Below are positions 1 through 64,000 of a stretch of DNA of 64,000 bases, in pieces. Numbering within the stretch: the first letter of the stretch is position 1; each line of letters opens with the position of its first letter. A program made the position numbers and the translations under genes. Origin of the DNA: Prevotellaceae bacterium UBA1075. Lineage in GTDB: Bacteria; Bacteroidota; Bacteroidia; Bacteroidales; Bacteroidaceae. The notes below the pieces were generated by a model. That model ran no database searches. It worked only from the letters and a program-made list of their open reading frames with translations, and was not told where the DNA came from. Location: contig DCCS01000032.1 in assembly GCA_002316015.1 (NCBI GenBank), positions 208,234 to 272,233 on the forward strand. The letters run 5' to 3'.

Positions 1-414
1 GACCTCGAAGGAGGGGTTCTCGGTGGTGGCGCCTATCAGCGTCACCACTCCCTGCTCCACCGCGCCCAGCAGGGAGTCCTGCTGCGACTTGGAGAACCGG
101 TGTATCTCGTCGATGAAGAGGATGGGGCTTGGCGAGTTGAAGAAGCGGCTGTTGCGCGCGCGCTCAATCACCTCGCGCACCTCCTTCACCCCGCTCGTCA
201 CGGCACTCAGTGTGAAGAAGGGGATGTCAAGTTGCCTGGCAATGATGGTGGCCAGGGTGGTCTTGCCCACTCCGGGAGGCCCCCACAGGATGAAGCTGCT
301 GAGGCGGCCGCCCTCTATCATGCGGCGCAGCACGGCACCCTCGCCCACCAGATGCCGCTGCCCGATGTAGTCGTCCAGCGTCTGCGGACGCATTCTCTCT
401 GCCAATGGTTGCAT
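1..414 (-). CDS. rarA: Replication-associated recombination protein A (RarA/MgsA), N-terminal 138 aa; 3' end runs off the window
   Basis: Reverse-complement translation gives [62 protein letters not shown]...[16 protein letters not shown]...[14 protein letters not shown]. Walker A is GPPGVGKTT and Walker B is LFIDEIHRF. It is missing from the ORF track because there is no stop codon inside the window. ATG is at 412-414. Confidence 0.9.
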
Positions 415-422
415 ATCAGGTG

Positions 423-430
423 CAAAGTTA
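423..430 (-). promoter_or_regulatory. Bacteroidetes -7 promoter box TAACTTTG (minus strand) upstream of rarA
   Basis: Plus strand reads caaagtta, so the reverse complement is TAACTTTG, matching TAnnTTTG. It lies 8 nt upstream of the rarA ATG. Confidence 0.45.
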
Positions 431-643
431 CGAAAAAGCGGGCAAGGCGGGCTCGCGCGCGAAGCACTTTTTCTTCCCGCGCGGGGATGCCGGGCGCGGC
501 TTGCTTGTGCCACTGCCTCCCGGCAGGAGGCGGCCCTTTCCCCCTCGCGCACCGCGCGGGGCGCAGCACCTCGGGCCGCGCGAATTTGGCCGCGCAAGCC
601 CCAATATGTCGGCAGTCATGGGCGGTGAAAGGAAAAAAAGGCG

Positions 644-651
644 TAACTTTG
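644..651 (+). promoter_or_regulatory. Bacteroidetes -7 promoter box TAACTTTG upstream of pyrB
   Basis: Exact TAnnTTTG match 38 nt upstream of the pyrB ATG at 690. Confidence 0.5.
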
Positions 652-689
652 ACACCCGTAAAAAGCACATCACGACATAAGCCGACACA

Positions 690-1637
690 ATGGAAAACAG
701 AAGTCTGGTAACAATAGCCAAGCACACGAGGGAGAGAATCCTGTATCTCATCGAGATGGCGCAGGAGTTCGAGAGCCACCCCAACCGCCGCATACTGGAG
801 GGCAAGATTGTGGCGACACTGTTCTTCGAGCCCAGCACGCGCACGCGGCTGAGTTTCGAGACGGCCGCCAACAGGCTCGGGGCAAGGGTCATCGGGTTTG
901 CCGACCCGAAGGTGACGAGCGGCACCAAGGGCGAGACACTCAAGGACACTATCATGATGGTGTCCAATTATGCCGACATCATCGTCATGCGGCATTACCT
1001 GGAGGGTGCGGCGCAATATGCCAGCGAGGTGTCGCCGGTGCCCATCGTCAACGCGGGCGACGGAGCCAACCAGCACCCCAGCCAGACCATGCTGGACTTG
1101 TATTCCATATACAAGACCCAGGGCAGGCTGGACGGCCTGGACATCTACCTGGTGGGAGACCTCAAGTACGGGCGCACCGTGCACAGCATGCTCACGGCCA
1201 TGAGGCACTTCAACCCCACCTTCCACTTCATCGCGCCCGACGAGCTGGCCATGCCCGACTGCTACAAGATGTACTGCCGCGAGCATGGCATACGCTTCAT
1301 CGAGCACCAGGACTTCGACGCGGACACCATTGCCGGGGCCGACATCCTGTACATGACACGCGTGCAGAGGGAGCGCTTCACCGACCTGGAGGAGTACGAG
1401 CGCGTCAAGAACCGCTACCTGCTCAAGGAGGACATGCTCCGCAAGGCGCGCCCCAACCTGAAAATCCTGCATCCCCTGCCGCGCGTCAACGAGATAGAGT
1501 ACAGCATCGACGACACGCCCTACGCCTATTATTTCCAGCAGGCGCGCAACGGGCTCTATGCCAGGCAGGCACTCATCTGCGACGCCCTGGGCATCACGCT
1601 TGACGACATAAGGAACGACAAAACGATTATCGAATGA
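690..1637 (+). CDS. pyrB: Aspartate carbamoyltransferase catalytic subunit
   Basis: 315 aa. Carries the carbamoyl-phosphate motif [13 protein letters not shown] and the HPLPR motif. The stop overlaps the pyrI start (ATGA). Confidence 0.97.
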
Positions 1638-2089
1638 AAAGGGAGGAACTGCAAGTGGCCGCGCTGAGGAACGGCACCGTCATTGACCACATACCCTCTG
1701 ACCGGATCTTCGAGGTGGTGAACCTGCTGCACCTGGAGCAGGTGCATTCCTCGGTCACCATCGGGTACAACCTCAAGAGCCGGAAGATGGGCAAGAAGAG
1801 TATCGTGAAGATCGCCGACACCTTCTTCACGCCCGAGAAGCTCAACCAGCTCTCCGTCATCACGCCCAACGCCACCCTGTGCGTGATACGCGACTATGAG
1901 GTGGTCGAGAAGAGGGAGGTGCGCATGCCCGAGGAACTGGTGGGCATCGTCAAGTGTGACAACCACAAGTGCGTCACCAACAACGAGCCTATGAGGACAC
2001 GCTTCCATGTGCTCGACAAGGAGAGGGGAATCCTGCAGTGCCGCTACTGCAACCGCGAGATAAGCCTGGACAAGGTCAAACTGGTGTAG
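1634..2089 (+). CDS. pyrI: Aspartate carbamoyltransferase regulatory subunit
   Basis: 151 aa. N-terminus is [16 protein letters not shown], and there is a C-terminal Zn cluster CDNHKC...CRYC. It is translationally coupled to pyrB. Confidence 0.95.
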
Positions 2090-2163
2090 GGCCCGCCCCA
2101 CAGAAGACATCAAAGCCACAAGACATTCACAAACAACTTACACGCAAAAAAGGGAGAGAGATT

Positions 2164-3444
2164 ATGGAAAGAGACAACACGGTGTTCGCACTCATCGAGG
2201 AGGAGAGGCAGAGGCAACTCAGAGGCATCGAACTCATCGCCTCGGAGAACTTCGTGAGCGACCAGGTGATGGAGGCCATGGGCACATGCCTGACCAACAA
2301 GTATGCCGAGGGCTATCCCGGCAAGAGGTACTACGGGGGGTGCCAGGTGGTGGACAAGGTGGAGCAACTGGCCATCGACAGGGCCAAGGCACTCTTCGGC
2401 GCGGAGTATGCCAACGTGCAGCCGCATTCGGGCGCGCAGGCCAACGCGGCCGTGTTCCTGGCCGTCCTCAACCCAGGCGACACCTTCATGGGACTCAACC
2501 TCGACCACGGGGGACACCTGAGCCACGGCTCGCTGGTGAACACGAGCGGCATCATCTACAAGCCCGTGGGCTATAACCTCAACAAGGAGACCGGACGCGT
2601 CGATTACGATGAGATGGAGCGCCTGGCCCGCGAGCACAAGCCCAGGATGATCATCGGCGGCGGATCGGCCTACAGCCGCGAGTGGGACTACAGGCGCATG
2701 CGCGAGATAGCCGACAGCGTGGGGGCCATACTGATGATTGACATGGCTCATCCCGCAGGGCTCATCGCGGCGGGACTGCTGGACAACCCCGTGAAGTACG
2801 CCCACATCGTGACCAGCACCACACACAAGACCCTGCGCGGCCCGCGCGGAGGGCTCATCCTGATGGGCAAGGACTTTGAGAACCCCTGGGGAAAGAAGTC
2901 TCCCAAGGGAGAGGTGAGGATGATGTCGCAACTGCTCAACAGCGCCGTGTTCCCCGGCATACAGGGCGGCCCCCTGGAGCATGTCATCGCGGCCAAGGCC
3001 GTGGCCTTTGGCGAAGCGCTCACACCCGCGTTCAAGGAGTGGGCCATGCAAGTGAAGAAGAACGCGGGCGTACTGGCCGACGAACTGATGAGGCGCGGCT
3101 TCAACATCGTGTCGGACGGGACGGACAATCACTCCATGCTGGTGGACCTGCGCGGCAAATATCCCGACCTCACCGGAAAGGTGGCCGAGCGCGTGCTGGT
3201 GGCAGCGGACATCACCGTGAACAAGAACATGGTGCCCTTTGACACGCGCAGCGCGTTCCAGACCAGCGGCATCCGCCTGGGCACACCCGCCATCACCACG
3301 CGTGGAGCCAAGGAGGACATGATGGTGAAGATTGCCGACTTCATCGAGCGTGTGCTCAACTCGCCCGAGGACGAGCGCGTCATCGCTCAGGTGCGCTCGG
3401 AGGTGAACGCGCTGATGGCTGGCTATCCGCTCTTCGCCTACTAA
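2164..3444 (+). CDS. glyA: Serine hydroxymethyltransferase
   Basis: The track ORF 1969..3444 was trimmed to the internal ATG at 2164 ([30 protein letters not shown]). The PLP-lysine region [15 protein letters not shown] is present. 426 aa. Confidence 0.97.
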
Positions 3445-3484
3445 CCGGCACGGGTTGCACAACAGAGACAAGCAACTCAAAAGC

Positions 3485-3523
3485 CCAGGGGCTGTGCCCT
3501 GTGAGTGCAGGCACAGCCCCTGG
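3485..3523 (+). terminator. Perfect 14-bp stem hairpin downstream of glyA
   Basis: CCAGGGGCTGTGCC (3485-3498) pairs with GGCACAGCCCCTGG (3510-3523) across an 11-nt loop, followed by CATTT. The weak T tract means it could instead be an RNA-processing or stability element. Confidence 0.45.
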
Positions 3524-3551
3524 CATTTACGACAATCCTACAACCTACACA

Positions 3552-4706
3552 ATGAAGATATTGCACACAAGCGACTGGCACCTGGGACAGTCGCTGTTCA
3601 ACTACGACCGCACCGAGGAGCAGTCGGCCATGCTGGAGCAGATGGTATGCCTGGTGAGGGAGCACCAGCCCGATGTGTTCCTGCTCAGTGGGGACATCTT
3701 CGACACCACACAACCCTCGGCGGCCACACAAAGGCTGTTTGTCAACGCCATAGTGAACATCCACGAGACCCGGCCAGGCATGGCCATCGTGTGCACGGCA
3801 GGCAACCACGACAGTGCAAGCCGCCATGAGGTGTTCAGGCAGCCGTGGCTCAATCTCAACGTACACAGCATAGGACGGCTTGACCGTGACAACCCATCGG
3901 GCCACATCATACGGATTGAGGGCACGGGATATGTGGTGGCTCTCCCCTATTGCTACGAGCGCAACATCCCCCAGGACTTCTGCCAGCAGTTGCTTGACGA
4001 GGTGGCCCGGGAGAACAAGGCTCAGCTGCCTGTGGTCATGATGGCCCACACCACACTGGAAAGAAGCGACCTGCGTGGACACATGACGCATGCGGGCATC
4101 ACCATAGGCGGCATCGAGACCATGACCCTGGAACAGGTGGGACGTGGTTATGACTATCTGGCACTGGGACACATCCATCATGCACAGTGGGTAAGGGGCA
4201 CCAGCCAACGTGCCCGTTATTGTGGCTCACCCCTACAGGTCAGTTTCGACGAGGACTATGAGCACAGCGTGAGCATTGTGGACATTGACGCCCATCACGG
4301 CAAGCCTCTGCTCCACACCATCCCCATCCACTCGCCGCGCCCACTGGTCACCCTGCCCCCACAGGGGTATGCCTCCTGGGAGAAGGCCATGCAGATGCTG
4401 GCCGACTTCCCCCAGGACAATCCCGCATACATCCGACTCAACATCAGCCATGAGAGCACCCTGCCTCCCGACGCGACCAACGAGGCCAGCCGGGCTGTGC
4501 AGGCCAAGCAGTGCCGCCTGTGCATCATTAACCGCGAGCGAAGGGAGGCCGGGACAGGCACGCAGGAGACATTTTCCATACAGGAGTTCCGGCAGGAGTC
4601 ACCACTTGAGATAGCGTGCATGTATGCCAGGCAGCACGGGTATGTGTTTGACAAGGACACCATCAAACTCTTCAACGAGGCAGTCAACTTAGTCAACGAG
4701 GAATGA
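3552..4706 (+). CDS. sbcD: Exonuclease SbcCD, nuclease subunit D (Mre11-like)
   Basis: The start was trimmed to MKILHTSDWHLG. Calcineurin-like phosphoesterase motifs are DWHLG, GDIFD and GNHD. The stop overlaps the sbcC start (ATGA). Confidence 0.9.
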   Translation: MKILHTSDWHLGQSLFNYDRTEEQSAMLEQMVCLVREHQPDVFLLSGDIFDTTQPSAATQRLFVNAIVNIHETRPGMAIVCTAGNHDSASRHEVFRQPWLNLNVHSIGRLDRDNPSGHIIRIEGTGYVVALPYCYERNIPQDFCQQLLDEVARENKAQLPVVMMAHTTLERSDLRGHMTHAGITIGGIETMTLEQVGRGYDYLALGHIHHAQWVRGTSQRARYCGSPLQVSFDEDYEHSVSIVDIDAHHGKPLLHTIPIHSPRPLVTLPPQGYASWEKAMQMLADFPQDNPAYIRLNISHESTLPPDATNEASRAVQAKQCRLCIINRERREAGTGTQETFSIQEFRQESPLEIACMYARQHGYVFDKDTIKLFNEAVNLVNEE

Positions 4707-7700
4707 AACTGAAACAACTCACCATACACAACATAGCCTCGATAGAGGACGCTACCATCTGCTTCAACGCTGAACCGCTGGCAAGCAGCGAGGTGTATCT
4801 GATAACGGGCAAGACCGGGGCGGGCAAGTCCACCATCCTGGACGCCATCTGTCTGGCTCTCTATGCCGACACACCCAGGCTCGACAACACCTACATGCAA
4901 GGGATCCTGGCCGACCAGGACAAGGAGGTGAAGGTCAATGACCCCAGGCAACTCATGCGACGCAATACGGGCGAGGCTTTTGTGCGGCTCACATTTACAG
5001 ACGTCAATGGCACCCCCTACGAGGCAACCTGGTCGGTGGCAAGGGCAAGAAACAAGAGCAACGGCAACCTGCAGGCCAAGAAGTGGAGCCTGAGAAATGT
5101 GAAGGCCGACTTGACATACAGCAAGGACGATGAAATAAAGGCCGAGATAAGGCGGGTCATCGGGCTTGACTTCAAGCAGTTCTGCCGCACAACCATGCTT
5201 GCGCAGGGAGAGTTCACGAGGTTTCTCAACAGCAAGGATGACGAGAAGGCCGATATCCTGGAGAAGATAACAGGTGCCGGCATCTACTCACGCATAGGTG
5301 CGAAAATCTTTGGCCTTGCCAAAGAACATAAGGAGCAATGGGAGCAGGCCGAACAGCAGGCACGCAGCGTGCAGGTGCTGAGCGAGGAAGAACAACGGGC
5401 CAAAAGGGAGGAGTGCGCGCAGATAGAGCGTGAGCAGGTGAGGAACAGGCGGGAGCAGGAGCGCACGCAAGCCATACTGACATGGATGGACAGGGAGAAG
5501 GAACTGGCACAGAAGGCGGTACTGGCACAGAGGCAACTGCAAGAGGCCGAGGAGAAAGCGGCAAGCGAGGCGTTCCGCAAGAGCCATACTCGCAACAGGT
5601 TGTGGAGAGACACGCAGGAGGCAAGGGGATGGGTGGCCGAACTTGACCAGGCACGCTCACGCATCAGGCAGCAGCAGGATGCCCTGGACACCATGGCGCA
5701 GGAGTATCTCATGCTGAGAGGGGTGCGCGATGCCATGCGCCAGGATGCTGAACGCAATGCGCAAGCCATACGCCGCATGCAGGCTGTGATGGAAGGCGAA
5801 GCACACCTGGTGCCCATTTACAACAACGCCCAGGCTATAGTGAGCCAACTGGTGATTGTGGCCGACTGCAACCGCAAGGCGCAGGAAACCAAACTCGAGG
5901 GGGAGCGGCTGGCCAAACAGATAAAGGATGAACTGCAACCCAGATGCAAGGAGACAGCAGAACGCCTGACCATGCATGTGGACAAGCAGGACACGCTGGG
6001 AAAGGATATCACCCACAAGGAGGCGGAACTGCAGCAGATGCGCCTGCCCCAACTGAGGTTGGCATGTGAGCAGAACACCACGTTGCAGAACCATATATCC
6101 ACGGCCACAGATGCCATCCATGCCTATGTGGATGAATTGCATAGGGACAGGATGCAGAGGAGAAAGATAAAGGAGACTGAAGGGGAAATAGCGCAAAAGA
6201 GACTGTTGCTTGACAAGTTGCTCCCCAAGATACATGATGCCGAACTGGTGCTGCAAACCTTGCAAGAAACCTTGCAGAAGGAACAGGAGAAGGTGAGCGA
6301 CTGGGCAAGACGGCTGCGGGTGAAACTGCATGTGGGCGACGTTTGTCCCGTGTGCCTGCACAAGATTGACTCGGAACTGCCCCATGAGGACATGCTGGCC
6401 GAACTGGTGGCGGAATCGGAACAGAGGTTTGCCGGGGCACAGAAGGCAAGGGACGAACTGCAGCAGCAAAGGGTGACTCTGGAGGCATCGGTCACAGCAC
6501 TTGCGTCCAACCTGGCCATACAAAAGACCGCACTCGATGAAACCGGGCATCTGGGCAAAGCCGCACAAAAAGCCAGGGCGAGTGTGGATGCCTGCCTGAC
6601 TGGCGAGCATTGTGAGCACTTCCATATATATAATAATAAGGAGGAGGGCGAGGCACTTGACAGGTGGGAACACTTTCTTCGGAATCCTGGTCAAGGGGAA
6701 CAAGAGGAAGATAGACCAGAGCCTGGCGCATGCGATTCTGTGCTTGCCATACTGGCATCCATGGGCGCGAGGGTGCAGGAAGAGCTGCTGTTGCAGAGGC
6801 AAAAGATACAGGAGGCAGAACAGAAGGAGGTTACCTTGAGGAGACTCAGGGCAGAGGCCGACAAACTTGCCGAAGCGCAGAAAAGCCTGGCCGAAGCCTC
6901 GCTGAAGGCAGAGGCGGCCCTGGAGAAGGCGAAAGGCAGGCAGGACACACAGCAGGCAACCATCCGACTGCTGGATGGCAACCGCAGCCAGGCAACCGCA
7001 CGGGTAGAAGCACTCATGCGCGTGCAGGCCGCCAAGCAGCAATGGCGATACAACTGGCATGCCTCACCGATGGAGTTTGCCAGGGAACTGCAAGCCGCCA
7101 CGGATGCACACAACAAGCGTGCCGAGGAACTGCGGCAACTCGAGCAGAAACAGGAACGGCAGGCCGAGAGGCTCAAGAGTCTGTCGGCGGTAACTGATGC
7201 CATCGAACAGATGATGCCGGCATGGGCCTGCATGCAGGCCGACTCACATGTCATCACAAGCGACACAGCCTCGGACACCATCACTTCGCATGCCAGCACG
7301 CTGCTGGGCCGGATAGGCTCGGCGCAGGATCAAAAGCAACTGGCCACACGGCAGGCAGAGAGCCAGGAGCAACTCTTGCAGGACTATGCATGCTCGCACC
7401 ACGAAGAACTGAAGAGGCTGTCCTGGCTGAGGGAGGAATCAGGGTACGACAGCACATCTGCTCTGCATCGGTTGCTGGATGGCATGCACTGGCTCAACAG
7501 CCTTTCCCAAAAGGACATTGAGGAGAGTGAGCACAGCCTGGATGAAGTCCTGAACATCCGCATCAGGCAGCATGCCTTACTGGAGGAGGCAAGACGGCAA
7601 CAGGAAGAGCATCTGCTGCACAAGCCACAGATGGAGGACGAGGAGACGGCCGACACGCTCTCGGCCAGGATGCGCCTGCTGGCCACAGAAGCCGAGGAAC

Positions 7701-8311
7701 TCGCAAGACGCAAGGGGGGAGTGCAGCGGGACCTGAAGGTAGACCAGCAAAACCGGCAAGCGGCAGGCAAACTGCTGGAACTGGCCAAGGCAAGAAAAGA
7801 AGAATATGCACGCTGGGACCGGCTCAACCAACTGCTGGGTGATGCCACAGGAAGCAAATTCCGCAAAATAGCCCAGAGTTATGTGCTGGCCAACCTGCTG
7901 CACTCTGCCAATGCCTACCTGCGCACGCTCACCGAGCGATATAGCCTGCAGGTAGCCCCTGGCAGCTTCGCAATCTCGCTCACCGATGCTTATCAGGGCT
8001 ATGCCACCAGGGCTGCCACCACCCTGTCTGGAGGAGAGAGTTTCCTGGTGTCCCTGTCCCTGGCACTTGCCCTGAGCGACATAGACAGCCGCCTCGCTGT
8101 GGACACCCTGTTTATCGATGAGGGATTTGGCACGCTCAGTGGCGAACCATTGCTGAATGCCATCAGCACCTTGCGCTCGCTGCACACCAAGGCGGGCAAG
8201 CATGTGGGCATCATCAGCCATATGGATGAACTGAAGGAGTGCATACCCGTGCAGATAATGGTCAATCAGGAAGGCAACAACTCGAGCAGCGAGATTGTGG
8301 TCAGCGGCTGA
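4703..8311 (+). CDS. sbcC: Exonuclease SbcCD, ATPase subunit C (Rad50/SMC-like)
   Basis: 1202 aa. It has an N-terminal Walker A (GKTGAGKST), a very long coiled coil rich in E/Q/R/A/L, a central zinc hook (CPVC in VGDVCPVCLHKI), the ABC signature LSGGESFLVSLSLALAL and Walker B LFIDEGFGTL. Confidence 0.9.
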   Translation: MKLKQLTIHNIASIEDATICFNAEPLASSEVYLITGKTGAGKSTILDAICLALYADTPRLDNTYMQGILADQDKEVKVNDPRQLMRRNTGEAFVRLTFTDVNGTPYEATWSVARARNKSNGNLQAKKWSLRNVKADLTYSKDDEIKAEIRRVIGLDFKQFCRTTMLAQGEFTRFLNSKDDEKADILEKITGAGIYSRIGAKIFGLAKEHKEQWEQAEQQARSVQVLSEEEQRAKREECAQIEREQVRNRREQERTQAILTWMDREKELAQKAVLAQRQLQEAEEKAASEAFRKSHTRNRLWRDTQEARGWVAELDQARSRIRQQQDALDTMAQEYLMLRGVRDAMRQDAERNAQAIRRMQAVMEGEAHLVPIYNNAQAIVSQLVIVADCNRKAQETKLEGERLAKQIKDELQPRCKETAERLTMHVDKQDTLGKDITHKEAELQQMRLPQLRLACEQNTTLQNHISTATDAIHAYVDELHRDRMQRRKIKETEGEIAQKRLLLDKLLPKIHDAELVLQTLQETLQKEQEKVSDWARRLRVKLHVGDVCPVCLHKIDSELPHEDMLAELVAESEQRFAGAQKARDELQQQRVTLEASVTALASNLAIQKTALDETGHLGKAAQKARASVDACLTGEHCEHFHIYNNKEEGEALDRWEHFLRNPGQGEQEEDRPEPGACDSVLAILASMGARVQEELLLQRQKIQEAEQKEVTLRRLRAEADKLAEAQKSLAEASLKAEAALEKAKGRQDTQQATIRLLDGNRSQATARVEALMRVQAAKQQWRYNWHASPMEFARELQAATDAHNKRAEELRQLEQKQERQAERLKSLSAVTDAIEQMMPAWACMQADSHVITSDTASDTITSHASTLLGRIGSAQDQKQLATRQAESQEQLLQDYACSHHEELKRLSWLREESGYDSTSALHRLLDGMHWLNSLSQKDIEESEHSLDEVLNIRIRQHALLEEARRQQEEHLLHKPQMEDEETADTLSARMRLLATEAEELARRKGGVQRDLKVDQQNRQAAGKLLELAKARKEEYARWDRLNQLLGDATGSKFRKIAQSYVLANLLHSANAYLRTLTERYSLQVAPGSFAISLTDAYQGYATRAATTLSGGESFLVSLSLALALSDIDSRLAVDTLFIDEGFGTLSGEPLLNAISTLRSLHTKAGKHVGIISHMDELKECIPVQIMVNQEGNNSSSEIVVSG

Positions 8312-8561
8312 CCCCTGTGGACACATGCGACCAGGGAAGGCATTATGAAGAGGCCGCAGGGGAAGTCTTCGCCATGCTCCCAGGACGCATAGGCTATGGG
8401 GGAAGAGGCTCCTGGGGGCAAGCACTATTTCCTCTACCCTTCCACTTCTTGCCAGAAGCCAATCCACTTGGGCAGGCTGCCTTACTTGCCTTGAGGCAAG
8501 GAAAAATCGCGGAGAGACGCTTTTTCCCTCACTTTTGCTTTGCTGTGTCCCGAAAAAGGCG

Positions 8562-8569
8562 TACCTTTG
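8562..8569 (+). promoter_or_regulatory. Bacteroidetes -7 promoter box TACCTTTG upstream of the tRNA array
   Basis: Exact TAnnTTTG match about 100 nt upstream of the first tRNA. Confidence 0.5.
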
Positions 8570-8667
8570 CAACCGCATAAAAGGAAATGCACAGTGAGTC
8601 ATTGACATTTTGAAAGGGAAGGGACACGTCGGAAGACAAGTTTGATGACGCGGAACCGTTCCAGTAT

Positions 8668-8740
<73 letters not shown>

Positions 8741-8758
8741 CATATTGGAATCGAGAAA

Positions 8759-8840
8759 GCCCAGGTGGCGGAATTGGTAGACGCGCACGTTTCAGGTGCG
8801 TGTGCCGCAAGGCGTGCAGGTTCGAGTCCTGTTCTGGGCA
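8759..8840 (+). tRNA. tRNA-Leu (anticodon CAG), class II with long variable arm
   Basis: Acceptor is GCCCAGG/TCTGGGC, anticodon stem CACGT/GCGTG with loop TTCAGGT, variable arm GCCGCAAGGC and T loop TTCGAGT. 82 nt. Confidence 0.88.
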
Positions 8841-8897
8841 CACACAAGTCTCGAAGGTGTCGGACGTGGCTCTTCCCTTTTTGCAAAGCATCATAAT

Positions 8898-8978
8898 GGA
8901 GAGGTGGCGGAATGGTAGACGCGCTACTTTGAGGTGGTAGTGCCGCGAGGCGTGGGAGTTCGAGTCTCCTCCTCTTCA
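8898..8978 (+). tRNA. tRNA-Leu (anticodon GAG), class II
   Basis: Acceptor is GGAGAGG/CCTCTTC, anticodon stem CTACT/GGTAG with loop TTGAGGT, variable arm GCCGCGAGGC and T arm GGGAG-TTCGAGT-CTCCT. 81 nt. Confidence 0.85.
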
Positions 8979-9008
8979 CTCTTCTGTGCAGAGTTCAGAA
9001 GTGATGTT

Positions 9009-9081
<73 letters not shown>

Positions 9082-9102
9082 CTTATCCTCATGTTTTGAC
9101 GG

Positions 9103-9184
9103 GCCCAGGTGGCGGAATTGGTAGACGCGCACGTTTCAGGTGCGTGTGCCGCGAGGCGTGCAGGTTCGAGTCCTGTTCTGGGCA
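9103..9184 (+). tRNA. tRNA-Leu (anticodon CAG), second copy
   Basis: Same sequence as 8759..8840 except for one base in the variable-arm loop (GCCGCGAGGC versus GCCGCAAGGC). Confidence 0.88.
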
Positions 9185-9202
9185 CATGCGAAAACAGGAG
9201 AA

Positions 9203-9246
9203 CGCGGGCGGTGTGGCAGGAAAGCCGCACCACCCGCGATTTTTTA
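9203..9246 (+). terminator. Intrinsic terminator after the tRNA array
   Basis: A GC-rich 15-bp stem, CGCGGGCGGTGTGGC / GCCGCACCACCCGCG (one mismatch, one G-U), has a 6-nt loop and is followed directly by ATTTTTTAT. It sits convergent to the dnaB 3' end. Confidence 0.7.
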
Positions 9247-9285
9247 TGCGCGTGTGTCGTGGATTTCGGAGCAAGTCGGTGGGCT

Positions 9286-10839
9286 TCAAAATGGAGGCGT
9301 GTCGTTGGGACTCAACCCCTCGAAGGGGTCCACGTCTGCCATCTGCCCGGTAAAACCGTCCTGCTGCAATTCCTCGTTGGTGAGTGGCGTGGATGTGAAC
9401 GTTCCGCGCCCGCCACTGCTTCCTCCCCTGGGGAGACTGGCTGCCTGCTCGTCCGTAAATCGCGCGAACTCCTTCTGAAAGTCCAACTTTATGTCACCCA
9501 CCGACCCGTTTCGGTGCTTGGCAATGATGAACATGGCCTTTCCGCGCCAGTCGTTGCCATGGTCATCCTTGTCGAGGTGATAATACTCGGGACGGTGTAT
9601 GAAGCACACGATATCAGCATCCTGCTCGATGCTGCCCGAGTCACGCAGGTCGCTCAGCAAGGGTCGCTTGGCATCAAATCCCTCGCGCTTCTCGCCCTCA
9701 CGGTTGAGCTGTGCCAGGGCTATCACAGGGATATTCAGTTCCTTGGCCAGCCCCTTGAGCGACTGGCTCACGGCAGCCACCTCCTCCTGGCGGCTGTTGA
9801 TGTTGATGCCCCTGGCATGCATCAGCTGCAGGTAGTCAATCATGATGCACCTCACCCCATGCTCATGCACCAGGCGACGCGCCTTGGTGCGCAGCTCGAA
9901 GTTGGTGATGGCAGGTGTGTCGTCAACATAGATGGGCGCGCCGTTCAGTTGTCTTGAGCGCAAATCCAACTGTTCCCACTCGTGTGGCAGAAACTGGCCG
10001 CTGCGCAACTTTTCGCCCGAAATCTCGGTCACGTTGACCAGCAGACGCTGCACCAGCTGCTGGTTGCTCATCTCCAGGCTGAAGATGGCCACAGGCACGC
10101 GGTAATCGACTGCCATGCGCTTCATCATGGACAGGGCGAAGGCCGTCTTGCCCATGGAGGGACGCGCGGCTATGATAATGAGGTCGCTATTCTGCCAGCC
10201 ATTGGTAATCTTGTCCAGTTTCTCAAATCCCGTGGGGATGCCGCTCATGCCATCCTTCTGCGCCGCAGCCTTGTTGATTTGCTCAAACACCTGGGTGATG
10301 ATGGGGTCAATCTGTGTGTAGTCCTTCTTCATGTTCTGTTGCGAGATGGCATACAGCTGTGCCTCGGCATCCTGTATGAGGTCCTTGACATCCATGGTGG
10401 GGTCGTAGGCATTGGTCTGCACATAGCTACTGAAGGTGATGAGCTGGCGTGCGAGTGCCTTCTGGGCTATCACCTTGGCATGGTACTCGATGTGTGCGCT
10501 GCTGCCTATCTTCATGTTTATCTGCATGATATAAGGTGCACCGCCTGCATCCTCGAGTTCCCCGTTGCGCTCGAGCTGCTCCCGTATGGTCATGATGTCC
10601 ACAGGGCGCTGCTCTGTGCCGAGCTCCTGGATAGCCTTGTATATCAACTGGTTTCTCTTGTCGTAGAAACTTTCGGGCTTGAGCAGTTCGGCCACCAGGG
10701 CATACGCCTCCTGGTCTACCATAAGCGCGCCCAGCACAGCCTCTTCCATGTCGAGACTCTGGGGCTGCTTGTGTCCGTACTGGTCCACGCTGGGCACTTC
10801 CACTATCTTCACCGCTTTCTTCTTGCTTTGTGTAGCCAT
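9286..10839 (-). CDS. dnaB: Replicative DNA helicase DnaB
   Basis: Motifs are an N-terminal PQSLDMEEAVLGALM, Walker A ARPSMGKTAFAL, Walker B IMIDYLQLM and ALAQLNR. The start was trimmed from 10881 to the ATG at 10839 (MATQSKKK) because a -7 box at 10870-10877 lies inside the longer ORF. About 55 aa of extra C-terminal tail (see findings). Confidence 0.95.
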   Translation of the reverse strand: MATQSKKKAVKIVEVPSVDQYGHKQPQSLDMEEAVLGALMVDQEAYALVAELLKPESFYDKRNQLIYKAIQELGTEQRPVDIMTIREQLERNGELEDAGGAPYIMQINMKIGSSAHIEYHAKVIAQKALARQLITFSSYVQTNAYDPTMDVKDLIQDAEAQLYAISQQNMKKDYTQIDPIITQVFEQINKAAAQKDGMSGIPTGFEKLDKITNGWQNSDLIIIAARPSMGKTAFALSMMKRMAVDYRVPVAIFSLEMSNQQLVQRLLVNVTEISGEKLRSGQFLPHEWEQLDLRSRQLNGAPIYVDDTPAITNFELRTKARRLVHEHGVRCIMIDYLQLMHARGININSRQEEVAAVSQSLKGLAKELNIPVIALAQLNREGEKREGFDAKRPLLSDLRDSGSIEQDADIVCFIHRPEYYHLDKDDHGNDWRGKAMFIIAKHRNGSVGDIKLDFQKEFARFTDEQAASLPRGGSSGGRGTFTSTPLTNEELQQDGFTGQMADVDPFEGLSPNDTPPF

Positions 10840-10869
10840 TCTCTCTTCCTTTTGGAATGTTTGGGTGGG

Positions 10870-10877
10870 CAAAGTTA
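10870..10877 (-). promoter_or_regulatory. Bacteroidetes -7 promoter box TAACTTTG (minus) upstream of dnaB
   Basis: Plus strand reads caaagtta. It lies 30 nt upstream of the ATG at 10839. Confidence 0.5.
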
Positions 10878-11132
10878 GCATTTAATTCGGAAAGAGTGCT
10901 CTCGTGAAGGTGGAAGAAAACGTGCGTGCCACTGCAAATGTGTGCTGGCGTGGGCCACATTTGGTTTTTTCTGTCCTTTTGTCATGTACAAAGCAGGAAC
11001 AGGGGAACTGGTTGGGCAGGTGTTTTCGTTAGCATGTGAAAATCCGCACAGTGTGCTCTACAACGGAACAGGACAGTCCGTGATGTGGCATAGAGCACAA
11101 ACATTCTGTCCAAGAAACTGCCTCTTAAGTTA

Positions 11133-11140
11133 TAAATTTG
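11133..11140 (+). promoter_or_regulatory. Distal -7-like box TAAATTTG upstream of gltB
   Basis: Exact TAnnTTTG match in the AT-rich dnaB/gltB divergent spacer. Confidence 0.35.
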
Positions 11141-11194
11141 TTGCTCGAACGAACTTTTTGCTTTCCTTTTATCATTTGTCTGGTTGGTTTGTTG

Positions 11195-11202
11195 TAACTT
11201 TG
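11195..11202 (+). promoter_or_regulatory. Proximal -7 box TAACTTTG upstream of gltB
   Basis: Exact TAnnTTTG match 52 nt upstream of the gltB ATG at 11255. Confidence 0.5.
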
Positions 11203-11254
11203 CAAACGGAAACAATAATCGCTTAACAAAGCGTCTGTAATACGACATTAGGAC

Positions 11255-14200
11255 ATGACAAAAGAAAGATTCGAGCGTAAGGGGCTGTACAATCCCGACA
11301 GCGAGCACGATGCCTGCGGTGTGGGCATGGTGGTCAACATTCATGGAAACAAGAGTCATGAACTGGTTGACAACGCGCTCAAGGTGCTGGAGAACATGAG
11401 GCACAGAGGAGCCGAAGGTGCCGATGGCAAGACCGGTGACGGTGCGGGTATCATGTTGCAGATCCCCCACGAGTTTATCCTTCTGCAAGGCATTCCCGTG
11501 CCCGAAAAGGGGCATTATGGCACAGGACTGGTGTTTCTGCCCAAGGACAGCCAGCAGCAGCAGGACATTCTCTCCATTGTCATCGAGGAGATAGAGCGCG
11601 AGGGGCTCAATCTCATGCGCCTGCGTGCGGTACCTACAAATCCCGACTGCCTGGGCGAAAGTGCCAAAGAGGTGGAGCCCGATATCAAGCAGCTCTTTGT
11701 GACCGGTGTCACCGACGAGGCTTACCCGCGCTTTGAACGAACCTTATATTTGATAAGGAAAAGGATAGAGAGGCGTGTGAGCCACCCCGATTTCTACATC
11801 GTAAGCCTCTCAAGCAAGAATATCGTGTACAAGGGAATGCTTTCGAGCATGCAACTGCGTGCCTACTATTCCGACTTGAGCAACAACTATTTCACCAGCG
11901 GACTTGCTCTGGTGCACAGCCGTTTCAGCACAAACACCTTTCCCACCTGGTCGCTGGCACAACCCTTCCGTCTGCTGGCACACAATGGCGAGATAAATAC
12001 CATACGCGGCAATCGCTCGTGGATGAAAGCGCGTGAGAGCGTCCTCGATGGCGAGGTACTTGGCAGCGTGAAGGACATAAGTCCTATCGTGCAGCCGGGC
12101 ATGAGCGACTCAGCCAGCCTGGACAATGTGTTCGAATTCTTTGTGATGAGCGGACTCTCCTTGCCACAGGCCATGGCTGTTATGGTGCCCGAAAGTTTCA
12201 ACGACAAGAATCCCATATCAGATGACTTGAAGGCGTTCTATGAGTACTACTCCATTCTGATGGAACCCTGGGACGGGCCTGCTGCCCTGCTCTTTAGTGA
12301 CGGACGCTACGCGGGCGGAATGCTTGACCGGAACGGGCTGCGCCCCAGTCGCTATACCATCACCAACAAGGGCATGATGGTCGTGGCAAGTGAGGTGGGC
12401 GTAATGGATTTCGAGCCAGGAGAGATTGCAGAGAAAGGTCGTTTGCAGCCAGGAAAACTCTTGCTCATCGACACCCAAGAGGGTAAAATATACTATGACG
12501 GCGAAATCAAGGAACGTCTGGCCAAAGCGCATCCCTACAAGGAATGGTTGCGTACCAACCGAATACAACTGGAGAATCTGAAGAGCGGGCGGCACGTGAA
12601 GAACGGAGTGGATAACCTTGAGCGCAAATTGCTCACCTTCGGGTATGGCGCAGAGGACATAGAGAAGACTATCATACCCATGTGTGTAAACGGAGCGGAG
12701 CCCGTGGCCGCCATGGGCAACGACACCCCACTGGCTGTAGCAAGCGACCGGCCGCAGATATTCTTCAATTATTTCCGCCAGCAGTTCGCACAGGTTACCA
12801 ACCCTGCCATCGACCCCATACGTGAGGAACTGGTGATGTCGCTTACCGAATATATTGGGGCTGTGGGCACGGGCATTCTGACACCCGATGAGTCCAACTG
12901 TAAGATGGTGCGTCTGCCACATCCCGTACTGAACAACACGCAACTGGACATCCTGTGCAACATCCGATACAAAGGATTCAACACCACCAAACTGCCCATA
13001 CTGTTCCCAATCGACCAGGGTGAGAGCGGACTCAGGGCCGCGCTGGATAAGTTGTGCCAGCAGGCAGAGGAGTGTGTGGACAACGGCATTAGTTACATCA
13101 TCCTGTCTGACCGTGATATTGACGACAAGCATGCCGCCATACCTTCACTGCTGGCTGTAAGTGCAGTGCACCACTATTTGATTAATGTGGGCAAGCGCGT
13201 GCAAACTGCTCTCATCGTGGAGAGCGGTGAGATACGCGAGGTGATGCACGCGGCACTGCTGCTGGGCTACGGCGCTAGTGCCATCTGCCCCTACATGACC
13301 TTTGCCGTACTGGACGACCTGGTCAAGAAGGGTGAGATACAGGAGAATTATGAGACGGCTGAGAAAAACTACATAAAGGCAGTATGCAAGGGGCTTTTCA
13401 AGATAATGTCCAAAATGGGCATCAGTACCATACGTTCCTATCGTGGAGCAAAGATTTTTGAGAGCATAGGATTGGGCGAACCACTCCTGCGCAAGTACTT
13501 CGGTACAGAGACAAGTACGGTTGGAGGTATCGGATTGGCTCACATTGCCCAGGACGCCATCAAATTGCATAAGTTGGGATTGGCATGCAAGACGAAACCG
13601 GACTTCCTGCCAAACAATGGGCAGTTCAACTACCGCCGCGACGGAATCCTGCACGCCTGGAATCCCGAGACCATCAGCACTCTGCAACTGGCCACCAGGT
13701 TGGGCAGTTACAAGAAGTTCAAGGAGTTCACCAGCCTGGTGGACAACAAGGAGAAGCCTATTTTCATACGTGACTACTTCAACATCAAAATGGCGCAGAA
13801 CCCAGTTCCCCTGGACGAGGTGGAGCCTGTGGAGAGTATTGTCAAGCATTTTGTCACTGGAGCCATGTCATTCGGTGCCATCAGCATTGAAGCGCACGAG
13901 GCTTTGGCTCTGGCCATGAACAAACTGGGTACGCGCAGCAACACCGGTGAGGGAGGCGAGGACAACGCGCGCTACCACGAAACGCACGACGGAATATCGT
14001 TGAGCAGCAAAACCAAACAAGTGGCGAGCGGGCGTTTTGGGGTGACTGCCGAATACTTGGTGAATGCTGAGGAGATACAGATTAAAGTGGCTCAAGGAGC
14101 CAAGCCTGGTGAGGGCGGGCAACTTCCCGGTTTCAAGGTGAACGAGATTATCGCACACACCAGGAACAGCATCCCTGGCATCAGTCTGATTTCCCCCCCA

Positions 14201-15751
14201 CCCCACCATGACATATACAGCATTGAGGATTTGGCACAACTTATCTTTGACCTAAAGAATATCAATCCTGCCGCAGCAGTAAGCGTGAAACTTGTGGCAG
14301 AGAGCGGTGTGGGGACTATAGCGGCGGGAGTAGCCAAGGCCAACGCCGACCTGGTGGTCATTAGTGGCGCAGAAGGCGGGACAGGCGCATCTCCTGCCAG
14401 TTCAATGCGCTTTGCTGGCATTAGCCCTGAAATTGGGCTGAGCGAGGCGCAGCAGACACTTACCCTCAATGGACTACGTCACCAGGTGCGTCTGCAAACT
14501 GACGGTCAGTTGAAGACAGGGCGTGATGTCATATCAATGGCTCTGCTCGGAGCCGATGAGTTTGCGTTTGGCACACTTCCTCTTATTGTCCTGGGATGCG
14601 TGATGATGCGCAAGTGCAACGCCAATACCTGCCCAGTGGGTGTGGCCACGCAGAACCCCGAACTTCGCAAGAAGTTCCGTGGGCACTATGAATATGTGGT
14701 AAACTACTTCACCTTCTTGGCTCAGGAAGTACGCGAGTACTTGTCTGCCATGGGTTTCCACTCGTTGAACGAAATAATCGGGCGCACAGACCTGCTGGAA
14801 ATGCAGCCACAGAAGGCTGGCAGCAAGTCGGCCATGCTGGACTTCTCACGTCTTTTTCACGCTGAGGGAGGCGCGCAGCACTGGGATGGTCGTCCCTTCA
14901 CACATGTCGAGGGTGTGAAGGACTTTGATATCCTGGCTGACACCAAGGATGCCGTGGAACTCGGTCGCGAGATACATCTTGACTATGCAATCAAGAACAC
15001 CGACCGTGCCACCTGCACAATGCTTTCGGGTGTGATAGCCCGCAAATATGGCGAGAAAGGATTGGCCGACAGCACAATAAATCTGAAATTCAAGGGCTCC
15101 GCCGGACAGAGTTTCGGCGCCTTCCTCACGCGCGGTGTCAATGTCAAATTGGAAGGTGAGGCCAATGACTATTTCGCAAAAGGGCTTTCGGGTGGACGTG
15201 TCAGTATTCTTCCCCCTGTCCGTTCCAGTGAGAGTTTCGTGGCAGAGAACAACATCATCGCAGGCAATACAGGCTTGTACGGAGCCACATCAGGCGAACT
15301 CTATGTCAACGGGCAAGTGGGTGAAAGGTTTGCCGTGCGCAATTCGGGCGCGACAGCAGTGGTTGAGGGTGTCGGCGACCATTGTTGTGAATATATGACA
15401 GGAGGCCGTGTAGTGGTATTGGGAACCACTGGCCGCAACTTTGCGGCGGGCATGTCGGGCGGTGTGGCCTATGTGTGGAACCGCAAGGGCAACTTTGACT
15501 ATTTCTGTAACATGGATATGGTGGAACTCTCGCTTGTGGAGGAGAGCAGTTACCGCAAGGAGTTGCATGAGCTCATTCGTCAGCATTGGCTCTACACAGG
15601 TTCGCGCCTGGCGCGTCTTATGCTTGATGACTGGAATCACTATGTGGATCAGTTCATTCAGGTAGTTCCCATTGAGTACAAGCGTGTGCTGCAGGAAGAG
15701 CAGATAAAGAAACTGCAACAGAAGATAGCAGACATCGCACGGGATTATTAG
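11255..15751 (+). CDS. gltB: Glutamate synthase large subunit
   Basis: 1498 aa. It starts with the N-terminal amidotransferase EHDACGVGMVV, includes the FMN/Fe-S central domain (GEGGED, PGISLISPPPHHDIYSIEDLAQLI) and ends with a GXGXG beta-helix domain. Confidence 0.97.
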   Translation: MTKERFERKGLYNPDSEHDACGVGMVVNIHGNKSHELVDNALKVLENMRHRGAEGADGKTGDGAGIMLQIPHEFILLQGIPVPEKGHYGTGLVFLPKDSQQQQDILSIVIEEIEREGLNLMRLRAVPTNPDCLGESAKEVEPDIKQLFVTGVTDEAYPRFERTLYLIRKRIERRVSHPDFYIVSLSSKNIVYKGMLSSMQLRAYYSDLSNNYFTSGLALVHSRFSTNTFPTWSLAQPFRLLAHNGEINTIRGNRSWMKARESVLDGEVLGSVKDISPIVQPGMSDSASLDNVFEFFVMSGLSLPQAMAVMVPESFNDKNPISDDLKAFYEYYSILMEPWDGPAALLFSDGRYAGGMLDRNGLRPSRYTITNKGMMVVASEVGVMDFEPGEIAEKGRLQPGKLLLIDTQEGKIYYDGEIKERLAKAHPYKEWLRTNRIQLENLKSGRHVKNGVDNLERKLLTFGYGAEDIEKTIIPMCVNGAEPVAAMGNDTPLAVASDRPQIFFNYFRQQFAQVTNPAIDPIREELVMSLTEYIGAVGTGILTPDESNCKMVRLPHPVLNNTQLDILCNIRYKGFNTTKLPILFPIDQGESGLRAALDKLCQQAEECVDNGISYIILSDRDIDDKHAAIPSLLAVSAVHHYLINVGKRVQTALIVESGEIREVMHAALLLGYGASAICPYMTFAVLDDLVKKGEIQENYETAEKNYIKAVCKGLFKIMSKMGISTIRSYRGAKIFESIGLGEPLLRKYFGTETSTVGGIGLAHIAQDAIKLHKLGLACKTKPDFLPNNGQFNYRRDGILHAWNPETISTLQLATRLGSYKKFKEFTSLVDNKEKPIFIRDYFNIKMAQNPVPLDEVEPVESIVKHFVTGAMSFGAISIEAHEALALAMNKLGTRSNTGEGGEDNARYHETHDGISLSSKTKQVASGRFGVTAEYLVNAEEIQIKVAQGAKPGEGGQLPGFKVNEIIAHTRNSIPGISLISPPPHHDIYSIEDLAQLIFDLKNINPAAAVSVKLVAESGVGTIAAGVAKANADLVVISGAEGGTGASPASSMRFAGISPEIGLSEAQQTLTLNGLRHQVRLQTDGQLKTGRDVISMALLGADEFAFGTLPLIVLGCVMMRKCNANTCPVGVATQNPELRKKFRGHYEYVVNYFTFLAQEVREYLSAMGFHSLNEIIGRTDLLEMQPQKAGSKSAMLDFSRLFHAEGGAQHWDGRPFTHVEGVKDFDILADTKDAVELGREIHLDYAIKNTDRATCTMLSGVIARKYGEKGLADSTINLKFKGSAGQSFGAFLTRGVNVKLEGEANDYFAKGLSGGRVSILPPVRSSESFVAENNIIAGNTGLYGATSGELYVNGQVGERFAVRNSGATAVVEGVGDHCCEYMTGGRVVVLGTTGRNFAAGMSGGVAYVWNRKGNFDYFCNMDMVELSLVEESSYRKELHELIRQHWLYTGSRLARLMLDDWNHYVDQFIQVVPIEYKRVLQEEQIKKLQQKIADIARDY

Positions 15752-15873
15752 AACGGAAGACATTTCAGGACGTACAGTCCTGCCACGGTTTTCGCAATTA
15801 AGTGTAATGTACACATAAGACGTGCAACCGCAAGACTGCACAACCAAACAAAACGCTAATCGAAAAAAGAGAA

Positions 15874-17244
15874 ATGGGAAATCCAAAAGCATTCTTAAGC
15901 ATACACCGCAAGGAGGCGGGTTACCGCCCCGTAAGTGAGCGGGTACATGACTTCAGCGAGGTGGAGCAGACGCTGAACACGCATGACCGCCGTGAGCAGG
16001 CAAGCCGTTGCATGGATTGTGGCGTGCCTTTTTGCCATTGGGCCTGCCCTTTGGGCAACAAGTGCCCGGAATGGAACGATGCCCTGTACAAGGGCAAATG
16101 GGAACTGGCCTTTAGGATCCTCACCTCCACGAACCCCTTCCCGGAGTTTACCGGGCGCATATGTCCTGCATTGTGCGAAAAGAGTTGTGTGCTGCAGCTC
16201 ACCATGCACGAGCCTGTCACCAACCGCGAGGACGAATGCGCCATCATGGAGCGTGCCTGGCAGGAGAGTTACATCAAGCCTTGCCCGCCAGCAGAGCGCA
16301 CGGGCAAGAGCGTGGCCGTCATCGGTGCGGGTCCCGCAGGAATGAGCACGGCATGGTACCTGAACAAACAGGGGGTGACAGTAGATGTGTACGATGCCAA
16401 CGAGAAGGCAGGCGGGCTGCTCCGCTATGGCATTCCCAACTTCAAACTTCAGAAGGATGTCATCGACCGTCGCATCGGCCTGATGGAGGCCGAGGGCATC
16501 ACCTTCCACTATGGAGTGCGTGTGGAACTCAGGACGGACTCCTTTGACATGCGAGAGGTGGAAAAGGCTGTGGGCAAGCATGACGCTTATGTGATAGCCA
16601 CAGGCACACCCACAGCACGTGACCTGCAGATACCTGGACGCGAGCTCAAGGGGGTACACCTGGCTCTGGAATTGCTGGGACAGCAGAACCGCATACTTGA
16701 GGGTGAGCATCCTGCCAAGAACGAATTGGTAAACGCCAATGGAAAGCGTGTGCTTGTGATTGGCGGTGGTGACACAGGGTCTGACTGCATAGGTACGGCA
16801 CACAGACAAGGTTGTGCCAGTGTGACGCAGATAGAGATTATGCCCAAACCTCCTGTAGGTGACAATCCCGCCACACCATGGCCGTCATGGCCTGTGGTGC
16901 TGAAGACTACCAGCAGCCACGAGGAGGGTTGTGAGCGCCGCTGGCTTCTCAACACCAACCACTTCATTGGCAAGAACGGTAAGCTCACTGGGGCCGAGGT
17001 GGAAGGTGTTATCTGGGAACCGAATCCACACGGCGGACGACCCATTATGAAACTTGACGGGCATAAGGAAGTCATCCCATGCGATATGGCACTGCTGGCC
17101 ATGGGCTTCCTCAAGCCACAGCACCCCGCTTATCCTGAAGGTGTCTTTGTCACAGGCGACTCGGCATCGGGGGCAAGCCTGGTGGTACGTGCCATAGCCT
17201 CGGGAAAGAAGACCGCCCGGCAGGTACAGGACTTCTTGGCTTGA
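15874..17244 (+). CDS. gltD: Glutamate synthase small subunit (NADPH-dependent oxidoreductase)
   Basis: 456 aa. Fe-S cysteines are CMDCGVPFC and CPALCE. Dinucleotide folds are VAVIGAGPAGM and VLVIGGGDTGSDC. Confidence 0.95.
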   Translation: MGNPKAFLSIHRKEAGYRPVSERVHDFSEVEQTLNTHDRREQASRCMDCGVPFCHWACPLGNKCPEWNDALYKGKWELAFRILTSTNPFPEFTGRICPALCEKSCVLQLTMHEPVTNREDECAIMERAWQESYIKPCPPAERTGKSVAVIGAGPAGMSTAWYLNKQGVTVDVYDANEKAGGLLRYGIPNFKLQKDVIDRRIGLMEAEGITFHYGVRVELRTDSFDMREVEKAVGKHDAYVIATGTPTARDLQIPGRELKGVHLALELLGQQNRILEGEHPAKNELVNANGKRVLVIGGGDTGSDCIGTAHRQGCASVTQIEIMPKPPVGDNPATPWPSWPVVLKTTSSHEEGCERRWLLNTNHFIGKNGKLTGAEVEGVIWEPNPHGGRPIMKLDGHKEVIPCDMALLAMGFLKPQHPAYPEGVFVTGDSASGASLVVRAIASGKKTARQVQDFLA

Positions 17245-17271
17245 CATCGGCTGGTTTGCATCACGACAATG

Positions 17272-17324
17272 TTATGCGGTTATATGAGTGCCTTGTGTTT
17301 CAAGGCTTTCATATAACCGCATAA
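17272..17324. terminator. Long compound hairpin between convergent gltD and the lipoprotein gene (probable bidirectional terminator)
   Basis: There is a perfect 16-bp outer stem, TTATGCGGTTATATGA / TCATATAACCGCATAA, and an inner 6-bp stem GCCTTG/CAAGGC around a 5-nt loop. Confidence 0.55.
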
Positions 17325-17454
17325 TTGTATAGTCGTATGTTTTGTGACTATCCTGCTGTCGTGTGACGGCCATGGCTGCTCCATGGCGAGTTTGTCCCAT
17401 GCGGTTCCTGCCTCAACGCCCTATGCCGTCATGATTTGCGCCCTGCAAGCCAAG

Positions 17455-18045
17455 TCACTCTTCTGCAAGTATAATTCGCTGCGTGCGGGGCTGGTTATAG
17501 GCATTCTGCAGGTTGGCATAAATCGTCAAGTTGTCCTTGTGTACCCCCTGGCTGTACTGGAACGTGCCACTGAAGAAGTTGGTGCTGCCCGTATTGGGCG
17601 TGAAAGTGACCAGCATGCCATAGCCAAGGTCGGGGTCAGCGGCTGAGTCTTCCAGAGCCTTTGCTGTGAAAGTGAGGCCATAAGTAAGGCTCACGTTGGA
17701 ACGTGTCTCGGTGGCAAACTTCACTTGATAGACAATGATGTCAGACTGGTCGGTAAAGTTCTTCGTATGCCTCTTTAGAGTTTCCCTGGCCTGTGGGTCG
17801 GCCACACCGTCAAGATGCACACACTTGCTGGCGGTCACCTCTCCACTCTTGTCCTCTGACTGAGTCTTCAGTGTGGCTGTGATCTGCATCGCGGACAGTG
17901 TTTGCCCGGTAGTGAGCAGGTAATAGGTAAAATAGCCAGAAGTGGGCTTCGGGGTGGGTTCAGGGTCATCACTGCCGCAGGAAGTAAGCATGACGAGGCT
18001 CGTAACAAGGGTAAGCGCGAGCATCAGAAAACTTTTCTTTCTCAT
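17455..18045 (-). CDS. Hypothetical lipoprotein
   Basis: 196 aa. The signal peptide carries a lipobox (MRKKSFLMLALTLVTSLVMLTSCGSDD). No domain was recognised. GC content is visibly lower than in most of the window. Confidence 0.7.
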   Translation of the reverse strand: MRKKSFLMLALTLVTSLVMLTSCGSDDPEPTPKPTSGYFTYYLLTTGQTLSAMQITATLKTQSEDKSGEVTASKCVHLDGVADPQARETLKRHTKNFTDQSDIIVYQVKFATETRSNVSLTYGLTFTAKALEDSAADPDLGYGMLVTFTPNTGSTNFFSGTFQYSQGVHKDNLTIYANLQNAYNQPRTQRIILAEE

Positions 18046-18211
18046 CTTTATTTGTTTTTGTACATTGTTCGAGATTAGTTGGCAAATTCATCCCAGTGGA
18101 TACACCTTTGCCGTCATTTACGCTGCCGACCCTGTGTGGTTGCTCTACTACTTGCAGATAGATGCGTACGTTGAGGCAAGGCTATATATATAATATGAGG
18201 AATCGCTCCGA

Positions 18212-19381
18212 TTAGTCCATGCGGTCACGGTAGTCCTCGTAGGTGTATTCCCGCAGGGTCTCGCGACTGCCGTCCATGTGCTCAAGCACGATGGACGGAT
18301 GGGAAATTCCATTGAACATGTTGGTCTTCACCGTGGTATAGTGCAGCATGTCCTCAAAGATGACCTTGTCGCCTGTTTGCAACGGCCTGTCAAATCTCCA
18401 GCATCCCATATAGTCACCGCTCAGGCAACTGTTCCCTCCCAGGCGGTAGACGTAGCCCTGGGGCTTCCTGCCAGCCTCTCGCTCCAGGGCATCCTGCCAT
18501 GCCTGCCCAGCAGGCAGAGTTTGGGCACCCCGCACGTTGGGCTGGTACGGCATCTCCAGGCAGTCGGGCATGTGACAGGTAAAGGACACATTCAGGATGG
18601 CTGTCCTTACCCCGTGGTTCTCTACCACATCCACCACCTCGGATACCAGGCATCCGGTCTGCCATCCAAAGGCACTTCCAGGCTCCAGGATGACTTTCAG
18701 GTGGGGATAACGTCCCCCGAGAGAACGCAGAATATGGACAAGCAAGGCAATGTCATAGTCTTTGTGGGTCATCAGGTGACCTCCTCCCAAGTTGAGCCAT
18801 TTCACTTGAGGAAGCCACTTCCCGAACTTCTCCTCCAGATGTTCCAGGGTGTGCTGCAGAGCCCGCGCACTGCTCTCGCAATGGCAATGACAATGGAAAC
18901 CCTCGATACCTCTTGGCAGCACGTCTGGGAGTTGGTTTGCCAGCACACCGAACCGGCTTCCTGGCGCGCAGGGATTGTACAGTTCAGTCTCAATCTCGCT
19001 GTATTCTGGATTGACGCGCAGCCCCATACTCACCTTGTGGCCGCGATAGGCAAGCACCTGGGATGCAAATCGCTCATACTGCGTGAGGGAGTTGAAGGTG
19101 ACATGGCCGCTGCATCGCAGAATCTCGGGGAAATCCTTTGTGGTGTAGGCAGGGCTATAGGTGTGAGCCAGTGAGCCGAACTCCTCCAGTGCGAGTCGTG
19201 CCTCGAAGGGGCTGCTGGCGGTTGTGTGGGAGATGTACTCACGCATGATGGGGAACGTCTTCCACAAGGCATAAGCCTTAAAGGCGAGGATTATCTCGGC
19301 CCCGCTCTCTTCCGCCACCCGCTGGACAAGAGCCAGGTTGCGCCTCAGGAGTCGCTCTGACAGAAGGTAATAGGGTGTCAT
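18212..19381 (-). CDS. nspC: Carboxynorspermidine/carboxyspermidine decarboxylase
   Basis: N-terminus is MTPYYLLSERLLRRNLALVQRV...ILAFKAYALW...SSPFEARLA, with later LGGGH, CHCHCE and GGNSCLSGD motifs typical of the PLP-dependent CANSDC family. The start was trimmed from 19420 to the ATG at 19381. Confidence 0.85.
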   Translation of the reverse strand: MTPYYLLSERLLRRNLALVQRVAEESGAEIILAFKAYALWKTFPIMREYISHTTASSPFEARLALEEFGSLAHTYSPAYTTKDFPEILRCSGHVTFNSLTQYERFASQVLAYRGHKVSMGLRVNPEYSEIETELYNPCAPGSRFGVLANQLPDVLPRGIEGFHCHCHCESSARALQHTLEHLEEKFGKWLPQVKWLNLGGGHLMTHKDYDIALLVHILRSLGGRYPHLKVILEPGSAFGWQTGCLVSEVVDVVENHGVRTAILNVSFTCHMPDCLEMPYQPNVRGAQTLPAGQAWQDALEREAGRKPQGYVYRLGGNSCLSGDYMGCWRFDRPLQTGDKVIFEDMLHYTTVKTNMFNGISHPSIVLEHMDGSRETLREYTYEDYRDRMD

Positions 19382-19428
19382 GGTGTCATTGGTCTGTACC
19401 GGTGCACGCGATTCACGCAAGACCTGTT

Positions 19429-20382
19429 TTAATAAACAAGTCTTACGTTGTCAATCCACAGTGTGTTTCCCACTGTGCCCACATAAGCCCCACCGTGACT
19501 GCTGTCAAACTTCACCACGATATGTGTGGGTGTGGTGTCGGCGTCGGCCCATCCTTCTTCTGTCACGGGAACCAGTTTGCCTTTGCTGTTCTTGGCATAG
19601 AACACGCGGTCGCCTGTTATCAGCCCCATCCAGTTTTGGAAGAAACTCTTGTGGCGGATGTCACCATAATGTATGGTAAAAGCCTTGTTCTCGACCCACC
19701 CTTGGGTGTTCTCGCTGAAACGGTGACGCATGGTGCCCACCCTCAAGGCATGGATATTTCCCTCATCGTCCTCCCATCGCTTCTGCAGCAGGCACATGCA
19801 CTCGCCCATGTCCTTGCCTGGAACCACTTTCTTCTTGCTGAAGCCTGTCTCGCGGATGCGGTTGGCGTTTCCCGGGGTATAGTACTTGTAGTCAAACTTG
19901 AGAGCCTTCGGACGCTTGCTGAAGGGCATCCCGATGCTCATCTTGGCCATTGGGTTGGAACTGCTGGTGATGGGCTCTTCCATTGTGCCTGTGTAGATGC
20001 TTCCTGCCGCCAGCACGCTGATATTGATGATGCCTATGGCTTTGCACTTGACGATATGGGTGGTCAGTTTCACGCACTTGCCGTGACCGGGATGGTTGTC
20101 GGGATACACACTCACGTTGGTTTTCACCACTCCTGCCACCTTGGCGTACACGTTGCTGTTGGCCCATGGGCAATTGCCCTGGTTGGTGAAGGCACGCTGT
20201 CCGTCAAACCTCCCCTTAGGCCCCACCTCATAGAGTGTCTGCCGCTTTCCACCCACCAGGATGCTCTCGCGTATGTCACGTGTTATCCAGGTGTCGAAGT
20301 TGCCATACTTGATCATCTCGTCCTCGGCCGACACGCTGGATGCCAGTATGGCCATGGCGCACGCAATGAATGTCTTCTTCAT
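19429..20382 (-). CDS. Secreted PCMD-domain-like protein (putative carbohydrate metabolism domain)
   Basis: The start was trimmed to MKKTFIACAMAILASSVSA (signal peptide). It contains IKYGNFDTW and PWANSN motifs and ends in the C-terminal GNTLWIDNVRLVY. The family assignment is from memory of PF13201-like proteins and is not verified. Confidence 0.6.
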   Translation of the reverse strand: MKKTFIACAMAILASSVSAEDEMIKYGNFDTWITRDIRESILVGGKRQTLYEVGPKGRFDGQRAFTNQGNCPWANSNVYAKVAGVVKTNVSVYPDNHPGHGKCVKLTTHIVKCKAIGIINISVLAAGSIYTGTMEEPITSSSNPMAKMSIGMPFSKRPKALKFDYKYYTPGNANRIRETGFSKKKVVPGKDMGECMCLLQKRWEDDEGNIHALRVGTMRHRFSENTQGWVENKAFTIHYGDIRHKSFFQNWMGLITGDRVFYAKNSKGKLVPVTEEGWADADTTPTHIVVKFDSSHGGAYVGTVGNTLWIDNVRLVY

Positions 20383-20444
20383 TTCTTGTTTTATATGTTT
20401 CTGTTGTTGTATTCTTGAGCCGGACGCAGGAGTGCCCTGAGGGT

Positions 20445-21725
20445 TCAGAACGCCTCGTTCAGGTTGAATTCCACGCCTGGCTTGTTCTTGGTCAGGCCAA
20501 AGTCCACACGCAGGTTCACATGCTTCTTGAACTCCCACCGGAAACCGATGCCCGCATTGGGCAGAATCTGTTTGAAGTAGATGTTCTTGAAGTCGGGAAA
20601 CACGTTGGACGCTCCTGCAAAGACCACCATGCCAAACCTCTTGTGCAGGTGCTGGCGCAGTTCCACCTGTCCCTCGATGATGTTCTTGTCACGGTAACGC
20701 CCCTCATAGTAGCCGCGCATGTGGCTTCCCTCGCCCACCATGGCCAGCATGGTCCAGGGCACCTTGTCGCCGTAGTTGAACATGCCGTGCAACTCCATGG
20801 CCAGCACGCTGCCCTTCCACCCCTTGCGGTAAGCCGAGTAGGTGGCCTCGGTGCGCATGAAGCGGCTTCCCTTGCTCAGTTCGGGGTAGAACATCTGCAA
20901 TACGCGCAGATAGTTGCCCCGTGTGGCGTTGGTGGCTATGTCACGGCTGTCATACTGCATCACCGCGCCTATGCCGGTTGACAGGATGCTCTTTGCCTGG
21001 CCGTTGAGCAGGTCGGGGCGTTCCATGTCGCGTGCGTTGATGTTGTTGACCTCCACTTGCGGGCCCAAGTAGAAGTTGTCGGCCACGCGGAACAGATAGT
21101 CGCCACGGAAATAGAGCTGCAGTGCGTCGTAGTCACTCTTCTGCTCGTTTCTGATGCCATTGCTATAGCCTATACCCCAGAAGTCCGTGGGCTGACGCTT
21201 GAAGCGCGCCTTGTAGGTCCATCGCTGTGCGTCGTGCTTCATATAGTTGTTGCCGTTGAGCGTGAGCAGGTACATGCCTGTGATGTATACCGAGAAGAAG
21301 GCGTTGATATTGCTTCGCTGCAGCAGGGAGTCGCTCCGGTCCCATGAGTAGAGTCCGCTCACGCCACCCCCGATGCCCAGACTTGTAGTCTGGTTGTAGG
21401 AAGGGCCTGCCAGGATGCCCCAGTCAAACCGCTTGTTCTTTCCCTTGTTGCTCTCCTTGAAATACCGCTTCAGCCGCCAGCCGAAGCGGTGCGTCTTCTT
21501 GCTCATCAGTTCCAGCGCGCCCCCCTTGAGCAGCAGGCTGTTCAGTTGGTACAGGGTACTGTCGTTTGCGGAAGTGGCATGCGTGGTGTCGGCTTCGCGG
21601 CTGGTGCGGTTGCACGTCCCGATGGCCACGCTGGCCGCGCCTTTTTCATTGCTGTTTGCTGCCAGTGTGCCCAGGCCGACTGAGGCCATTATGGCGCACG
21701 CCATGATGTTCTTTCTCGTTATCAC
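20445..21725 (-). CDS. Omp85/BamA-TamA family outer-membrane beta-barrel protein (no obvious POTRA repeats)
   Basis: 426 aa with a signal peptide. It is rich in G/Y/F beta-strands and has a C-terminal GIGFRWEF...LRVDFGLT...EFNLNEAF barrel terminus. The track start at 21725 is a GTG; the alternative ATG is at 21704. Confidence 0.75.
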   Translation of the reverse strand: MITRKNIMACAIMASVGLGTLAANSNEKGAASVAIGTCNRTSREADTTHATSANDSTLYQLNSLLLKGGALELMSKKTHRFGWRLKRYFKESNKGKNKRFDWGILAGPSYNQTTSLGIGGGVSGLYSWDRSDSLLQRSNINAFFSVYITGMYLLTLNGNNYMKHDAQRWTYKARFKRQPTDFWGIGYSNGIRNEQKSDYDALQLYFRGDYLFRVADNFYLGPQVEVNNINARDMERPDLLNGQAKSILSTGIGAVMQYDSRDIATNATRGNYLRVLQMFYPELSKGSRFMRTEATYSAYRKGWKGSVLAMELHGMFNYGDKVPWTMLAMVGEGSHMRGYYEGRYRDKNIIEGQVELRQHLHKRFGMVVFAGASNVFPDFKNIYFKQILPNAGIGFRWEFKKHVNLRVDFGLTKNKPGVEFNLNEAF

Positions 21726-21730
21726 GGCTG

Positions 21731-21738
21731 CAAAGTTA
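21731..21738 (-). promoter_or_regulatory. -7 box TAACTTTG (minus) upstream of the Omp85-like gene
   Basis: Plus strand reads caaagtta, 5 nt upstream of the GTG at 21725 and 26 nt upstream of the ATG at 21704. Confidence 0.45.
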
Positions 21739-21781
21739 CTGAAAAATCAAACGAGCCATTGTCCGAAAAGGGAATTATGAC

Positions 21782-21789
21782 TATTTTTG
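21782..21789 (+). promoter_or_regulatory. -7 box TATTTTTG upstream of fbp
   Basis: Exact TAnnTTTG match 47 nt upstream of the ATG at 21837. Confidence 0.5.
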
Positions 21790-21836
21790 CAGGAAATTAT
21801 GGTACGCACACATCCTTGTGAAAGTTTCCTGGACAC

Positions 21837-23864
21837 ATGAAGGACAAGTGCTGCCCAACATATACAGTCATGTTTACAGAAGAAAAGATAGCCCCTGCCG
21901 ACCTCAGGATGCTGGAGATTCTCTCGCAGATGTTCCCGGACGCGGACAGCGCGAGCACCGAGATTATCAACCTCGAGGCCATTCTCAATCTGCCCAAGGG
22001 CACGGAGCACTTCGTGGCCGACATCCATGGTGAGCACGAGGCGTTCCTACATATTCTGCGCAATGCCAGTGGGAACATCAAGCGCAAGGTCACCGAACTC
22101 TTTGGCAACATGCTCACTCCCGCACAGATAAGGGAATTATGCACGCTCATCTACTATCCTGAGCGCAGGCTGGAGATGCTCGCCGAGGACACGCCCGAGC
22201 AAGACCTCAACGAGTATTACGCGTGCACGCTCTTCCAGTTGGTGCAGGTGTGCCAGTCAGTGACCAGCAAGTACACCCGCAGCAAGGTGCGCAAGGCTCT
22301 GCCCAGGCAGTTTGCCTACATCATCGAGGAAATGCTGCACGAGAGCCCTAATGACGATGACAAGGAAGCCTACTTCCACTGCATCATCGAGAGCATCATC
22401 CAGACAGGGCAGGCGCAGAGCTTCATCATCGCCATTTGTTCGGTCATCCAGCGCCTGAGCATAGACCAGCTGCACATCCTGGGCGATGTGTTCGACCGTG
22501 GCCCGGGCGCGCACATCATCATGGACTACCTGATGGAGCGTGACAACTTCGACATACAGTGGGGCAACCATGATGCCCTGTGGATGGGCGCCGCTGCAGG
22601 CAACGACTGCTGCATAGCCAATGTAATCAGGATCTCCCTGCGCTACTCCAACATGGCCACGCTGGAGGACGGCTATGGCATCAACCTGGTGCCGCTGGCC
22701 ACGCTGGCTATGGACGTGTACGGCGATGACCCGTGCGAGGAGTTCCTGCCCATAGTGGCCGAAGGGCAAGTGCCGCTGGGAATGAAGAACCGCATGCTCA
22801 CGGCGCGCATGCACAAGGCCATCGCGGTCATACAGTTCAAACTTGAGGCCCAGATGCGGAAGCGTCACCCCGAATGGCAGATGCACAGCCCGTTTGGGCT
22901 GGAGAATATCGATTTCGCACAAAAGGCGTGTGTGCTGGACGGGAAAGCCTACCTGCTCAAGGACAGCAACCTGCCCACTGTGTCGCCCGGCTCCCCCACG
23001 GCACTCACCAATGCCGAGGCCGAACTGGTGCGCAGGCTGCGCCACTCGTTCCTTATATCGGAGAAACTGCAGAAGCACATCCAGTTGCTCTTCTCGCACG
23101 GATGCCTATATAATATATGTAATGGGAACCTTCTCTTCCACGCCTCCGTGCCCATGAATGCCGACGGCACGCTCAAGGAGGTGGAATTGTGCGGGCAGAG
23201 GTACAGCGGCCGCGCGCTCATGCACCACATAGGCATGTACATGCGCTCGGCTTTCCAGCCCGACACGCCCAAGGCAGAGCGCAACAATGCCCGCGACTAC
23301 TTCTGGTACTTGTGGTGCGGAAAAGACTCGCCTCTCTTTGACAAAGACCACATGACCACCTTTGAGCGGTATATGCTGGCCGACAAGAGCACCTATCACG
23401 AGGAGAAGGGCTGGTACTACACCCTGCGCGAGCAGCCCGAGGTGTGCGACCGTATCCTGGATGCTTTCGGCGTGCAGGGCGACAACCGGCACATCATCAA
23501 CGGGCATGTGCCGGTACACGCGAGCCAGGGTGAGAACCCCATCAAGGCCGGAGGGAAACTGATGGTCATCGACGGAGGCTTTGCCAAGGCTTACCACAAC
23601 ACCACGGGCATTGCCGGCTACACGCTCGTGTACCACAGCCGGGGATTCCAACTCATACAGCACGAGCCGTTCACCAGCACCCGCGACGCAATCCTCAGGC
23701 AGACCGACATCAAGAGCAGCACCCAGATAGTGGAAATGAGCGGGCGGCGCCTGCGCGTGAAGGACACCGACAAGGGAAAGCTGCTGCAGACACAAATCGA
23801 CGAGTTGCGCCAGTTGCTCTATGCCTACAGGCACGGCATGCTGAAGGAGAATTCCAAGAGGTAG
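21837..23864 (+). CDS. fbp: Fructose-1,6-bisphosphatase class 3
   Basis: 675 aa. Carries the FBPase class 3 hallmark ASTEIINLEAILNLPKGTEHFVADIHGEHEAF and the metallophosphoesterase motifs GDVFDRGP and GNHD. An alternative start is at 21870 (MFTEEK). Confidence 0.93.
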   Translation: MKDKCCPTYTVMFTEEKIAPADLRMLEILSQMFPDADSASTEIINLEAILNLPKGTEHFVADIHGEHEAFLHILRNASGNIKRKVTELFGNMLTPAQIRELCTLIYYPERRLEMLAEDTPEQDLNEYYACTLFQLVQVCQSVTSKYTRSKVRKALPRQFAYIIEEMLHESPNDDDKEAYFHCIIESIIQTGQAQSFIIAICSVIQRLSIDQLHILGDVFDRGPGAHIIMDYLMERDNFDIQWGNHDALWMGAAAGNDCCIANVIRISLRYSNMATLEDGYGINLVPLATLAMDVYGDDPCEEFLPIVAEGQVPLGMKNRMLTARMHKAIAVIQFKLEAQMRKRHPEWQMHSPFGLENIDFAQKACVLDGKAYLLKDSNLPTVSPGSPTALTNAEAELVRRLRHSFLISEKLQKHIQLLFSHGCLYNICNGNLLFHASVPMNADGTLKEVELCGQRYSGRALMHHIGMYMRSAFQPDTPKAERNNARDYFWYLWCGKDSPLFDKDHMTTFERYMLADKSTYHEEKGWYYTLREQPEVCDRILDAFGVQGDNRHIINGHVPVHASQGENPIKAGGKLMVIDGGFAKAYHNTTGIAGYTLVYHSRGFQLIQHEPFTSTRDAILRQTDIKSSTQIVEMSGRRLRVKDTDKGKLLQTQIDELRQLLYAYRHGMLKENSKR

Positions 23865-23897
23865 GCAACACACGACCATCCCCCCACACACAACGAC

Positions 23898-24779
23898 ATG
23901 AGACTGATAAAGATGGCTGGCGGACTGGGCAACCAGATGTTCATATACGCCATGTACCTGGGCATGCGAAAGCGCTTCGGCGACAGTGTGCGCATTGATA
24001 TTACCGACCTCAAGCATCGCCACACGCACAACGGCTACGAGTTGAACAGGATATTCCGCATCCTGCCATGTGAGTTCTGCACCAGTTGGATTGTGGAGAA
24101 GATACTCGAGGGAACCATCTTCCGCATCATACTCGAGCGTCACCAGCATGGCTGCATGGACGCCTACCTCAAGCCCATGCGCTGGCCGTTCATCTATTAC
24201 AAGGGCTTTTACCAGAACGAGCGCTACTTCCTGGATGTCGAGGACGAGGTGCGCGAGGCGTTTACCTTTGACGAGAACATAATCAGCGACAGGACTCGCC
24301 TCTGCCTCGAACACCTGCGGCGCGACCCAAAGGCGGTGTCGATACATGTGCGCCGGGGGGACTACACCCAGCCCAAGTACTGGCTTCCGATGGGCCAGTA
24401 TGCCAGCACGGCTTATTTTCTGAACGCCATCGAGAGCATGAGCATACTGATGCCCGGGGCACATTATTACGTGTTCTCTGATGACCTGCAGTGGGTGCGC
24501 GACAACCTTCCGCTGGAGAATGCCAACTTTGTGGACTGGAACACGGGCGCGGACAGTTGGCAGGACATGATGCTCATGAGCAACTGCCGGCACAACATCA
24601 TATCCAACAGCACCTTCTCCTGGTGGGCGGCATGGCTCAACGGATACTCCGAGAAGATTGTGATGGCGCCTCGCCAGTGGAGCGCCACGCAGCCCGCCAC
24701 CGACCTGGTTCCTGCCTCGTGGCTTCTCATCGAGAACGTGCCCACCAGGGACACTCCCACCGAGGGCGCGCAGGAATAG
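23898..24779 (+). CDS. Alpha-1,2-fucosyltransferase (glycosyltransferase family 11)
   Basis: 293 aa. The N-terminus is GGLGNQMFIYA, followed by HVRRGDY and then the SNSTFSWWAAWL motif characteristic of GT11. Confidence 0.85.
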   Translation: MRLIKMAGGLGNQMFIYAMYLGMRKRFGDSVRIDITDLKHRHTHNGYELNRIFRILPCEFCTSWIVEKILEGTIFRIILERHQHGCMDAYLKPMRWPFIYYKGFYQNERYFLDVEDEVREAFTFDENIISDRTRLCLEHLRRDPKAVSIHVRRGDYTQPKYWLPMGQYASTAYFLNAIESMSILMPGAHYYVFSDDLQWVRDNLPLENANFVDWNTGADSWQDMMLMSNCRHNIISNSTFSWWAAWLNGYSEKIVMAPRQWSATQPATDLVPASWLLIENVPTRDTPTEGAQE

Positions 24780-24818
24780 GCTGGCGCGATCCCGACCGCC
24801 CGGCTGCTGTGGGCGCAG

Positions 24819-24991
24819 AAAAAAGCCCCTCCGCCTTTCACAAGGCAGGGGGCCAATCTTCAATCATTATTACGCTTTCACATAAATCGTTCTTCCGTTT
24901 CCTCGCCTTGCCGCCTCCGGCTCCGGGCGGACTGCTTTCGGGCGCTCCGTAACCATACATGACAATGCCGCGCCGGGGTGCTGCCCCTGTC
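24819..24991 (-). ncRNA. Candidate small RNA or micro-ORF transcript (about 170 nt) between an orphan -7 box and an intrinsic terminator
   Basis: It is bounded by the minus-strand TACCTTTG box at 24998-25005 and the terminator at 24825-24853 plus its U tract. Internal helices are possible (GGCGC...GCGCC, CCGCC...GGCGG). It also contains a 40-codon ORF, MYGYGAPESSPPGAGGGKARKRKNDLCESVIMIEDWPPAL. No match to any RNA family I can recognise by eye. Confidence 0.3.
24825..24853 (-). terminator. Intrinsic terminator oriented for minus-strand transcription
   Basis: On the minus strand the sequence is GCCCCCUGCCUU-GUGA-AAGGCGGAGGGGC (two 5-bp GC-rich helices with a small internal loop), followed by UUUUUU (plus-strand A6 at 24819-24824). 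No annotated minus-strand gene ends here. Confidence 0.5.
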
Positions 24992-24997
24992 GCGATG

Positions 24998-25005
24998 CAA
25001 AGGTA
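24998..25005 (-). promoter_or_regulatory. Orphan -7 box TACCTTTG (minus strand)
   Basis: Plus strand reads caaaggta. It points away from the downstream SLC13 gene and toward the 24825-24853 terminator. The nearest upstream TTTG is 27 nt away, which is longer than the usual spacing to a -33 element. Confidence 0.35.
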
Positions 25006-25307
25006 CGGACTTGTCCGCATGGCGGCAATACCCAAAAATGATGGTTTCCCTCTACCGGCATGGCGGCATTTCCGGCACGGCCACGGCCTCCCCTATGGGG
25101 AGAATGTGCCCTGTCCGGGCCTTTTGCTGCGCGTTATGTGGCCGTGCCTGCCTGCCTTTGCGAAAATTGCCTTAACTTTACACACGCTAACCGCCACCCT
25201 GCCACACCAAACGCCCATAGGCAGGCGCCTGGGACGAGGCATTGCCACACTTCGCCTGGCGTGCGGGCACGCGGTTTGATGTCTCATCACATTTCGAGTC
25301 GTCACTT

Positions 25308-27212
25308 ATGACCACCACGCTCATCATCCTGGCCCTCACCGTGGGCCTGTTCGTCTGGGGGCGCGTGCGCTCCGACATCGTTGCGCTGTGTGCCCTGGCA
25401 GCCCTGCTGGCCCTGGGAATCCTCACGCCCGCCGAGGCTCTTGCCGGCTTCTCGTCCCCCATTGTGGCGATGATGGCGGGGCTCTTCGTGGTGGGTGGGG
25501 CCATACTGCAGACCGGGCTTGCCCGCAGCATCGGGCAGCGTCTGATGTCTCTCGCGCGCGGCAGCGAGACCCTCACCTTCCTGCTCCTCATGCTGGTCAC
25601 CTCGGTTATCGGCGCCTTTATAAGCAACACGGGCACGGTCGCGCTCATGATGCCCATCGTGGTGAGCATGGCGGCACAGGCTGGATTCCAGTCCTCGCGC
25701 ATGCTCATGCCGCTGGCCTTCGCAGGCAGCCTGGGTGGCATGCTCACCCTCATAGGCACACCGCCCAACCTGGTCATCGACGAGACCCTGCGCGAGGCTG
25801 GCTACCGGGGGCTGTCCTTTTTCTCATTCCTGCCCGTTGGCATGGTGTGCATCCTGGTGGGCACGCTGGTGCTGCTGCCTCTGAGCAGGTGGTTCCTGGT
25901 GCGCGGGGAACATCGCCGTACAGGCTCCGGCCCGGTCATGCCCGCAGCCACCGGCGGCACACAGCCTGAGGGACGGGAGCCCACGGGCAGGCGCGGGGGG
26001 AAGCCACGCCTGAAATCGCCCGCCGACCTGGCACGCGAGTATGACATAGACAGGCACATACGCCGCTACCGAGTGGGCAGCGGGTCGCCCGCCATAGGGC
26101 GCAAGGTGGGCGGAATGAGGCTGCAGGAAGTCTATGGGGTGTCAATCGTGGAGATACGCAGCGAGCGTATGGGCCGTCTGTCCCTGCTCAAGGATGTGCG
26201 GCAGAACATGGCCACAGCCAACAGCGTCCTGCATGAGGGCGACATCCTGTATGTTACAGGTGAGTCCGGTGGGATGGACTGCATGGAGCACGACTTGCGG
26301 CTCACCGGGCAGGAGGACAACGCGCTGCATTTCTATGACCTGGGGCTGGTGGAGCTCATCGTGACACCAGAGTCGGAGATCAACGGCATGAAGATACGCG
26401 AGGCGCAGCTCAGAAAGAAGTACGGAATCAATGTCCTGGCCATGCGAAACGGCAAAAGTTACCGGTCGGGGCGGCTTGCGGAGGCCAAACTGGAGACGGG
26501 CGACGTGCTGCTGGCGCAGGGCAAGTGGAACGACATACTCCGCCTCAATGACGAGAGTGACAACTGGGTGGTGCTTGGACACCCCGAACAGGCCCTTCGC
26601 CATGTCACCCTCGACTACAAGGCTCCGCTGGCTGCAGCCATCATGCTGGGCATGGTGGTCATGATGGTGCTCGACACCATTCCCGCCGCGCCTGTCACTG
26701 CAGTCATCATGGCAGGCTTGCTCACCGTGCTCACAGGCTGCCACCGCAGCGTGGAGTCGGCCTATAAGACCATCCATTGGGAGAGCGTCGTGCTTATTGC
26801 CGCCATGATGCCCATGTCCACCGCGCTGGAGAAGACGGGAGTGTCCCAGGCCGTCTCCACGGCACTGGTCAGTTCGCTGGGCAGTATGGGCCCCACAGCC
26901 TTGCTGGCTGGACTGTACCTCACCACCTCGGTGCTCACCATGTTTATCAGCAACACCGCCACAGCCGTGCTCATGGCGCCCATAGCCATGGTGGCCGCCG
27001 CCAGGTGCGGGGTGAGCCCTTATGCCTTCCTCTTCGCCGTGACCCTGGGAGCCAGCATGTGCTTCGCCTCGCCCTTCTCCACGCCCCCGAACGCCCTGGT
27101 GATGAAGGCAGGCAACTACACATTCGCCGATTACGTGAAGGTCGGCCTGCCTCTGCAGGTCATCATCGGTGTTGTCATGGTGCTGTTGCTGCCCTGCCTG
27201 TTCCCCTTCTGA
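25308..27212 (+). CDS. SLC13/DASS-family permease with central TrkA-C (RCK_C) domains
   Basis: The start was trimmed to MTTTLIILALTVGLFVWG. Hydrophobic halves flank a soluble middle containing two RCK_C-like segments (VGSGSPAIGRKVGGMRLQE...; NGMKIREAQLRKKYGINVLAM...). There is also a low-complexity insert, RRTGSGPVMPAATGGTQPEGREPTGRRGGKPR. Confidence 0.85.
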   Translation: MTTTLIILALTVGLFVWGRVRSDIVALCALAALLALGILTPAEALAGFSSPIVAMMAGLFVVGGAILQTGLARSIGQRLMSLARGSETLTFLLLMLVTSVIGAFISNTGTVALMMPIVVSMAAQAGFQSSRMLMPLAFAGSLGGMLTLIGTPPNLVIDETLREAGYRGLSFFSFLPVGMVCILVGTLVLLPLSRWFLVRGEHRRTGSGPVMPAATGGTQPEGREPTGRRGGKPRLKSPADLAREYDIDRHIRRYRVGSGSPAIGRKVGGMRLQEVYGVSIVEIRSERMGRLSLLKDVRQNMATANSVLHEGDILYVTGESGGMDCMEHDLRLTGQEDNALHFYDLGLVELIVTPESEINGMKIREAQLRKKYGINVLAMRNGKSYRSGRLAEAKLETGDVLLAQGKWNDILRLNDESDNWVVLGHPEQALRHVTLDYKAPLAAAIMLGMVVMMVLDTIPAAPVTAVIMAGLLTVLTGCHRSVESAYKTIHWESVVLIAAMMPMSTALEKTGVSQAVSTALVSSLGSMGPTALLAGLYLTTSVLTMFISNTATAVLMAPIAMVAAARCGVSPYAFLFAVTLGASMCFASPFSTPPNALVMKAGNYTFADYVKVGLPLQVIIGVVMVLLLPCLFPF

Positions 27213-27276
27213 AGGGGGGCAAGACCTCGCCGGAACTGACGCCGGATGACAGGCCCATGCAAATGCGTGGCCCGAC

Positions 27277-27355
27277 GCAGTGCGCCGCGATGGCTATCGC
27301 AGCCGCATGCGATGGCGATCGCGGCGCACTGCAATCGCCACCGCAGCGGCATGCG
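27277..27355. repeat. Mosaic of about four 22-bp-family repeat units, including a perfect 15-bp inverted repeat
   Basis: GCAGTGCGCCGCGAT (27277-27291) is the exact reverse complement of ATCGCGGCGCACTGC (27318-27332). The 26-nt loop holds a nested ATCGCA/TGCGAT pair. The following GCAGCGGCATGCG (27343-27355) is identical to the first 13 nt of the 48436 repeat unit. Confidence 0.8.
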
Positions 27356-27459
27356 TTTTTTCCCCCATGGTGGTGTCCATTTGAGGACAACGGGCCACAA
27401 AGGCATGGGGGGGACATACCTTTAGCCCTTGTGCGTTTACATATTTTAAGAAAAAGCCG

Positions 27460-27467
27460 TACCTTTG
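27460..27467 (+). promoter_or_regulatory. -7 box TACCTTTG upstream of the SulP permease gene
   Basis: Exact TAnnTTTG match 37 nt upstream of the ATG at 27505. Confidence 0.5.
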
Positions 27468-27504
27468 CAGGCCGTAAGACTTAATCAAAATCCGACAGTC
27501 CTTG

Positions 27505-29193
27505 ATGAACAGACTCAGTTTTGCGCCGCGCATCGTAAGCGAGTTGCGGCATTACAACCGGGAGAAACTCACGGCCGACCTCATGGCGGGCCTCATTGTG
27601 GGCATCGTGGCCCTTCCGCTTGCCATCGCCTTCGGCATCGCCTCGGGCGTGTCGCCCTCCCAGGGCATCCTCACAGCCATCATCGGAGGTTTCCTCGTGA
27701 GTGCCCTGGGCGGAAGCAAGGTGCAGATAGGCGGCCCCACAGGCGCTTTTGTCGTGATTATATACGGTATAGTCAACGACCCGCGACTTGGGCTCCCGGG
27801 ACTGATGGTGGCCACCATGCTCGCGGGCGTGTTCCTCATCCTGCTGGGCGCATGCCGCCTGGGCACCGTCATCAAGTTTATCCCCTACCCCATAGTGGTG
27901 GGATTCACCAGCGGAATAGCGGTCACCATCTTCACCACACAGATTAAAGACCTGCTGGGGCTGGACATCGACGGCAAACTGCCAGGCGACTTCCTGGGCA
28001 AGTGGATGCTGTACCTGCGGCATATCCACACCGTCGACTGGGCCACGGCGTGCGTGGGCCTGCTGAGTGTCCTCGTCATAGCAGTCACGCCCAAGGTGTC
28101 CAAGAAGGTGCCCGGATCACTTGTGGCCATATTGGTGATGACCGTCGGCGTGTATTTCCTCAACTCCTCAGGCGCCACGCACGTGAGCACCATTGGCGAC
28201 CAGTTCGGCGAGATAAAGGCCAGCATCCCGCGCCTCGCCGTACCCGACATCACCTGGGAGGGAATCAGGGGGCTGCTCCCCACGGCAATGGTGATAGCCG
28301 TGCTGGGGGCCATCGAGTCGCTGCTGTCGGCCACTGTGGCCGACGGCGTGTGCGGTGACCGACACAACTCCAACCAGGAACTCATGGGACAGGGCGTGGC
28401 CAACCTGTGCACCCCGCTTCTCGGAGGCATACCTTGCACGGGTGCCATCGCGCGCACCATGACCAACATCAACAACGGCGGGCGCACGCCCATGGCGGGC
28501 ATCTTCCATGCCATAGTGCTGCTGGTCATCTTCCTGGCCCTCATGCCCCTGGCCGCCTACATCCCCCTGGCCTGCCTGGCTGGCGTGCTGGTGATGGTGA
28601 GTTACGGCATGAGCGGCTGGCGCACCTTTGTGCAGATGACGCGCAACCCCAAGAGTGACGTGACCGTGCTGATGGTGACCTTCCTGCTTACGGTCATCTT
28701 TGACCTCACGGTGGCCATCGAGGTGGGACTGCTCATCGCCTGCCTGCTTTTCATGCGCCGCATGGCCGAGACCACACAGGTGAAGGTGATAGCCGGCGAG
28801 ATAGACCCCAACGAGGAGACCGACGCCGAGGTGCACGAGGAGCGCCTGGCCATCCCCCATGGAGTGGAGGTGTACGAAATCAACGGCCCCTACTTCTTCG
28901 GTGTCGCCAATAAGTTTGACGACCTCATGGCCACTATGGAGCAGCGGCCCAAGGTGCGTGTCATACGCATGCGCCGTGTGCCCTTCATCGACTCCACCGG
29001 AATGCACAACCTGCAGAACCTGTGCCAGATGAGCCACCGCGAGGGCATCCACATCGTATTGTCGGGAGTGCAGCCCAACGTGTTCAGTGTGCTGGAGAAA
29101 AACGGGTTTTGCCACATGCTCGGAAAGGAACACATCTGTCCCAACATCAACGTTGCGCTGGAGAAGGCCGGGGAGATAGCCAGCCGCGCATAG
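27505..29193 (+). CDS. SulP-family sulfate/anion permease with C-terminal STAS domain
   Basis: The track start 27502 is a TTG, so the adjacent ATG at 27505 was used. Motifs are an N-terminal DLMAGLIVGIVALPLAIAFGIASG, a polytopic membrane core, and a C-terminal STAS region (VYEINGPYFFGVANKF...VRVIRMRRVPFIDSTG). Confidence 0.9.
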   Translation: MNRLSFAPRIVSELRHYNREKLTADLMAGLIVGIVALPLAIAFGIASGVSPSQGILTAIIGGFLVSALGGSKVQIGGPTGAFVVIIYGIVNDPRLGLPGLMVATMLAGVFLILLGACRLGTVIKFIPYPIVVGFTSGIAVTIFTTQIKDLLGLDIDGKLPGDFLGKWMLYLRHIHTVDWATACVGLLSVLVIAVTPKVSKKVPGSLVAILVMTVGVYFLNSSGATHVSTIGDQFGEIKASIPRLAVPDITWEGIRGLLPTAMVIAVLGAIESLLSATVADGVCGDRHNSNQELMGQGVANLCTPLLGGIPCTGAIARTMTNINNGGRTPMAGIFHAIVLLVIFLALMPLAAYIPLACLAGVLVMVSYGMSGWRTFVQMTRNPKSDVTVLMVTFLLTVIFDLTVAIEVGLLIACLLFMRRMAETTQVKVIAGEIDPNEETDAEVHEERLAIPHGVEVYEINGPYFFGVANKFDDLMATMEQRPKVRVIRMRRVPFIDSTGMHNLQNLCQMSHREGIHIVLSGVQPNVFSVLEKNGFCHMLGKEHICPNINVALEKAGEIASRA

Positions 29194-29328
29194 GCCAGCC
29201 GCACAGCGGGGCCCGAGGCTGCGCGGACGGGGACAACCCCGGCCCCAAACAGAGGCTTCGCGGAGCCAAATCCGGCGCGAAAAGCAAATTAGAGACAGGG
29301 CTCCCCTTGCCAATAGCGGAATAAAGTG

Positions 29329-29336
29329 TACCTTTG
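29329..29336 (+). promoter_or_regulatory. -7 box TACCTTTG upstream of the small ORF / acyltransferase / golvesin-like gene string
   Basis: Exact TAnnTTTG match 47 nt upstream of the ATG at 29384. Confidence 0.5.
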
Positions 29337-29383
29337 TGAAAAGCGTGCGCGCCACGGCGCGAAAGCACCAAAAGACTCTGACA

Positions 29384-29647
29384 ATGAAACGCAGAACACA
29401 GAAAAGGTTGACCAGGAACCTGTGCGGGGAACTCTTCGCGGAGTGTGTGGTAGCATCGCATTTCCACAAGGACAAGCAGGAACAGACCGACCAGATAATG
29501 GTGAAGATACTGAACACACAGGACAGCCTGCTCGCGCGGCTCTCGCATGTGGAGCCTGGAAGCGTGAGGAAATTCTTCAGGAAATACCGTGATGATATAG
29601 ACACCCTGCGCCAGGAGACCAAGAGGATGATAGGCGGTTTGGGCTGA
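29384..29647 (+). CDS. Hypothetical small basic protein (87 aa)
   Basis: Sequence begins MKRRTQKRLTRNLCGELFAECVVASHFHKDKQEQTDQIMVKILN... The codon usage looks coding and the ORF is positioned just after a -7 box. No domain was recognised. Confidence 0.5.
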   Translation: MKRRTQKRLTRNLCGELFAECVVASHFHKDKQEQTDQIMVKILNTQDSLLARLSHVEPGSVRKFFRKYRDDIDTLRQETKRMIGGLG

Positions 29648-29802
29648 GACCCGCCCCGCCGCGCATCCCCCGGATGCCCGCAGGCGGCCCGCGCCTGTTC
29701 TCTGCCACATCCGCCCTGCGCCTGCATGTGACAGGAGCACAAGAGACGGGCGGGAAAGACACTCCGGACGGAACAGGAAGGAAAAGCGTAAACCCATCAC
29801 CA

Positions 29803-30348
29803 ATGAACCAGAGATTCTACCGGCGGATACTGTACGGATGGCTGGGCTTCTCGGAGGTGGTCACAGAGCCACGCCCCAAGAAGTACATCATCGTGATGGC
29901 CCCGCACACAAGCAACTGGGACTTCATCATCGGGAACCTGTATTCGCGCGCCGAGGGTTTCCGCTGCAATTTCCTCATCAAGAGGGAGTGGTTCTTCTGG
30001 CCCATGGGCAAGCTGATGCGCAGGATGGGGGGCATACCCGTGTACCGCGACAAGCAGATGGGAACCACCGACCGGCTGGCACTGCTGGCCAGGAAGTCCA
30101 GGACATTCCACCTGTGCATCACACCCGAAGGGACACGCAAGCCCAACAGCGAGTGGAAGCTTGGCTTCTATTACATCGCGCTCAAGGCGGGACTGCCCAT
30201 ACTGCTGTACGGGCTGGACTACAGGGAGAGAAAGATAGAGTGTACCAAGACCATCATACCCAACGGTGACGTGGAGGGGCAGATGGCCGAGATAAAGGGC
30301 TACTTCGCGCGCTTCGTGGCAAGGAAGCCCGAAAATTTCGCAATATAA
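29803..30348 (+). CDS. PlsC-family acyltransferase (1-acyl-sn-glycerol-3-phosphate acyltransferase-like)
   Basis: The start was trimmed to MNQRFYRRILYGW. It has an HX4D-type motif (MAPHTSNWDF) and a PEGTR motif (ITPEGTRKPN). Confidence 0.8.
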   Translation: MNQRFYRRILYGWLGFSEVVTEPRPKKYIIVMAPHTSNWDFIIGNLYSRAEGFRCNFLIKREWFFWPMGKLMRRMGGIPVYRDKQMGTTDRLALLARKSRTFHLCITPEGTRKPNSEWKLGFYYIALKAGLPILLYGLDYRERKIECTKTIIPNGDVEGQMAEIKGYFARFVARKPENFAI

Positions 30349-30350
30349 CT

Positions 30351-33281
30351 ATGAACAGGAACATAAAGGCCACACTGGCGCTGGTCACCATGTGCGTCAT
30401 GGGGGCCGTACGGGGCTGGGCACAGTCCGACACAAGGACACTGCGCACAGCACTGGCCGACTACATTGAGAATTACAACCGCAATGCCACCTGCTACACA
30501 AGTTACGACCCCGTGACCGTCGAGGACATCAGCGTGAGCCAGGAGGAGCGCAAGGTACACATATACCTGGGCGAAGGATTCGTGGGACAGCCCTTCACCC
30601 CCGAGTCGGTGAGGGACATCAACGCCAACATACAGCGGCGCCTGCCCAAGCCACTGCAGGACTACAAGGTGGTGGTGTATGCCGGCGGCACACCCATCGA
30701 GTCGCTTGTCCCCGTGAATCTGACCGACGGAAAGGACACCTCGAGGGTGTATGGCAAGCGGGACTACAAGGGCCGCCCCTGGGTGCATAGGGAGAAGAAG
30801 CCCTACTCCGTCACACACGGGCTACAGGGCAGGCACCTGTGCCTGTGGGCCAGCCACGGAAAGTACTACAGCAACAGCACGCAGAAGTGGGTGTGGCAGC
30901 GCCCAAGGCTGTTCTGCACCACCGAGGACCTCTTCACACAGACCATTGTGGTGCCCTATCTGATACCCATGCTCGAGGGCTCCGGGGCGTGCGTGTTCAC
31001 ACCGCGTGAGCGCGACTGGCAGAAGAACGAGGTGATTGTGGACAACGACACGCCCGACTCCAACGGCCTGTACCAGGAGGTGAACGGCAAGCAGGAATGG
31101 AGCGACGGGGGCACGGGTTTTGCCTATCTGCGCGCCTACTACCAGGATGGTGACAACCCCTTTGCCGACGGCACTTTCCGTATGGCCGAGAGTGTGGGCG
31201 GGAAAAGGGCGGCCAGCATGGTGGTGTGGCGGCCAGTCATTCCCGCCGAGGGCGACTATGCGGTGTACGTGTCCTACCGCACCTGTCCGGGCAGTGTGGA
31301 CGATGCCCATTACGTGGTGCGGCACCAGGGAATTGACACCCCGTTTACCGTCAACCAGCGGATGGGTGGAGGCACCTGGGTGTATCTGGGCACCTTCCAC
31401 TTCGGGGCGGGTGACCTGGAGAACAACTGCGTGCTGCTCACCAACCAGAGCGGCTCAAGGGGGGTGGTGACGGCCGATGCGGTGCGCTTCGGGGGAGGCA
31501 TGAGCAACATCGTGCGCTCGGACAGCACCATGTCCTACGCGCTGGCCAGCGGACTCCCCCGCTTTCTGGAAGCCGCGCGATACTCGGCGCTGTGGTACGG
31601 ATTCCCGATGGACACCTACAGCGTGAAGGACAACGATGACTATGGAGACGACATCAACACGCGCCCCAGGACAGAGAACTACCTGGGCCGAGGAAGCGTG
31701 TATCTGCCGGGAGACAGCGGGCTGTGTGTCCCGATTGAACTGAGCATGGCTCTACACAGCGACGCAGGTTTCCGAAGGGACAGCTCGATAGTGGGATCGC
31801 TCGGCATCTACACGGCCGACTTCTATGGGGGCATCACTGGAGCGGGGCTCTCGCGCCTCACCAGCAGAGACCTGGCCGACATCGTGATGACGCAGGTGTA
31901 TGGCGACCTGAAGCAATCCTTTGGCCAGTGGACGCGCAGACAGATGTACAACCGCAACTACGGCGAGACGCGTGAGCCGCAATACCCTGCCATCATCCTG
32001 GAGATGCTGAGCCACCAGAACTGGGCCGACATGCGCATGGCGCACGACCCATATTTCAAGTTTGTCATGGCACGCGCCATCTACAAGGGCATCCTGCGCT
32101 ATCTGGCGGCAGTACACAAGCGGACGGCGGTGGTGCAGCCACTCCCCGTGGGCGGTGTGAGCAGTGTGCTCGACACGCGCAGGAAGAAGGTGAGACTTTC
32201 ATGGAAGCCCACCGTGGACGCGCTTGAGGGGACTGCGCGCCCCACCAAGTATGTCATCTACACAAGTCGCGCGGGAGCCGGCTTCGACAACGGGACGGCG
32301 GTGGACGCCCGCTCCACGGCCGTCGACATCGACCTGGATCCCGGGGTGATGTACCGGTTCCGCGTGACAGCGGTGAACAGCGGAGGCGAGAGCATGCCCT
32401 CGGAGGAGGTGTGTTGCCACATGGCTGCGGAGGACGCGCCGCACATACTGGTCGTGGACGGTTTCCAGAGAGTGGCCGGCCCGATGGCCTTCAACTCCGA
32501 GAAGACTTCAGGGTTCGACATGAACCAGGACCCTGGAGTGGCCGACGTGCGCACTCCCGGCTATTGCGGATACCAACTATACTTCGGCAAAGACGGATTG
32601 GGCAAGGAAAACAGCACGGGGCACGGATACAGCGGAAGCGAACTGGAGGGCATGCTGCTGGCCGGGAACACGCACGACTGGTCAAGCGTCCATGCGGCCG
32701 AGATCCTGCGTGGAGGGCAGTACAATATCAGCAGCTGTGTGTCATCGGCATGCCAGGATATAGACGCGAGCCTGTTCGCGATGGCCGACTTTGTCCTTGG
32801 CGCGCAGAAGGCCGACGGCTATTCCATGCGCTCCTACAAGGCTTTCACCCCCGGGGTGCGCAGCCTCATGGAGCAACTCACACGCAAGGGAAAGGGCGTG
32901 CTGGTGAGCGGGGCGTACATCGGAACGGACATGGCCGCGCCGGACGAGCGGCAGTTCCTGGCCCGGACACTGAAATGGACACCCGGGGCTGCGGTCTTCG
33001 CGGACAACTGCATGACAGTGCAGGGAATGAACACGCAGGCCAACATATACACAGAGCCGAACGAGACACGTTACTGGGTGCGCCACATGGACGCGCTGCA
33101 GCCCACAGCACAGGCTTTCCCCACCATGCTCTATGGAGAAAGCCAGCAGGCATCGGCCGTGGCTTACCAGGGCAGTGACTACAAGGCCATCTCATTCGGG
33201 TTCCCGCTGGAGTGCGTCACCTCGGCCGAGGCGCGCGCGGCCATCTTCGCGGCCTCAGTACAGTTCCTGCTGGGGAAATGA
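30351..33281 (+). CDS. Large secreted multidomain protein: golvesin-C-like domain, amidase-like core and FN3 domain (relatives are often annotated 'xanthan lyase')
   Basis: 976 aa with a signal peptide. The golvesin-like segment is YAVYVSYRTCPGSVDDAHYVVRHQGIDTPFTVNQRMGGGTWVYLGTFHF...VVTADAVRFGG. The FN3-like segment is KVRLSWKPT...YVIYTS...YRFRVTAVNSGGES. The functional call is uncertain. Confidence 0.6.
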   Translation: MNRNIKATLALVTMCVMGAVRGWAQSDTRTLRTALADYIENYNRNATCYTSYDPVTVEDISVSQEERKVHIYLGEGFVGQPFTPESVRDINANIQRRLPKPLQDYKVVVYAGGTPIESLVPVNLTDGKDTSRVYGKRDYKGRPWVHREKKPYSVTHGLQGRHLCLWASHGKYYSNSTQKWVWQRPRLFCTTEDLFTQTIVVPYLIPMLEGSGACVFTPRERDWQKNEVIVDNDTPDSNGLYQEVNGKQEWSDGGTGFAYLRAYYQDGDNPFADGTFRMAESVGGKRAASMVVWRPVIPAEGDYAVYVSYRTCPGSVDDAHYVVRHQGIDTPFTVNQRMGGGTWVYLGTFHFGAGDLENNCVLLTNQSGSRGVVTADAVRFGGGMSNIVRSDSTMSYALASGLPRFLEAARYSALWYGFPMDTYSVKDNDDYGDDINTRPRTENYLGRGSVYLPGDSGLCVPIELSMALHSDAGFRRDSSIVGSLGIYTADFYGGITGAGLSRLTSRDLADIVMTQVYGDLKQSFGQWTRRQMYNRNYGETREPQYPAIILEMLSHQNWADMRMAHDPYFKFVMARAIYKGILRYLAAVHKRTAVVQPLPVGGVSSVLDTRRKKVRLSWKPTVDALEGTARPTKYVIYTSRAGAGFDNGTAVDARSTAVDIDLDPGVMYRFRVTAVNSGGESMPSEEVCCHMAAEDAPHILVVDGFQRVAGPMAFNSEKTSGFDMNQDPGVADVRTPGYCGYQLYFGKDGLGKENSTGHGYSGSELEGMLLAGNTHDWSSVHAAEILRGGQYNISSCVSSACQDIDASLFAMADFVLGAQKADGYSMRSYKAFTPGVRSLMEQLTRKGKGVLVSGAYIGTDMAAPDERQFLARTLKWTPGAAVFADNCMTVQGMNTQANIYTEPNETRYWVRHMDALQPTAQAFPTMLYGESQQASAVAYQGSDYKAISFGFPLECVTSAEARAAIFAASVQFLLGK

Positions 33282-33314
33282 GCGAGCGAGACGTAACCAA
33301 ACAACACTACAGAT

Positions 33315-33629
33315 ATGTACCAGATAGTATGCAACGAGAAGGGTTCCAGGACGCTTGCGGTAATGGAGGAGCACCTGGAGACAATAAAGAGGCACAACCT
33401 CTTCAGTGACTTGCTGGACAGCAACGGCATCGTAAACGAGAACGTGTTGGAGAAACTGCGCCTCAACGTGCGGTCTTTGCTCAACACCGACCATCCCGAT
33501 GCCGGCCTGCTGAAACTGTGCCGGGATATCCTGTTCCACGACAACATGAAGGCCCGCGGACTGCACCAGCTCATCCTGCTCTACCTGGACTGGGAGAAGG
33601 ATAAACAGGAAGGGGAGACCAAGAGTTGA
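33315..33629 (+). CDS. Hypothetical protein (104 aa)
   Basis: Sequence is MYQIVCNEKGSRTLAVMEEHLETIKRHNLF...LYLDWEKDKQEGETKS. Its stop (33627-33629) lies 2 nt before the YgiQ ATG. No domain was recognised. Confidence 0.55.
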   Translation: MYQIVCNEKGSRTLAVMEEHLETIKRHNLFSDLLDSNGIVNENVLEKLRLNVRSLLNTDHPDAGLLKLCRDILFHDNMKARGLHQLILLYLDWEKDKQEGETKS

Positions 33630-33631
33630 GC

Positions 33632-35530
33632 ATGGCCGCGCACCAACTGACCGACTGGCTACCCACCACGCGCCGCGAGATGGACTTACGCGGGTGGGAA
33701 TGCGCTGACGTGATCCTGTTCAGCGCGGATGCCTATGTGGACCACCCATCCTTTGGGGCGTCCGTGATAGGGCGTGTCATGGAAGCCGAAGGTCTGCGCG
33801 TGGCCATCGTGCCGCAACCGGACTGGCATGGGGACTTCCGCGACTTCCGGCGGCTGGGGCGGCCACGTCTCTTCTTTGGTGTCGCACCGGGATGCATGGA
33901 CTCGATGGTGAACAAATACACTGCGGCCCGACGGCTCCGCAGCGAGGATGCCTACAGTCCCGACGGGCGCCACGACATGAGGCCAGAGTACCCCACCATC
34001 GTATATACCCGCATCCTGCGCCAGCTATACCCCGATGTGCCGGTGGTGCTGGGCGGCATAGAGGCCAGCCTGAGGCGCGTGATGCACTATGACTACTGGC
34101 AGGAACGGTTCAGGCCAAGCATCCTTGTGGACAGCCATGCCGACATGATCGCCTACGGCATGGGCGAGAAGCCGACCTGCGAACTGTGCCGACTGCTCAC
34201 CCGCGCGCTGGATGAGAGCCACCCCGACCTGTATTACGATGCCAACGGAAACTCCTTCATCACCCGCGCCACCTTCCGACAGGTGGCCCAAGAGCGGAAC
34301 GAGGTGCGCCAGACAGTGTCGCTCTATCGCAAAGAGGACATTCCAGGAGGCATCCGGAAGCAGGATATCGTACTGCACAGTTATGAGGAGTGCCTGCGTG
34401 AGCCGCGCCTTCATGCCGACAACTTCCGCCATGTGGAGGAGGAGAGCAACAAGCTGCAAGCACAGAGGCTCCTGCAACAGACGGGCGGAGAATGGGTGGT
34501 GGTGAACCCGCCCTTCCCGCCACTCACACAGAGGGAACTTGACCACAGTTTCGACCTGCCCTACACGCGCCTGCCACATCCCAAGTACAAGGGCAAGCGC
34601 ATACCTGCCTATGAGATGATACGCTTCAGCGTGTGCCTGCACCGTGGCTGCTTCGGCGGTTGTGCCTTCTGCACCATCAGCGCACACCAGGGGAAGTTCA
34701 TCGTGAGCCGCTCCAAGGAGAGCATTCTGAGGGAGGTGGAAGCCATCACACGCATGCCTGGCTTCAAGGGATATCTGAGCGACCTGGGAGGACCCAGTGC
34801 CAACATGTACATGATGCGCGGGCGTAACCCAAAGGCGTGCGGGGCGTGCAAGCGGCCTTCGTGCATACACCCGCAGATATGCCCCAACCTCAATGGTGAC
34901 CACCGCCCGCTGCTGGATGTGTATCGGGGCGTTGACCGCATGCCGGGCATCAAGAAGAGTTTCATCGGGAGTGGCGTGCGCTATGACATGCTGCTGCATG
35001 ACTGGGGCGACGAGACGCTGAACCGCTCGGCCCGCGAGTACACGCGTGAACTGATTCTCCGTCATGTGAGCGGCAGGCTGAAGGTGGCTCCCGAGCATAC
35101 TTCGGAAAGGGTGCTCGGGCTGATGCGAAAGCCTTCATTCGCCCAGTTCCGGCAGTTCAAGCGAATCTTCGATGACGTGTGCCGCAGCCAGCACTTGCGC
35201 CAGCAGATAGTCCCCTACTTCATCAGCGGCCATCCGGGATGCCATGCCGAGGACATGGCCGAACTGGCCATCGAGACCAAGCAACTGGACTTCCGGCTCG
35301 AACAGGTACAGGACTTCACCCCCACACCGCTCACCGTAGCCACCACCTGCTGGGCTACCGGCTACCACCCCTACACACTCGAACCGGTGTTCTGCGCACG
35401 CTCACCCAAGGAGAAGGAGCAGCAGCGCATGTTCTTCTTCTGGTACAAAAAGGAGGAGAGACACCGCATCGAGACTTACCTGCGCGGCATCGGACGCCAG
35501 GACTTACTCAAGAGATTGTTTAACAAATAA
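33632..35530 (+). CDS. ygiQ: YgiQ-family radical SAM protein (UPF0313)
   Basis: The track start 33626 is a TTG, so the ATG at 33632 was used. N-terminus is DVILFSADAYVDHPSFGASVIGRVMEAEGLRVAIVPQPDW, and the radical SAM cluster is CFGGCAFC. Confidence 0.9.
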   Translation: MAAHQLTDWLPTTRREMDLRGWECADVILFSADAYVDHPSFGASVIGRVMEAEGLRVAIVPQPDWHGDFRDFRRLGRPRLFFGVAPGCMDSMVNKYTAARRLRSEDAYSPDGRHDMRPEYPTIVYTRILRQLYPDVPVVLGGIEASLRRVMHYDYWQERFRPSILVDSHADMIAYGMGEKPTCELCRLLTRALDESHPDLYYDANGNSFITRATFRQVAQERNEVRQTVSLYRKEDIPGGIRKQDIVLHSYEECLREPRLHADNFRHVEEESNKLQAQRLLQQTGGEWVVVNPPFPPLTQRELDHSFDLPYTRLPHPKYKGKRIPAYEMIRFSVCLHRGCFGGCAFCTISAHQGKFIVSRSKESILREVEAITRMPGFKGYLSDLGGPSANMYMMRGRNPKACGACKRPSCIHPQICPNLNGDHRPLLDVYRGVDRMPGIKKSFIGSGVRYDMLLHDWGDETLNRSAREYTRELILRHVSGRLKVAPEHTSERVLGLMRKPSFAQFRQFKRIFDDVCRSQHLRQQIVPYFISGHPGCHAEDMAELAIETKQLDFRLEQVQDFTPTPLTVATTCWATGYHPYTLEPVFCARSPKEKEQQRMFFFWYKKEERHRIETYLRGIGRQDLLKRLFNK

Positions 35531-35542
35531 CATAGAAAGATT

Positions 35543-36010
35543 ATGGCAAAAGAATGGTTTGAATGTAAAGTGAGATATGACAAGACCCTGGAGACAGGTC
35601 TGCTGAAGAAGGTGACCGAGTCGTATCTGGTGGACGCTCTCAGTTTTACAGAGGCCGAGGAGCGCTTCCTGGAGGAACTGGAGCCCATGATGTCGGGCGA
35701 ATACAGCATCAGCGACATCAAGCGCGCCAAGATTGCCGAACTTTTCGAGAGCACCGACAGCGCCGACGACAAGTGGTACAAGGCCAAGGTTGCCTATATC
35801 GCCTACGACGAGAAGACGGGCGCGGAGAAGCGCACAAACCAGATTATGCTCATCCAGGCCAAGGACCTGCGTACAGCAGTCAAGAATCTGGACAAGGGGA
35901 TGCAGGGAACCCTGAGCGACTGGGACATCATCTCCATCACCGAGACACCCATCATGGACATCTTCAAATTCACGGCAGATGGAACAGACAGCGGCCCAGA
36001 AGGCAAATGA
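35543..36010 (+). CDS. DUF4494-like protein
   Basis: 155 aa. Sequence begins MAKEWFECKVRYDKTLETGLLKKVTESYLVDALSFTEAEERF... The family name is recalled from memory. Its last 32 nt overlap the yggS start. Confidence 0.65.
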   Translation: MAKEWFECKVRYDKTLETGLLKKVTESYLVDALSFTEAEERFLEELEPMMSGEYSISDIKRAKIAELFESTDSADDKWYKAKVAYIAYDEKTGAEKRTNQIMLIQAKDLRTAVKNLDKGMQGTLSDWDIISITETPIMDIFKFTADGTDSGPEGK

Positions 36011-36656
36011 GGTGCTTCGCTCGCTGCCGCAGGGAGTGACGCTGGTGGCTGTGAGCAAGTACCATCCCGCCGAACTTATCCGGCAGGTGTATGACGAGAG
36101 CGGGTTGCGCATCTTCGCGGAGAGCCACGCGCAGGAACTGAAGCAGAAGCACGAAATCCTGCCCAAGGACATACAGTGGCACTTCATCGGCCATCTGCAA
36201 CGCAACAAGGTGAAGTCCATCACGCCTTACGTCTCGCTCATCCACTCCGTTGACTCCCCGCGCCTGCTGGCCGAGATAAACAAACAGGCTCTGGCGGCGG
36301 GCCGCAGGATGGACTGCCTGCTACAGCTGCATGTGGCTCAAGAGGAGACGAAGTTCGGCTTCGCCCCACAGGAATGCATCGAATACCTGGACACAGGGGA
36401 ATGGCGTCAGATGAGCGGTGTCAGGCTGCGCGGCATGATGTGTATGGCCAGCAACGTGACAGACGAGCAACAGATAGCCCGCGAGTTTGACACAGCCTGG
36501 GAAACATTCAGGCAGGCCAGCGAAGCTTATTTTGACGGATGCGGCTACTTCGACACCCGCTCCTGGGGCATGAGCCACGACTACACCATCGCCCTGCGCC
36601 ACGGAAGCAACATGGTGCGTGTGGGGACAGCCATTTTCGGCCCCAGGCAATACTGA
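35979..36656 (+). CDS. yggS: YggS-family pyridoxal-phosphate homeostasis protein
   Basis: 225 aa. Motifs are VTLVAVSKYHP (PLP lysine), WHFIGHLQRNK, GMSHDY and VRVGTAIFG. Confidence 0.9.
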   Translation: MEQTAAQKANEVLRSLPQGVTLVAVSKYHPAELIRQVYDESGLRIFAESHAQELKQKHEILPKDIQWHFIGHLQRNKVKSITPYVSLIHSVDSPRLLAEINKQALAAGRRMDCLLQLHVAQEETKFGFAPQECIEYLDTGEWRQMSGVRLRGMMCMASNVTDEQQIAREFDTAWETFRQASEAYFDGCGYFDTRSWGMSHDYTIALRHGSNMVRVGTAIFGPRQY

Positions 36657-36778
36657 CACAGGATAGCCTCCGCAAGCAATGGGAGGCACATTTTCCATAA
36701 AGGCATGAAAATTGCACAATAGAGGAACAAAGGTGCAACTTTCATGCCCTTTTTCTTGCAGAATTGTTAATTTGCCTT

Positions 36779-36786
36779 TAACTTTG
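36779..36786 (+). promoter_or_regulatory. -7 box TAACTTTG upstream of the acyl-CoA ligase gene
   Basis: Exact TAnnTTTG match 23 nt upstream of the ATG at 36810. Confidence 0.5.
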
Positions 36787-36809
36787 CACAAAAAATAAAT
36801 CATTGTGCA

Positions 36810-38480
36810 ATGACGGACATCACCAAAGTACCTTCGTTCAACAAACTAATAGAGAGCAGCATCCAGAAGTACTGGGACATGGACTCCATGTCCGACTATG
36901 GCGTGTGTACCTTTCAGTATAAGGACGTGGCACGCATCATAGAGAAGATGCATATCCTCTTTGAGAGCGCGGGCATTCAAAAAGGCGACCGCATCGCCCT
37001 ATGCGGCAGGAACCTGAGCCGCTGGGGCGCAGCCTTCTTCAGCATACTCACCTATGGAGCCGTGGCTGTGCCCATTCTACATGAGTTCCACCCCTCCCAG
37101 ATACACGACATTGTGAACCACAGCGGAGCGCGCCTGCTCTTTGTGGGCGACAAGGTGTGGCCCAAGCTGGACGCAAAGGCAATGCCCGCGCTTGAGGGCA
37201 TCATATCACTTGCCGACTACAGCCTGCTCACCTGCTCCAACGAGAAACTCTCCATCGCGCGCCAGAACCTCAACAGGCTCTTTGGCGAGAAGTACCCGCA
37301 GAACTTCCGTGCCAACCACCTCTGCTATCACGAGGACAAGCCCAATGAACTGGCTCTCATCAACTACACCAGCGGAACGACCAGCAATTCCAAGGGCGTG
37401 ATGATACCCTACCGCGCGCTGTGGAGCAACCGGGACTTCGCGGTCAGCGTCCTGGGCAAGCAAATCAAGGCCGGCGACAAGGTGCTGAGCATGCTGCCCA
37501 TGGCCCACATGTATGGCATGTCCTTTGAGTTCCTGTTTGAGTTCTCGTATGGAGTACACATCAATTTCCTCACCAAGGTGGCGTCTCCCACCGTGCTGAT
37601 GCGTGCCCTGGCCGACGTGAAGCCCCGTGTGCTTATCGTCGTGCCGCTCATCATCGAGAAGGTGGTGCGCAAGGCCGTGCTTCCAAAGATTCAGGACGTG
37701 CGCGTGAGGATGCTCATGAAGATGCCTGTCATTGGACAGAGCATCAAGCAGCGCATCTGCGACAAACTCACACAGGCACTGGGAGGAAACTTCTATGAAG
37801 TAATCATTGGCGGGGCCGCGCTCAACAGGGAAATAGAGGAACTGCTGCACGACATCGGCTTCCGTTATACGGTGGGCTACGGAGCCACAGAGTGTGCGCC
37901 CATCATCTGCTACAACGACTACTCCAGGCAGGTCATCGGCAGTTGCGGACGCAACGTCATCCACCAGCAACTTATGATTGACAGTCCCGACCCGGCCACC
38001 ATACCGGGCGAGATACTCACCCGCGGACTCAACGTGATGCTGGGCTACTACAAGAATGAGGAGGCCACAGCCAAGACACTGGACAAGGACGGCTGGTACC
38101 ACACGGGCGACCTGGGGACGATGGACGCTGCAGGAAACGTGTTCATAAAGGGCCGCAGCAAGAACATGCTGCTCGGCGCAAACGGCCAGAACATCTACCC
38201 CGAGGAGATTGAGGACAAACTGAGCAACATGTCACTCGTCAATGAGTGCCTCGTGGTGCAGAGGGGCGAGAAGCTGGTGGGGCTGGTTTACCCCGACCAG
38301 GAGCAGATTGCCACACTTGGCCTGAAGACAGAGGACGTGGAGGCCATCATGGAGAAAAACCGCCAGGACCTCAATCCCACACTGCCCGCATATGCCCAAC
38401 TGACAGCCATCAAGGTGATGGGCCAGGAGTTTGAGAAGACTCCCAAGAAGAGCATCAAGCGTTTTCTCTACACCCAGTAG
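36810..38480 (+). CDS. AMP-dependent synthetase/ligase (long-chain fatty-acid-CoA ligase-like)
   Basis: 556 aa. The AMP-binding motif is INYTSGTTSNSKGV, followed by GYGATEC, YHTGDLG and the KGRSKN hinge. Confidence 0.9.
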   Translation: MTDITKVPSFNKLIESSIQKYWDMDSMSDYGVCTFQYKDVARIIEKMHILFESAGIQKGDRIALCGRNLSRWGAAFFSILTYGAVAVPILHEFHPSQIHDIVNHSGARLLFVGDKVWPKLDAKAMPALEGIISLADYSLLTCSNEKLSIARQNLNRLFGEKYPQNFRANHLCYHEDKPNELALINYTSGTTSNSKGVMIPYRALWSNRDFAVSVLGKQIKAGDKVLSMLPMAHMYGMSFEFLFEFSYGVHINFLTKVASPTVLMRALADVKPRVLIVVPLIIEKVVRKAVLPKIQDVRVRMLMKMPVIGQSIKQRICDKLTQALGGNFYEVIIGGAALNREIEELLHDIGFRYTVGYGATECAPIICYNDYSRQVIGSCGRNVIHQQLMIDSPDPATIPGEILTRGLNVMLGYYKNEEATAKTLDKDGWYHTGDLGTMDAAGNVFIKGRSKNMLLGANGQNIYPEEIEDKLSNMSLVNECLVVQRGEKLVGLVYPDQEQIATLGLKTEDVEAIMEKNRQDLNPTLPAYAQLTAIKVMGQEFEKTPKKSIKRFLYTQ

Positions 38481-38514
38481 CGGGAAGCCTCACGGAGTTC
38501 CTGCCTCATGCGGC

Positions 38515-38559
38515 AAGGCGGGCGGGGATGTGTGAAAAAGTCACATCCCCGCCCGCCTT
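38515..38559. terminator. Perfect 18-bp hairpin between convergent acyl-CoA ligase and MaoC genes
   Basis: AAGGCGGGCGGGGATGTG (38515-38532) pairs with CACATCCCCGCCCGCCTT (38542-38559) across a 9-nt A-rich loop, followed by TCGCTT. Confidence 0.6.
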
Positions 38560-38597
38560 TCGCTTGCAGGCACTCTGCCTGCGGGCAGAGCCTGGCC

Positions 38598-39074
38598 TCA
38601 CTTCCCCGACGGGTGGAAGTAGTAGATGAAGGTGGCCAGTCCATCCAGAGCCTTCTTGCCAGTCTCCTGCACCTCGATGGTGAACTTGATGGTGGTCTTC
38701 ACCGCACCGCGCAGGTTGGCCAGCTCGTGCAGTTTGGTGACCATGCGGATATGCTGCCCGCTCAGGACTGGCTGCGCAAATCTCATCTTGTCCATGCCAT
38801 AGTTCATCATGCGCTCCAGGTTGTGCACCTCCACTATCTGGTTCCACAGGTAAGGCAGCATGCTCATGGTCAGGTAGCCGTGCGCGATGGTCGTGCCAAA
38901 GGGGCTCTCGGCCTTGGCGCGCTCGGTGTCGACATGAATCCACTGGTGGTCAAGGGTCGCGTCGGCAAACATGCAGATGCGCTCCTGCGTCATCTGCACA
39001 TAGCCGCTTGTCCCCAGTTCCTTTCCCACATATTGCTCAAAGTCCTCGTAGGAGTTGATTACCAATTTTCCCAT
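38598..39074 (-). CDS. MaoC-family (R)-specific enoyl-CoA hydratase/dehydratase
   Basis: 158 aa. The hot-dog fold motif is DHQWIHVDTERAKAESPFGTTIAHGYL. Confidence 0.85.
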   Translation of the reverse strand: MGKLVINSYEDFEQYVGKELGTSGYVQMTQERICMFADATLDHQWIHVDTERAKAESPFGTTIAHGYLTMSMLPYLWNQIVEVHNLERMMNYGMDKMRFAQPVLSGQHIRMVTKLHELANLRGAVKTTIKFTIEVQETGKKALDGLATFIYYFHPSGK

Positions 39075-39123
39075 AACATTGAAATAAGGTATATAAAGTA
39101 CGTTATAGTGTCCTATCTTCTTG

Positions 39124-39131
39124 CAAAGGTA
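39124..39131 (-). promoter_or_regulatory. -7 box TACCTTTG (minus) upstream of the MaoC gene
   Basis: Plus strand reads caaaggta, 49 nt upstream of the ATG at 39074. It is divergent from the kdsA promoter. Confidence 0.5.
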
Positions 39132-39174
39132 CTGTTTTCATCCGAGAAGAACCACTTATGTGAAGGAAAAAAGC

Positions 39175-39182
39175 TAACTTTG
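39175..39182 (+). promoter_or_regulatory. -7 box TAACTTTG upstream of kdsA
   Basis: Exact TAnnTTTG match only 5 nt upstream of the ATG at 39188. The next in-frame ATG is at 39197. Confidence 0.45.
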
Positions 39183-39187
39183 CAAAA

Positions 39188-39973
39188 ATGCTTCAAATGG
39201 AGAACGAACAGCAAGTACGCACAAAGCCCGTGTTCATCGCAGGCCCGTGCGTGATAGAGAGTCAGCAGTTGCTCTGTACCGTGGCCGCTGAATTGTGCCG
39301 CCTGAGGGACACGCTTGGCCTGGACATATACTTCAAGGCATCCTTTGACAAGGCCAACCGCACCAGCCTTCATTCCTTCCGTGGCCCCGGACTTGAGAGG
39401 GGGCTTGCCATGCTGCGGGAGGTAAAGGAGAAGTTCCACCTGCCCATACTGACAGACATACACGAGAGCTGGCAAGCAAGTCCTGCCGCAGAGGTGGCGG
39501 ATGTGCTGCAGATCCCAGCCTTCCTGTGCCGGCAGACTGACCTGCTGGTCTCTGCCGCCAAGACGGGACGCACGGTGAACATCAAGAAGGCGCAGTTCCT
39601 CAGTGGCGCGGATATGCGGTATCCGGTACAGAAATGCCGTGAGAGTGGATGCCAGGACGTTTGGCTCACGGAGCGCGGCAACGCCTTCGGGTACAACAAC
39701 CTGGTGGTCGATTTCCGCAATATCCCCGACATGCTGCAATACACCCCACGCGTCATCATGGATTGCACCCACAGCGTGCAAAGGCCGGGAGCGGCAGGCG
39801 GGAAGACTGGAGGGGACCGTAAGTTTGTCCCGTCCATGGCACTCGCGGCCAAAGCCTTCGGTGCCACGGGGTATTTCTTCGAGGTCCATCCCGCCCCGGA
39901 CAACGCCCTCAGCGACGGCCCAAACATGCTCCGGCTGGCCGACTTTGAGACTGTAGTCAAGTCACTCATTTAA
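39188..39973 (+). CDS. kdsA: 3-deoxy-8-phosphooctulonate (KDO-8-P) synthase
   Basis: 261 aa. Motifs are FIAGPCVIES, FKASFDKANRTS, LQIPAFLCRQTDL and DCTHSVQ. Confidence 0.93.
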   Translation: MLQMENEQQVRTKPVFIAGPCVIESQQLLCTVAAELCRLRDTLGLDIYFKASFDKANRTSLHSFRGPGLERGLAMLREVKEKFHLPILTDIHESWQASPAAEVADVLQIPAFLCRQTDLLVSAAKTGRTVNIKKAQFLSGADMRYPVQKCRESGCQDVWLTERGNAFGYNNLVVDFRNIPDMLQYTPRVIMDCTHSVQRPGAAGGKTGGDRKFVPSMALAAKAFGATGYFFEVHPAPDNALSDGPNMLRLADFETVVKSLI

Positions 39974-40062
39974 CAGACAGAGAGCACTTGGCCTGGGACA
40001 TCTGGCTGCCAGATGCCCAGGGTATACGCGGCCAAGTCACGACTAAACACCACAAGACAGAA

Positions 40063-41013
40063 ATGAGCCAATACACAGATATAGCCAAGCGTTGCCTCAA
40101 GGACGAGGCACAGGCCGTACTCATGCAGGTCGAACACCTGGACGAAAACTTCGACAAAGTGGTCAATCTCATCTTGGGATGCCATGGAAAAGTCATTATA
40201 ACAGGCGTTGGGAAAAGCGGCCATATTGGAGCAAAGATCGCGGCCACGCTCAGCAGCACTGGCACTCCGTCGTTCTTCATCAGCCCGCTTGACGTGTTCC
40301 ATGGGGACTTGGGGGTAATGACCGCCGACGATGTGGTGATTGCCATCAGCAACAGCGGCCAGACCGATGAACTGCTCCGCTTCGTACCCTACCTGCTCGA
40401 AAGCAAGATTCCCCTGGTGGGCATATCGGGAAACCCCGATTCCCTGCTGGCCAAGTACGCCACCTACCACATACGCGTGACGGTGAGCGGTGAGGCGTGT
40501 CCGCTCAATCTCGCGCCCACCAGCAGCACTACTGCCACGCTGGCCATGGGTGACGCGCTGGCTTGTGCACTGATGGAGGCGCGTGACTTCAAGAAGAGGG
40601 ACTTTGCGCGCTTCCATCCTGGAGGCCGTCTGGGACACAGCCTTCTGCTCTCGGCCCGTGATGTGATGCGCACCAACGACCTGCCCGTGATACCCCGTGA
40701 CACCAGGCTGGGTGAGGCGCTCCTGCGCATGAGCCACGGCAAACTGGGGCTGGCAGTCATCGTGGAGGACGGGCAAGTGCGGGGCATACTGACCGACGGG
40801 GACGTGCGGCGCGCCATGGAAAGGCTCCAGGACAAGTTCTTCAGCGTGCCCGTGTGCGAGGTGATGACCAAGTCCCCCGTGTGCGTCAGTCCCGACATCA
40901 AGGTCAACCAGATTACCGACCTGCTGGGCGAGAAGAAGATACATGCCGTGATGGTGGTGGACGAGCGCAAGCGGCTGCTGGGCATCGTGGACAACTTCCG
41001 CTGCATGATTTGA
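40063..41013 (+). CDS. kdsD: Arabinose-5-phosphate isomerase (KpsF/GutQ/KdsD; SIS plus tandem CBS domains)
   Basis: The start was trimmed to MSQYTDIAKRCLKDE. The SIS motifs are GKVIITGVGKSGHIGAKIAATLSSTGTPSFF and AISNSGQT. The CBS pair lies at the C-terminus. Confidence 0.92.
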   Translation: MSQYTDIAKRCLKDEAQAVLMQVEHLDENFDKVVNLILGCHGKVIITGVGKSGHIGAKIAATLSSTGTPSFFISPLDVFHGDLGVMTADDVVIAISNSGQTDELLRFVPYLLESKIPLVGISGNPDSLLAKYATYHIRVTVSGEACPLNLAPTSSTTATLAMGDALACALMEARDFKKRDFARFHPGGRLGHSLLLSARDVMRTNDLPVIPRDTRLGEALLRMSHGKLGLAVIVEDGQVRGILTDGDVRRAMERLQDKFFSVPVCEVMTKSPVCVSPDIKVNQITDLLGEKKIHAVMVVDERKRLLGIVDNFRCMI

Positions 41014-41019
41014 CCGCCG

Positions 41020-42246
41020 ATGAGGTATTGCACACTTGCCGCGCTCCTGTGCCTGCTTATGCCAACCTGCATGAGGTCACAGGACAGTGACAGCATCGTG
41101 ATGGAAATCTTCAGGCAGAAGGGCTTACCCTTCTACGAAGACAACGAGGTGACACTGCTTCCCGCAGGGCGTGAGAAGTACGACGACCTGTTCCAATGCG
41201 TGCGCGGGGCAAGACGGTTCATACACATGGACTACTTCAAGTTCCAGCAGGACAGCATCTGCAGGGCACTTTTCGACATCCTTTCGGACAAAGCGCGCAA
41301 GGGGGTGGAAGTGCGTGTCGTGTATGACAGCTTCGGCAACCGCTACAGCAACCTTCCCCTGCGCAAGTCGTACCTGGACTCCCTGCGCGCATCGGGCATG
41401 CAGATTGTGGAGTTTGACCGTGTGCGCTTTCCCTGGATCAACCACCTGTGGCACCGCAACCACCACAAGATTGCCGTCATCGACGGGCTGTACGCCTACA
41501 CGGGCGGCATGAACGTGGCCGACTACTATCTGCACGGCAAGCCGCGCGTGGGTACGTGGAGGGACATGCACATGAAGGTTAGGGGGCCGATGGTGGCGGG
41601 TTACGAGCGTGTGTTTGAGGACATGTGGTGGCGCGCGGCCAAGACACGGCTCGACTCCACATTGTACACCGCCCCCTCCGTAGCGGTTGGCCGTTCCGTC
41701 ATGGCCATGGTGGAGCGTGTCCCGCGCAAGAGTGCCAAAGCCATACGCGAGGCCTATTGCATCAGCATTGACAACGCGCGGAACGTGGTGCAGATAGTGA
41801 ACCCCTATGCCACGCTGGTCAAAAGCATACGCAAGTCACTGGAGCACGCAATCAGACGCGGTGTAAGAGTCCAGATAATGGCCTCAGCCAAAGGAGACGG
41901 CCCGGTGACTCCCGATGTTGTGGGACAGGAGATGCACAAGCTGATGCTGAAGGGCGCCGAGGTGTATTATTACGATGGAGGATTCCACCACAGCAAGGTG
42001 ATGATGGTGGACGGGCTCTTCTGCACCGTGGGGACGGCCAACCTCGATGCGCGCTCTCTCCGCTTCGACTATGAGGTGAACGCGTTTATCTTTGACCGTG
42101 AGGTCACCGCCCAGTTGCAGGACATCTTCTACCGCGACATACACGACCATTGTGTTCTGCTCACACAGGAAAACTGGAAGCACCGGTTCCCCTTGAGGAA
42201 GCGAGTCTCGGGGCGTGTGTTCAGTTCCATCAAGGGGTTCCTGTAA
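41020..42246 (+). CDS. cls: Cardiolipin synthase / phospholipase D family protein
   Basis: 408 aa with a signal/anchor N-terminus. It has two HKD motifs, NHHKIAVIDG...GGMNV and FHHSKVMMVDG...GTANLD. Confidence 0.9.
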   Translation: MRYCTLAALLCLLMPTCMRSQDSDSIVMEIFRQKGLPFYEDNEVTLLPAGREKYDDLFQCVRGARRFIHMDYFKFQQDSICRALFDILSDKARKGVEVRVVYDSFGNRYSNLPLRKSYLDSLRASGMQIVEFDRVRFPWINHLWHRNHHKIAVIDGLYAYTGGMNVADYYLHGKPRVGTWRDMHMKVRGPMVAGYERVFEDMWWRAAKTRLDSTLYTAPSVAVGRSVMAMVERVPRKSAKAIREAYCISIDNARNVVQIVNPYATLVKSIRKSLEHAIRRGVRVQIMASAKGDGPVTPDVVGQEMHKLMLKGAEVYYYDGGFHHSKVMMVDGLFCTVGTANLDARSLRFDYEVNAFIFDREVTAQLQDIFYRDIHDHCVLLTQENWKHRFPLRKRVSGRVFSSIKGFL

Positions 42247-42459
42247 ATGCGTATGACACTGCCCGAAGCCATCACCTATGCCCTGGTACAGCGCAACGGA
42301 GGCATGACCACCGGCCAGGTCGCGCTGGCAATCAACCGCAACCACTGGCATGTGCGCAAGGACGGGAAGCCCGTGACCCCTGCACAGATATACGCGGCCA
42401 TCAAGCGATACCCCAGCCAGTTCTGCAAGGCAGAGGGCCGTGTCATGCTGCTCATATAG
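42247..42459 (+). CDS. Stand-alone HARE-HTH-like small protein (70 aa)
   Basis: Sequence is MRMTLPEAITYALVQRNGGMTTGQVALAINRNHWHVRKDGKPVTPAQIYAAIKRYPSQFCKAEGRVMLLI. This follows the HARE-HTH pattern: MTLxEAI..L....G.MT..E.A..I......GK.P...I.A.I......F.....G...L. The ATG immediately follows the cls TAA. Confidence 0.55.
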   Translation: MRMTLPEAITYALVQRNGGMTTGQVALAINRNHWHVRKDGKPVTPAQIYAAIKRYPSQFCKAEGRVMLLI

Positions 42460-42486
42460 CCCATCAGCCCCCGCCCACCTATACAT

Positions 42487-42525
42487 GCGGCGGGAACAGG
42501 CGCAATGTGCGCCCGTTCCCGCCGC
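42487..42525. terminator. 17-bp hairpin (one mismatch) between the convergent small ORF and EEP gene
   Basis: GCGGCGGGAACAGGCGC (42487-42503) pairs with GCGCCCGTTCCCGCCGC (42509-42525) across a 5-nt loop. Confidence 0.5.
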
Positions 42526-42551
42526 TGCGGTTCAGTCCCGCCCGTTGTGGC

Positions 42552-43418
42552 TCAGAACTCCAGGTCAGCCCAATGTGGGTTGTGGTCAGACATCTGGCGC
42601 TTGGGGTTCTCGCGCTCGATATGGCTCTGCAGCACCTTTATGTTCGGGGTCACGAAGATGAAATCTATCTTTTTGGCCTTCAATGGGGATATGCGGCAGA
42701 AGTCCTGGAAGGTGTAGGGAACGCCGCTGTGGTGAGCCGTCATGTGGTAGGCGTCGTTCATCTTGAACTCCGAGTCCACCATCGTCTTGTATGCCTCATC
42801 GTCCTCCGTGATGTTGAAGTCGCCCGTCACCACGGCTGGCCGGTTGCCCACAATGCTCTGTATCTTGCTCATGATCAGTTTTGCGCTTTCCTTGCGTGCC
42901 ACCACACCCACATGGTCGTAGTGCGTGTTGATGGCCATGAACACCTTTCCGGTGGCCTTATCCCTGAGTTTCACATAACTGGCCACACGCTCCAGGGCCG
43001 CGTCCCAGCCCTTTGAGCCAGGCACATCGGGGGTCTCGCTCAGCCAGAAGTTTCCCTTCTCAAGAGGCTCGTACTTGTCTTTCCGGAAGAACACGGGGGT
43101 GAACTCACCCTTCTCCTTGCCGTCCGTGCGTCCCACGCCCACATAGTCATAGTCCTTCAGACGCTCGCGCAGGTCCTGCAGCTGCCTGCTGGTCACCTCC
43201 TGCATGCCCACCACGTCAATATGGTTGTCGAGCACATACTTCGCCACGTTGTCCTTGCGGGCGTCCCACCCGCAGCCTATCTTCTCGTCCGCGCCTGATA
43301 TGCAGCGCACATTGAACGTGCACCAGCGCACCCTGACGGGCTCCTCCACCTTTTCCTTTGCCCCTCCGAGCATGGGCAGCAGCACAGCCGCCAATGCCAC
43401 CAAGTACTTTCTCATCAT
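42552..43418 (-). CDS. Endonuclease/exonuclease/phosphatase (EEP) family protein, secreted
   Basis: 288 aa with a signal peptide. Motifs are VRWCTFNVR, VVGMQEV, NTHYDH, GDFN and a C-terminal SDHNP. Confidence 0.85.
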   Translation of the reverse strand: MMRKYLVALAAVLLPMLGGAKEKVEEPVRVRWCTFNVRCISGADEKIGCGWDARKDNVAKYVLDNHIDVVGMQEVTSRQLQDLRERLKDYDYVGVGRTDGKEKGEFTPVFFRKDKYEPLEKGNFWLSETPDVPGSKGWDAALERVASYVKLRDKATGKVFMAINTHYDHVGVVARKESAKLIMSKIQSIVGNRPAVVTGDFNITEDDEAYKTMVDSEFKMNDAYHMTAHHSGVPYTFQDFCRISPLKAKKIDFIFVTPNIKVLQSHIERENPKRQMSDHNPHWADLEF

Positions 43419-43469
43419 ATTTCCCTCCTTTGTTAAGTTGTTATACCAAGCCTGTCTGTCATTCTCACG

Positions 43470-45719
43470 TCATTTGCTTACCTTGAACTTGTATTTGCCC
43501 GCCGGCAGCAGCAGGCACACGCGCCCCGCCTTCTGCGCCCCGCTCTCCAGGCACAGGTAGCGCGCGGCACCCTTCACTTGTGCCGCATCCCCGCAAGGCA
43601 GGTACAGATAAGCCTCGGTGCCCTGCGGCACTGTGAGTGTATATACATCCGCCTTCTCGCCCAACCTGAATGCGCTCTTTATCATGCCGCGCACGGTGGG
43701 GATGGTGATGTGGGCTTTCTGGAACCGTACAGGAGAAGGGCACACGGCAAACTTCCTCCAGCCCGGCTCCGTCACGCTCACGCCCATCAGGTATTGGGCG
43801 ATGACGGTGAGCGGGCCGCCGCTCCAGGCATGGTTGGTGGTGCCGCCGCCGAATCCGTTGACTCCCTCGAGCCATCCCTCGTAGAGGGTGCTGTGTACCG
43901 AGTCCGTCACCATGGCATGGTAGCGCTCATGCGCGCGCTCCATGGCATACTCGCCATCGCCCATCTGGAACAGTGCTTCCATCACGTATTTCTCCATGTA
44001 GGGGCTGGCATGCTTCTGTGTGCGCAGCAGCCGTCCGATGGCTGGGTACTTGTCGGCATCGGCGATGCCGCTGATGACAGCCAGGGCCTGCACGCGGTCG
44101 TCGGTGTCACCCGTGAAGGTGGGATGGCGGTAAGCCTTGCCTGTCCAGCACGCGTTGTATCCCCGCTTCACCCCGGCCATTGTCTGGCGAAACCTCGACG
44201 CGTCACCCGGTTTGTCCAGCAGCTCCGCCATGCGTGACGCGGCGTCCAGGGCCATATAGTGCCAACCGGCGTAGATGAGGCGCATGTCGCGGTTGTCGCC
44301 CCAGTCGCCCCAGTCCCAGGCTCCATGCCGCTCGGCTGTAAGCCCGCCCGGCTCGGTCTTCCACACATCCAGGTAGCGGCACACGGCGGGATAGACCCGC
44401 GCGATGGTGGCCGTGTCGGCTGTGTTCATATAGTAGTTCCAGAAGCCATACAGCCCCACGCTGGCCAGCATCTGCGCGGGCAGCTCCGAGTCATAATTGC
44501 CAGGGATGGGACTGTGGATGATGCCCTTGTCGTTCTGGAAGGCACACAGTTCCAGCATTCCCTTGCGCATGATGTCATGCACGCGCGTGCTGTAGGTGTA
44601 GAAGCACTCGCCCATCAGCACGGTGACATCCCCCCACCACTGCGCCCGCTCGCGGTCGGGGCAGTCGAAGTAAGTGTCGCGCATGTTGACATAGAGCGTG
44701 CGCAGCCCCTTCTGCCAGAAGCGGTTGAAGTAGGCATCGTCACACAGGAACTCCCCCTCGGGCAATCCGTCATATCCGCTCTCGCGATACCGCACCCTGG
44801 CCACCTTCAGGCCATGAGGCACTATCACATGCAGCACATCGCCATTCATCCAGCCCAGCGACTCATAAGCCTGCTTGCCCTGGCGCGTCACATACTCGGC
44901 ACGCACGCCCCATTCGCTGCCTCCCTGTATGTGGTCGGTCTGCAGGCGTATGAGGCTGCCCCCTTGGGGGTCGTCCACCTCAATGTACGGGGTGAGCTGC
45001 ATGTTGTAGGGCAGGCGTGCGACGAGCGTGTCCTCCCGCCCGCCCTCATGGAGCGCGCACTTGGCGTCCTTCAGCCCGAAGTCGCGGAAGAGCGGGATGG
45101 GCCGCTCGTGCAGCTTGTTCCACGGAGCGTCGCCCGGCCGCCCTATCTCGCGGCTGGCCGTGTAGGGCTTGCCGGCATTGGCCTCCGCCACACGCGCGTC
45201 ATAGTGTATGCTGCTCTCGCTCAGTCGCCCGTTGGGCACAGGCTCGCCACATGCCGTATATTCCTCCAACAGGCGGCTCTCCCACATGCCGGAGGAGAAA
45301 AGCCCGATGGCGGGGGCCGAGAACAGGAGTCCCATCCTGCCACTGTCAATGTGGCTGAACCCCGTCTTGCCGAAGTGCCACACGAGCAGCTCCACACGGT
45401 TGGCTCCCTTGCGCAGGTAGGGGCGCAGGTCCAGGCGGTCGTAATAGGAGTCGGTGGGGTTCGGGCCGCGCTTCAGACCGCCCTCAAACACCACCTGCTT
45501 GCCGTTGACATACAGCCAGTACTTGCTGTCCACACAGATGCTGCACTCCACCCTGTCTGGCAGCGAAGACAGGCTCACGTCACGCCGGAAGCGCACCCAG
45601 GAGTTGGGCGCGTCGGCATTTCCCTCGCCCGCTGTTATCCAGCGGGCATTACCCCATTGGGCAGACACCGGTGCTGCGGACAATGCCAGGGCCAGAGCCA
45701 GGAAGACAAATTTCCTCAT
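43470..45719 (-). CDS. Glycoside hydrolase family 78-like (alpha-L-rhamnosidase family), secreted
   Basis: 749 aa with a signal peptide. The rhamnosidase N-terminal-like segment is ARWITAGEG...SKYWLYVNGKQVVFEGGLKRGPNP...YYDRLDLRPYLRKGANRVELLVWHFG. The central (alpha/alpha)6-like region contains DCPDRERAQWWGD. Confidence 0.75.
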   Translation of the reverse strand: MRKFVFLALALALSAAPVSAQWGNARWITAGEGNADAPNSWVRFRRDVSLSSLPDRVECSICVDSKYWLYVNGKQVVFEGGLKRGPNPTDSYYDRLDLRPYLRKGANRVELLVWHFGKTGFSHIDSGRMGLLFSAPAIGLFSSGMWESRLLEEYTACGEPVPNGRLSESSIHYDARVAEANAGKPYTASREIGRPGDAPWNKLHERPIPLFRDFGLKDAKCALHEGGREDTLVARLPYNMQLTPYIEVDDPQGGSLIRLQTDHIQGGSEWGVRAEYVTRQGKQAYESLGWMNGDVLHVIVPHGLKVARVRYRESGYDGLPEGEFLCDDAYFNRFWQKGLRTLYVNMRDTYFDCPDRERAQWWGDVTVLMGECFYTYSTRVHDIMRKGMLELCAFQNDKGIIHSPIPGNYDSELPAQMLASVGLYGFWNYYMNTADTATIARVYPAVCRYLDVWKTEPGGLTAERHGAWDWGDWGDNRDMRLIYAGWHYMALDAASRMAELLDKPGDASRFRQTMAGVKRGYNACWTGKAYRHPTFTGDTDDRVQALAVISGIADADKYPAIGRLLRTQKHASPYMEKYVMEALFQMGDGEYAMERAHERYHAMVTDSVHSTLYEGWLEGVNGFGGGTTNHAWSGGPLTVIAQYLMGVSVTEPGWRKFAVCPSPVRFQKAHITIPTVRGMIKSAFRLGEKADVYTLTVPQGTEAYLYLPCGDAAQVKGAARYLCLESGAQKAGRVCLLLPAGKYKFKVSK

Positions 45720-45778
45720 ATAAGCGATAATATTGGTTACTACTTGCGTGTGGAGTCTCCATGACTCCTACGACTTCC

Positions 45779-45786
45779 CAAAGTTA
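45779..45786 (-). promoter_or_regulatory. -7 box TAACTTTG (minus) upstream of the GH78-like gene
   Basis: Plus strand reads caaagtta, 59 nt upstream of the ATG at 45719. Confidence 0.5.
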
Positions 45787-45861
45787 CGAAAAATCGGGCA
45801 AACAGGACGGAAATTGTGAATGAAGTCGGGGAAACGGGTATGACTTTCGACACAAAACGCA

Positions 45862-45869
45862 TAAATTTG
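45862..45869 (+). promoter_or_regulatory. -7 box TAAATTTG upstream of the LOG-family gene
   Basis: Exact TAnnTTTG match 20 nt upstream of the ATG at 45890. Confidence 0.5.
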
Positions 45870-45889
45870 CATCACGGACAAACGGAAAA

Positions 45890-47014
45890 ATGAGCGAGAA
45901 CTACACACAGATAAAGGATGACTGGGAAGTGGCGCGCGTGCTGCACCAGGAGCAGGGGGAGATACGCAGGTACGCCTTTCAGAGCGTGAACCTGACCGCC
46001 GAGACCAAACTGGCCATGAGCCACACTTACAGGGACTGCATCTTCATAGGGTGCACTATTCCGCAGGGGATGAAGCGGCTCTCGAGGGACTGCCTCTTCC
46101 TGCCCGACATGGGCGAGACATTCCATTACCGCAACCACCTGTACACGCCCGAGGAACTCTACGAGGGCTACCGTCCCGATGACCCGCAAAGTTATCAGAC
46201 GTGCTATGACGGGCGTGTCTACCGGCACTACATGAAGATGGGGAAGCAGGCGAGCGACATCAAGGAGACCCTGGCACGCTCGCTGCACGACCACAGCATC
46301 AGCGATTGCCTGCGCGAGACGCTCTCGCACTACAACGAGCACAGGCTGGTGGGCGTGATGGGCGGGCACGGGCTCAAGCGCGGCGACGACATCTACCTCA
46401 GGGTGGCCATGCTGAGCAAGCACCTCACCGAACAGGGGTTCCTGATGATTACCGGCGGCGGCCCCGGGGCCATGGAGGCGACGCACCTGGGAGCCTGGAT
46501 GGCCGGACGTCCTGACCAGGAACTGCGCGCGGCGCACGCCATTATGAACCGCGCGCAAAGATATACCGACGAGGGATGGCTGGAGACGGCATGGGAGGTA
46601 CACGAGAAGTTCCCCCAGCGCGACTATGACAGCCTGGGTGTCCCCACCTGGCTGTACGGGCACGAGCCCTCCACGCCGCTGGCCACCATGATAGCCAAGT
46701 ACTTTGACAACAGCATACGCGAGGACGGTATCCTCTCCATCGCGCGCGGCGGCATCATCTACACGCCCGGAAGCGCGGGCACGCTGCAGGAAATCTTCCA
46801 GGAGGCGGTGCAGAACCACTACCTCACCTTCGGCTACGCCAGCCCGATGATATTCATGGGCAGGGACTTCTGGACGCGCGAGATACCCATCTGGCCGCTG
46901 CTGATGTACATGGTGGAGCGTGGCAAGTACCAGAACCTGATATTGTGCCTGACGGACAGCGAGAGTGAGATTGCCAGCACGCTCAGCGGCTCATCCGCAA
47001 AGCCTCGGCAGTAG
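45890..47014 (+). CDS. LOG-family (TIGR00730-like Rossmann fold) protein with about 140-aa N-terminal extension
   Basis: 374 aa. Motifs are VGVMGGHG, ITGGGPGAMEATHLGA and GGIIYTPGSAGTLQEIFQE (PGGxGTxxE-type). The N-terminal extension was not recognised. Confidence 0.8.
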   Translation: MSENYTQIKDDWEVARVLHQEQGEIRRYAFQSVNLTAETKLAMSHTYRDCIFIGCTIPQGMKRLSRDCLFLPDMGETFHYRNHLYTPEELYEGYRPDDPQSYQTCYDGRVYRHYMKMGKQASDIKETLARSLHDHSISDCLRETLSHYNEHRLVGVMGGHGLKRGDDIYLRVAMLSKHLTEQGFLMITGGGPGAMEATHLGAWMAGRPDQELRAAHAIMNRAQRYTDEGWLETAWEVHEKFPQRDYDSLGVPTWLYGHEPSTPLATMIAKYFDNSIREDGILSIARGGIIYTPGSAGTLQEIFQEAVQNHYLTFGYASPMIFMGRDFWTREIPIWPLLMYMVERGKYQNLILCLTDSESEIASTLSGSSAKPRQ

Positions 47015-48263
47015 AGACGGGACGGCCGCCCGCATAGGCCACGATGAAAGCATCGGGGAAACTGCTCTTGACCCGTGCCAGGATGGCACGCGCTTCCTCA
47101 TAGTCGGGTGTCGTGGCATACAACACCTTATACACGGTACCTGCCCGCACAGTCCGCACAGGCGTGAGCCCCTTCAGGCGGGAATCGCCGGGGAGTGGCT
47201 TCTTGCTCACCGCAAAGAGTTGCACGCTGAACAGGGGACGCGCATCCTCCCCACCGCCTGGCCGTGTGACAGTGGCCTCGGCCTGCGCGGTGGTAGCCTC
47301 AGCCTGCGCGGTGGTGGGATTGCCGCTGTGCGCCGAGGAATCCTCGGGAGTGGGCGTGTCGCTGGCCGAAGTGCCAGAGGTGCCAGTCTGTGGACTGGGA
47401 GTGTCGGCCTGGGCCACGGTGGCAGGCTCCTCCTGCACACGCTCCTCCTGCACGGCAGGTGCGGGGCGCTCCTCCCTGGCAAAGGGGTCTTGCATGGGCA
47501 TCAGATCCTCGGCGCTGCTTGCCTCGCGCACGCGTCTCGCCTTCAGCCCGCTCACGGTGCCGCGTGACTGGCGCAGGGTGCGCAGGGTCTTCCCCTGGGA
47601 CTTGCCCTTGGTGACACTGTAATAGGCATCGAGGGCCTTGTAGATGTCAAGGGCTATCTGCCTCTGCCCGCGCTCGCTGCACATGTAGGCGGCATCTCCC
47701 ACGTTGCTCAGGAAGCCCACCTCGGTGAGTGCGGACGGCATCTCGGTGTGCATGAGCACATACAGGTTGCTGGCGCGCGCGCCACGGTCGGCCGTGCGGC
47801 CTGAGTTGAAGTAGCTGTTCTGAAGCAGCCAGGCCAGCAGTTCGCTGTTGTCGGCATTCCGTTCCAGTGTGCTGGCCTGCACCATGTCCTGTGCCGAACG
47901 CGTGTTGGCATAGAAAGTCTCGGTGCCCGAGAGCAGGAGGTTCTTCTCCGCGAAGTTGATGTGTATGCTCAGGAAGAGGTCGGCTTTCGCGCGGTTGGCA
48001 GTCTGGCAGCGCTCGTCCAGGGAGACGAAGGTGTCGTCTGTGCGTGTGAGCACGACCTTGATGCCGGGCCGGTTCTCGCGTATGAGGGCGGCCACGCGGT
48101 TGGTGATGTTGAGCGTCAGGTCTTTCTCCAGCACGTCTCTGATGCTGGTGCCCTGGTCTTTCCCCCCGTGTCCGGCATCGAGCACCCACACCAGGGGGCG
48201 CAACTGGCGGGCGGCGCATGCCAGAGGCAAGAGCAGCATGAGGACAAGTGTCAAGCGTTTCAT
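46983..48263 (-). CDS. N-acetylmuramoyl-L-alanine amidase (Amidase_3) with low-complexity linker and C-terminal SPOR domain
   Basis: 426 aa with a signal peptide. The amidase motifs are VLDAGHGGKDQG and LSIHIN. The linker is rich in P/T/A/E. The SPOR-like end is FSVQLFAVSKK...YKVLYATTPDYEEARAILARVKSSFPDAFIV. Its 3' end overlaps the convergent LOG gene by 32 nt. Confidence 0.88.
   Translation of the reverse strand: MKRLTLVLMLLLPLACAARQLRPLVWVLDAGHGGKDQGTSIRDVLEKDLTLNITNRVAALIRENRPGIKVVLTRTDDTFVSLDERCQTANRAKADLFLSIHINFAEKNLLLSGTETFYANTRSAQDMVQASTLERNADNSELLAWLLQNSYFNSGRTADRGARASNLYVLMHTEMPSALTEVGFLSNVGDAAYMCSERGQRQIALDIYKALDAYYSVTKGKSQGKTLRTLRQSRGTVSGLKARRVREASSAEDLMPMQDPFAREERPAPAVQEERVQEEPATVAQADTPSPQTGTSGTSASDTPTPEDSSAHSGNPTTAQAEATTAQAEATVTRPGGGEDARPLFSVQLFAVSKKPLPGDSRLKGLTPVRTVRAGTVYKVLYATTPDYEEARAILARVKSSFPDAFIVAYAGGRPVSTAEALRMSR
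47275..47316. repeat. In-frame 21-bp tandem duplication inside the amidase linker
   Basis: GCCTCGGCCTGCGCGGTGGTA is followed directly by GCCTCAGCCTGCGCGGTGGTG (19/21 identical). On the minus strand this encodes TTAQAEA twice. Confidence 0.8.
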
Positions 48264-48267
48264 GCCG

Positions 48268-48275
48268 CAAAGTTA
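48268..48275 (-). promoter_or_regulatory. -7 box TAACTTTG (minus) upstream of the amidase gene
   Basis: Plus strand reads caaagtta. Only 4 nt (CGGC) separate the box from the ATG at 48263. Confidence 0.45.
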
Positions 48276-48435
48276 CTGAAAAATATGTGCCTTTTACAGC
48301 GGAAACGTCCCTTTTTCACAGGCTTCCCCCCACCCCGTGTGATAAAGGGACGCGTCCGTGGGGACTGGGGCACAATGCCGCGTCTCCTCCAGCCATGTGC
48401 CCATTCAACCGTCCAGCCTGGGCTGGACGTTCAAC

Positions 48436-48515
48436 GCAGCGGCATGCGATGGCAGATGCAGCGGCATGCGTTGGCAGATGCGGCGGCATGCGTTGGCAGA
48501 TGCAGCGGCATGGCC
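48436..48515. repeat. 22-bp tandem repeat array, 3.6 copies
   Basis: The units are GCAGCGGCATGCGATGGCAGAT, GCAGCGGCATGCGTTGGCAGAT, GCGGCGGCATGCGTTGGCAGAT and a partial GCAGCGGCATGGCC. The reverse complement of the unit matches the 61241 array unit at 17 of 22 positions. Confidence 0.9.
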
Positions 48516-48525
48516 ATAAACACGT

Positions 48526-48556
48526 GAGGGACTCCAGCGCAGTGCTGGAGTCCCTC
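48526..48556. terminator. Perfect 13-bp hairpin downstream of the TonB_C gene (end of the glp block)
   Basis: GAGGGACTCCAGC (48526-48538) pairs with GCTGGAGTCCCTC (48544-48556) across a 5-nt loop. There is a T5 run on the plus side (GCGGCATTTTT) and a weaker T-rich tract on the minus side. Confidence 0.5.
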
Positions 48557-48578
48557 GCGGCATTTTTCAGAACTCATC

Positions 48579-49001
48579 TCAAGGAAGGCGGAACAGGATG
48601 GGAACCGTCCACCGTGAGGACACCTTCTTGCCCTTCACCTTGGCAGGCTTCCACTTGGGCATCCCTTGGATAAGCTGGATGACGGTCTCGTTGAACCCCT
48701 CGTCGGGTGTCTTCCTGATGCGGACGTCCTCTATCTTGCCCTTGCGGGTTATCACGAATGACACCATCACGCGGCCCGACTTTCCCTGCTGGCGCATCTG
48801 TTCTGGATAGGTGAGGTTTTTCTCCAGGTAAGCCATCAAGGCTTCTTCCCCTCCTGGGAATTGTGCGAGTTTGTCTACCGCGTCATACACCGAGTCTGAC
48901 GCTGCCTCCTGCACCGTCATCTCATGCGCCTCCACATTGTGGGGAGCCATCCACATGCCTGTTGTCATCAGGCATGCGGCAAAGATTGCACTTGTTTTCA
49001 T
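48579..49001 (-). CDS. Periplasmic TonB C-terminal-domain-only protein
   Basis: The track ORF was trimmed to the ATG at 49001 (MKTSAIFAACLMTTGMW, signal peptide). 140 aa. The TonB_C motifs are AQFPGGEEALMAYLEKNLTYPEQMRQQGKSGRVMVSFVI...G.I.DVRI. There is no N-terminal TM anchor or proline-rich spacer. Confidence 0.8.
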   Translation of the reverse strand: MKTSAIFAACLMTTGMWMAPHNVEAHEMTVQEAASDSVYDAVDKLAQFPGGEEALMAYLEKNLTYPEQMRQQGKSGRVMVSFVITRKGKIEDVRIRKTPDEGFNETVIQLIQGMPKWKPAKVKGKKVSSRWTVPILFRLP

Positions 49002-49030
49002 TGTCTCATGTATTCGGGTTTCGGTGTTGA

Positions 49031-49861
49031 TCAAGTCCTGCTCTCGGCCAGCCACTCGCCCAGTTGCGCGATGTCGCGGGCAATGATGTCGGGCTGCCGG
49101 GGAGCCTGCCGTGCCACCTCCAGGGTGGTCTCGCCCGAGAGCACCAGGCATCCCACGGCCCCGGCATTGTGTGCCATGGCAATGTCGGTGTAGATGCGGT
49201 CGCCCACCATGCATATCTCCTGGGGGCGCAGGCCCATCTGTTGCTGTATGCCCAGCAGCATGTTGGGGTCGGGCTTGCCCAGCGTGACATCGGGCTTGCG
49301 GCCTGCCGCCGACTCCAGCATGCGGCAGATGCTGCCACAGTCGATCAGGATGGTGCGCTCGTCGGTGGGGCACACGAGGTCGGGGTTGGTGGCTATGTAG
49401 GGAAGTCCTTGCCTGATCCACCAGGCCGCGCGGCACGCGCGGCTGTAGGTGAGTGTCATGTCGAAGGCTGCCACCACTATGTCGGGCACGTCATCGGGGT
49501 CATCGGCTGTGGAGATGAAGCCCGCCTTGACAAACTGCTCCGTCATGCTGGGAGTGCCCAGCAGGAAGAGTTTCCGGGCCTGGGGATAATGGGCATGGAT
49601 GTAGTCGATGGTGGCGATGGTGGTATTGTATATCTCCTGCTCGGTGGCATGGATGCCCATGTGCTCGAGTTTCTGCAGGTATGCGTCGATGCTCTTGCTG
49701 GGGTTGTTGGTGAGGAAAGAGTAGGTGATACCCATCTTGCCCAGCCTATCGAGGAACGGGATGGTGAAGGGGAAGACCTTGCTCCCCATATAGATGGTCC
49801 CGTCCATGTCCAGTGCCACGTGGCGCACGCCGCGCAGCAATTCCTTAGTCCTCTGTTCCAT
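49031..49861 (-). CDS. HAD-superfamily subfamily IIA hydrolase (NagD/AraL-like sugar-phosphate phosphatase)
   Basis: 276 aa. Motif I is ALDMDGTIY, motif II FLTNNPS, then KPDP and motif IV GDRIYTDI. The start overlaps the upstream transporter gene by 17 nt. Confidence 0.88.
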   Translation of the reverse strand: MEQRTKELLRGVRHVALDMDGTIYMGSKVFPFTIPFLDRLGKMGITYSFLTNNPSKSIDAYLQKLEHMGIHATEQEIYNTTIATIDYIHAHYPQARKLFLLGTPSMTEQFVKAGFISTADDPDDVPDIVVAAFDMTLTYSRACRAAWWIRQGLPYIATNPDLVCPTDERTILIDCGSICRMLESAAGRKPDVTLGKPDPNMLLGIQQQMGLRPQEICMVGDRIYTDIAMAHNAGAVGCLVLSGETTLEVARQAPRQPDIIARDIAQLGEWLAESRT

Positions 49862-51296
49862 ATCCGTCTGCTTTTGCTTTCCACATCATACTGAAGGTGA
49901 GCACGCCCACCAGTGCCACACCTATCATGCCCATGAACACATAGTCCCAGCTGCGCTCGGGATTGACCTTGTTCATCAAGTCCACAAACATGCCCACGCC
50001 TATGCCAGACACCAGTCCGCTCGCGTAACCGAACAGCCCCACGAAGCCATTGGCGGTGGCGGCGGCGCGGTTGGTGGCCTGGTTGGCGGCGGCAATGCCT
50101 ATGAGTGCCTGCGGGCCGTAGATGCAGAAGCCCGCCATGGCCAGCACGACCACCATGAGCCACGCGGGAGTCTGGGCGGGCAGCACGAGGAAGACACCCA
50201 TGAACACGGCCACGCCCAACATGCAGAACAGGCAGGTGCGGTGGGCGCGGCCCTGCAGCCAACGGTCGGTAATCCATCCGAAGAAGAGGGTGCCCAGGAT
50301 GCCGAATATCTCGAACAGAGCCACCGTCCAGCCCGCGTGCGAAAGACTCATGCCACGGGCTTCCTTGAGGAACGTCGGGCCCCAGTCGAGCACGGCGAAG
50401 CGGACTATGTACACCAGGAAATTCGATATGGCCAGAATCCATATCCAGCGGTTGCGGAACACCATCCTGCGCAGGAACTTCTTGTATTCCGCCTCGCCCG
50501 CGCTGCCTTTCTTGTTGACCGTGTGGATTTCGGCAAGCCCCACTGACGAGGGGGTGTCACGCAAGAAGGCGAAGATGAACACCGAACCGGCCAGGGCGAT
50601 GGTGGCGGGAATCCAGAAGCACCACCGCCAGGCCCCGTAGTGCGAGGCCGACTCGATGACGCTCTGCATGCGCTCCGCGTCACAGGTGTCCACATGCAGG
50701 TTGGCGGCGATGGCGGCCACGATGTCGGGGTTGGAGGACATGTTCTCGCCCATCGTGCCCATCACGTAGCCACACAGGATGGCCACGATGCTGGCTCCCA
50801 GGGAGTGGGAGGTGTTCCACACCGACATCTTGGTGGCCAGCTCGTCGGACGGAACCCAGTGGCTCAGCAGGCGCGCGCACGGAGGGAAGCCGCAGCCCTG
50901 GAAGAAATTGTTGAGCAGCAGGATAATGCCAAAGACGAGCACCATCATGTTGGTGAACTGCGGGCCGGAGGTGTCACCCGTAATCAGGGCACTGAGGTCG
51001 GCGCCGAACCCGAAGGCATAGTTGGCCACGGCACAGAGCAGAAGCCCTATGGCCATGTGGTAGCGCGCGTTCATGCGGTCGGCCATGAAGCCGTTGAGGA
51101 AGCGGCTAAGGCCATAGGTCACCGTGACCAGCGACATGATAACTCCGAAACTCGTCTTTGTGATGCCGTATTCGGCGCTGAGCCCAGGGATGGCAAACGA
51201 GAAGTTCTTGCGAACAAAATAGAACAGGGCATAACCTACCATCGTGACGATGATGGTGCGCCACTGCCAATAGAGGAAACTCTTATTGGTCTTCAT
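49845..51296 (-). CDS. glpT: MFS organophosphate:Pi antiporter (GlpT/UhpC family)
   Basis: 483 aa. The N-terminus WRTIIVTMVGYALFYFVRKNFSFAIPGL resembles E. coli GlpT (GYAAYYLVRKNFALAMPYL). It has 12 predicted hydrophobic segments. Substrate specificity is not determinable from sequence. Confidence 0.85.
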   Translation of the reverse strand: MKTNKSFLYWQWRTIIVTMVGYALFYFVRKNFSFAIPGLSAEYGITKTSFGVIMSLVTVTYGLSRFLNGFMADRMNARYHMAIGLLLCAVANYAFGFGADLSALITGDTSGPQFTNMMVLVFGIILLLNNFFQGCGFPPCARLLSHWVPSDELATKMSVWNTSHSLGASIVAILCGYVMGTMGENMSSNPDIVAAIAANLHVDTCDAERMQSVIESASHYGAWRWCFWIPATIALAGSVFIFAFLRDTPSSVGLAEIHTVNKKGSAGEAEYKKFLRRMVFRNRWIWILAISNFLVYIVRFAVLDWGPTFLKEARGMSLSHAGWTVALFEIFGILGTLFFGWITDRWLQGRAHRTCLFCMLGVAVFMGVFLVLPAQTPAWLMVVVLAMAGFCIYGPQALIGIAAANQATNRAAATANGFVGLFGYASGLVSGIGVGMFVDLMNKVNPERSWDYVFMGMIGVALVGVLTFSMMWKAKADGYGTED

Positions 51297-51350
51297 CTCT
51301 TGAAATAGTGTTATGTGGTTATCTTGTTAAAAGTCTGTGTGGAACGGCTC

Positions 51351-52682
51351 TCAGGCAAAGTGGGAACTCATCAGGCGGTCGGCCCACTCTTCCATCGTGC
51401 CCATGCGCACCGCCACATCAAAGATGGTGTAGCGGCGGCGTATCTGCTGGGAGCGTATGATGGTGGCACGCATCTGCTCACGGCCGAGGCCAATGTCGCG
51501 GGGATGGACGGGCGCACCCACGGCCTTGAGCCTCCCGATGGCCTGCGGCACGGTGAGCAGCTGCTGGCGCAGGCGGCTCTTCAACTCGTCCTGGCGGTCT
51601 CGCATAATCTCAAAATGCCTGCGCAATTCCTCGGGCGATGAGTACTTGGCCTCTATCTCGCCTGCTGCGAAGGTGGGGAAATCCGATTTGCGGAACATCC
51701 TGAGTGATGCCTCCTTCTGTTCCTCAAGAGATGGCCAGCGCATCACCAGCGCGTCAATGTCAAGCGTGGAGAGGTCTGTGTGGAGCAGTTGCTCGTAGAA
51801 GAACAGGGACACGATGGTGCCTATGCTCACCTGGAACCCGTGCGAGGGAGCCTGGCCGTCGGGCGTCACGAATCGGTCCATGTTGAGCATGTGGCTTATC
51901 TGGTGCTCCGCGCCACTGGCCGGACGGCTCGACGCGGGATAAGCCTGCATGGCGAAACCGCCCAGCATCAGTCCCTCGGCCAGTGCCTGGAGAGCCTTGG
52001 GGTCACCCTCGCGACAGGCTTCGGGATGCGACAGGGCATCGTGCAGTCCGCCCTGCACGATGTTCCACGGGGTGGGGTCAATGGGCTCCACCCCCAGCAC
52101 ATCGGCCACAATCCAGTCGGCACCGGCGGGCACCTTGGCCATGAGGTCGGCATAGCCGCTGGCAGTCATGCCGGCAGGAGCAGTGGCCAGCACATCCACA
52201 TCGGCCACCACGGCCTGCGGGGCCGCGCACTTGTAGGTGCTCTTGATGCCGTCCCTGGTGATTGACGCGCCAAAGGCGACGTACCCGTCCATGGACGCCG
52301 CAGTGGCCACCACCATATAAGGGCGGCCCTGGTGTGCGGAGCACAACTTGGTGATGTCGTTGATGGTTCCCGACCCCACGGCCACAGCCACGGCACCGGT
52401 GTGCGAGAGTTTCGCGTCGAGTTGCTCTATATACTTCCATTCGGCATGCATGTCAGCGTCCTTGAACACGATGGAAGCGTCAGTCTCCACTCCCGCCTGC
52501 CGCAAGAGGGTGTCCACCCTCTCGCCTGCCACCGCCCATGTGGCGGCGTGTGCCACCACCACGGCCTTCTTGCCGGGGAACTGGCTCTTGAACACCTGGG
52601 GCACTTTGTCCAGGACACCGCTTCCGATCTCCAGGGCGTGTGTCTGTGTGGCGTTGCTCAACGCCAGTTGTACTCTATCCAT
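51351..52682 (-). CDS. AraM/EgsA-type sn-glycerol-1-phosphate dehydrogenase homolog (Fe-ADH/DHQS-like superfamily)
   Basis: 443 aa. It aligns by eye with my recollection of B. subtilis AraM. [35 protein letters not shown] matches [50 protein letters not shown] matches [30 protein letters not shown] matches SRPASGGEHHISHWI. The metal ligands D/H/H are conserved. Confidence 0.8.
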   Translation of the reverse strand: [443 protein letters not shown]

Positions 52683-52727
52683 ATCGGAGTTTTTGGGTTT
52701 GCCGGGGTGGCTGTTGCTTGTTCCTTG

Positions 52728-54008
52728 TCATGCCAGTCCGTTCAGGCGCCGGGTCTCCTCCACGTCCATGGCCTCGGCCAGGATGCTGATTGGATGCATC
52801 ACCCTGGCCCGTGTGGACATCTCTATCTGCCACTTGCATGTCTCGCAGTCGCACACCACACAGTCGGCATGGGCGTCCTCTATCTGGCGGAAGAGGCTGG
52901 CCCCTATCTTTTGGGATATGCCGTAGTTCTCCACCTTGAACCCGTAGGTGCCGCCGATGCCGCAGCATTGCGAGTCCAGGATCACGAGGTCCACGCCGGG
53001 AATCATCTTGATGAGCTCGGTGCTGTATATGGCCCAGCCCAGCCTCTCCATGTGGCAGGCGGTGTGGTAGGCCAGCCTGCGGCGGTAGTCCTTGCGGAAC
53101 GCGAGCCTCACGTTCCCGTTCTCCACCAGGCGGAAGATGTACCTGGTGGCCAGCGAGAGGTGCTTCCGTGCCACATCGTTGTTGATGTGCAGCAGATGCT
53201 CGTACTCCTCGCGCATGGTGAAGGTGCACGTGCTGCCGGTGGCGATGATGTCCATGCCCCGTGCTGTCGCGCGCCTCATGGCGGCCATGTTGGCCACACC
53301 CTGTCGGCGCGCCTCGCGGGGCATGCTGTTGGTTATCTTGGCCACTCCGCAGCACTTCTCCCCCTGGAGCAGCTGCACTCCGTAGCCTATGGCGTTCATC
53401 ACCCCCACGAGTTCCTGTCCGAGCTGCGGGTAGTTGTAGTTGACATAGCAGCCATGGAAGAATCCCACCTGGTGCGGATAGCGCAGTTGCTCCCCGGCAC
53501 AGTTCTTCTGGTACCACTTGCGGAACGTCTGCGCCGCATACTTGGGCATCGTCCTGCGCTTGTCGATGGCCATGATGCCATGCATGAACACCGTCTTGAA
53601 GAGTGGCATGGCCAGCATGCCATTCACGAGCGGTGCCATGTGCGTGGCCATTGTGCCCACGAAGTCGGTGTTGCACAGGAGCGTCTCGCGCAGGAATGGG
53701 AAGGGTCTCCATGAGCGCGCGTAAGGCGCGTAACGGATGCGCGCGCTCTGTATGATGTCGCCTATCTGCACGCCTTGGGGGCACGCCACCTCGCACCGCT
53801 TGCAGTTGAGGCACATCTTCAGAGCCTTGTCGTCATAGTAGCGCGGGTCTTTCATCCGGTACCGCTCACCGTCGGGGCCCGCCTGCTTGGGGCCTGGATA
53901 CCGTGTGGTCACGCCCGACACGGGGCAATAGACCGTGCATATCGAGCATTTGAGGCAAGCCTCCAGTTCCTTCTCGCTGATGCTCAACAGTTGTATCTTC
54001 TTGGACAT
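52728..54008 (-). CDS. glpC: Anaerobic glycerol-3-phosphate dehydrogenase subunit C
   Basis: The start was trimmed to the ATG at 54008 (MSKKIQLLSISEKELEACLKCSICTVYCP). It has two 4Fe-4S motifs (CLKCSICTVYCP, CLNCKRCEVACP) and two CCG cysteine-rich domains (EKCCG, SQCCGIGG). Confidence 0.9.
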   Translation of the reverse strand: MSKKIQLLSISEKELEACLKCSICTVYCPVSGVTTRYPGPKQAGPDGERYRMKDPRYYDDKALKMCLNCKRCEVACPQGVQIGDIIQSARIRYAPYARSWRPFPFLRETLLCNTDFVGTMATHMAPLVNGMLAMPLFKTVFMHGIMAIDKRRTMPKYAAQTFRKWYQKNCAGEQLRYPHQVGFFHGCYVNYNYPQLGQELVGVMNAIGYGVQLLQGEKCCGVAKITNSMPREARRQGVANMAAMRRATARGMDIIATGSTCTFTMREEYEHLLHINNDVARKHLSLATRYIFRLVENGNVRLAFRKDYRRRLAYHTACHMERLGWAIYSTELIKMIPGVDLVILDSQCCGIGGTYGFKVENYGISQKIGASLFRQIEDAHADCVVCDCETCKWQIEMSTRARVMHPISILAEAMDVEETRRLNGLA

Positions 54009-54045
54009 AACGCTTCCCTTGTGTTGTTTCTCCTGTATGCGCGTA

Positions 54046-55293
54046 TTATTTCTCCAGTATGCGCTGCGCCACGCGCAGGGCCGTGACCATGTCCACCCCG
54101 GCCCCGTCGGCCTGCCTTGCCGCGTTGTGGCCACCCAGCACAGCCCCTGCCGCATAGAGGTTGCTGATGGCCCGCCCGCCCTTTAGTGCCTGCATGGACG
54201 CGTTCACCCTCACCCCATAATACATGTAGGGCTGGTCGTCAAAGACCGACGGGCTCACCCACTGCATGCGGTCGGCGGGGGCTGTGGTGTCCAGGTCAAA
54301 GACAGGCTCGTATACCCGCTCGTAGTTGGCCTTGAGCCCGTCGCTGGCAAAGGAGCCCGTCGCGAGCACAAAGTCATCGGCCTCCAGCCGTTCGTCGGGC
54401 AGCAGGGATGTCTCCACAAAGTGCAGGTGGCCGTCCTTGATCCGCCCCCCCGTCACGGTGTTTCCCAGCATGTACACCCCGCCCAGGCTGGCGAAGTGCT
54501 TCCGCAGCAGTGTCTGCACGCGCACGCCCGGCACCGAGGGTGGCATGGTGCTGAGGAAATGCAGGGGCTTCTGTACGCGTCCGCGTATGAACTCCACCGC
54601 CTCCTGCGAGTCCAGTCCCACTATCGCGGGCATGATGACGGCCTCGGCTCCGGAGGCCGCCTTGTTGATGCGGGCGGCGACCTGCTGCAGTTTCTTGTCA
54701 CGGGCGAGCACCTTGGCCAGGTTGGCCGAGCGCATCTCTGAGGGGCTTTGCCGCCTGTGTGTCAGCGAGGGCACCGACATGGAAGCCGTCTCCACCTGCG
54801 CTCCCAGCCGCCGCAGTCCCTCGGTGACGAGGGACACGGGGAAGTCCATGAAGCCAGGCACGCTGACCAGGAGCACCTTCCTGTAGGGGAACGACTCCGG
54901 ATCCTGCACCGTCAGGTAGTCATCGAGGGAGAACCATGTGGGTCTGAGCGACCCGGTGGGGGTCATGCGGAAGTGGTTGTGTGTCATTCCGCCCTGTCCG
55001 CTGAGCCCGCTCTCGGTGAATATTCTGAGAGCCTGCGTGGCCAGCAGGGGCACGTTGTCAATCCCCACCAGATGATACGGGTGCTTGGCATCAAGCGCGT
55101 GTATGGCCTCGAAGGGGTTGGTCACCTGTTGTCCGCAGGTGTCGTAACCCAGTATGTCAAATGAGCCCGAGCTGAAATGTAACGTGCTTTGCCCTGCGGC
55201 GATGATTGCCACATGACGTCCCTCGCGTGCCAGGGCTATGCCGCAAAGCAGCCCGCTTAACCCGCCGCCAATGATTATGTTGTCAAATTTCAT
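54046..55293 (-). CDS. glpB: Anaerobic glycerol-3-phosphate dehydrogenase subunit B
   Basis: 415 aa. The N-terminal FAD fold is DNIIIGGGLSGLLCGIALAREG, and it sits between glpA and glpC. Confidence 0.9.
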   Translation of the reverse strand: MKFDNIIIGGGLSGLLCGIALAREGRHVAIIAAGQSTLHFSSGSFDILGYDTCGQQVTNPFEAIHALDAKHPYHLVGIDNVPLLATQALRIFTESGLSGQGGMTHNHFRMTPTGSLRPTWFSLDDYLTVQDPESFPYRKVLLVSVPGFMDFPVSLVTEGLRRLGAQVETASMSVPSLTHRRQSPSEMRSANLAKVLARDKKLQQVAARINKAASGAEAVIMPAIVGLDSQEAVEFIRGRVQKPLHFLSTMPPSVPGVRVQTLLRKHFASLGGVYMLGNTVTGGRIKDGHLHFVETSLLPDERLEADDFVLATGSFASDGLKANYERVYEPVFDLDTTAPADRMQWVSPSVFDDQPYMYYGVRVNASMQALKGGRAISNLYAAGAVLGGHNAARQADGAGVDMVTALRVAQRILEK

Positions 55294-55320
55294 TCGCTTG
55301 TCACTTTAATGCATGCACAG

Positions 55321-56952
55321 TCACCATGCGCTGTCCTGGGTCGTTCTCAAGTCTGCGGCTCCTATTCCGCACAGGTCCTGGTAGATGTGTGCGGTGAGTT
55401 GTGCCTCGCTCAGTGTGGCTCCCCATGCCACAGGGTACATGCCCCTCCACCGCTCGTTGATGAACGCGGCCGTGTCGGCAACGGTGTCCTTGGGAGACCT
55501 GCCCAGCAATTGGCTTATCAGGCATGATGCCCTGAGCGTGCACAACTGCCCCTGGCATGTGCCCATGCCCACCCTCGTGCGGCGGCGCAACTGGTCGATG
55601 CTGTCCACCGCGTGGTTGCTGAGGGCGTGCTTCACCTCGCCCACCGTAACCTCCTCGCACTCACACACCAATGAGTTGTCTATCTCGTCATCAGAAGCGA
55701 TGCTGCCTGCAAGCGAGCCGTGACGGCCAAGGCGTGCCATGAAGGCAAAGATTTGCTTCTCGGGCAACTTCACCTCGCTCTCCTCTGCGCCCGGCAGTGG
55801 GGTTACGGCTGTCATGCAGGGCTTGTCGACGCCCAGCTTCCGGCACACCATGTCGGTGGCCTGTTCGGCCATGGCACGGTACGTCATGAGTTTTCCGCCG
55901 GTGATGGTGATGAAGCCGGCCAGTCCGTCGCGGCTCTCGTGGTCCAGGCACACGATGCCCCGGCTGATGCTTCGGCCACTGGGGTCATTGTCGCTTGCCA
56001 CCAGCGGGCGCACGCCTGAGTATGCGCGCAGGATGCGCGTGCTTGCCAGCGAGGGCACCAGTTGCATGCCCTCGGTCAGCAGCGTCTCCACCTCCCGCTG
56101 TGTGACCCTCATGTCGTCCACGGTCTCAATGGGCACGCGGTCAGATGTGGTGCCCAGCACGGTGATGGCATCCCCCGGCACCAGGATGTCCGCGTTGGCG
56201 GGCTTACGGCAGCGGTTTATGACCATGTTGTTCACGCGGTGCCCAAAGATGAGCAGCGACCCCTTGGCCGGGAACATGCTTACCGTCACGCCGGCCTTCC
56301 TGGCCACGAGTGTGCCCCAGATGCCCGCCGCGTTGACTGTCACGCGAGCCCTGTGCTCATGCTCCTCGCCCGTGCGGTGGTCTTTCACGCGCACTCCGAG
56401 CACCCTGCCGCCCTCAATGATGAAGGACATCAACTCGGTGTGCGTAAATATCTGTGCCCCATGTCTGTAAGCATCCAGCGCATTGGCCATTGTCAGGCGA
56501 AACGGGTCGATAGACCCGTCGGGTACTCTCACTGCGCCCACAAGTGCAGGATTGACCGACGGCTCCAGCCGCATGGCCTCTTCGGGGGAGAGCGTGTCGA
56601 CCCTGATGCCGGCCTTGCGGCACGCCTCCACGAAGCGCGCCTGATAGGCCAGGTCATCCTCGGGTAGCGTGATGAAGAGTCCGTCATGCTGCTCCACATA
56701 CGGACGTGCGATGCGGCGCAGTATCATGTTCTCCTCGATACACTCGCGCGCCGACTCCTGGTCGGTGACCGCATAGCGTGCCCCGCTGTGCAGCAAGCCA
56801 TGGTTGCGGCCCGTGGCTCCGGTGGCCAGGTCGTTCCTCTCCACGAGCAGCACGCTCATGCCGCGCATGGAGCAGTCACGCGCCACGCCCACGCCGGTCG
56901 CCCCGCCGCCTATCACTATCACATCATATTCCTTCTGTGCGGTATCGCCCAT
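55321..56952 (-). CDS. glpA: Anaerobic glycerol-3-phosphate dehydrogenase subunit A
   Basis: 543 aa. Motifs are YDVIVIGGGATGVGVARDCSMRG, GATGRNHGLLHSGARY and a C-terminal BFD-like 2Fe-2S region (CECE...GMGTCQGQLC). Confidence 0.93.
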   Translation of the reverse strand: MGDTAQKEYDVIVIGGGATGVGVARDCSMRGMSVLLVERNDLATGATGRNHGLLHSGARYAVTDQESARECIEENMILRRIARPYVEQHDGLFITLPEDDLAYQARFVEACRKAGIRVDTLSPEEAMRLEPSVNPALVGAVRVPDGSIDPFRLTMANALDAYRHGAQIFTHTELMSFIIEGGRVLGVRVKDHRTGEEHEHRARVTVNAAGIWGTLVARKAGVTVSMFPAKGSLLIFGHRVNNMVINRCRKPANADILVPGDAITVLGTTSDRVPIETVDDMRVTQREVETLLTEGMQLVPSLASTRILRAYSGVRPLVASDNDPSGRSISRGIVCLDHESRDGLAGFITITGGKLMTYRAMAEQATDMVCRKLGVDKPCMTAVTPLPGAEESEVKLPEKQIFAFMARLGRHGSLAGSIASDDEIDNSLVCECEEVTVGEVKHALSNHAVDSIDQLRRRTRVGMGTCQGQLCTLRASCLISQLLGRSPKDTVADTAAFINERWRGMYPVAWGATLSEAQLTAHIYQDLCGIGAADLRTTQDSAW

Positions 56953-57018
56953 CTCTCTTCTCTGTAAGTTGTCCGCGTCGTCTCTTCGTGAACTCTCCGT
57001 CCCATTCTCCGCCGTGCC

Positions 57019-58686
57019 TTATGACAGCCCCTCGATGTGTCCGTTCACCAGGTCTATGCGCTCCGCCTGCGGACTCCTGGGCAATCCCGGCATCCGCATG
57101 ATGTCTCCCGCCACCAGCACCAGCATCTCCGCGCCACAGTTGATGACGATGTCACGCACGTTGACCGTGAACCCCCGGGGCACTCCGTAAGCCTTCGCGT
57201 CGGCCGAGAACGAGTACTGTGTCTTGGCGATGCACACCGGGTAGTGGCTGATGCCCATTTCCCGCACGCGCTGCAGCGCCTTCCTGGCTGTGGGTGAGAA
57301 TGTGACCCCGCTGGCCCCGTACACCTTGCGTGCCACGGCCTCGGCCTTCTCCTCCACGCTCATGCTGTCCTCGTAGGCCAGTCGCAGCGGCTCGCTGGGA
57401 TGCTCATCAATGGTTTGCACCACCAGGCGCGCCAGTTCCTCGGCTCCTGCCCCGCCCTCGTTGAAGGCGTTGTTGACGGCAAAGGGCACGCCCAGTTCCG
57501 CGCAGTGCCGGCGGCAGAGGTCAATCTCCCCGTCCGTGTCTGTGGCATAGCGGTTGAAGCACACCAGCACCGTCTGCCCGAATCCCTGTATGTTGTGTAT
57601 GTGCCTGTCCAGGTTGGCCAGTCCGCGTGCCAGCCCGTCGGCGTTGAGCCGCTTGATCTCCTCCAGGGGCACTCCCCCGTGCATCTTCAGCCCCTGTGTG
57701 GTGGCCACCAGCACGGTGAGGGCTGGCTGCAGCCCGCTCTTGCGGCACATGATGTCATAGAACTTCTCGGCGCCGAGGTCGGCGCCGAATCCCGCCTCGG
57801 TCACAACGTAGTCGCCAAAGGTGAGGGCCATTCTGGTGGCCAGCACGCTGTTGCATCCGTGCGCGATGTTGGCAAAGGGGCCGCCATGCACGAGGGCGGG
57901 TGTCTGCTCGGTGGTCTGCACCAGGTTGGGCAGCAGGGCGTCCTTGAGCAGGACGCATATCGCGCCCGCCACGCCCATGTCCTTGACTCTGAACGGGGAA
58001 CCGTCGGCCTTGATACCCAGCAGGATGTTCTCCACGCGGCGGCGCAGGTCGTCCTCCCCGCTTGCCAGACAGAGTATGGCCATGATCTCGCTTGCGGGTG
58101 TGATGTCAAATCCACTCTCCATCACCACCCCGTTGGTCTTGGCCCCCAGGCCCGTCACGATGGAGCGCAGGTTGCGGTCGTTGATGTCAATCACCCTCCT
58201 CCAGAGCACCTCGCGCAGCGAGAAGCCCTCGTCGCGGTGCTGGTAGATGTAGTTGTCGAGCAGGGCCGCAATCATGTTGTGCGCCGAGGTGACCGCATGG
58301 AAGTCACCCGTGAAGTGCAGGTTTATCTTGTCCATGGGCAGCACCTGGGCATACCCGCCGCCCGCCGCCCCGCCCTTCATGCCGAAGCACGGGCCCAGCG
58401 ACGGCTCGCGCAGCGCCACCACAGCCTTCTTCCCGATGCGGTTGAGGCCGAGCGCGAGCCCCACACTCACCGTGGTCTTCCCGATGCCTGCCTTGGTGGG
58501 TGTGATGGCGGTGACCAGTATCAGCCTGTGCTGCCTGGCACGCCTGTCATCTATCTGTTCCAGAGGAATCTTGGCGGCATACCTTCCATAGGGCTCTATG
58601 GCCTCGGGGGGAACGCCCAGGTCACCGGCTACCTGTGCGATAGGCTTCAGCGGTGTCTCGCGCGCAATCTCGATGTCAGTCTTCAT
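57019..58686 (-). CDS. fhs: Formate-tetrahydrofolate ligase
   Basis: 555 aa. Motifs are [47 protein letters not shown] and [14 protein letters not shown]. Confidence 0.97.
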
Positions 58687-58722
58687 TCGCTTTGTTTTAG
58701 CCTGATGTTTGCTTATTACTTA

Positions 58723-58730
58723 CAAATGTA
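58723..58730 (-). promoter_or_regulatory. -7 box TACATTTG (minus) upstream of fhs
   Basis: Plus strand reads caaatgta, 36 nt upstream of the ATG at 58686. I found no further TAnnTTTG box between here and the end of the glp block at 48579. Confidence 0.5.
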
Positions 58731-58764
58731 CTCCCTTTTGTTGGTTAGACAAGGCAAAACTGCG

Positions 58765-58772
58765 TATTTTTG
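58765..58772 (+). promoter_or_regulatory. -7 box TATTTTTG upstream of the aldose-epimerase-like gene
   Basis: Exact TAnnTTTG match 33 nt upstream of the ATG at 58806. It lies inside the longer track ORF starting at 58770, which supports the trimmed start. Confidence 0.5.
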
Positions 58773-58805
58773 CATACGGATACACACAAACCAACAGCCT
58801 GCGGC

Positions 58806-59678
58806 ATGGAACATACTATAAAGGACGGACAGTTGACCCTGTGCGTTGACAGCAAGGGCGCGGAGATAACGAGCCTCACCAGCGGTGGCAAGGACATCAT
58901 CTGGCGGGGCGACACGGAATATTGGGAAGAGCACTGCCCCACCCTGTTTCCCTGTATCGGGGGCAATTCTGGAGGAGTCCTGCGCCTGGGCGGCAAGGAG
59001 TTCCCGCTCAGGAAGCACGGCTTCGCGAAGTGCATGGAGTTCACGCTGGAGGAGGCCACCGGGGAGAGCCTCACCTACAGTCTCACGCAGACGGGCGACA
59101 CCCTGAAGTCCTTTCCCTATGCCTTCCGCTTCAGCATCACTTACCGCCTGGAGGGCGGCACCCTGCATGTGACATGGCGCGTGCGCAACGACTCCGGCGA
59201 GACGATGCCCTTCATGGTGGGCGCGCATCCCGCGCTCGTGCTGCCCGGCTTCAATGCGGGTGACAGCGTGCACGGGTACCTGCGCTTCCCCGAGGTGGAC
59301 TGCCTGCTGAGCACCCACACGAAGACACACGGGCTGGCCGAGCCCGGCAGAACAGAACCGTTCCCGCTCACAGACCACCTGCTGCCCCTGGGCAACGACA
59401 CCTTCGCGGGCGACACCATCCTCGACTGCACAGGGCGGATAAGCCGCGTGGAACTGCTCGGCAAGGAGCGGGAGCCACTGGTGCGCGTTGACTTCCACAT
59501 GCCCGTGCTGGCACTGTGGGCGCCGAAGGCGGGATGCTGCCCCTTTGTGTGCGTGGAGCCCTGGGCCGGCTGCTGCGACGAGTGGCAGGGCGAGAAGCCC
59601 TTTGACCGCCGTCCGTTTGTCAACAAGGCAGAGCCCGGCAAGGAGTGGACGCTGTCCTACACGCTCAGCGTGCTCTGA
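58806..59678 (+). CDS. Aldose 1-epimerase family protein (galactose-mutarotase-like fold)
   Basis: 290 aa. Motifs are DSKGAEITSL, LFPCIGG, HGFAKCMEF, F.F.ITYRLEG..L.V.W.V.N, FMVGAHPA and EPWAG. Confidence 0.8.
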   Translation: MEHTIKDGQLTLCVDSKGAEITSLTSGGKDIIWRGDTEYWEEHCPTLFPCIGGNSGGVLRLGGKEFPLRKHGFAKCMEFTLEEATGESLTYSLTQTGDTLKSFPYAFRFSITYRLEGGTLHVTWRVRNDSGETMPFMVGAHPALVLPGFNAGDSVHGYLRFPEVDCLLSTHTKTHGLAEPGRTEPFPLTDHLLPLGNDTFAGDTILDCTGRISRVELLGKEREPLVRVDFHMPVLALWAPKAGCCPFVCVEPWAGCCDEWQGEKPFDRRPFVNKAEPGKEWTLSYTLSVL

Positions 59679-59713
59679 GCGCCGCATGGCCCAAACATCG
59701 TTGCCAGTAAGAC

Positions 59714-60811
59714 ATGATACTGAACAGGCTGTCCATACTCAACTACAAGAACATCTCCACGGCCGAGCTTGACTTCGCGCCGAAGCTCAATTGCCTGGTG
59801 GGGATGAACGGCGAGGGGAAGACAAACGTGCTGGACGCAATCCATTTCCTGAGCCTGGCCAAGAGCGCGACCACAAGCATGGACTCGCAGGCCATCACGC
59901 ACGGCCAGGACCTGATGGCCCTGGAGGGCCTGTACGAGCACGAGGACGGCACCCCCGAGGACATACACATGGGTCTGAGGAGGGGGCAGAAGAAGGTGCT
60001 GCGCCGGGGCAAGAAGGCTTACCGGAGGCTTGCGGAGCACATCGGGCTGATACCCCTGGTGATGGTGTCGCCCGCCGACCAGTGGCTCATAGCCGGGGGG
60101 AGCGAGGAGCGCAGGCGCTTCATGGACATCGTCATATCGCAGTACAACCCCTTGTACCTGGAGGCACTCATGCGCTACAACAAGGCCCTGCAGCAGCGCA
60201 ACGCCCTGCTCAAGCAGGAGGAGGAGCCCGACGGCGACCTGCTCTCGCTGCTTGAGGAGGAGATGGCGCGCTCGGGGGGGTGCGTCTATGGGGCGCGGAA
60301 GGATTACGTGGAGCGCTTCACGCCCACCTTCCAGCACTTCTACGGCCTCATCTCGCAGGACAAGGAGCGGGTGAGCCTGCGATACACCTCGCACGGCGAG
60401 CGCGGGGACTTGCTGGAGGTCATACGCCACAGCCGCGCCAGGGACCGCGCCACAGGCTACTCGCTGCACGGCACGCACCGCGACGACCTGGAGATGCAGA
60501 TGGGCGGGTTTCCCATCCGGCGCGAGGGCTCGCAGGGGCAGAACAAGACGTACCTCATCGCGCTCAAGCTTGCGCAGTTTGACTTCCTGCGCCAGACGGG
60601 CAGCCACACCACACCGCTGCTGCTGCTCGACGACATCTTCGACAAACTGGATGCGGGGCGGGTGGAGCAAATCATCAGACTGGTGAGCGGTGACCACTTC
60701 GGGCAGATCTTCATCACAGACACCAACCGCGAGCACCTCGACCACATCCTGGCCTCGACAAGCAGCAGTTACCGCCTGTTTCATGTAAAGGGAGGGGAGA
60801 TAAGCACATGA
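59714..60811 (+). CDS. recF: DNA replication and repair protein RecF
   Basis: 365 aa. N-terminus is L.ILNYKNI....L.F..KLNCLVGMNGEGKTNVLDAI (Walker A). The signature is GSQGQNKTYLIALKLAQ and Walker B is LLLLDDIFDKLD. Confidence 0.93.
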   Translation: MILNRLSILNYKNISTAELDFAPKLNCLVGMNGEGKTNVLDAIHFLSLAKSATTSMDSQAITHGQDLMALEGLYEHEDGTPEDIHMGLRRGQKKVLRRGKKAYRRLAEHIGLIPLVMVSPADQWLIAGGSEERRRFMDIVISQYNPLYLEALMRYNKALQQRNALLKQEEEPDGDLLSLLEEEMARSGGCVYGARKDYVERFTPTFQHFYGLISQDKERVSLRYTSHGERGDLLEVIRHSRARDRATGYSLHGTHRDDLEMQMGGFPIRREGSQGQNKTYLIALKLAQFDFLRQTGSHTTPLLLLDDIFDKLDAGRVEQIIRLVSGDHFGQIFITDTNREHLDHILASTSSSYRLFHVKGGEIST

Positions 60812-61098
60812 AGAGGTTCAACACCGAGGGCATCTCCGACATCCTGGGCAAGTTCCTGCGCGAGGAGGGGCTGGAGATTCCGCTGCTCGAGCACCGCGCC
60901 CTGCGAGCCTGGCCCGAAGTGATGGGCCAGGCCATCGCCCGCTACACATCCGACCTGCGGATACGCAACGGCATCCTGTACGTCAAGGTGAGCAGCGCGC
61001 CCCTGCGCCAGAACCTGCAGATGGCGCACAAGAGCATCGCCGACAAAATCAACAACCATGTGGGATCGCATGTGCTCACGGACGTGAGGATGGTGTAG
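60808..61098 (+). CDS. DUF721 (DciA-like) protein
   Basis: 96 aa. It overlaps the recF stop by ATGA. Motifs are W.EVMGQAIARYTSDLRIRNGILYVKVSSAPLRQNLQM....I..KIN. The position after recF is typical for DUF721. Confidence 0.8.
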   Translation: MKRFNTEGISDILGKFLREEGLEIPLLEHRALRAWPEVMGQAIARYTSDLRIRNGILYVKVSSAPLRQNLQMAHKSIADKINNHVGSHVLTDVRMV

Positions 61099-61240
61099 GG
61101 GCCCAGGAACAGAACAACCCCATCCCATGCCGCAAGGCCCCCTCCCCTGCCTCCCCCGGAGGGGAGGAGTATTGTCCTCTGACTCATTGCCACGGCTGCC
61201 CAACATGCAGGGGCAGGATTCTTGAGACCTTCATCAAAAA

Positions 61241-61362
61241 AACGCAGTGCGCCGCATCAGCCAACGCAGTGCGCCGCATCAGCCAACGCAGTGCGCCGCA
61301 TCCGCCAACGCAGCGCGCCGCATCCGCCAACGCAGCGCGCCGCATCAGCCAATGCAGTGCGC
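61241..61362. repeat. 22-bp tandem repeat array, 5.5 copies
   Basis: There are two copies of AACGCAGTGCGCCGCATCAGCC, then AACGCAGTGCGCCGCATCCGCC, AACGCAGCGCGCCGCATCCGCC, AACGCAGCGCGCCGCATCAGCC and a partial AATGCAGTGCGC. The array lies between the DUF721 gene and the 3' end of the convergent TonB-dependent receptor gene. Confidence 0.92.
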
Positions 61363-61448
61363 TTGAGGAAAGGCAATGAGGTGGCTTGTTGGTTTTTCAG
61401 TCAAGGAAGCATTCTCTTGGCTTCACCGCGTGGCAGCCCACCCGTGCC

Positions 61449-63335
61449 TCAGAACTCCACCGAGAAGCCCGCCATGACCGTGGCCTTGGGCATGGGATAG
61501 CCAGCGTTTATCTCATAGTGCTGTGCCAGCAGGTTGTCCCCGCGCAGCCACACATGCACGGGGTCGGCCAGGCGGTACTGCACCTGGGCGTTCAGCAGGG
61601 TGAAGTGCTCCTGCCGCTCGTCCTGCCCCACTGACGTGTAGAGCCCGCACACCTGCTGCAGGCCCGCCGTGGCCGTCCACCTCCCATAGTGCATGCTGGC
61701 ACTGGCATAGCCCTTGTACACAGGAGCCGCCACCACGGGACTCTTCATGTGCAGCCAGGCATGGTTGGTGGTCACGGTCCAGTGGCTGCTCGCCTGCCAG
61801 CGCAGTTCGCCCTCCACGCCGGTGTTGCGCAGGTGCCCGGTGTTGACGTTGCGGCGGTTGACCGTCTGTATGATGTTGTCTGCGTCGATGTAGAACACGT
61901 TCACGCCGTAGGAGAGTCTGCTGCCGGGCAGGTGCTGCTTCCAGGCCAGCTCATAGCAGACGAGCCGTTCGGGGCGCAAGTCCTCGTTGGAGGGAGGATA
62001 TAGGTACATCTCCCGCATGGTGGGGTTGCGGAATCCCTTGCCCACGCTTGCCTTGAACGTACCGGTGCCCACGGGGCGCACCACAATCCCGCCTTGCGGA
62101 ATCCACTGGCTGCCCGTCACTGTGTGGTAATCCCAGCGCAGGCCGGCGTCGACCGTGAGCCACCGCGTGATGTCCTGACGGATGTCGGCATACACGGCCC
62201 CCTCGTTGTTGCGTGCCTTGCCCGACTGCTTGTTGGGCGTGTCCAGTGTCTCGCCCGTGGCTCGGCTGGTGTACCAGGCATGGCCATAGATGCGCTGGTA
62301 GTCGGCGCCGAGTGTGAGGCGTCCGCCTGCCCACAGGGTGGCGTTCTGATACCAGCTTGCTCCTGCCAGGGCGTCGCGCGAGCGGAACAGACGTGCCTGC
62401 GGGATGCCGCCCTCGCGGGCATATCCGTCGTTGATGCGGTGCCGCCCAAAGTTGTCGTACACGCTCAGGCGCCCGTTGGTACGACGGTATTTGTTGCCGA
62501 TGCCCACCGATGCCACCCCGCGCGTAATCCACTGGTCGGCCTCGAGCATGGGCTGCTGCATGGTGCCGGGATTGGATGCCGAGAAGTGGGTGAGGTCAAG
62601 GTCGGCATAGAGGTGCCAGTGGGCCGAGAGGTCGTACCCCACCTTGGCAAACGCGCTGGTCTGCTCGAAGCCCATGTGGGGGCGGTGGTTGTCGGAGCGT
62701 CCGTACTGCACGCCCGCAGTGGCTTGCCATCTGCCCAGGCGCATCTGAGTGCTTGCCTCGGCCTGCACGGTGCCATAACTGCCCGCCCCGGCCGTGACCT
62801 GCGTGCGGAACCCATCGGCGGGCATGGCGCGCGTGACGATGTTGACCACCCCGCCCATGGCATTGGAGCCATAGAGCAGCGAGGCCGGCCCGCGCAGCAC
62901 CTCCACCCGCTCGGCCATGAGCGTCTGGTAACCGTCGGCAATGGAATGGCCGTAGATGCCACTGTACTGCGGGTGCCCGTCCACGAGGACCATCATCTGT
63001 CCCGCGCCCGACGAGATCCCGCGCAGCATCATCCCCCCCGACCCGCCGCCCGACACGCCATAGCCCATCACCCCCCGGCTGGTCACCATCAGGCCGGGCA
63101 CCTGTTCCATGAGCGTGGGCAATATGCTGGGACGGTGCAGGCCGGTAAGCTGGCGGCGCGTGACCACACTCACGGTGAAGGGCAGGTGTCGGCTGTCGGT
63201 GGCCTCGCGGCTACCCGTGACCACCACGTCGGCCAAGTCCCCTTGTAAGGGGATGCTGTCGGACTGCTCCTCCCAGGCATGTGCGGGGGAGAGGGCAAGC
63301 AGGGGCAGGGTGAGTGCCACAATCGTTGTCTTCAT
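61449..63335 (-). CDS. TonB-dependent outer-membrane receptor
   Basis: The start was trimmed to the ATG at 63335 (MKTTIVALTLPLLALSPAHA). The plug motifs are DVVVTGSRE, VSVVTRRQL, PGLMV and RGISSG. The barrel ends in ...MAGFSVEF (terminal F). Confidence 0.9.
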   Translation of the reverse strand: MKTTIVALTLPLLALSPAHAWEEQSDSIPLQGDLADVVVTGSREATDSRHLPFTVSVVTRRQLTGLHRPSILPTLMEQVPGLMVTSRGVMGYGVSGGGSGGMMLRGISSGAGQMMVLVDGHPQYSGIYGHSIADGYQTLMAERVEVLRGPASLLYGSNAMGGVVNIVTRAMPADGFRTQVTAGAGSYGTVQAEASTQMRLGRWQATAGVQYGRSDNHRPHMGFEQTSAFAKVGYDLSAHWHLYADLDLTHFSASNPGTMQQPMLEADQWITRGVASVGIGNKYRRTNGRLSVYDNFGRHRINDGYAREGGIPQARLFRSRDALAGASWYQNATLWAGGRLTLGADYQRIYGHAWYTSRATGETLDTPNKQSGKARNNEGAVYADIRQDITRWLTVDAGLRWDYHTVTGSQWIPQGGIVVRPVGTGTFKASVGKGFRNPTMREMYLYPPSNEDLRPERLVCYELAWKQHLPGSRLSYGVNVFYIDADNIIQTVNRRNVNTGHLRNTGVEGELRWQASSHWTVTTNHAWLHMKSPVVAAPVYKGYASASMHYGRWTATAGLQQVCGLYTSVGQDERQEHFTLLNAQVQYRLADPVHVWLRGDNLLAQHYEINAGYPMPKATVMAGFSVEF

Positions 63336-63371
63336 AGGGCGGTCTGTTTCGTTTTTTTCTGTTTGTGCTTG

Positions 63372-63379
63372 CAAAAGTA
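63372..63379 (-). promoter_or_regulatory. -7 box TACTTTTG (minus) upstream of the TonB-dependent receptor gene
   Basis: Plus strand reads caaaagta, 36 nt upstream of the ATG at 63335. Confidence 0.5.
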
Positions 63380-63552
63380 CAGAAAAAGTGCTGACTCCCA
63401 CTTACAAATAATGCGCAAATGATTACAGGAACCGCCCATCGGCCCAAGGCTGGCAAACAGGCCCGCTGTGGGAAAACTGACGGTGCCGGCACTTGGCGGC
63501 CTGCTTGCTTCTGCCCCTGGGCGCCGCATGGACGGACGCATACAGAAAGCAA

Positions 63553-63584
63553 GGGGGCCATGCCCTCATGCAGGCATGGCTCCC
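63553..63584 (-). terminator. Hairpin downstream of the MBL hydrolase gene
   Basis: GGGGGCCATGCC (63553-63564) pairs with GGCATGGCTCCC (63573-63584) with one mismatch. On the minus strand it is followed by the T-rich TTGCTTTCTGT. Confidence 0.45.
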
Positions 63585-63600
63585 TGAGGCTGCATGGGGG

Positions 63601-64000
63601 TCACACGCCCCACACCCTTTGCTCGTCGGCGATGGTGGTCGAGGGGCCGTGTCCCGGATAGGCCACGGTGTCGGGCGGGAGGGTGAGCAGCCTGCGCAGG
63701 ATGCTCTGCCGCTCCTCGTGCTCATTGCCGCCCAGGTCGGTGCGTCCCATGCTGCCGCAGAAGAGGGTGTCGCCCGTGAACACGACATGCTGTTCGGGGA
63801 TATAGAACGAGACTCCGCCTGGTGTGTGGCCTGGCGTGAGGATGACCTGCACCCCGATGCTGCCCACGTGTATCACCTCACCGTCGCCCAGGAAGTCCCC
63901 CTTGGGAGGGAGTTCCTGCCGGATGGGGGCACCGAACATCCGCGCCCATTCGGGCATGGAGTCGTACACCTGCTGCTCACGGGGGGCAAAGCGTGGACGC
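63601..64000 (-). CDS. MBL-fold metallo-hydrolase (glyoxalase II-like), C-terminal part; 5' end beyond the window
   Basis: The sequence ...VILTPGHTPGGVSFYIPEQHVVFTGDTLFCGSMGRTDLGGNEHEERQSILRRLLTLPPDTVAYPGHGPSTTIADE is typical of the C-terminal half of hydroxyacylglutathione-hydrolase-like proteins. The reading frame stays open upstream of the track's M at 63969 as far as the window edge. Confidence 0.85.
   Translation of the reverse strand, partial: RPRFAPREQQVYDSMPEWARMFGAPIRQELPPKGDFLGDGEVIHVGSIGVQVILTPGHTPGGVSFYIPEQHVVFTGDTLFCGSMGRTDLGGNEHEERQSILRRLLTLPPDTVAYPGHGPSTTIADEQRVWGV

Follow-up and report, generated by a model that had tools for sequence, protein, structure and literature searches.

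A long-form AraM/EgsA-family dehydrogenase gene in a candidate glycerophosphate operon with glpABC in a gut Bacteroidales bacterium

Introduction

sn-Glycerol-1-phosphate dehydrogenase (G1PDH) is treated as the enzyme that sets the chirality of archaeal lipids, and its bacterial homologs have been discussed almost solely in these terms (PMC5059525, PMC6431249, PMC7852524). The archaeal EgsA proteins, represented here by those of M. jannaschii (PDB 4rgq/4rgv) and P. calidifontis (5fb3), are about 335-350 amino acids long and essential for lipid biosynthesis. In B. subtilis the homolog AraM is encoded within the arabinose operon and feeds PcrB; araM is adjoined by araL, a HAD-IIA phosphatase gene. 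To our knowledge, all characterized G1PDHs are physiologically DHAP reductases.

Utilization of the opposite enantiomer, sn-glycerol-3-phosphate (G3P), is exemplified by the E. coli glp regulon (glpTQ/glpABC/glpD/glpR), which comprises an antiporter, a phosphodiesterase, a quinone-linked G3P dehydrogenase and a DeoR-family repressor (GlpR). sn-G1P is plentiful in lipoteichoic acid, which is a poly(sn-Gro-1-P), and in the head groups of phosphatidylglycerol; GlpQ acts specifically on G3P and is unable to release sn-G1P (PMC7086022). A described route for the use of sn-G1P was not found in the literature.

Here we analyse a locus within a 64-kb window (the whole stretch of DNA that was analysed, 64,000 nucleotides) from a gut Bacteroidales bacterium, in which a G1PDH-like gene follows glpABC. 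The locus shares the logic of the E. coli glp regulon; however, the latter contains neither a G1PDH-like nor a HAD-IIA gene, and the antiporter encoded in the window belongs to a divergent clade. The author of a first-pass annotation of this DNA was not aware of the arrangement having been described as a unit, and the literature on G1P/G1PDH and glycerophosphate genes likewise yielded no description of it.

Results

The locus lies on the minus strand and contains the following features, listed in the direction of transcription.

58723..58730, minus strand: TACATTTG, matching the Bacteroidetes -7 motif TAnnTTTG and lying 37 nt ahead of the start of fhs; candidate promoter for the entire unit
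57019..58686, minus strand: fhs, formate-tetrahydrofolate ligase (PF01268 among the called genes of the related locus L001)
55321..56952, minus strand: glpA (NF008313, 816 bits, cut-off 425; 60% identity to the E. coli protein)
54046..55293, minus strand: glpB, subunit B (TIGR03378, 410 bits, cut-off 174; 37% identity to the E. coli protein)
52728..54008, minus strand: glpC, subunit C (TIGR03379, 549 bits, cut-off 280; 52% identity to the E. coli protein)
51351..52682, minus strand: G1PDH-like gene, long-form AraM/EgsA-family NAD(P) oxidoreductase (ATG start, 443 aa)
49845..51296, minus strand: divergent GlpT-like organophosphate:phosphate antiporter (OPA; MFS_1), of a clade that co-travels with the G1PDH-like gene
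49031..49861, minus strand: HAD-IIA (NagD-type) phosphatase gene (TIGR01460, 134 bits, above the subfamily cut-off of 100)
48579..48968, minus strand: small TonB_C-domain protein, 129 aa (PF03544 among the called genes of L001), the last gene ahead of the terminator
48526..48556, minus strand: intrinsic-terminator-like hairpin with a 13-pair stem, located after tonB_C and the sole strong hairpin in 48000-57600

The three glp genes are contiguous, and each product scores above its NCBIfam equivalog cut-off, in agreement with the first-pass assignment of glpABC. The true start of glpC is MSKKIQ at 54008, where a 426-aa gene is called in L001; a longer open reading frame reaching 54155 overlaps glpB and was rejected. 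The spacings originally reported around the G1PDH-like gene are exact: 45 nt separate the glpC stop codon (52728-52730) from its start at 52682, and 54 nt separate its own stop codon (51351-51353) from the start of the antiporter gene at 51296. The antiporter and HAD-IIA genes overlap by 17 nt; the latter gene had been overlooked in the first-pass annotation.

A sigma-70 promoter scan returned one match against 2.4 expected and is uninformative for Bacteroidetes, so the TAnnTTTG motif was used instead. This motif is present in 28 copies in the window (10 expected). On the minus strand between 58730 and 48275, however, it occurs as a single copy, at 58723..58730, and no internal copy was found from 58723 down to 48275. 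Six terminator-like matches were detected on the minus strand of the block, five of them being stems of 5-7 pairs that occur at chance frequency, and the hairpin scan detected no strong internal terminator within the block. Given the gaps of 45 and 54 nt, the 17-nt overlap and the absence of both an internal motif and a strong terminator, the genes are predicted to constitute one transcription unit with the order (fhs)-glpA-glpB-glpC-g1pdh-glpT-like-HAD-IIA-tonB_C, which upholds the placement of the G1PDH-like gene in the glpABC unit. The 66-nt gap between fhs and glpA also lacks the promoter motif, and fhs is possibly co-transcribed with glpABC; adjacency of these two genes was observed in close relatives only.

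The 443-aa product had been recognized as an AraM/EgsA homolog by eye, and sequence and fold comparisons both place AraM and the archaeal G1PDHs as its best matches. The motifs cited in support of that assignment are all present: the nucleotide loop at residues 103-112, ASMDG at 129-133 and a metal-ligand stretch with two histidines at 252-264. The protein matches Pfam Fe-ADH_2 (PF13685, E = 4e-36). Its top NCBIfam model is that of G1PDH (NF002022), which it matches over residues 18-297 only and with 171 bits, missing the equivalog cut-off of 413; the models for GldA, glycolaldehyde reductase and aroB score 48, 34 and 27 bits, respectively, so that the subfamily expected beforehand is preferred to GldA and DHQS. 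NF002022 appears to be tuned to archaeal EgsA. Close homologs carry the RefSeq name sn-glycerol-1-phosphate dehydrogenase.

Among PDB entries, AraM (9h4x) was the first match (phmmer E = 2.7e-37; about 26% identity), followed by the archaeal G1PDHs. A profile of the family gave 290 bits for 9h4x and 163-171 bits for archaeal G1PDHs and the uncharacterized protein 3ce9 (163-170 for the EgsA structures named above), against at most 89 for GldA and at most 42 for DHQS. An AlphaFold2 model of the protein (mean pLDDT 94.4) was likewise matched best by 9h4x in Foldseek (E = 1e-20; target-normalized TM-score 0.81), and the EgsA structures show the same fold and motifs with target-normalized TM-scores of about 0.8. 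These profile and structure scores place the 443-aa protein in the AraM/EgsA branch of the DHQS-like/Fe-ADH superfamily and not with GldA or DHQS. At about 26% identity, the substrate is not fixed by homology.

Residues D179, H260, H264, H281, R253, R415 and R417 vary little or not at all among 30 diverse and 118 close homologs, and they align with AraM and the M. jannaschii and P. calidifontis G1PDHs. D179, H260 and H281 align with the metal triad of the superfamily. The seven residues have putative metal- or phosphate-binding roles, assigned from general knowledge of the superfamily. The window protein and AraM share the GSGTI(N/H)D loop, the TA(A/P)S(M/V)DG loop, the metal Asp with two His, SRPASGxEH and RxRxT. 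SRPxSGxEH and the C-terminal RxRxT extend to the M. jannaschii and P. calidifontis G1PDHs in the alignment, whereas the position of R253 is occupied by Ser in 3ce9. Two features set the protein apart from AraM. In the long-form subfamily, some 70 additional residues (approximately 303-373) with a predicted helical structure are inserted ahead of the shared C-terminal motif; AraM lacks them. In addition, the end of strand beta2 carries an Asp that is near-invariant in the family and present in AraM, but is replaced by His (H45) in the window's own clade, and coenzyme preference may therefore differ in this clade.

The downstream transporter gene had been described as GlpT-like, and its product is indeed an OPA relative of GlpT, though it falls below the glpT cut-off (TIGR00712, 275 bits against 632; NF008433, 265 against 748; TIGR00881, 305 bits, also below cut-off) and shares 31.5% identity with E. 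coli GlpT. The linked antiporters form a clade separate from the more canonical GlpT paralogs of the same loci; those of L007 and L017 score 550 and 479 bits with the GlpT model. Where a locus encodes two OPA transporters, the neighbour of the dehydrogenase is the divergent copy and the second transporter has 45-49% identity to E. coli GlpT. GlpT residues R45, R269 and H165 are kept, and W138 is changed to F in all 29 linked transporters; R45 and R269 are the residues that we take to bind phosphate. The linked antiporter is thus predicted to work like an OPA glycerophosphate antiporter, its clade setting it apart from the GlpT equivalog.

PDB relatives of the HAD-IIA protein include NagD, TM1742, the M. 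tuberculosis G3P phosphatase (4i9f) and mouse PGP/G3PP (7po7). The operon phosphatase thus shares its HAD-IIA subfamily with two glycerol-3-phosphate phosphatases, Rv1692 of M. tuberculosis and mammalian PGP/G3PP, at moderate similarity (about 80 bits). Rv1692 acts in the recycling of glycerophospholipid head groups.

The long-form family is large, with members in Bacteroidota, Verrucomicrobiota, Planctomycetota and Propionibacteriaceae. Its gene neighbourhoods were surveyed in 80 loci from genome representatives, 72 of which retained the anchor gene; ORF calling was crude (ATG starts, longest-ORF greedy) and lost the anchor in nine of the 80, so the counts are approximate. At least one glycerophosphate-related or methylglyoxal synthase gene lies within four genes of the anchor in 52 of the 72 loci, methylglyoxal synthase being the sole such neighbour in four of these 52. 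The most frequent partner is the HAD-IIA gene, which is a neighbour of the G1PDH-like gene in 32 loci and is often translationally coupled; in the Opitutae MAG locus L049, for example, the order is G1PDH-HAD-GlpD and the genes overlap by 4 nt. GlpT-like transporters neighbour the anchor in 30 loci, GDPD genes in 17 (mostly immediately upstream), DeoR-family regulators in 15 and GlpA/GlpD-type dehydrogenases in 13. The regulators combine DeoR HTH and DeoRC domains and are predicted to be of the repressor type.

Linkage to glpABC, which is not unique to this genome, was seen in two gene orders, the carriers being Prevotellaceae, Tannerellaceae, a Parabacteroides MAG and an unclassified Bacteroidales MAG; GlpD-type partners were observed in Opitutaceae and Prolixibacteraceae. 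The conserved core is nevertheless the G1PDH-like gene with the divergent GlpT-like and HAD-IIA genes, rather than the G1PDH-like gene with glpABC. Directly upstream of the G1PDH-like gene, four Alistipes loci carry a methylglyoxal-synthase-like gene and five loci, mostly of Prolixibacteraceae, a transporter of the RbtT/DalT/CsbX polyol type. In four separate 50%-identity clusters the G1PDH-like domain is fused to a GDPD domain without a signal peptide (a cytoplasmic GDPD), and some family members reside in SusC/SusD loci together with secreted GDPD and calcineurin-like phosphoesterases. One member is fused to an RpiB/LacAB domain.

Fusion of the family member P0142 to a cytidylyltransferase-like domain was considered as a link to TagD and CDP-glycerol and was rejected, the N-terminus being NadD-like (GSFNPIHIGH). 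The CDP-2-glycerol pathway of S. pneumoniae (Gtp1/Gtp3) was considered as a possible parallel; a relevant paper gives no family assignments.

A phmmer search of the six-frame translation of the window and 84 loci (L001-L084), with PcrB of B. subtilis (exact sequence) and of G. kaustophilus (sequence from a PDB alignment) as queries, returned no GGGPS/PcrB match at E <= 10, with queries that detect group II GGGPS weakly (4jej, 32 bits). Whereas AraM of the arabinose operon feeds PcrB, the window gene thus lies in a glycerophosphate operon near which no PcrB homolog was detected.

A PlsC-type acyltransferase gene (29674-30348), about 21 kb away and on the opposite strand, is the window's sole gene of a lipid-synthesis type.

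Discussion

We favour, with moderate confidence, the reading that this unit is a glycerophosphate-utilization operon in which a genuine member of the AraM/EgsA family provides a catabolic or salvage link between G1P and DHAP. The linkage of such genes to those for glycerophosphate uptake and breakdown in many bacteria suggests feeding on mirror-image glycerophosphate. According to this model, glycerophosphate would be imported by the divergent GlpT-like antiporter in exchange for phosphate. The sn-3 enantiomer would be converted to DHAP by GlpABC, with its electrons passing to the quinone pool, while the sn-1 enantiomer, which would be beyond the reach of GlpABC and canonical GlpQ-type enzymes, would join the same DHAP pool through the G1PDH-like enzyme and NAD(P). 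Likely sources of sn-G1P would be lipoteichoic acid, the head groups of phosphatidylglycerol and cardiolipin, and archaeal lipids. The co-translated HAD-IIA phosphatase would offer a second outlet by splitting a glycerophosphate into glycerol and phosphate, either returning phosphate to the antiporter or serving as a safety valve. We infer the substrate, its chirality, the direction of flux and the substrates of transporter and phosphatase from this setting. The earlier proposal that both enantiomers are funnelled to DHAP is likewise favoured by genomic context, which does not amount to proof.

Several considerations weigh on the salvage reading. By textbook values, the DHAP/glycerophosphate couple has a standard potential E0' near -0.19 V, compared with -0.32 V for NAD+/NADH. 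NAD+-linked oxidation of glycerophosphate would consequently run uphill, which counts against salvage and leaves room for a reductive reading. Nor does a catabolic operon obviously need a phosphatase, which also counts against it. Furthermore, canonical GDPDs release G3P, so the GDPD fusions would favour G1P only if these GDPDs had an unusual regio- or stereospecificity. The low identity to AraM, the shortfall against NF002022, the change to H45 in the window's clade and the misannotated halophile protein considered below likewise weigh against the salvage reading.

More broadly, and only tentatively, it is possible that a dedicated salvage system for sn-G1P, specific for this enantiomer, exists in many Bacteroidota, Verrucomicrobiota and Planctomycetota and is made up of secreted or fused G1P-releasing phosphodiesterases, a G1P-preferring GlpT-like clade, a catabolic G1PDH and a G1P phosphatase. 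If salvage does take place, it would permit growth on lipoteichoic acid, phosphatidylglycerol head groups or archaeal lipids and would constitute the first catabolic role for a G1PDH. Most bacterial egsA/araM homologs in "lipid divide" phylogenies would then be catabolic and not lipid-biosynthetic. A catabolic long-form family would fill a gap in known glycerophosphate and phosphodiester metabolism, and the survey indicates candidate G1P-specific transporters, phosphodiesterases and phosphatases.

An alternative already raised in the first-pass annotation is that G3P is inverted through DHAP to G1P for biosynthesis of an ether lipid, of a polyprenylglyceryl phosphate or of a surface polymer that contains G1P. 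Biosynthetic supply is the sole proven role of AraM and EgsA, as far as the account in PMC4244643 (with Guldan 2008 as cited there) goes; Bacteroidetes GGGPS uses G1P in vitro, the source of that G1P being said to be unknown (PMC7852524, PMC6431249), and PlsY and PlsC are able to use G1P (PMC13400652). The proposal nonetheless went unsupported by our data and appears highly improbable: neither the window nor the 84 loci yielded a PcrB match, the recurrent neighbours include no prenyltransferase, and the conserved partners are importers, hydrolases (phosphodiesterases and the phosphatase) and DeoR-family regulators instead of lipid-synthesis genes. It is also unlikely, though less remote, that the long-form subfamily has diverged to act on some other polyol, ketone or polyol-phosphate arising from phosphodiester breakdown, such as glycerol/dihydroxyacetone, glycolaldehyde, glycerol-2-phosphate or another polyol-phosphate. 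A precedent for misannotation exists in the halophile protein VNG_6270G, which was annotated as G1PDH and is a glycolaldehyde reductase without G1P/DHAP activity (PMC9700705). The missed NF002022 cut-off and low identity to AraM, the RbtT/DalT/CsbX-type transporters, the RpiB/LacAB fusion and the insertion of about 70 residues would all be consistent with such a change. Against it, R253 and the RxRxT arginines are invariant and common to AraM and two archaeal G1PDHs (3ce9 having Ser in place of the former), the glycolaldehyde-reductase model scores 34 bits as opposed to 171 for G1PDH, and the partner transporter keeps H165 together with R45 and R269, the presumed phosphate-binding residues of GlpT.

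A further reading reverses the flux of the salvage model: DHAP and NAD(P)H would yield sn-G1P, which the HAD-IIA phosphatase would split into glycerol and phosphate. Such a reductive overflow shunt, analogous to the methylglyoxal bypass, would relieve an overload of DHAP or sugar phosphates, re-oxidize NAD(P)H and supply phosphate to the antiporter while sparing the G3P pool for lipids. It would make a G1P-based glycerol overflow valve common to this operon and the araL-araM pair of B. subtilis, whose adjacency speaks for it. Textbook potentials favour DHAP reduction, HAD-IIA is the commonest and often translationally coupled partner, and proven glycerol-3-phosphate phosphatases are found among HAD-IIA relatives. 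The Alistipes loci encode, directly upstream, a methylglyoxal-synthase-like product that would also consume DHAP, and the H45 substitution may alter coenzyme preference in the window's clade. We nevertheless judge the shunt to be improbable, as it leaves unexplained the fusions to cytoplasmic GDPD domains, the SusC/SusD loci with secreted phosphodiesterases and the co-travel of a distinct importer clade, and a route from G3P through DHAP and G1P to glycerol would yield no more than a direct G3P phosphatase.

A G1PDH-like gene within a predicted glpABC operon

The open reading frame singled out in the first-pass annotation, which encodes a protein resembling sn-glycerol-1-phosphate (G1P) dehydrogenase (G1PDH), is present as called, and its spacings are exact: it begins 45 nt past the stop codon of glpC and ends 54 nt ahead of the next start codon. 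The motifs quoted from its product were also located, namely a GSGTINDxxK-type loop (residues 103-112), ASMDG (129-133) and a 13-residue metal-ligand motif (252-264). All three subunits of the anaerobic, quinone-linked glycerol-3-phosphate (G3P) dehydrogenase GlpABC exceed their NCBIfam equivalog cut-offs.

57019-58686 (-): fhs, possible head of the predicted unit
55321-56952 (-): glpA, 60% identity to E. coli GlpA
54046-55293 (-): glpB, 37% identity to E. coli GlpB
52728-54008 (-): glpC, true start MSKKIQ, 52% identity to E. coli GlpC
51351-52682 (-): G1PDH-like gene, 443 aa, ATG start
49031-49861 (-): HAD-IIA (NagD-type) phosphatase gene, with a 17-nt overlap into the antiporter gene

The downstream transporter described earlier as GlpT-like (483 aa) is indeed a GlpT-related MFS protein of the organophosphate:phosphate antiporter (OPA) type according to Pfam and NCBIfam, but its score lies under the GlpT equivalog thresholds. 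The HAD-IIA gene had no place in the earlier account; solved relatives of its product include NagD, TM1742, the M. tuberculosis G3P phosphatase and mouse PGP/G3PP.

A sigma-70 promoter scan was uninformative in UBA1075, and promoters were judged by the Bacteroidetes -7 motif TAnnTTTG, which is enriched about 3-fold when both strands of the window are counted together (28 copies versus 10.1 +/- 3.2 expected) and mostly lies just 5' of genes, marking the majority of gene starts; its enrichment speaks for a Bacteroidota origin, even at ~60% G+C. One minus-strand copy precedes fhs (58723-58730) and the next precedes an amidase gene (48268-48275), with none found between them. Between 48000 and 57600 a single terminator-like hairpin is strong (13 pairs, 48526-48556), and it lies 3' of a small TonB_C gene. 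With neither an internal promoter motif nor a strong internal terminator hairpin seen, we predict from sequence a single unit, (fhs)-glpA-glpB-glpC-g1pdh-antiporter-HAD-IIA-tonB_C. Between the terminator hairpin and the amidase-gene promoter motif sits a 22-nt tandem repeat, GCAGCGGCATGCGTTGGCAGAT (48436-48512; 3.5 copies, 94% matches).

Sequence and predicted fold place the protein in the G1PDH branch

The 443-aa protein matches Fe-ADH_2 in Pfam. Among NCBIfam models, NF002022 (NAD(P)-dependent G1P dehydrogenase) ranks first with 171 bits, short of the curated cut-off of 413; glycerol dehydrogenase (48 bits), halophile glycolaldehyde reductase (34) and aroB (27) score lower. A PDB sequence search returned B. 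subtilis AraM first (9h4x, E = 2.7e-37), then the uncharacterised protein 3ce9 and archaeal G1PDHs, with glycerol dehydrogenase (GldA) and dehydroquinate synthase (DHQS) far behind. These gaps widened when a family profile was built from 30 diverse full-length homologs (alignment A1), which scored AraM at 290 bits, 3ce9 and the G1PDHs of M. jannaschii and P. calidifontis at 163-171, GldA at no more than 89 and DHQS at no more than 42. When a confident AlphaFold2 model (mean pLDDT 94.4, pTM 0.92) was compared with the PDB by Foldseek, 9h4x again came first (E = 1e-20, target-normalised TM-score 0.81, 26% identity). The proposed relationship to AraM and archaeal EgsA therefore stands at the level of sequence, profile and fold, and no clustering with GldA is seen, its scores falling far under those of AraM and the G1PDHs.

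Residues invariant across the family alignments include D179, K183, R253 (within SRPASGAEH), H260, H264, H281 and R415/R417 (within the C-terminal IRxRYTILD). D179, H260 and H281 align with the superfamily's Asp/His/His metal triad, as assigned from GldA and DHQS. AraM and both archaeal G1PDHs have in common with the window family the arginine of SRPxSGxEH and the RxRxT motif near the C-terminus, whereas 3ce9 has Ser in place of R253. Unlike AraM and EgsA, the window family carries an extra insertion of ~70 residues (about 303-373), predicted to be helical in the AlphaFold2 model. Because sequence and modelled fold agree, we assign the protein to the G1PDH branch as a member of a distinct bacterial "long-form" subfamily.

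RefSeq names close homologs sn-glycerol-1-phosphate dehydrogenase. Two near-identical proteins that share the 90%-identity cluster of the window protein (P0001), HBE55770.1 and HBC29553.1, are labelled "3-dehydroquinate synthase" in GenBank MAG records; given 27 bits for the aroB model versus 171 for G1PDH, this is probably a misannotation.

Residue 45 (codon 52548-52550), at the end of strand beta2, is His in the window's clade (VAHAATW; clusters P0001-P0024 and P0027, loci L005 and L006) and Asp in ~90% of homologs and in AraM (VADxxT). NAD is typically favoured over NADP where this position is acidic; with His there, the window's clade may differ in coenzyme preference from the Asp-bearing homologs.

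Linkage to glycerophosphate genes recurs across genomes

Homologs are abundant, with more than 7,700 matches in a 90%-identity database and, among 50%-identity representatives, 3,747 that reach E <= 1e-3 and 776 that reach E <= 1e-30; full-length alignments were obtained down to ~31% identity. A scan of species-representative genomes gave 80 loci, 72 of which kept the G1PDH-like anchor gene after crude ORF calling. The 80 loci come from Bacteroidota (Prevotellaceae, Segatella, Alistipes/Rikenellaceae, Muribaculaceae, Odoribacter, Tannerellaceae, Pedobacter, Apibacter, Prolixibacteraceae) and from Opitutaceae and other Verrucomicrobiota, Tepidisphaeraceae, Lentisphaerales and Propionibacteriaceae.

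Among clustered genes within four genes of the anchor, the most frequent partner, across phyla, was the HAD-IIA phosphatase (32/72 loci), followed by the GlpT-like antiporter (30/72), a Pfam-confirmed GDPD phosphodiesterase, mostly directly upstream (17/72), a DeoR-family regulator (15/72), a GlpA/GlpD-type dehydrogenase (13/72), GlpB (5/72) and GlpC (4/72). At least one glycerophosphate-related neighbour was present in 52 of the 72 loci, four of them through methylglyoxal synthase alone, which was counted in the tested set. Loci lacking such a neighbour are mostly from Alistipes/Rikenellaceae, where the anchor follows 2-oxoacid:ferredoxin oxidoreductase genes (cluster sequences judged by eye). 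In four Alistipes loci, including L041 and L046, the gene just before the anchor encodes a methylglyoxal-synthase-like protein (MGS domain, 161 aa); both predicted products would use DHAP.

The adjacency to glpABC is not peculiar to UBA1075. Full linkage was found in L005, L006, L017 (an unclassified Bacteroidales MAG, 64% identity) and L086 (a Parabacteroides MAG on many contigs, 59% identity, arranged as in the window but with one more MFS gene), and in a different order, g1pdh-antiporter-HAD-glpABC, in the Tannerellaceae MAG L031. Opitutaceae, the Prolixibacteraceae loci L040 and L056 and several Bacteroidaceae/Bacteroides-labelled MAGs (L007, L016, L028) have a GlpD-type dehydrogenase as the partner. 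The conserved core is therefore the G1PDH-like gene, the divergent antiporter and HAD-IIA. Linkage to a G3P dehydrogenase recurs, and its arrangement has changed on more than one occasion.

L006 (CAVKOT010000009.1), labelled Opitutae bacterium UBA4654, encodes an 89%-identical protein within the window's fhs-glpABC-g1pdh-antiporter synteny; the contig is probably mis-binned or its taxon label wrong. Five loci (L040, L056, L048, L055 and L074), most of them from Prolixibacteraceae, have a polyol MFS transporter of the RbtT/DalT/CsbX family (557 bits, cut-off 375) directly upstream of the anchor, a hint that a polyol or polyol-phosphate is taken up.

A divergent antiporter, domain fusions and SusC/SusD loci

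The antiporters adjoining the G1PDH-like gene form their own clade, with 30-39% identity to E. coli GlpT; L007 and L017 each encode a further OPA paralog, with 49% and 45% respectively. Against the glpT model these paralogs score 550 and 479 bits and the window antiporter 275. The linked clade retains GlpT R45, R269 and H165, but W138, which is Trp in the canonical-like L007 and L017 paralogs, is Phe in 29/29 linked antiporters. The roles of these residues are described in the GlpT literature, and position 138 is a candidate specificity determinant.

Among the best 150 representatives, four separate clusters (P0143, P0145, P0151, P0164), each known from one contig, fuse a GDPD to the G1PDH-like domain. 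The fused GDPD domains open directly with the HRG motif, without a signal peptide, and are therefore cytoplasmic. Other single-contig fusions join the G1PDH-like domain to NadD-like (P0142), RpiB/LacAB (P0147), DUF1667 (P0178) and SorC-type sugar-binding regulator (P0209) domains; a stand-alone SorC-type regulator gene precedes the anchor in the Opitutae MAG L049.

The Odoribacter locus L013 reads SusC-SusD-GDPD-MetallophosN/C-G1PDH-antiporter-HAD, and Segatella baroniae DSM 16972 (L009) and Prevotella illustrans (L087) share the order G1PDH-SusC-SusD-BACON-MetallophosN/C. All three have the appearance of loci for using phosphodiester compounds from outside the cell.

Possible roles of the operon

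Bacterial egsA/araM homologs, including those of Bacteroidetes, Verrucomicrobia and Planctomycetes, were tabulated earlier (PMC5059525, Table 1) and have been treated solely in terms of lipid evolution (PMC6431249, PMC7852524, PMC13400652). A full-text literature search, in a collection with few subscription journals, found nothing on such homologs in glp, GDPD, GlpT or HAD loci or on a catabolic role. The enzyme family and the glp-type operon were each known already; their pairing implies a physiological role for which we found no earlier description.

One suggested role was supply of G1P from G3P, via DHAP, to an ether-lipid route of the PcrB/GGGPS type. A phmmer search with B. subtilis PcrB (identical to 3VZX) and G. 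kaustophilus PcrB, queries that pick up group II GGGPS weakly, gave no hit at E <= 10 when the window and 84 loci were translated in six frames; nor did GGGPS appear in the Pfam annotation of 28 window ORFs. This suggestion thus found no support in these loci.

The other suggestion, catabolic funnelling of both enantiomers into DHAP, is favoured by a catabolic gene context, in which importers occur together with phosphodiesterases (some secreted, some cytoplasmic), with repressor-type regulators of the DeoR family and with quinone-linked G3P dehydrogenases. Under it, the G1PDH-like enzyme would convert sn-G1P to DHAP alongside G3P oxidation by the quinone-linked enzyme. Phospholipase-C-type cleavage of phosphatidylglycerol would yield sn-G1P, by lipid stereochemistry. 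Lipoteichoic acid is itself poly(sn-Gro-1-P), and GlpQ shows specificity for G3P (PMC7086022).

A serious rival is an overflow shunt, in which G1PDH and HAD-IIA would run DHAP -> G1P -> glycerol + Pi; it would account for the conserved HAD-IIA phosphatase, the methylglyoxal synthase neighbour and the araL-araM pair of B. subtilis. It must be considered because NAD-linked glycerophosphate oxidation is uphill and, to our knowledge, known G1PDHs work as DHAP reductases. We put the chance that the enzyme connects sn-G1P to DHAP, making both enantiomers usable, at about even, held there by this uphill step, by the His45 of the window's clade and by canonical GDPDs releasing G3P, not G1P. A precedent weighs in the same direction, as a Halobacterium protein annotated "G1PDH" proved to be a glycolaldehyde reductase that does not act on G1P/DHAP (PMC9700705).

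Two further genes lie 5-8 kb past the operon end, and are also neighbours in L001-L003:

41020-42246 (+): PLD-like protein with two PLDc_2 domains and a hydrophobic, signal-peptide-like N-terminus (judged by eye)
42552-43418 (-): endonuclease/exonuclease/phosphatase-family protein with a signal-like N-terminus

Their products could act on extracellular phospholipids or phosphodiesters.
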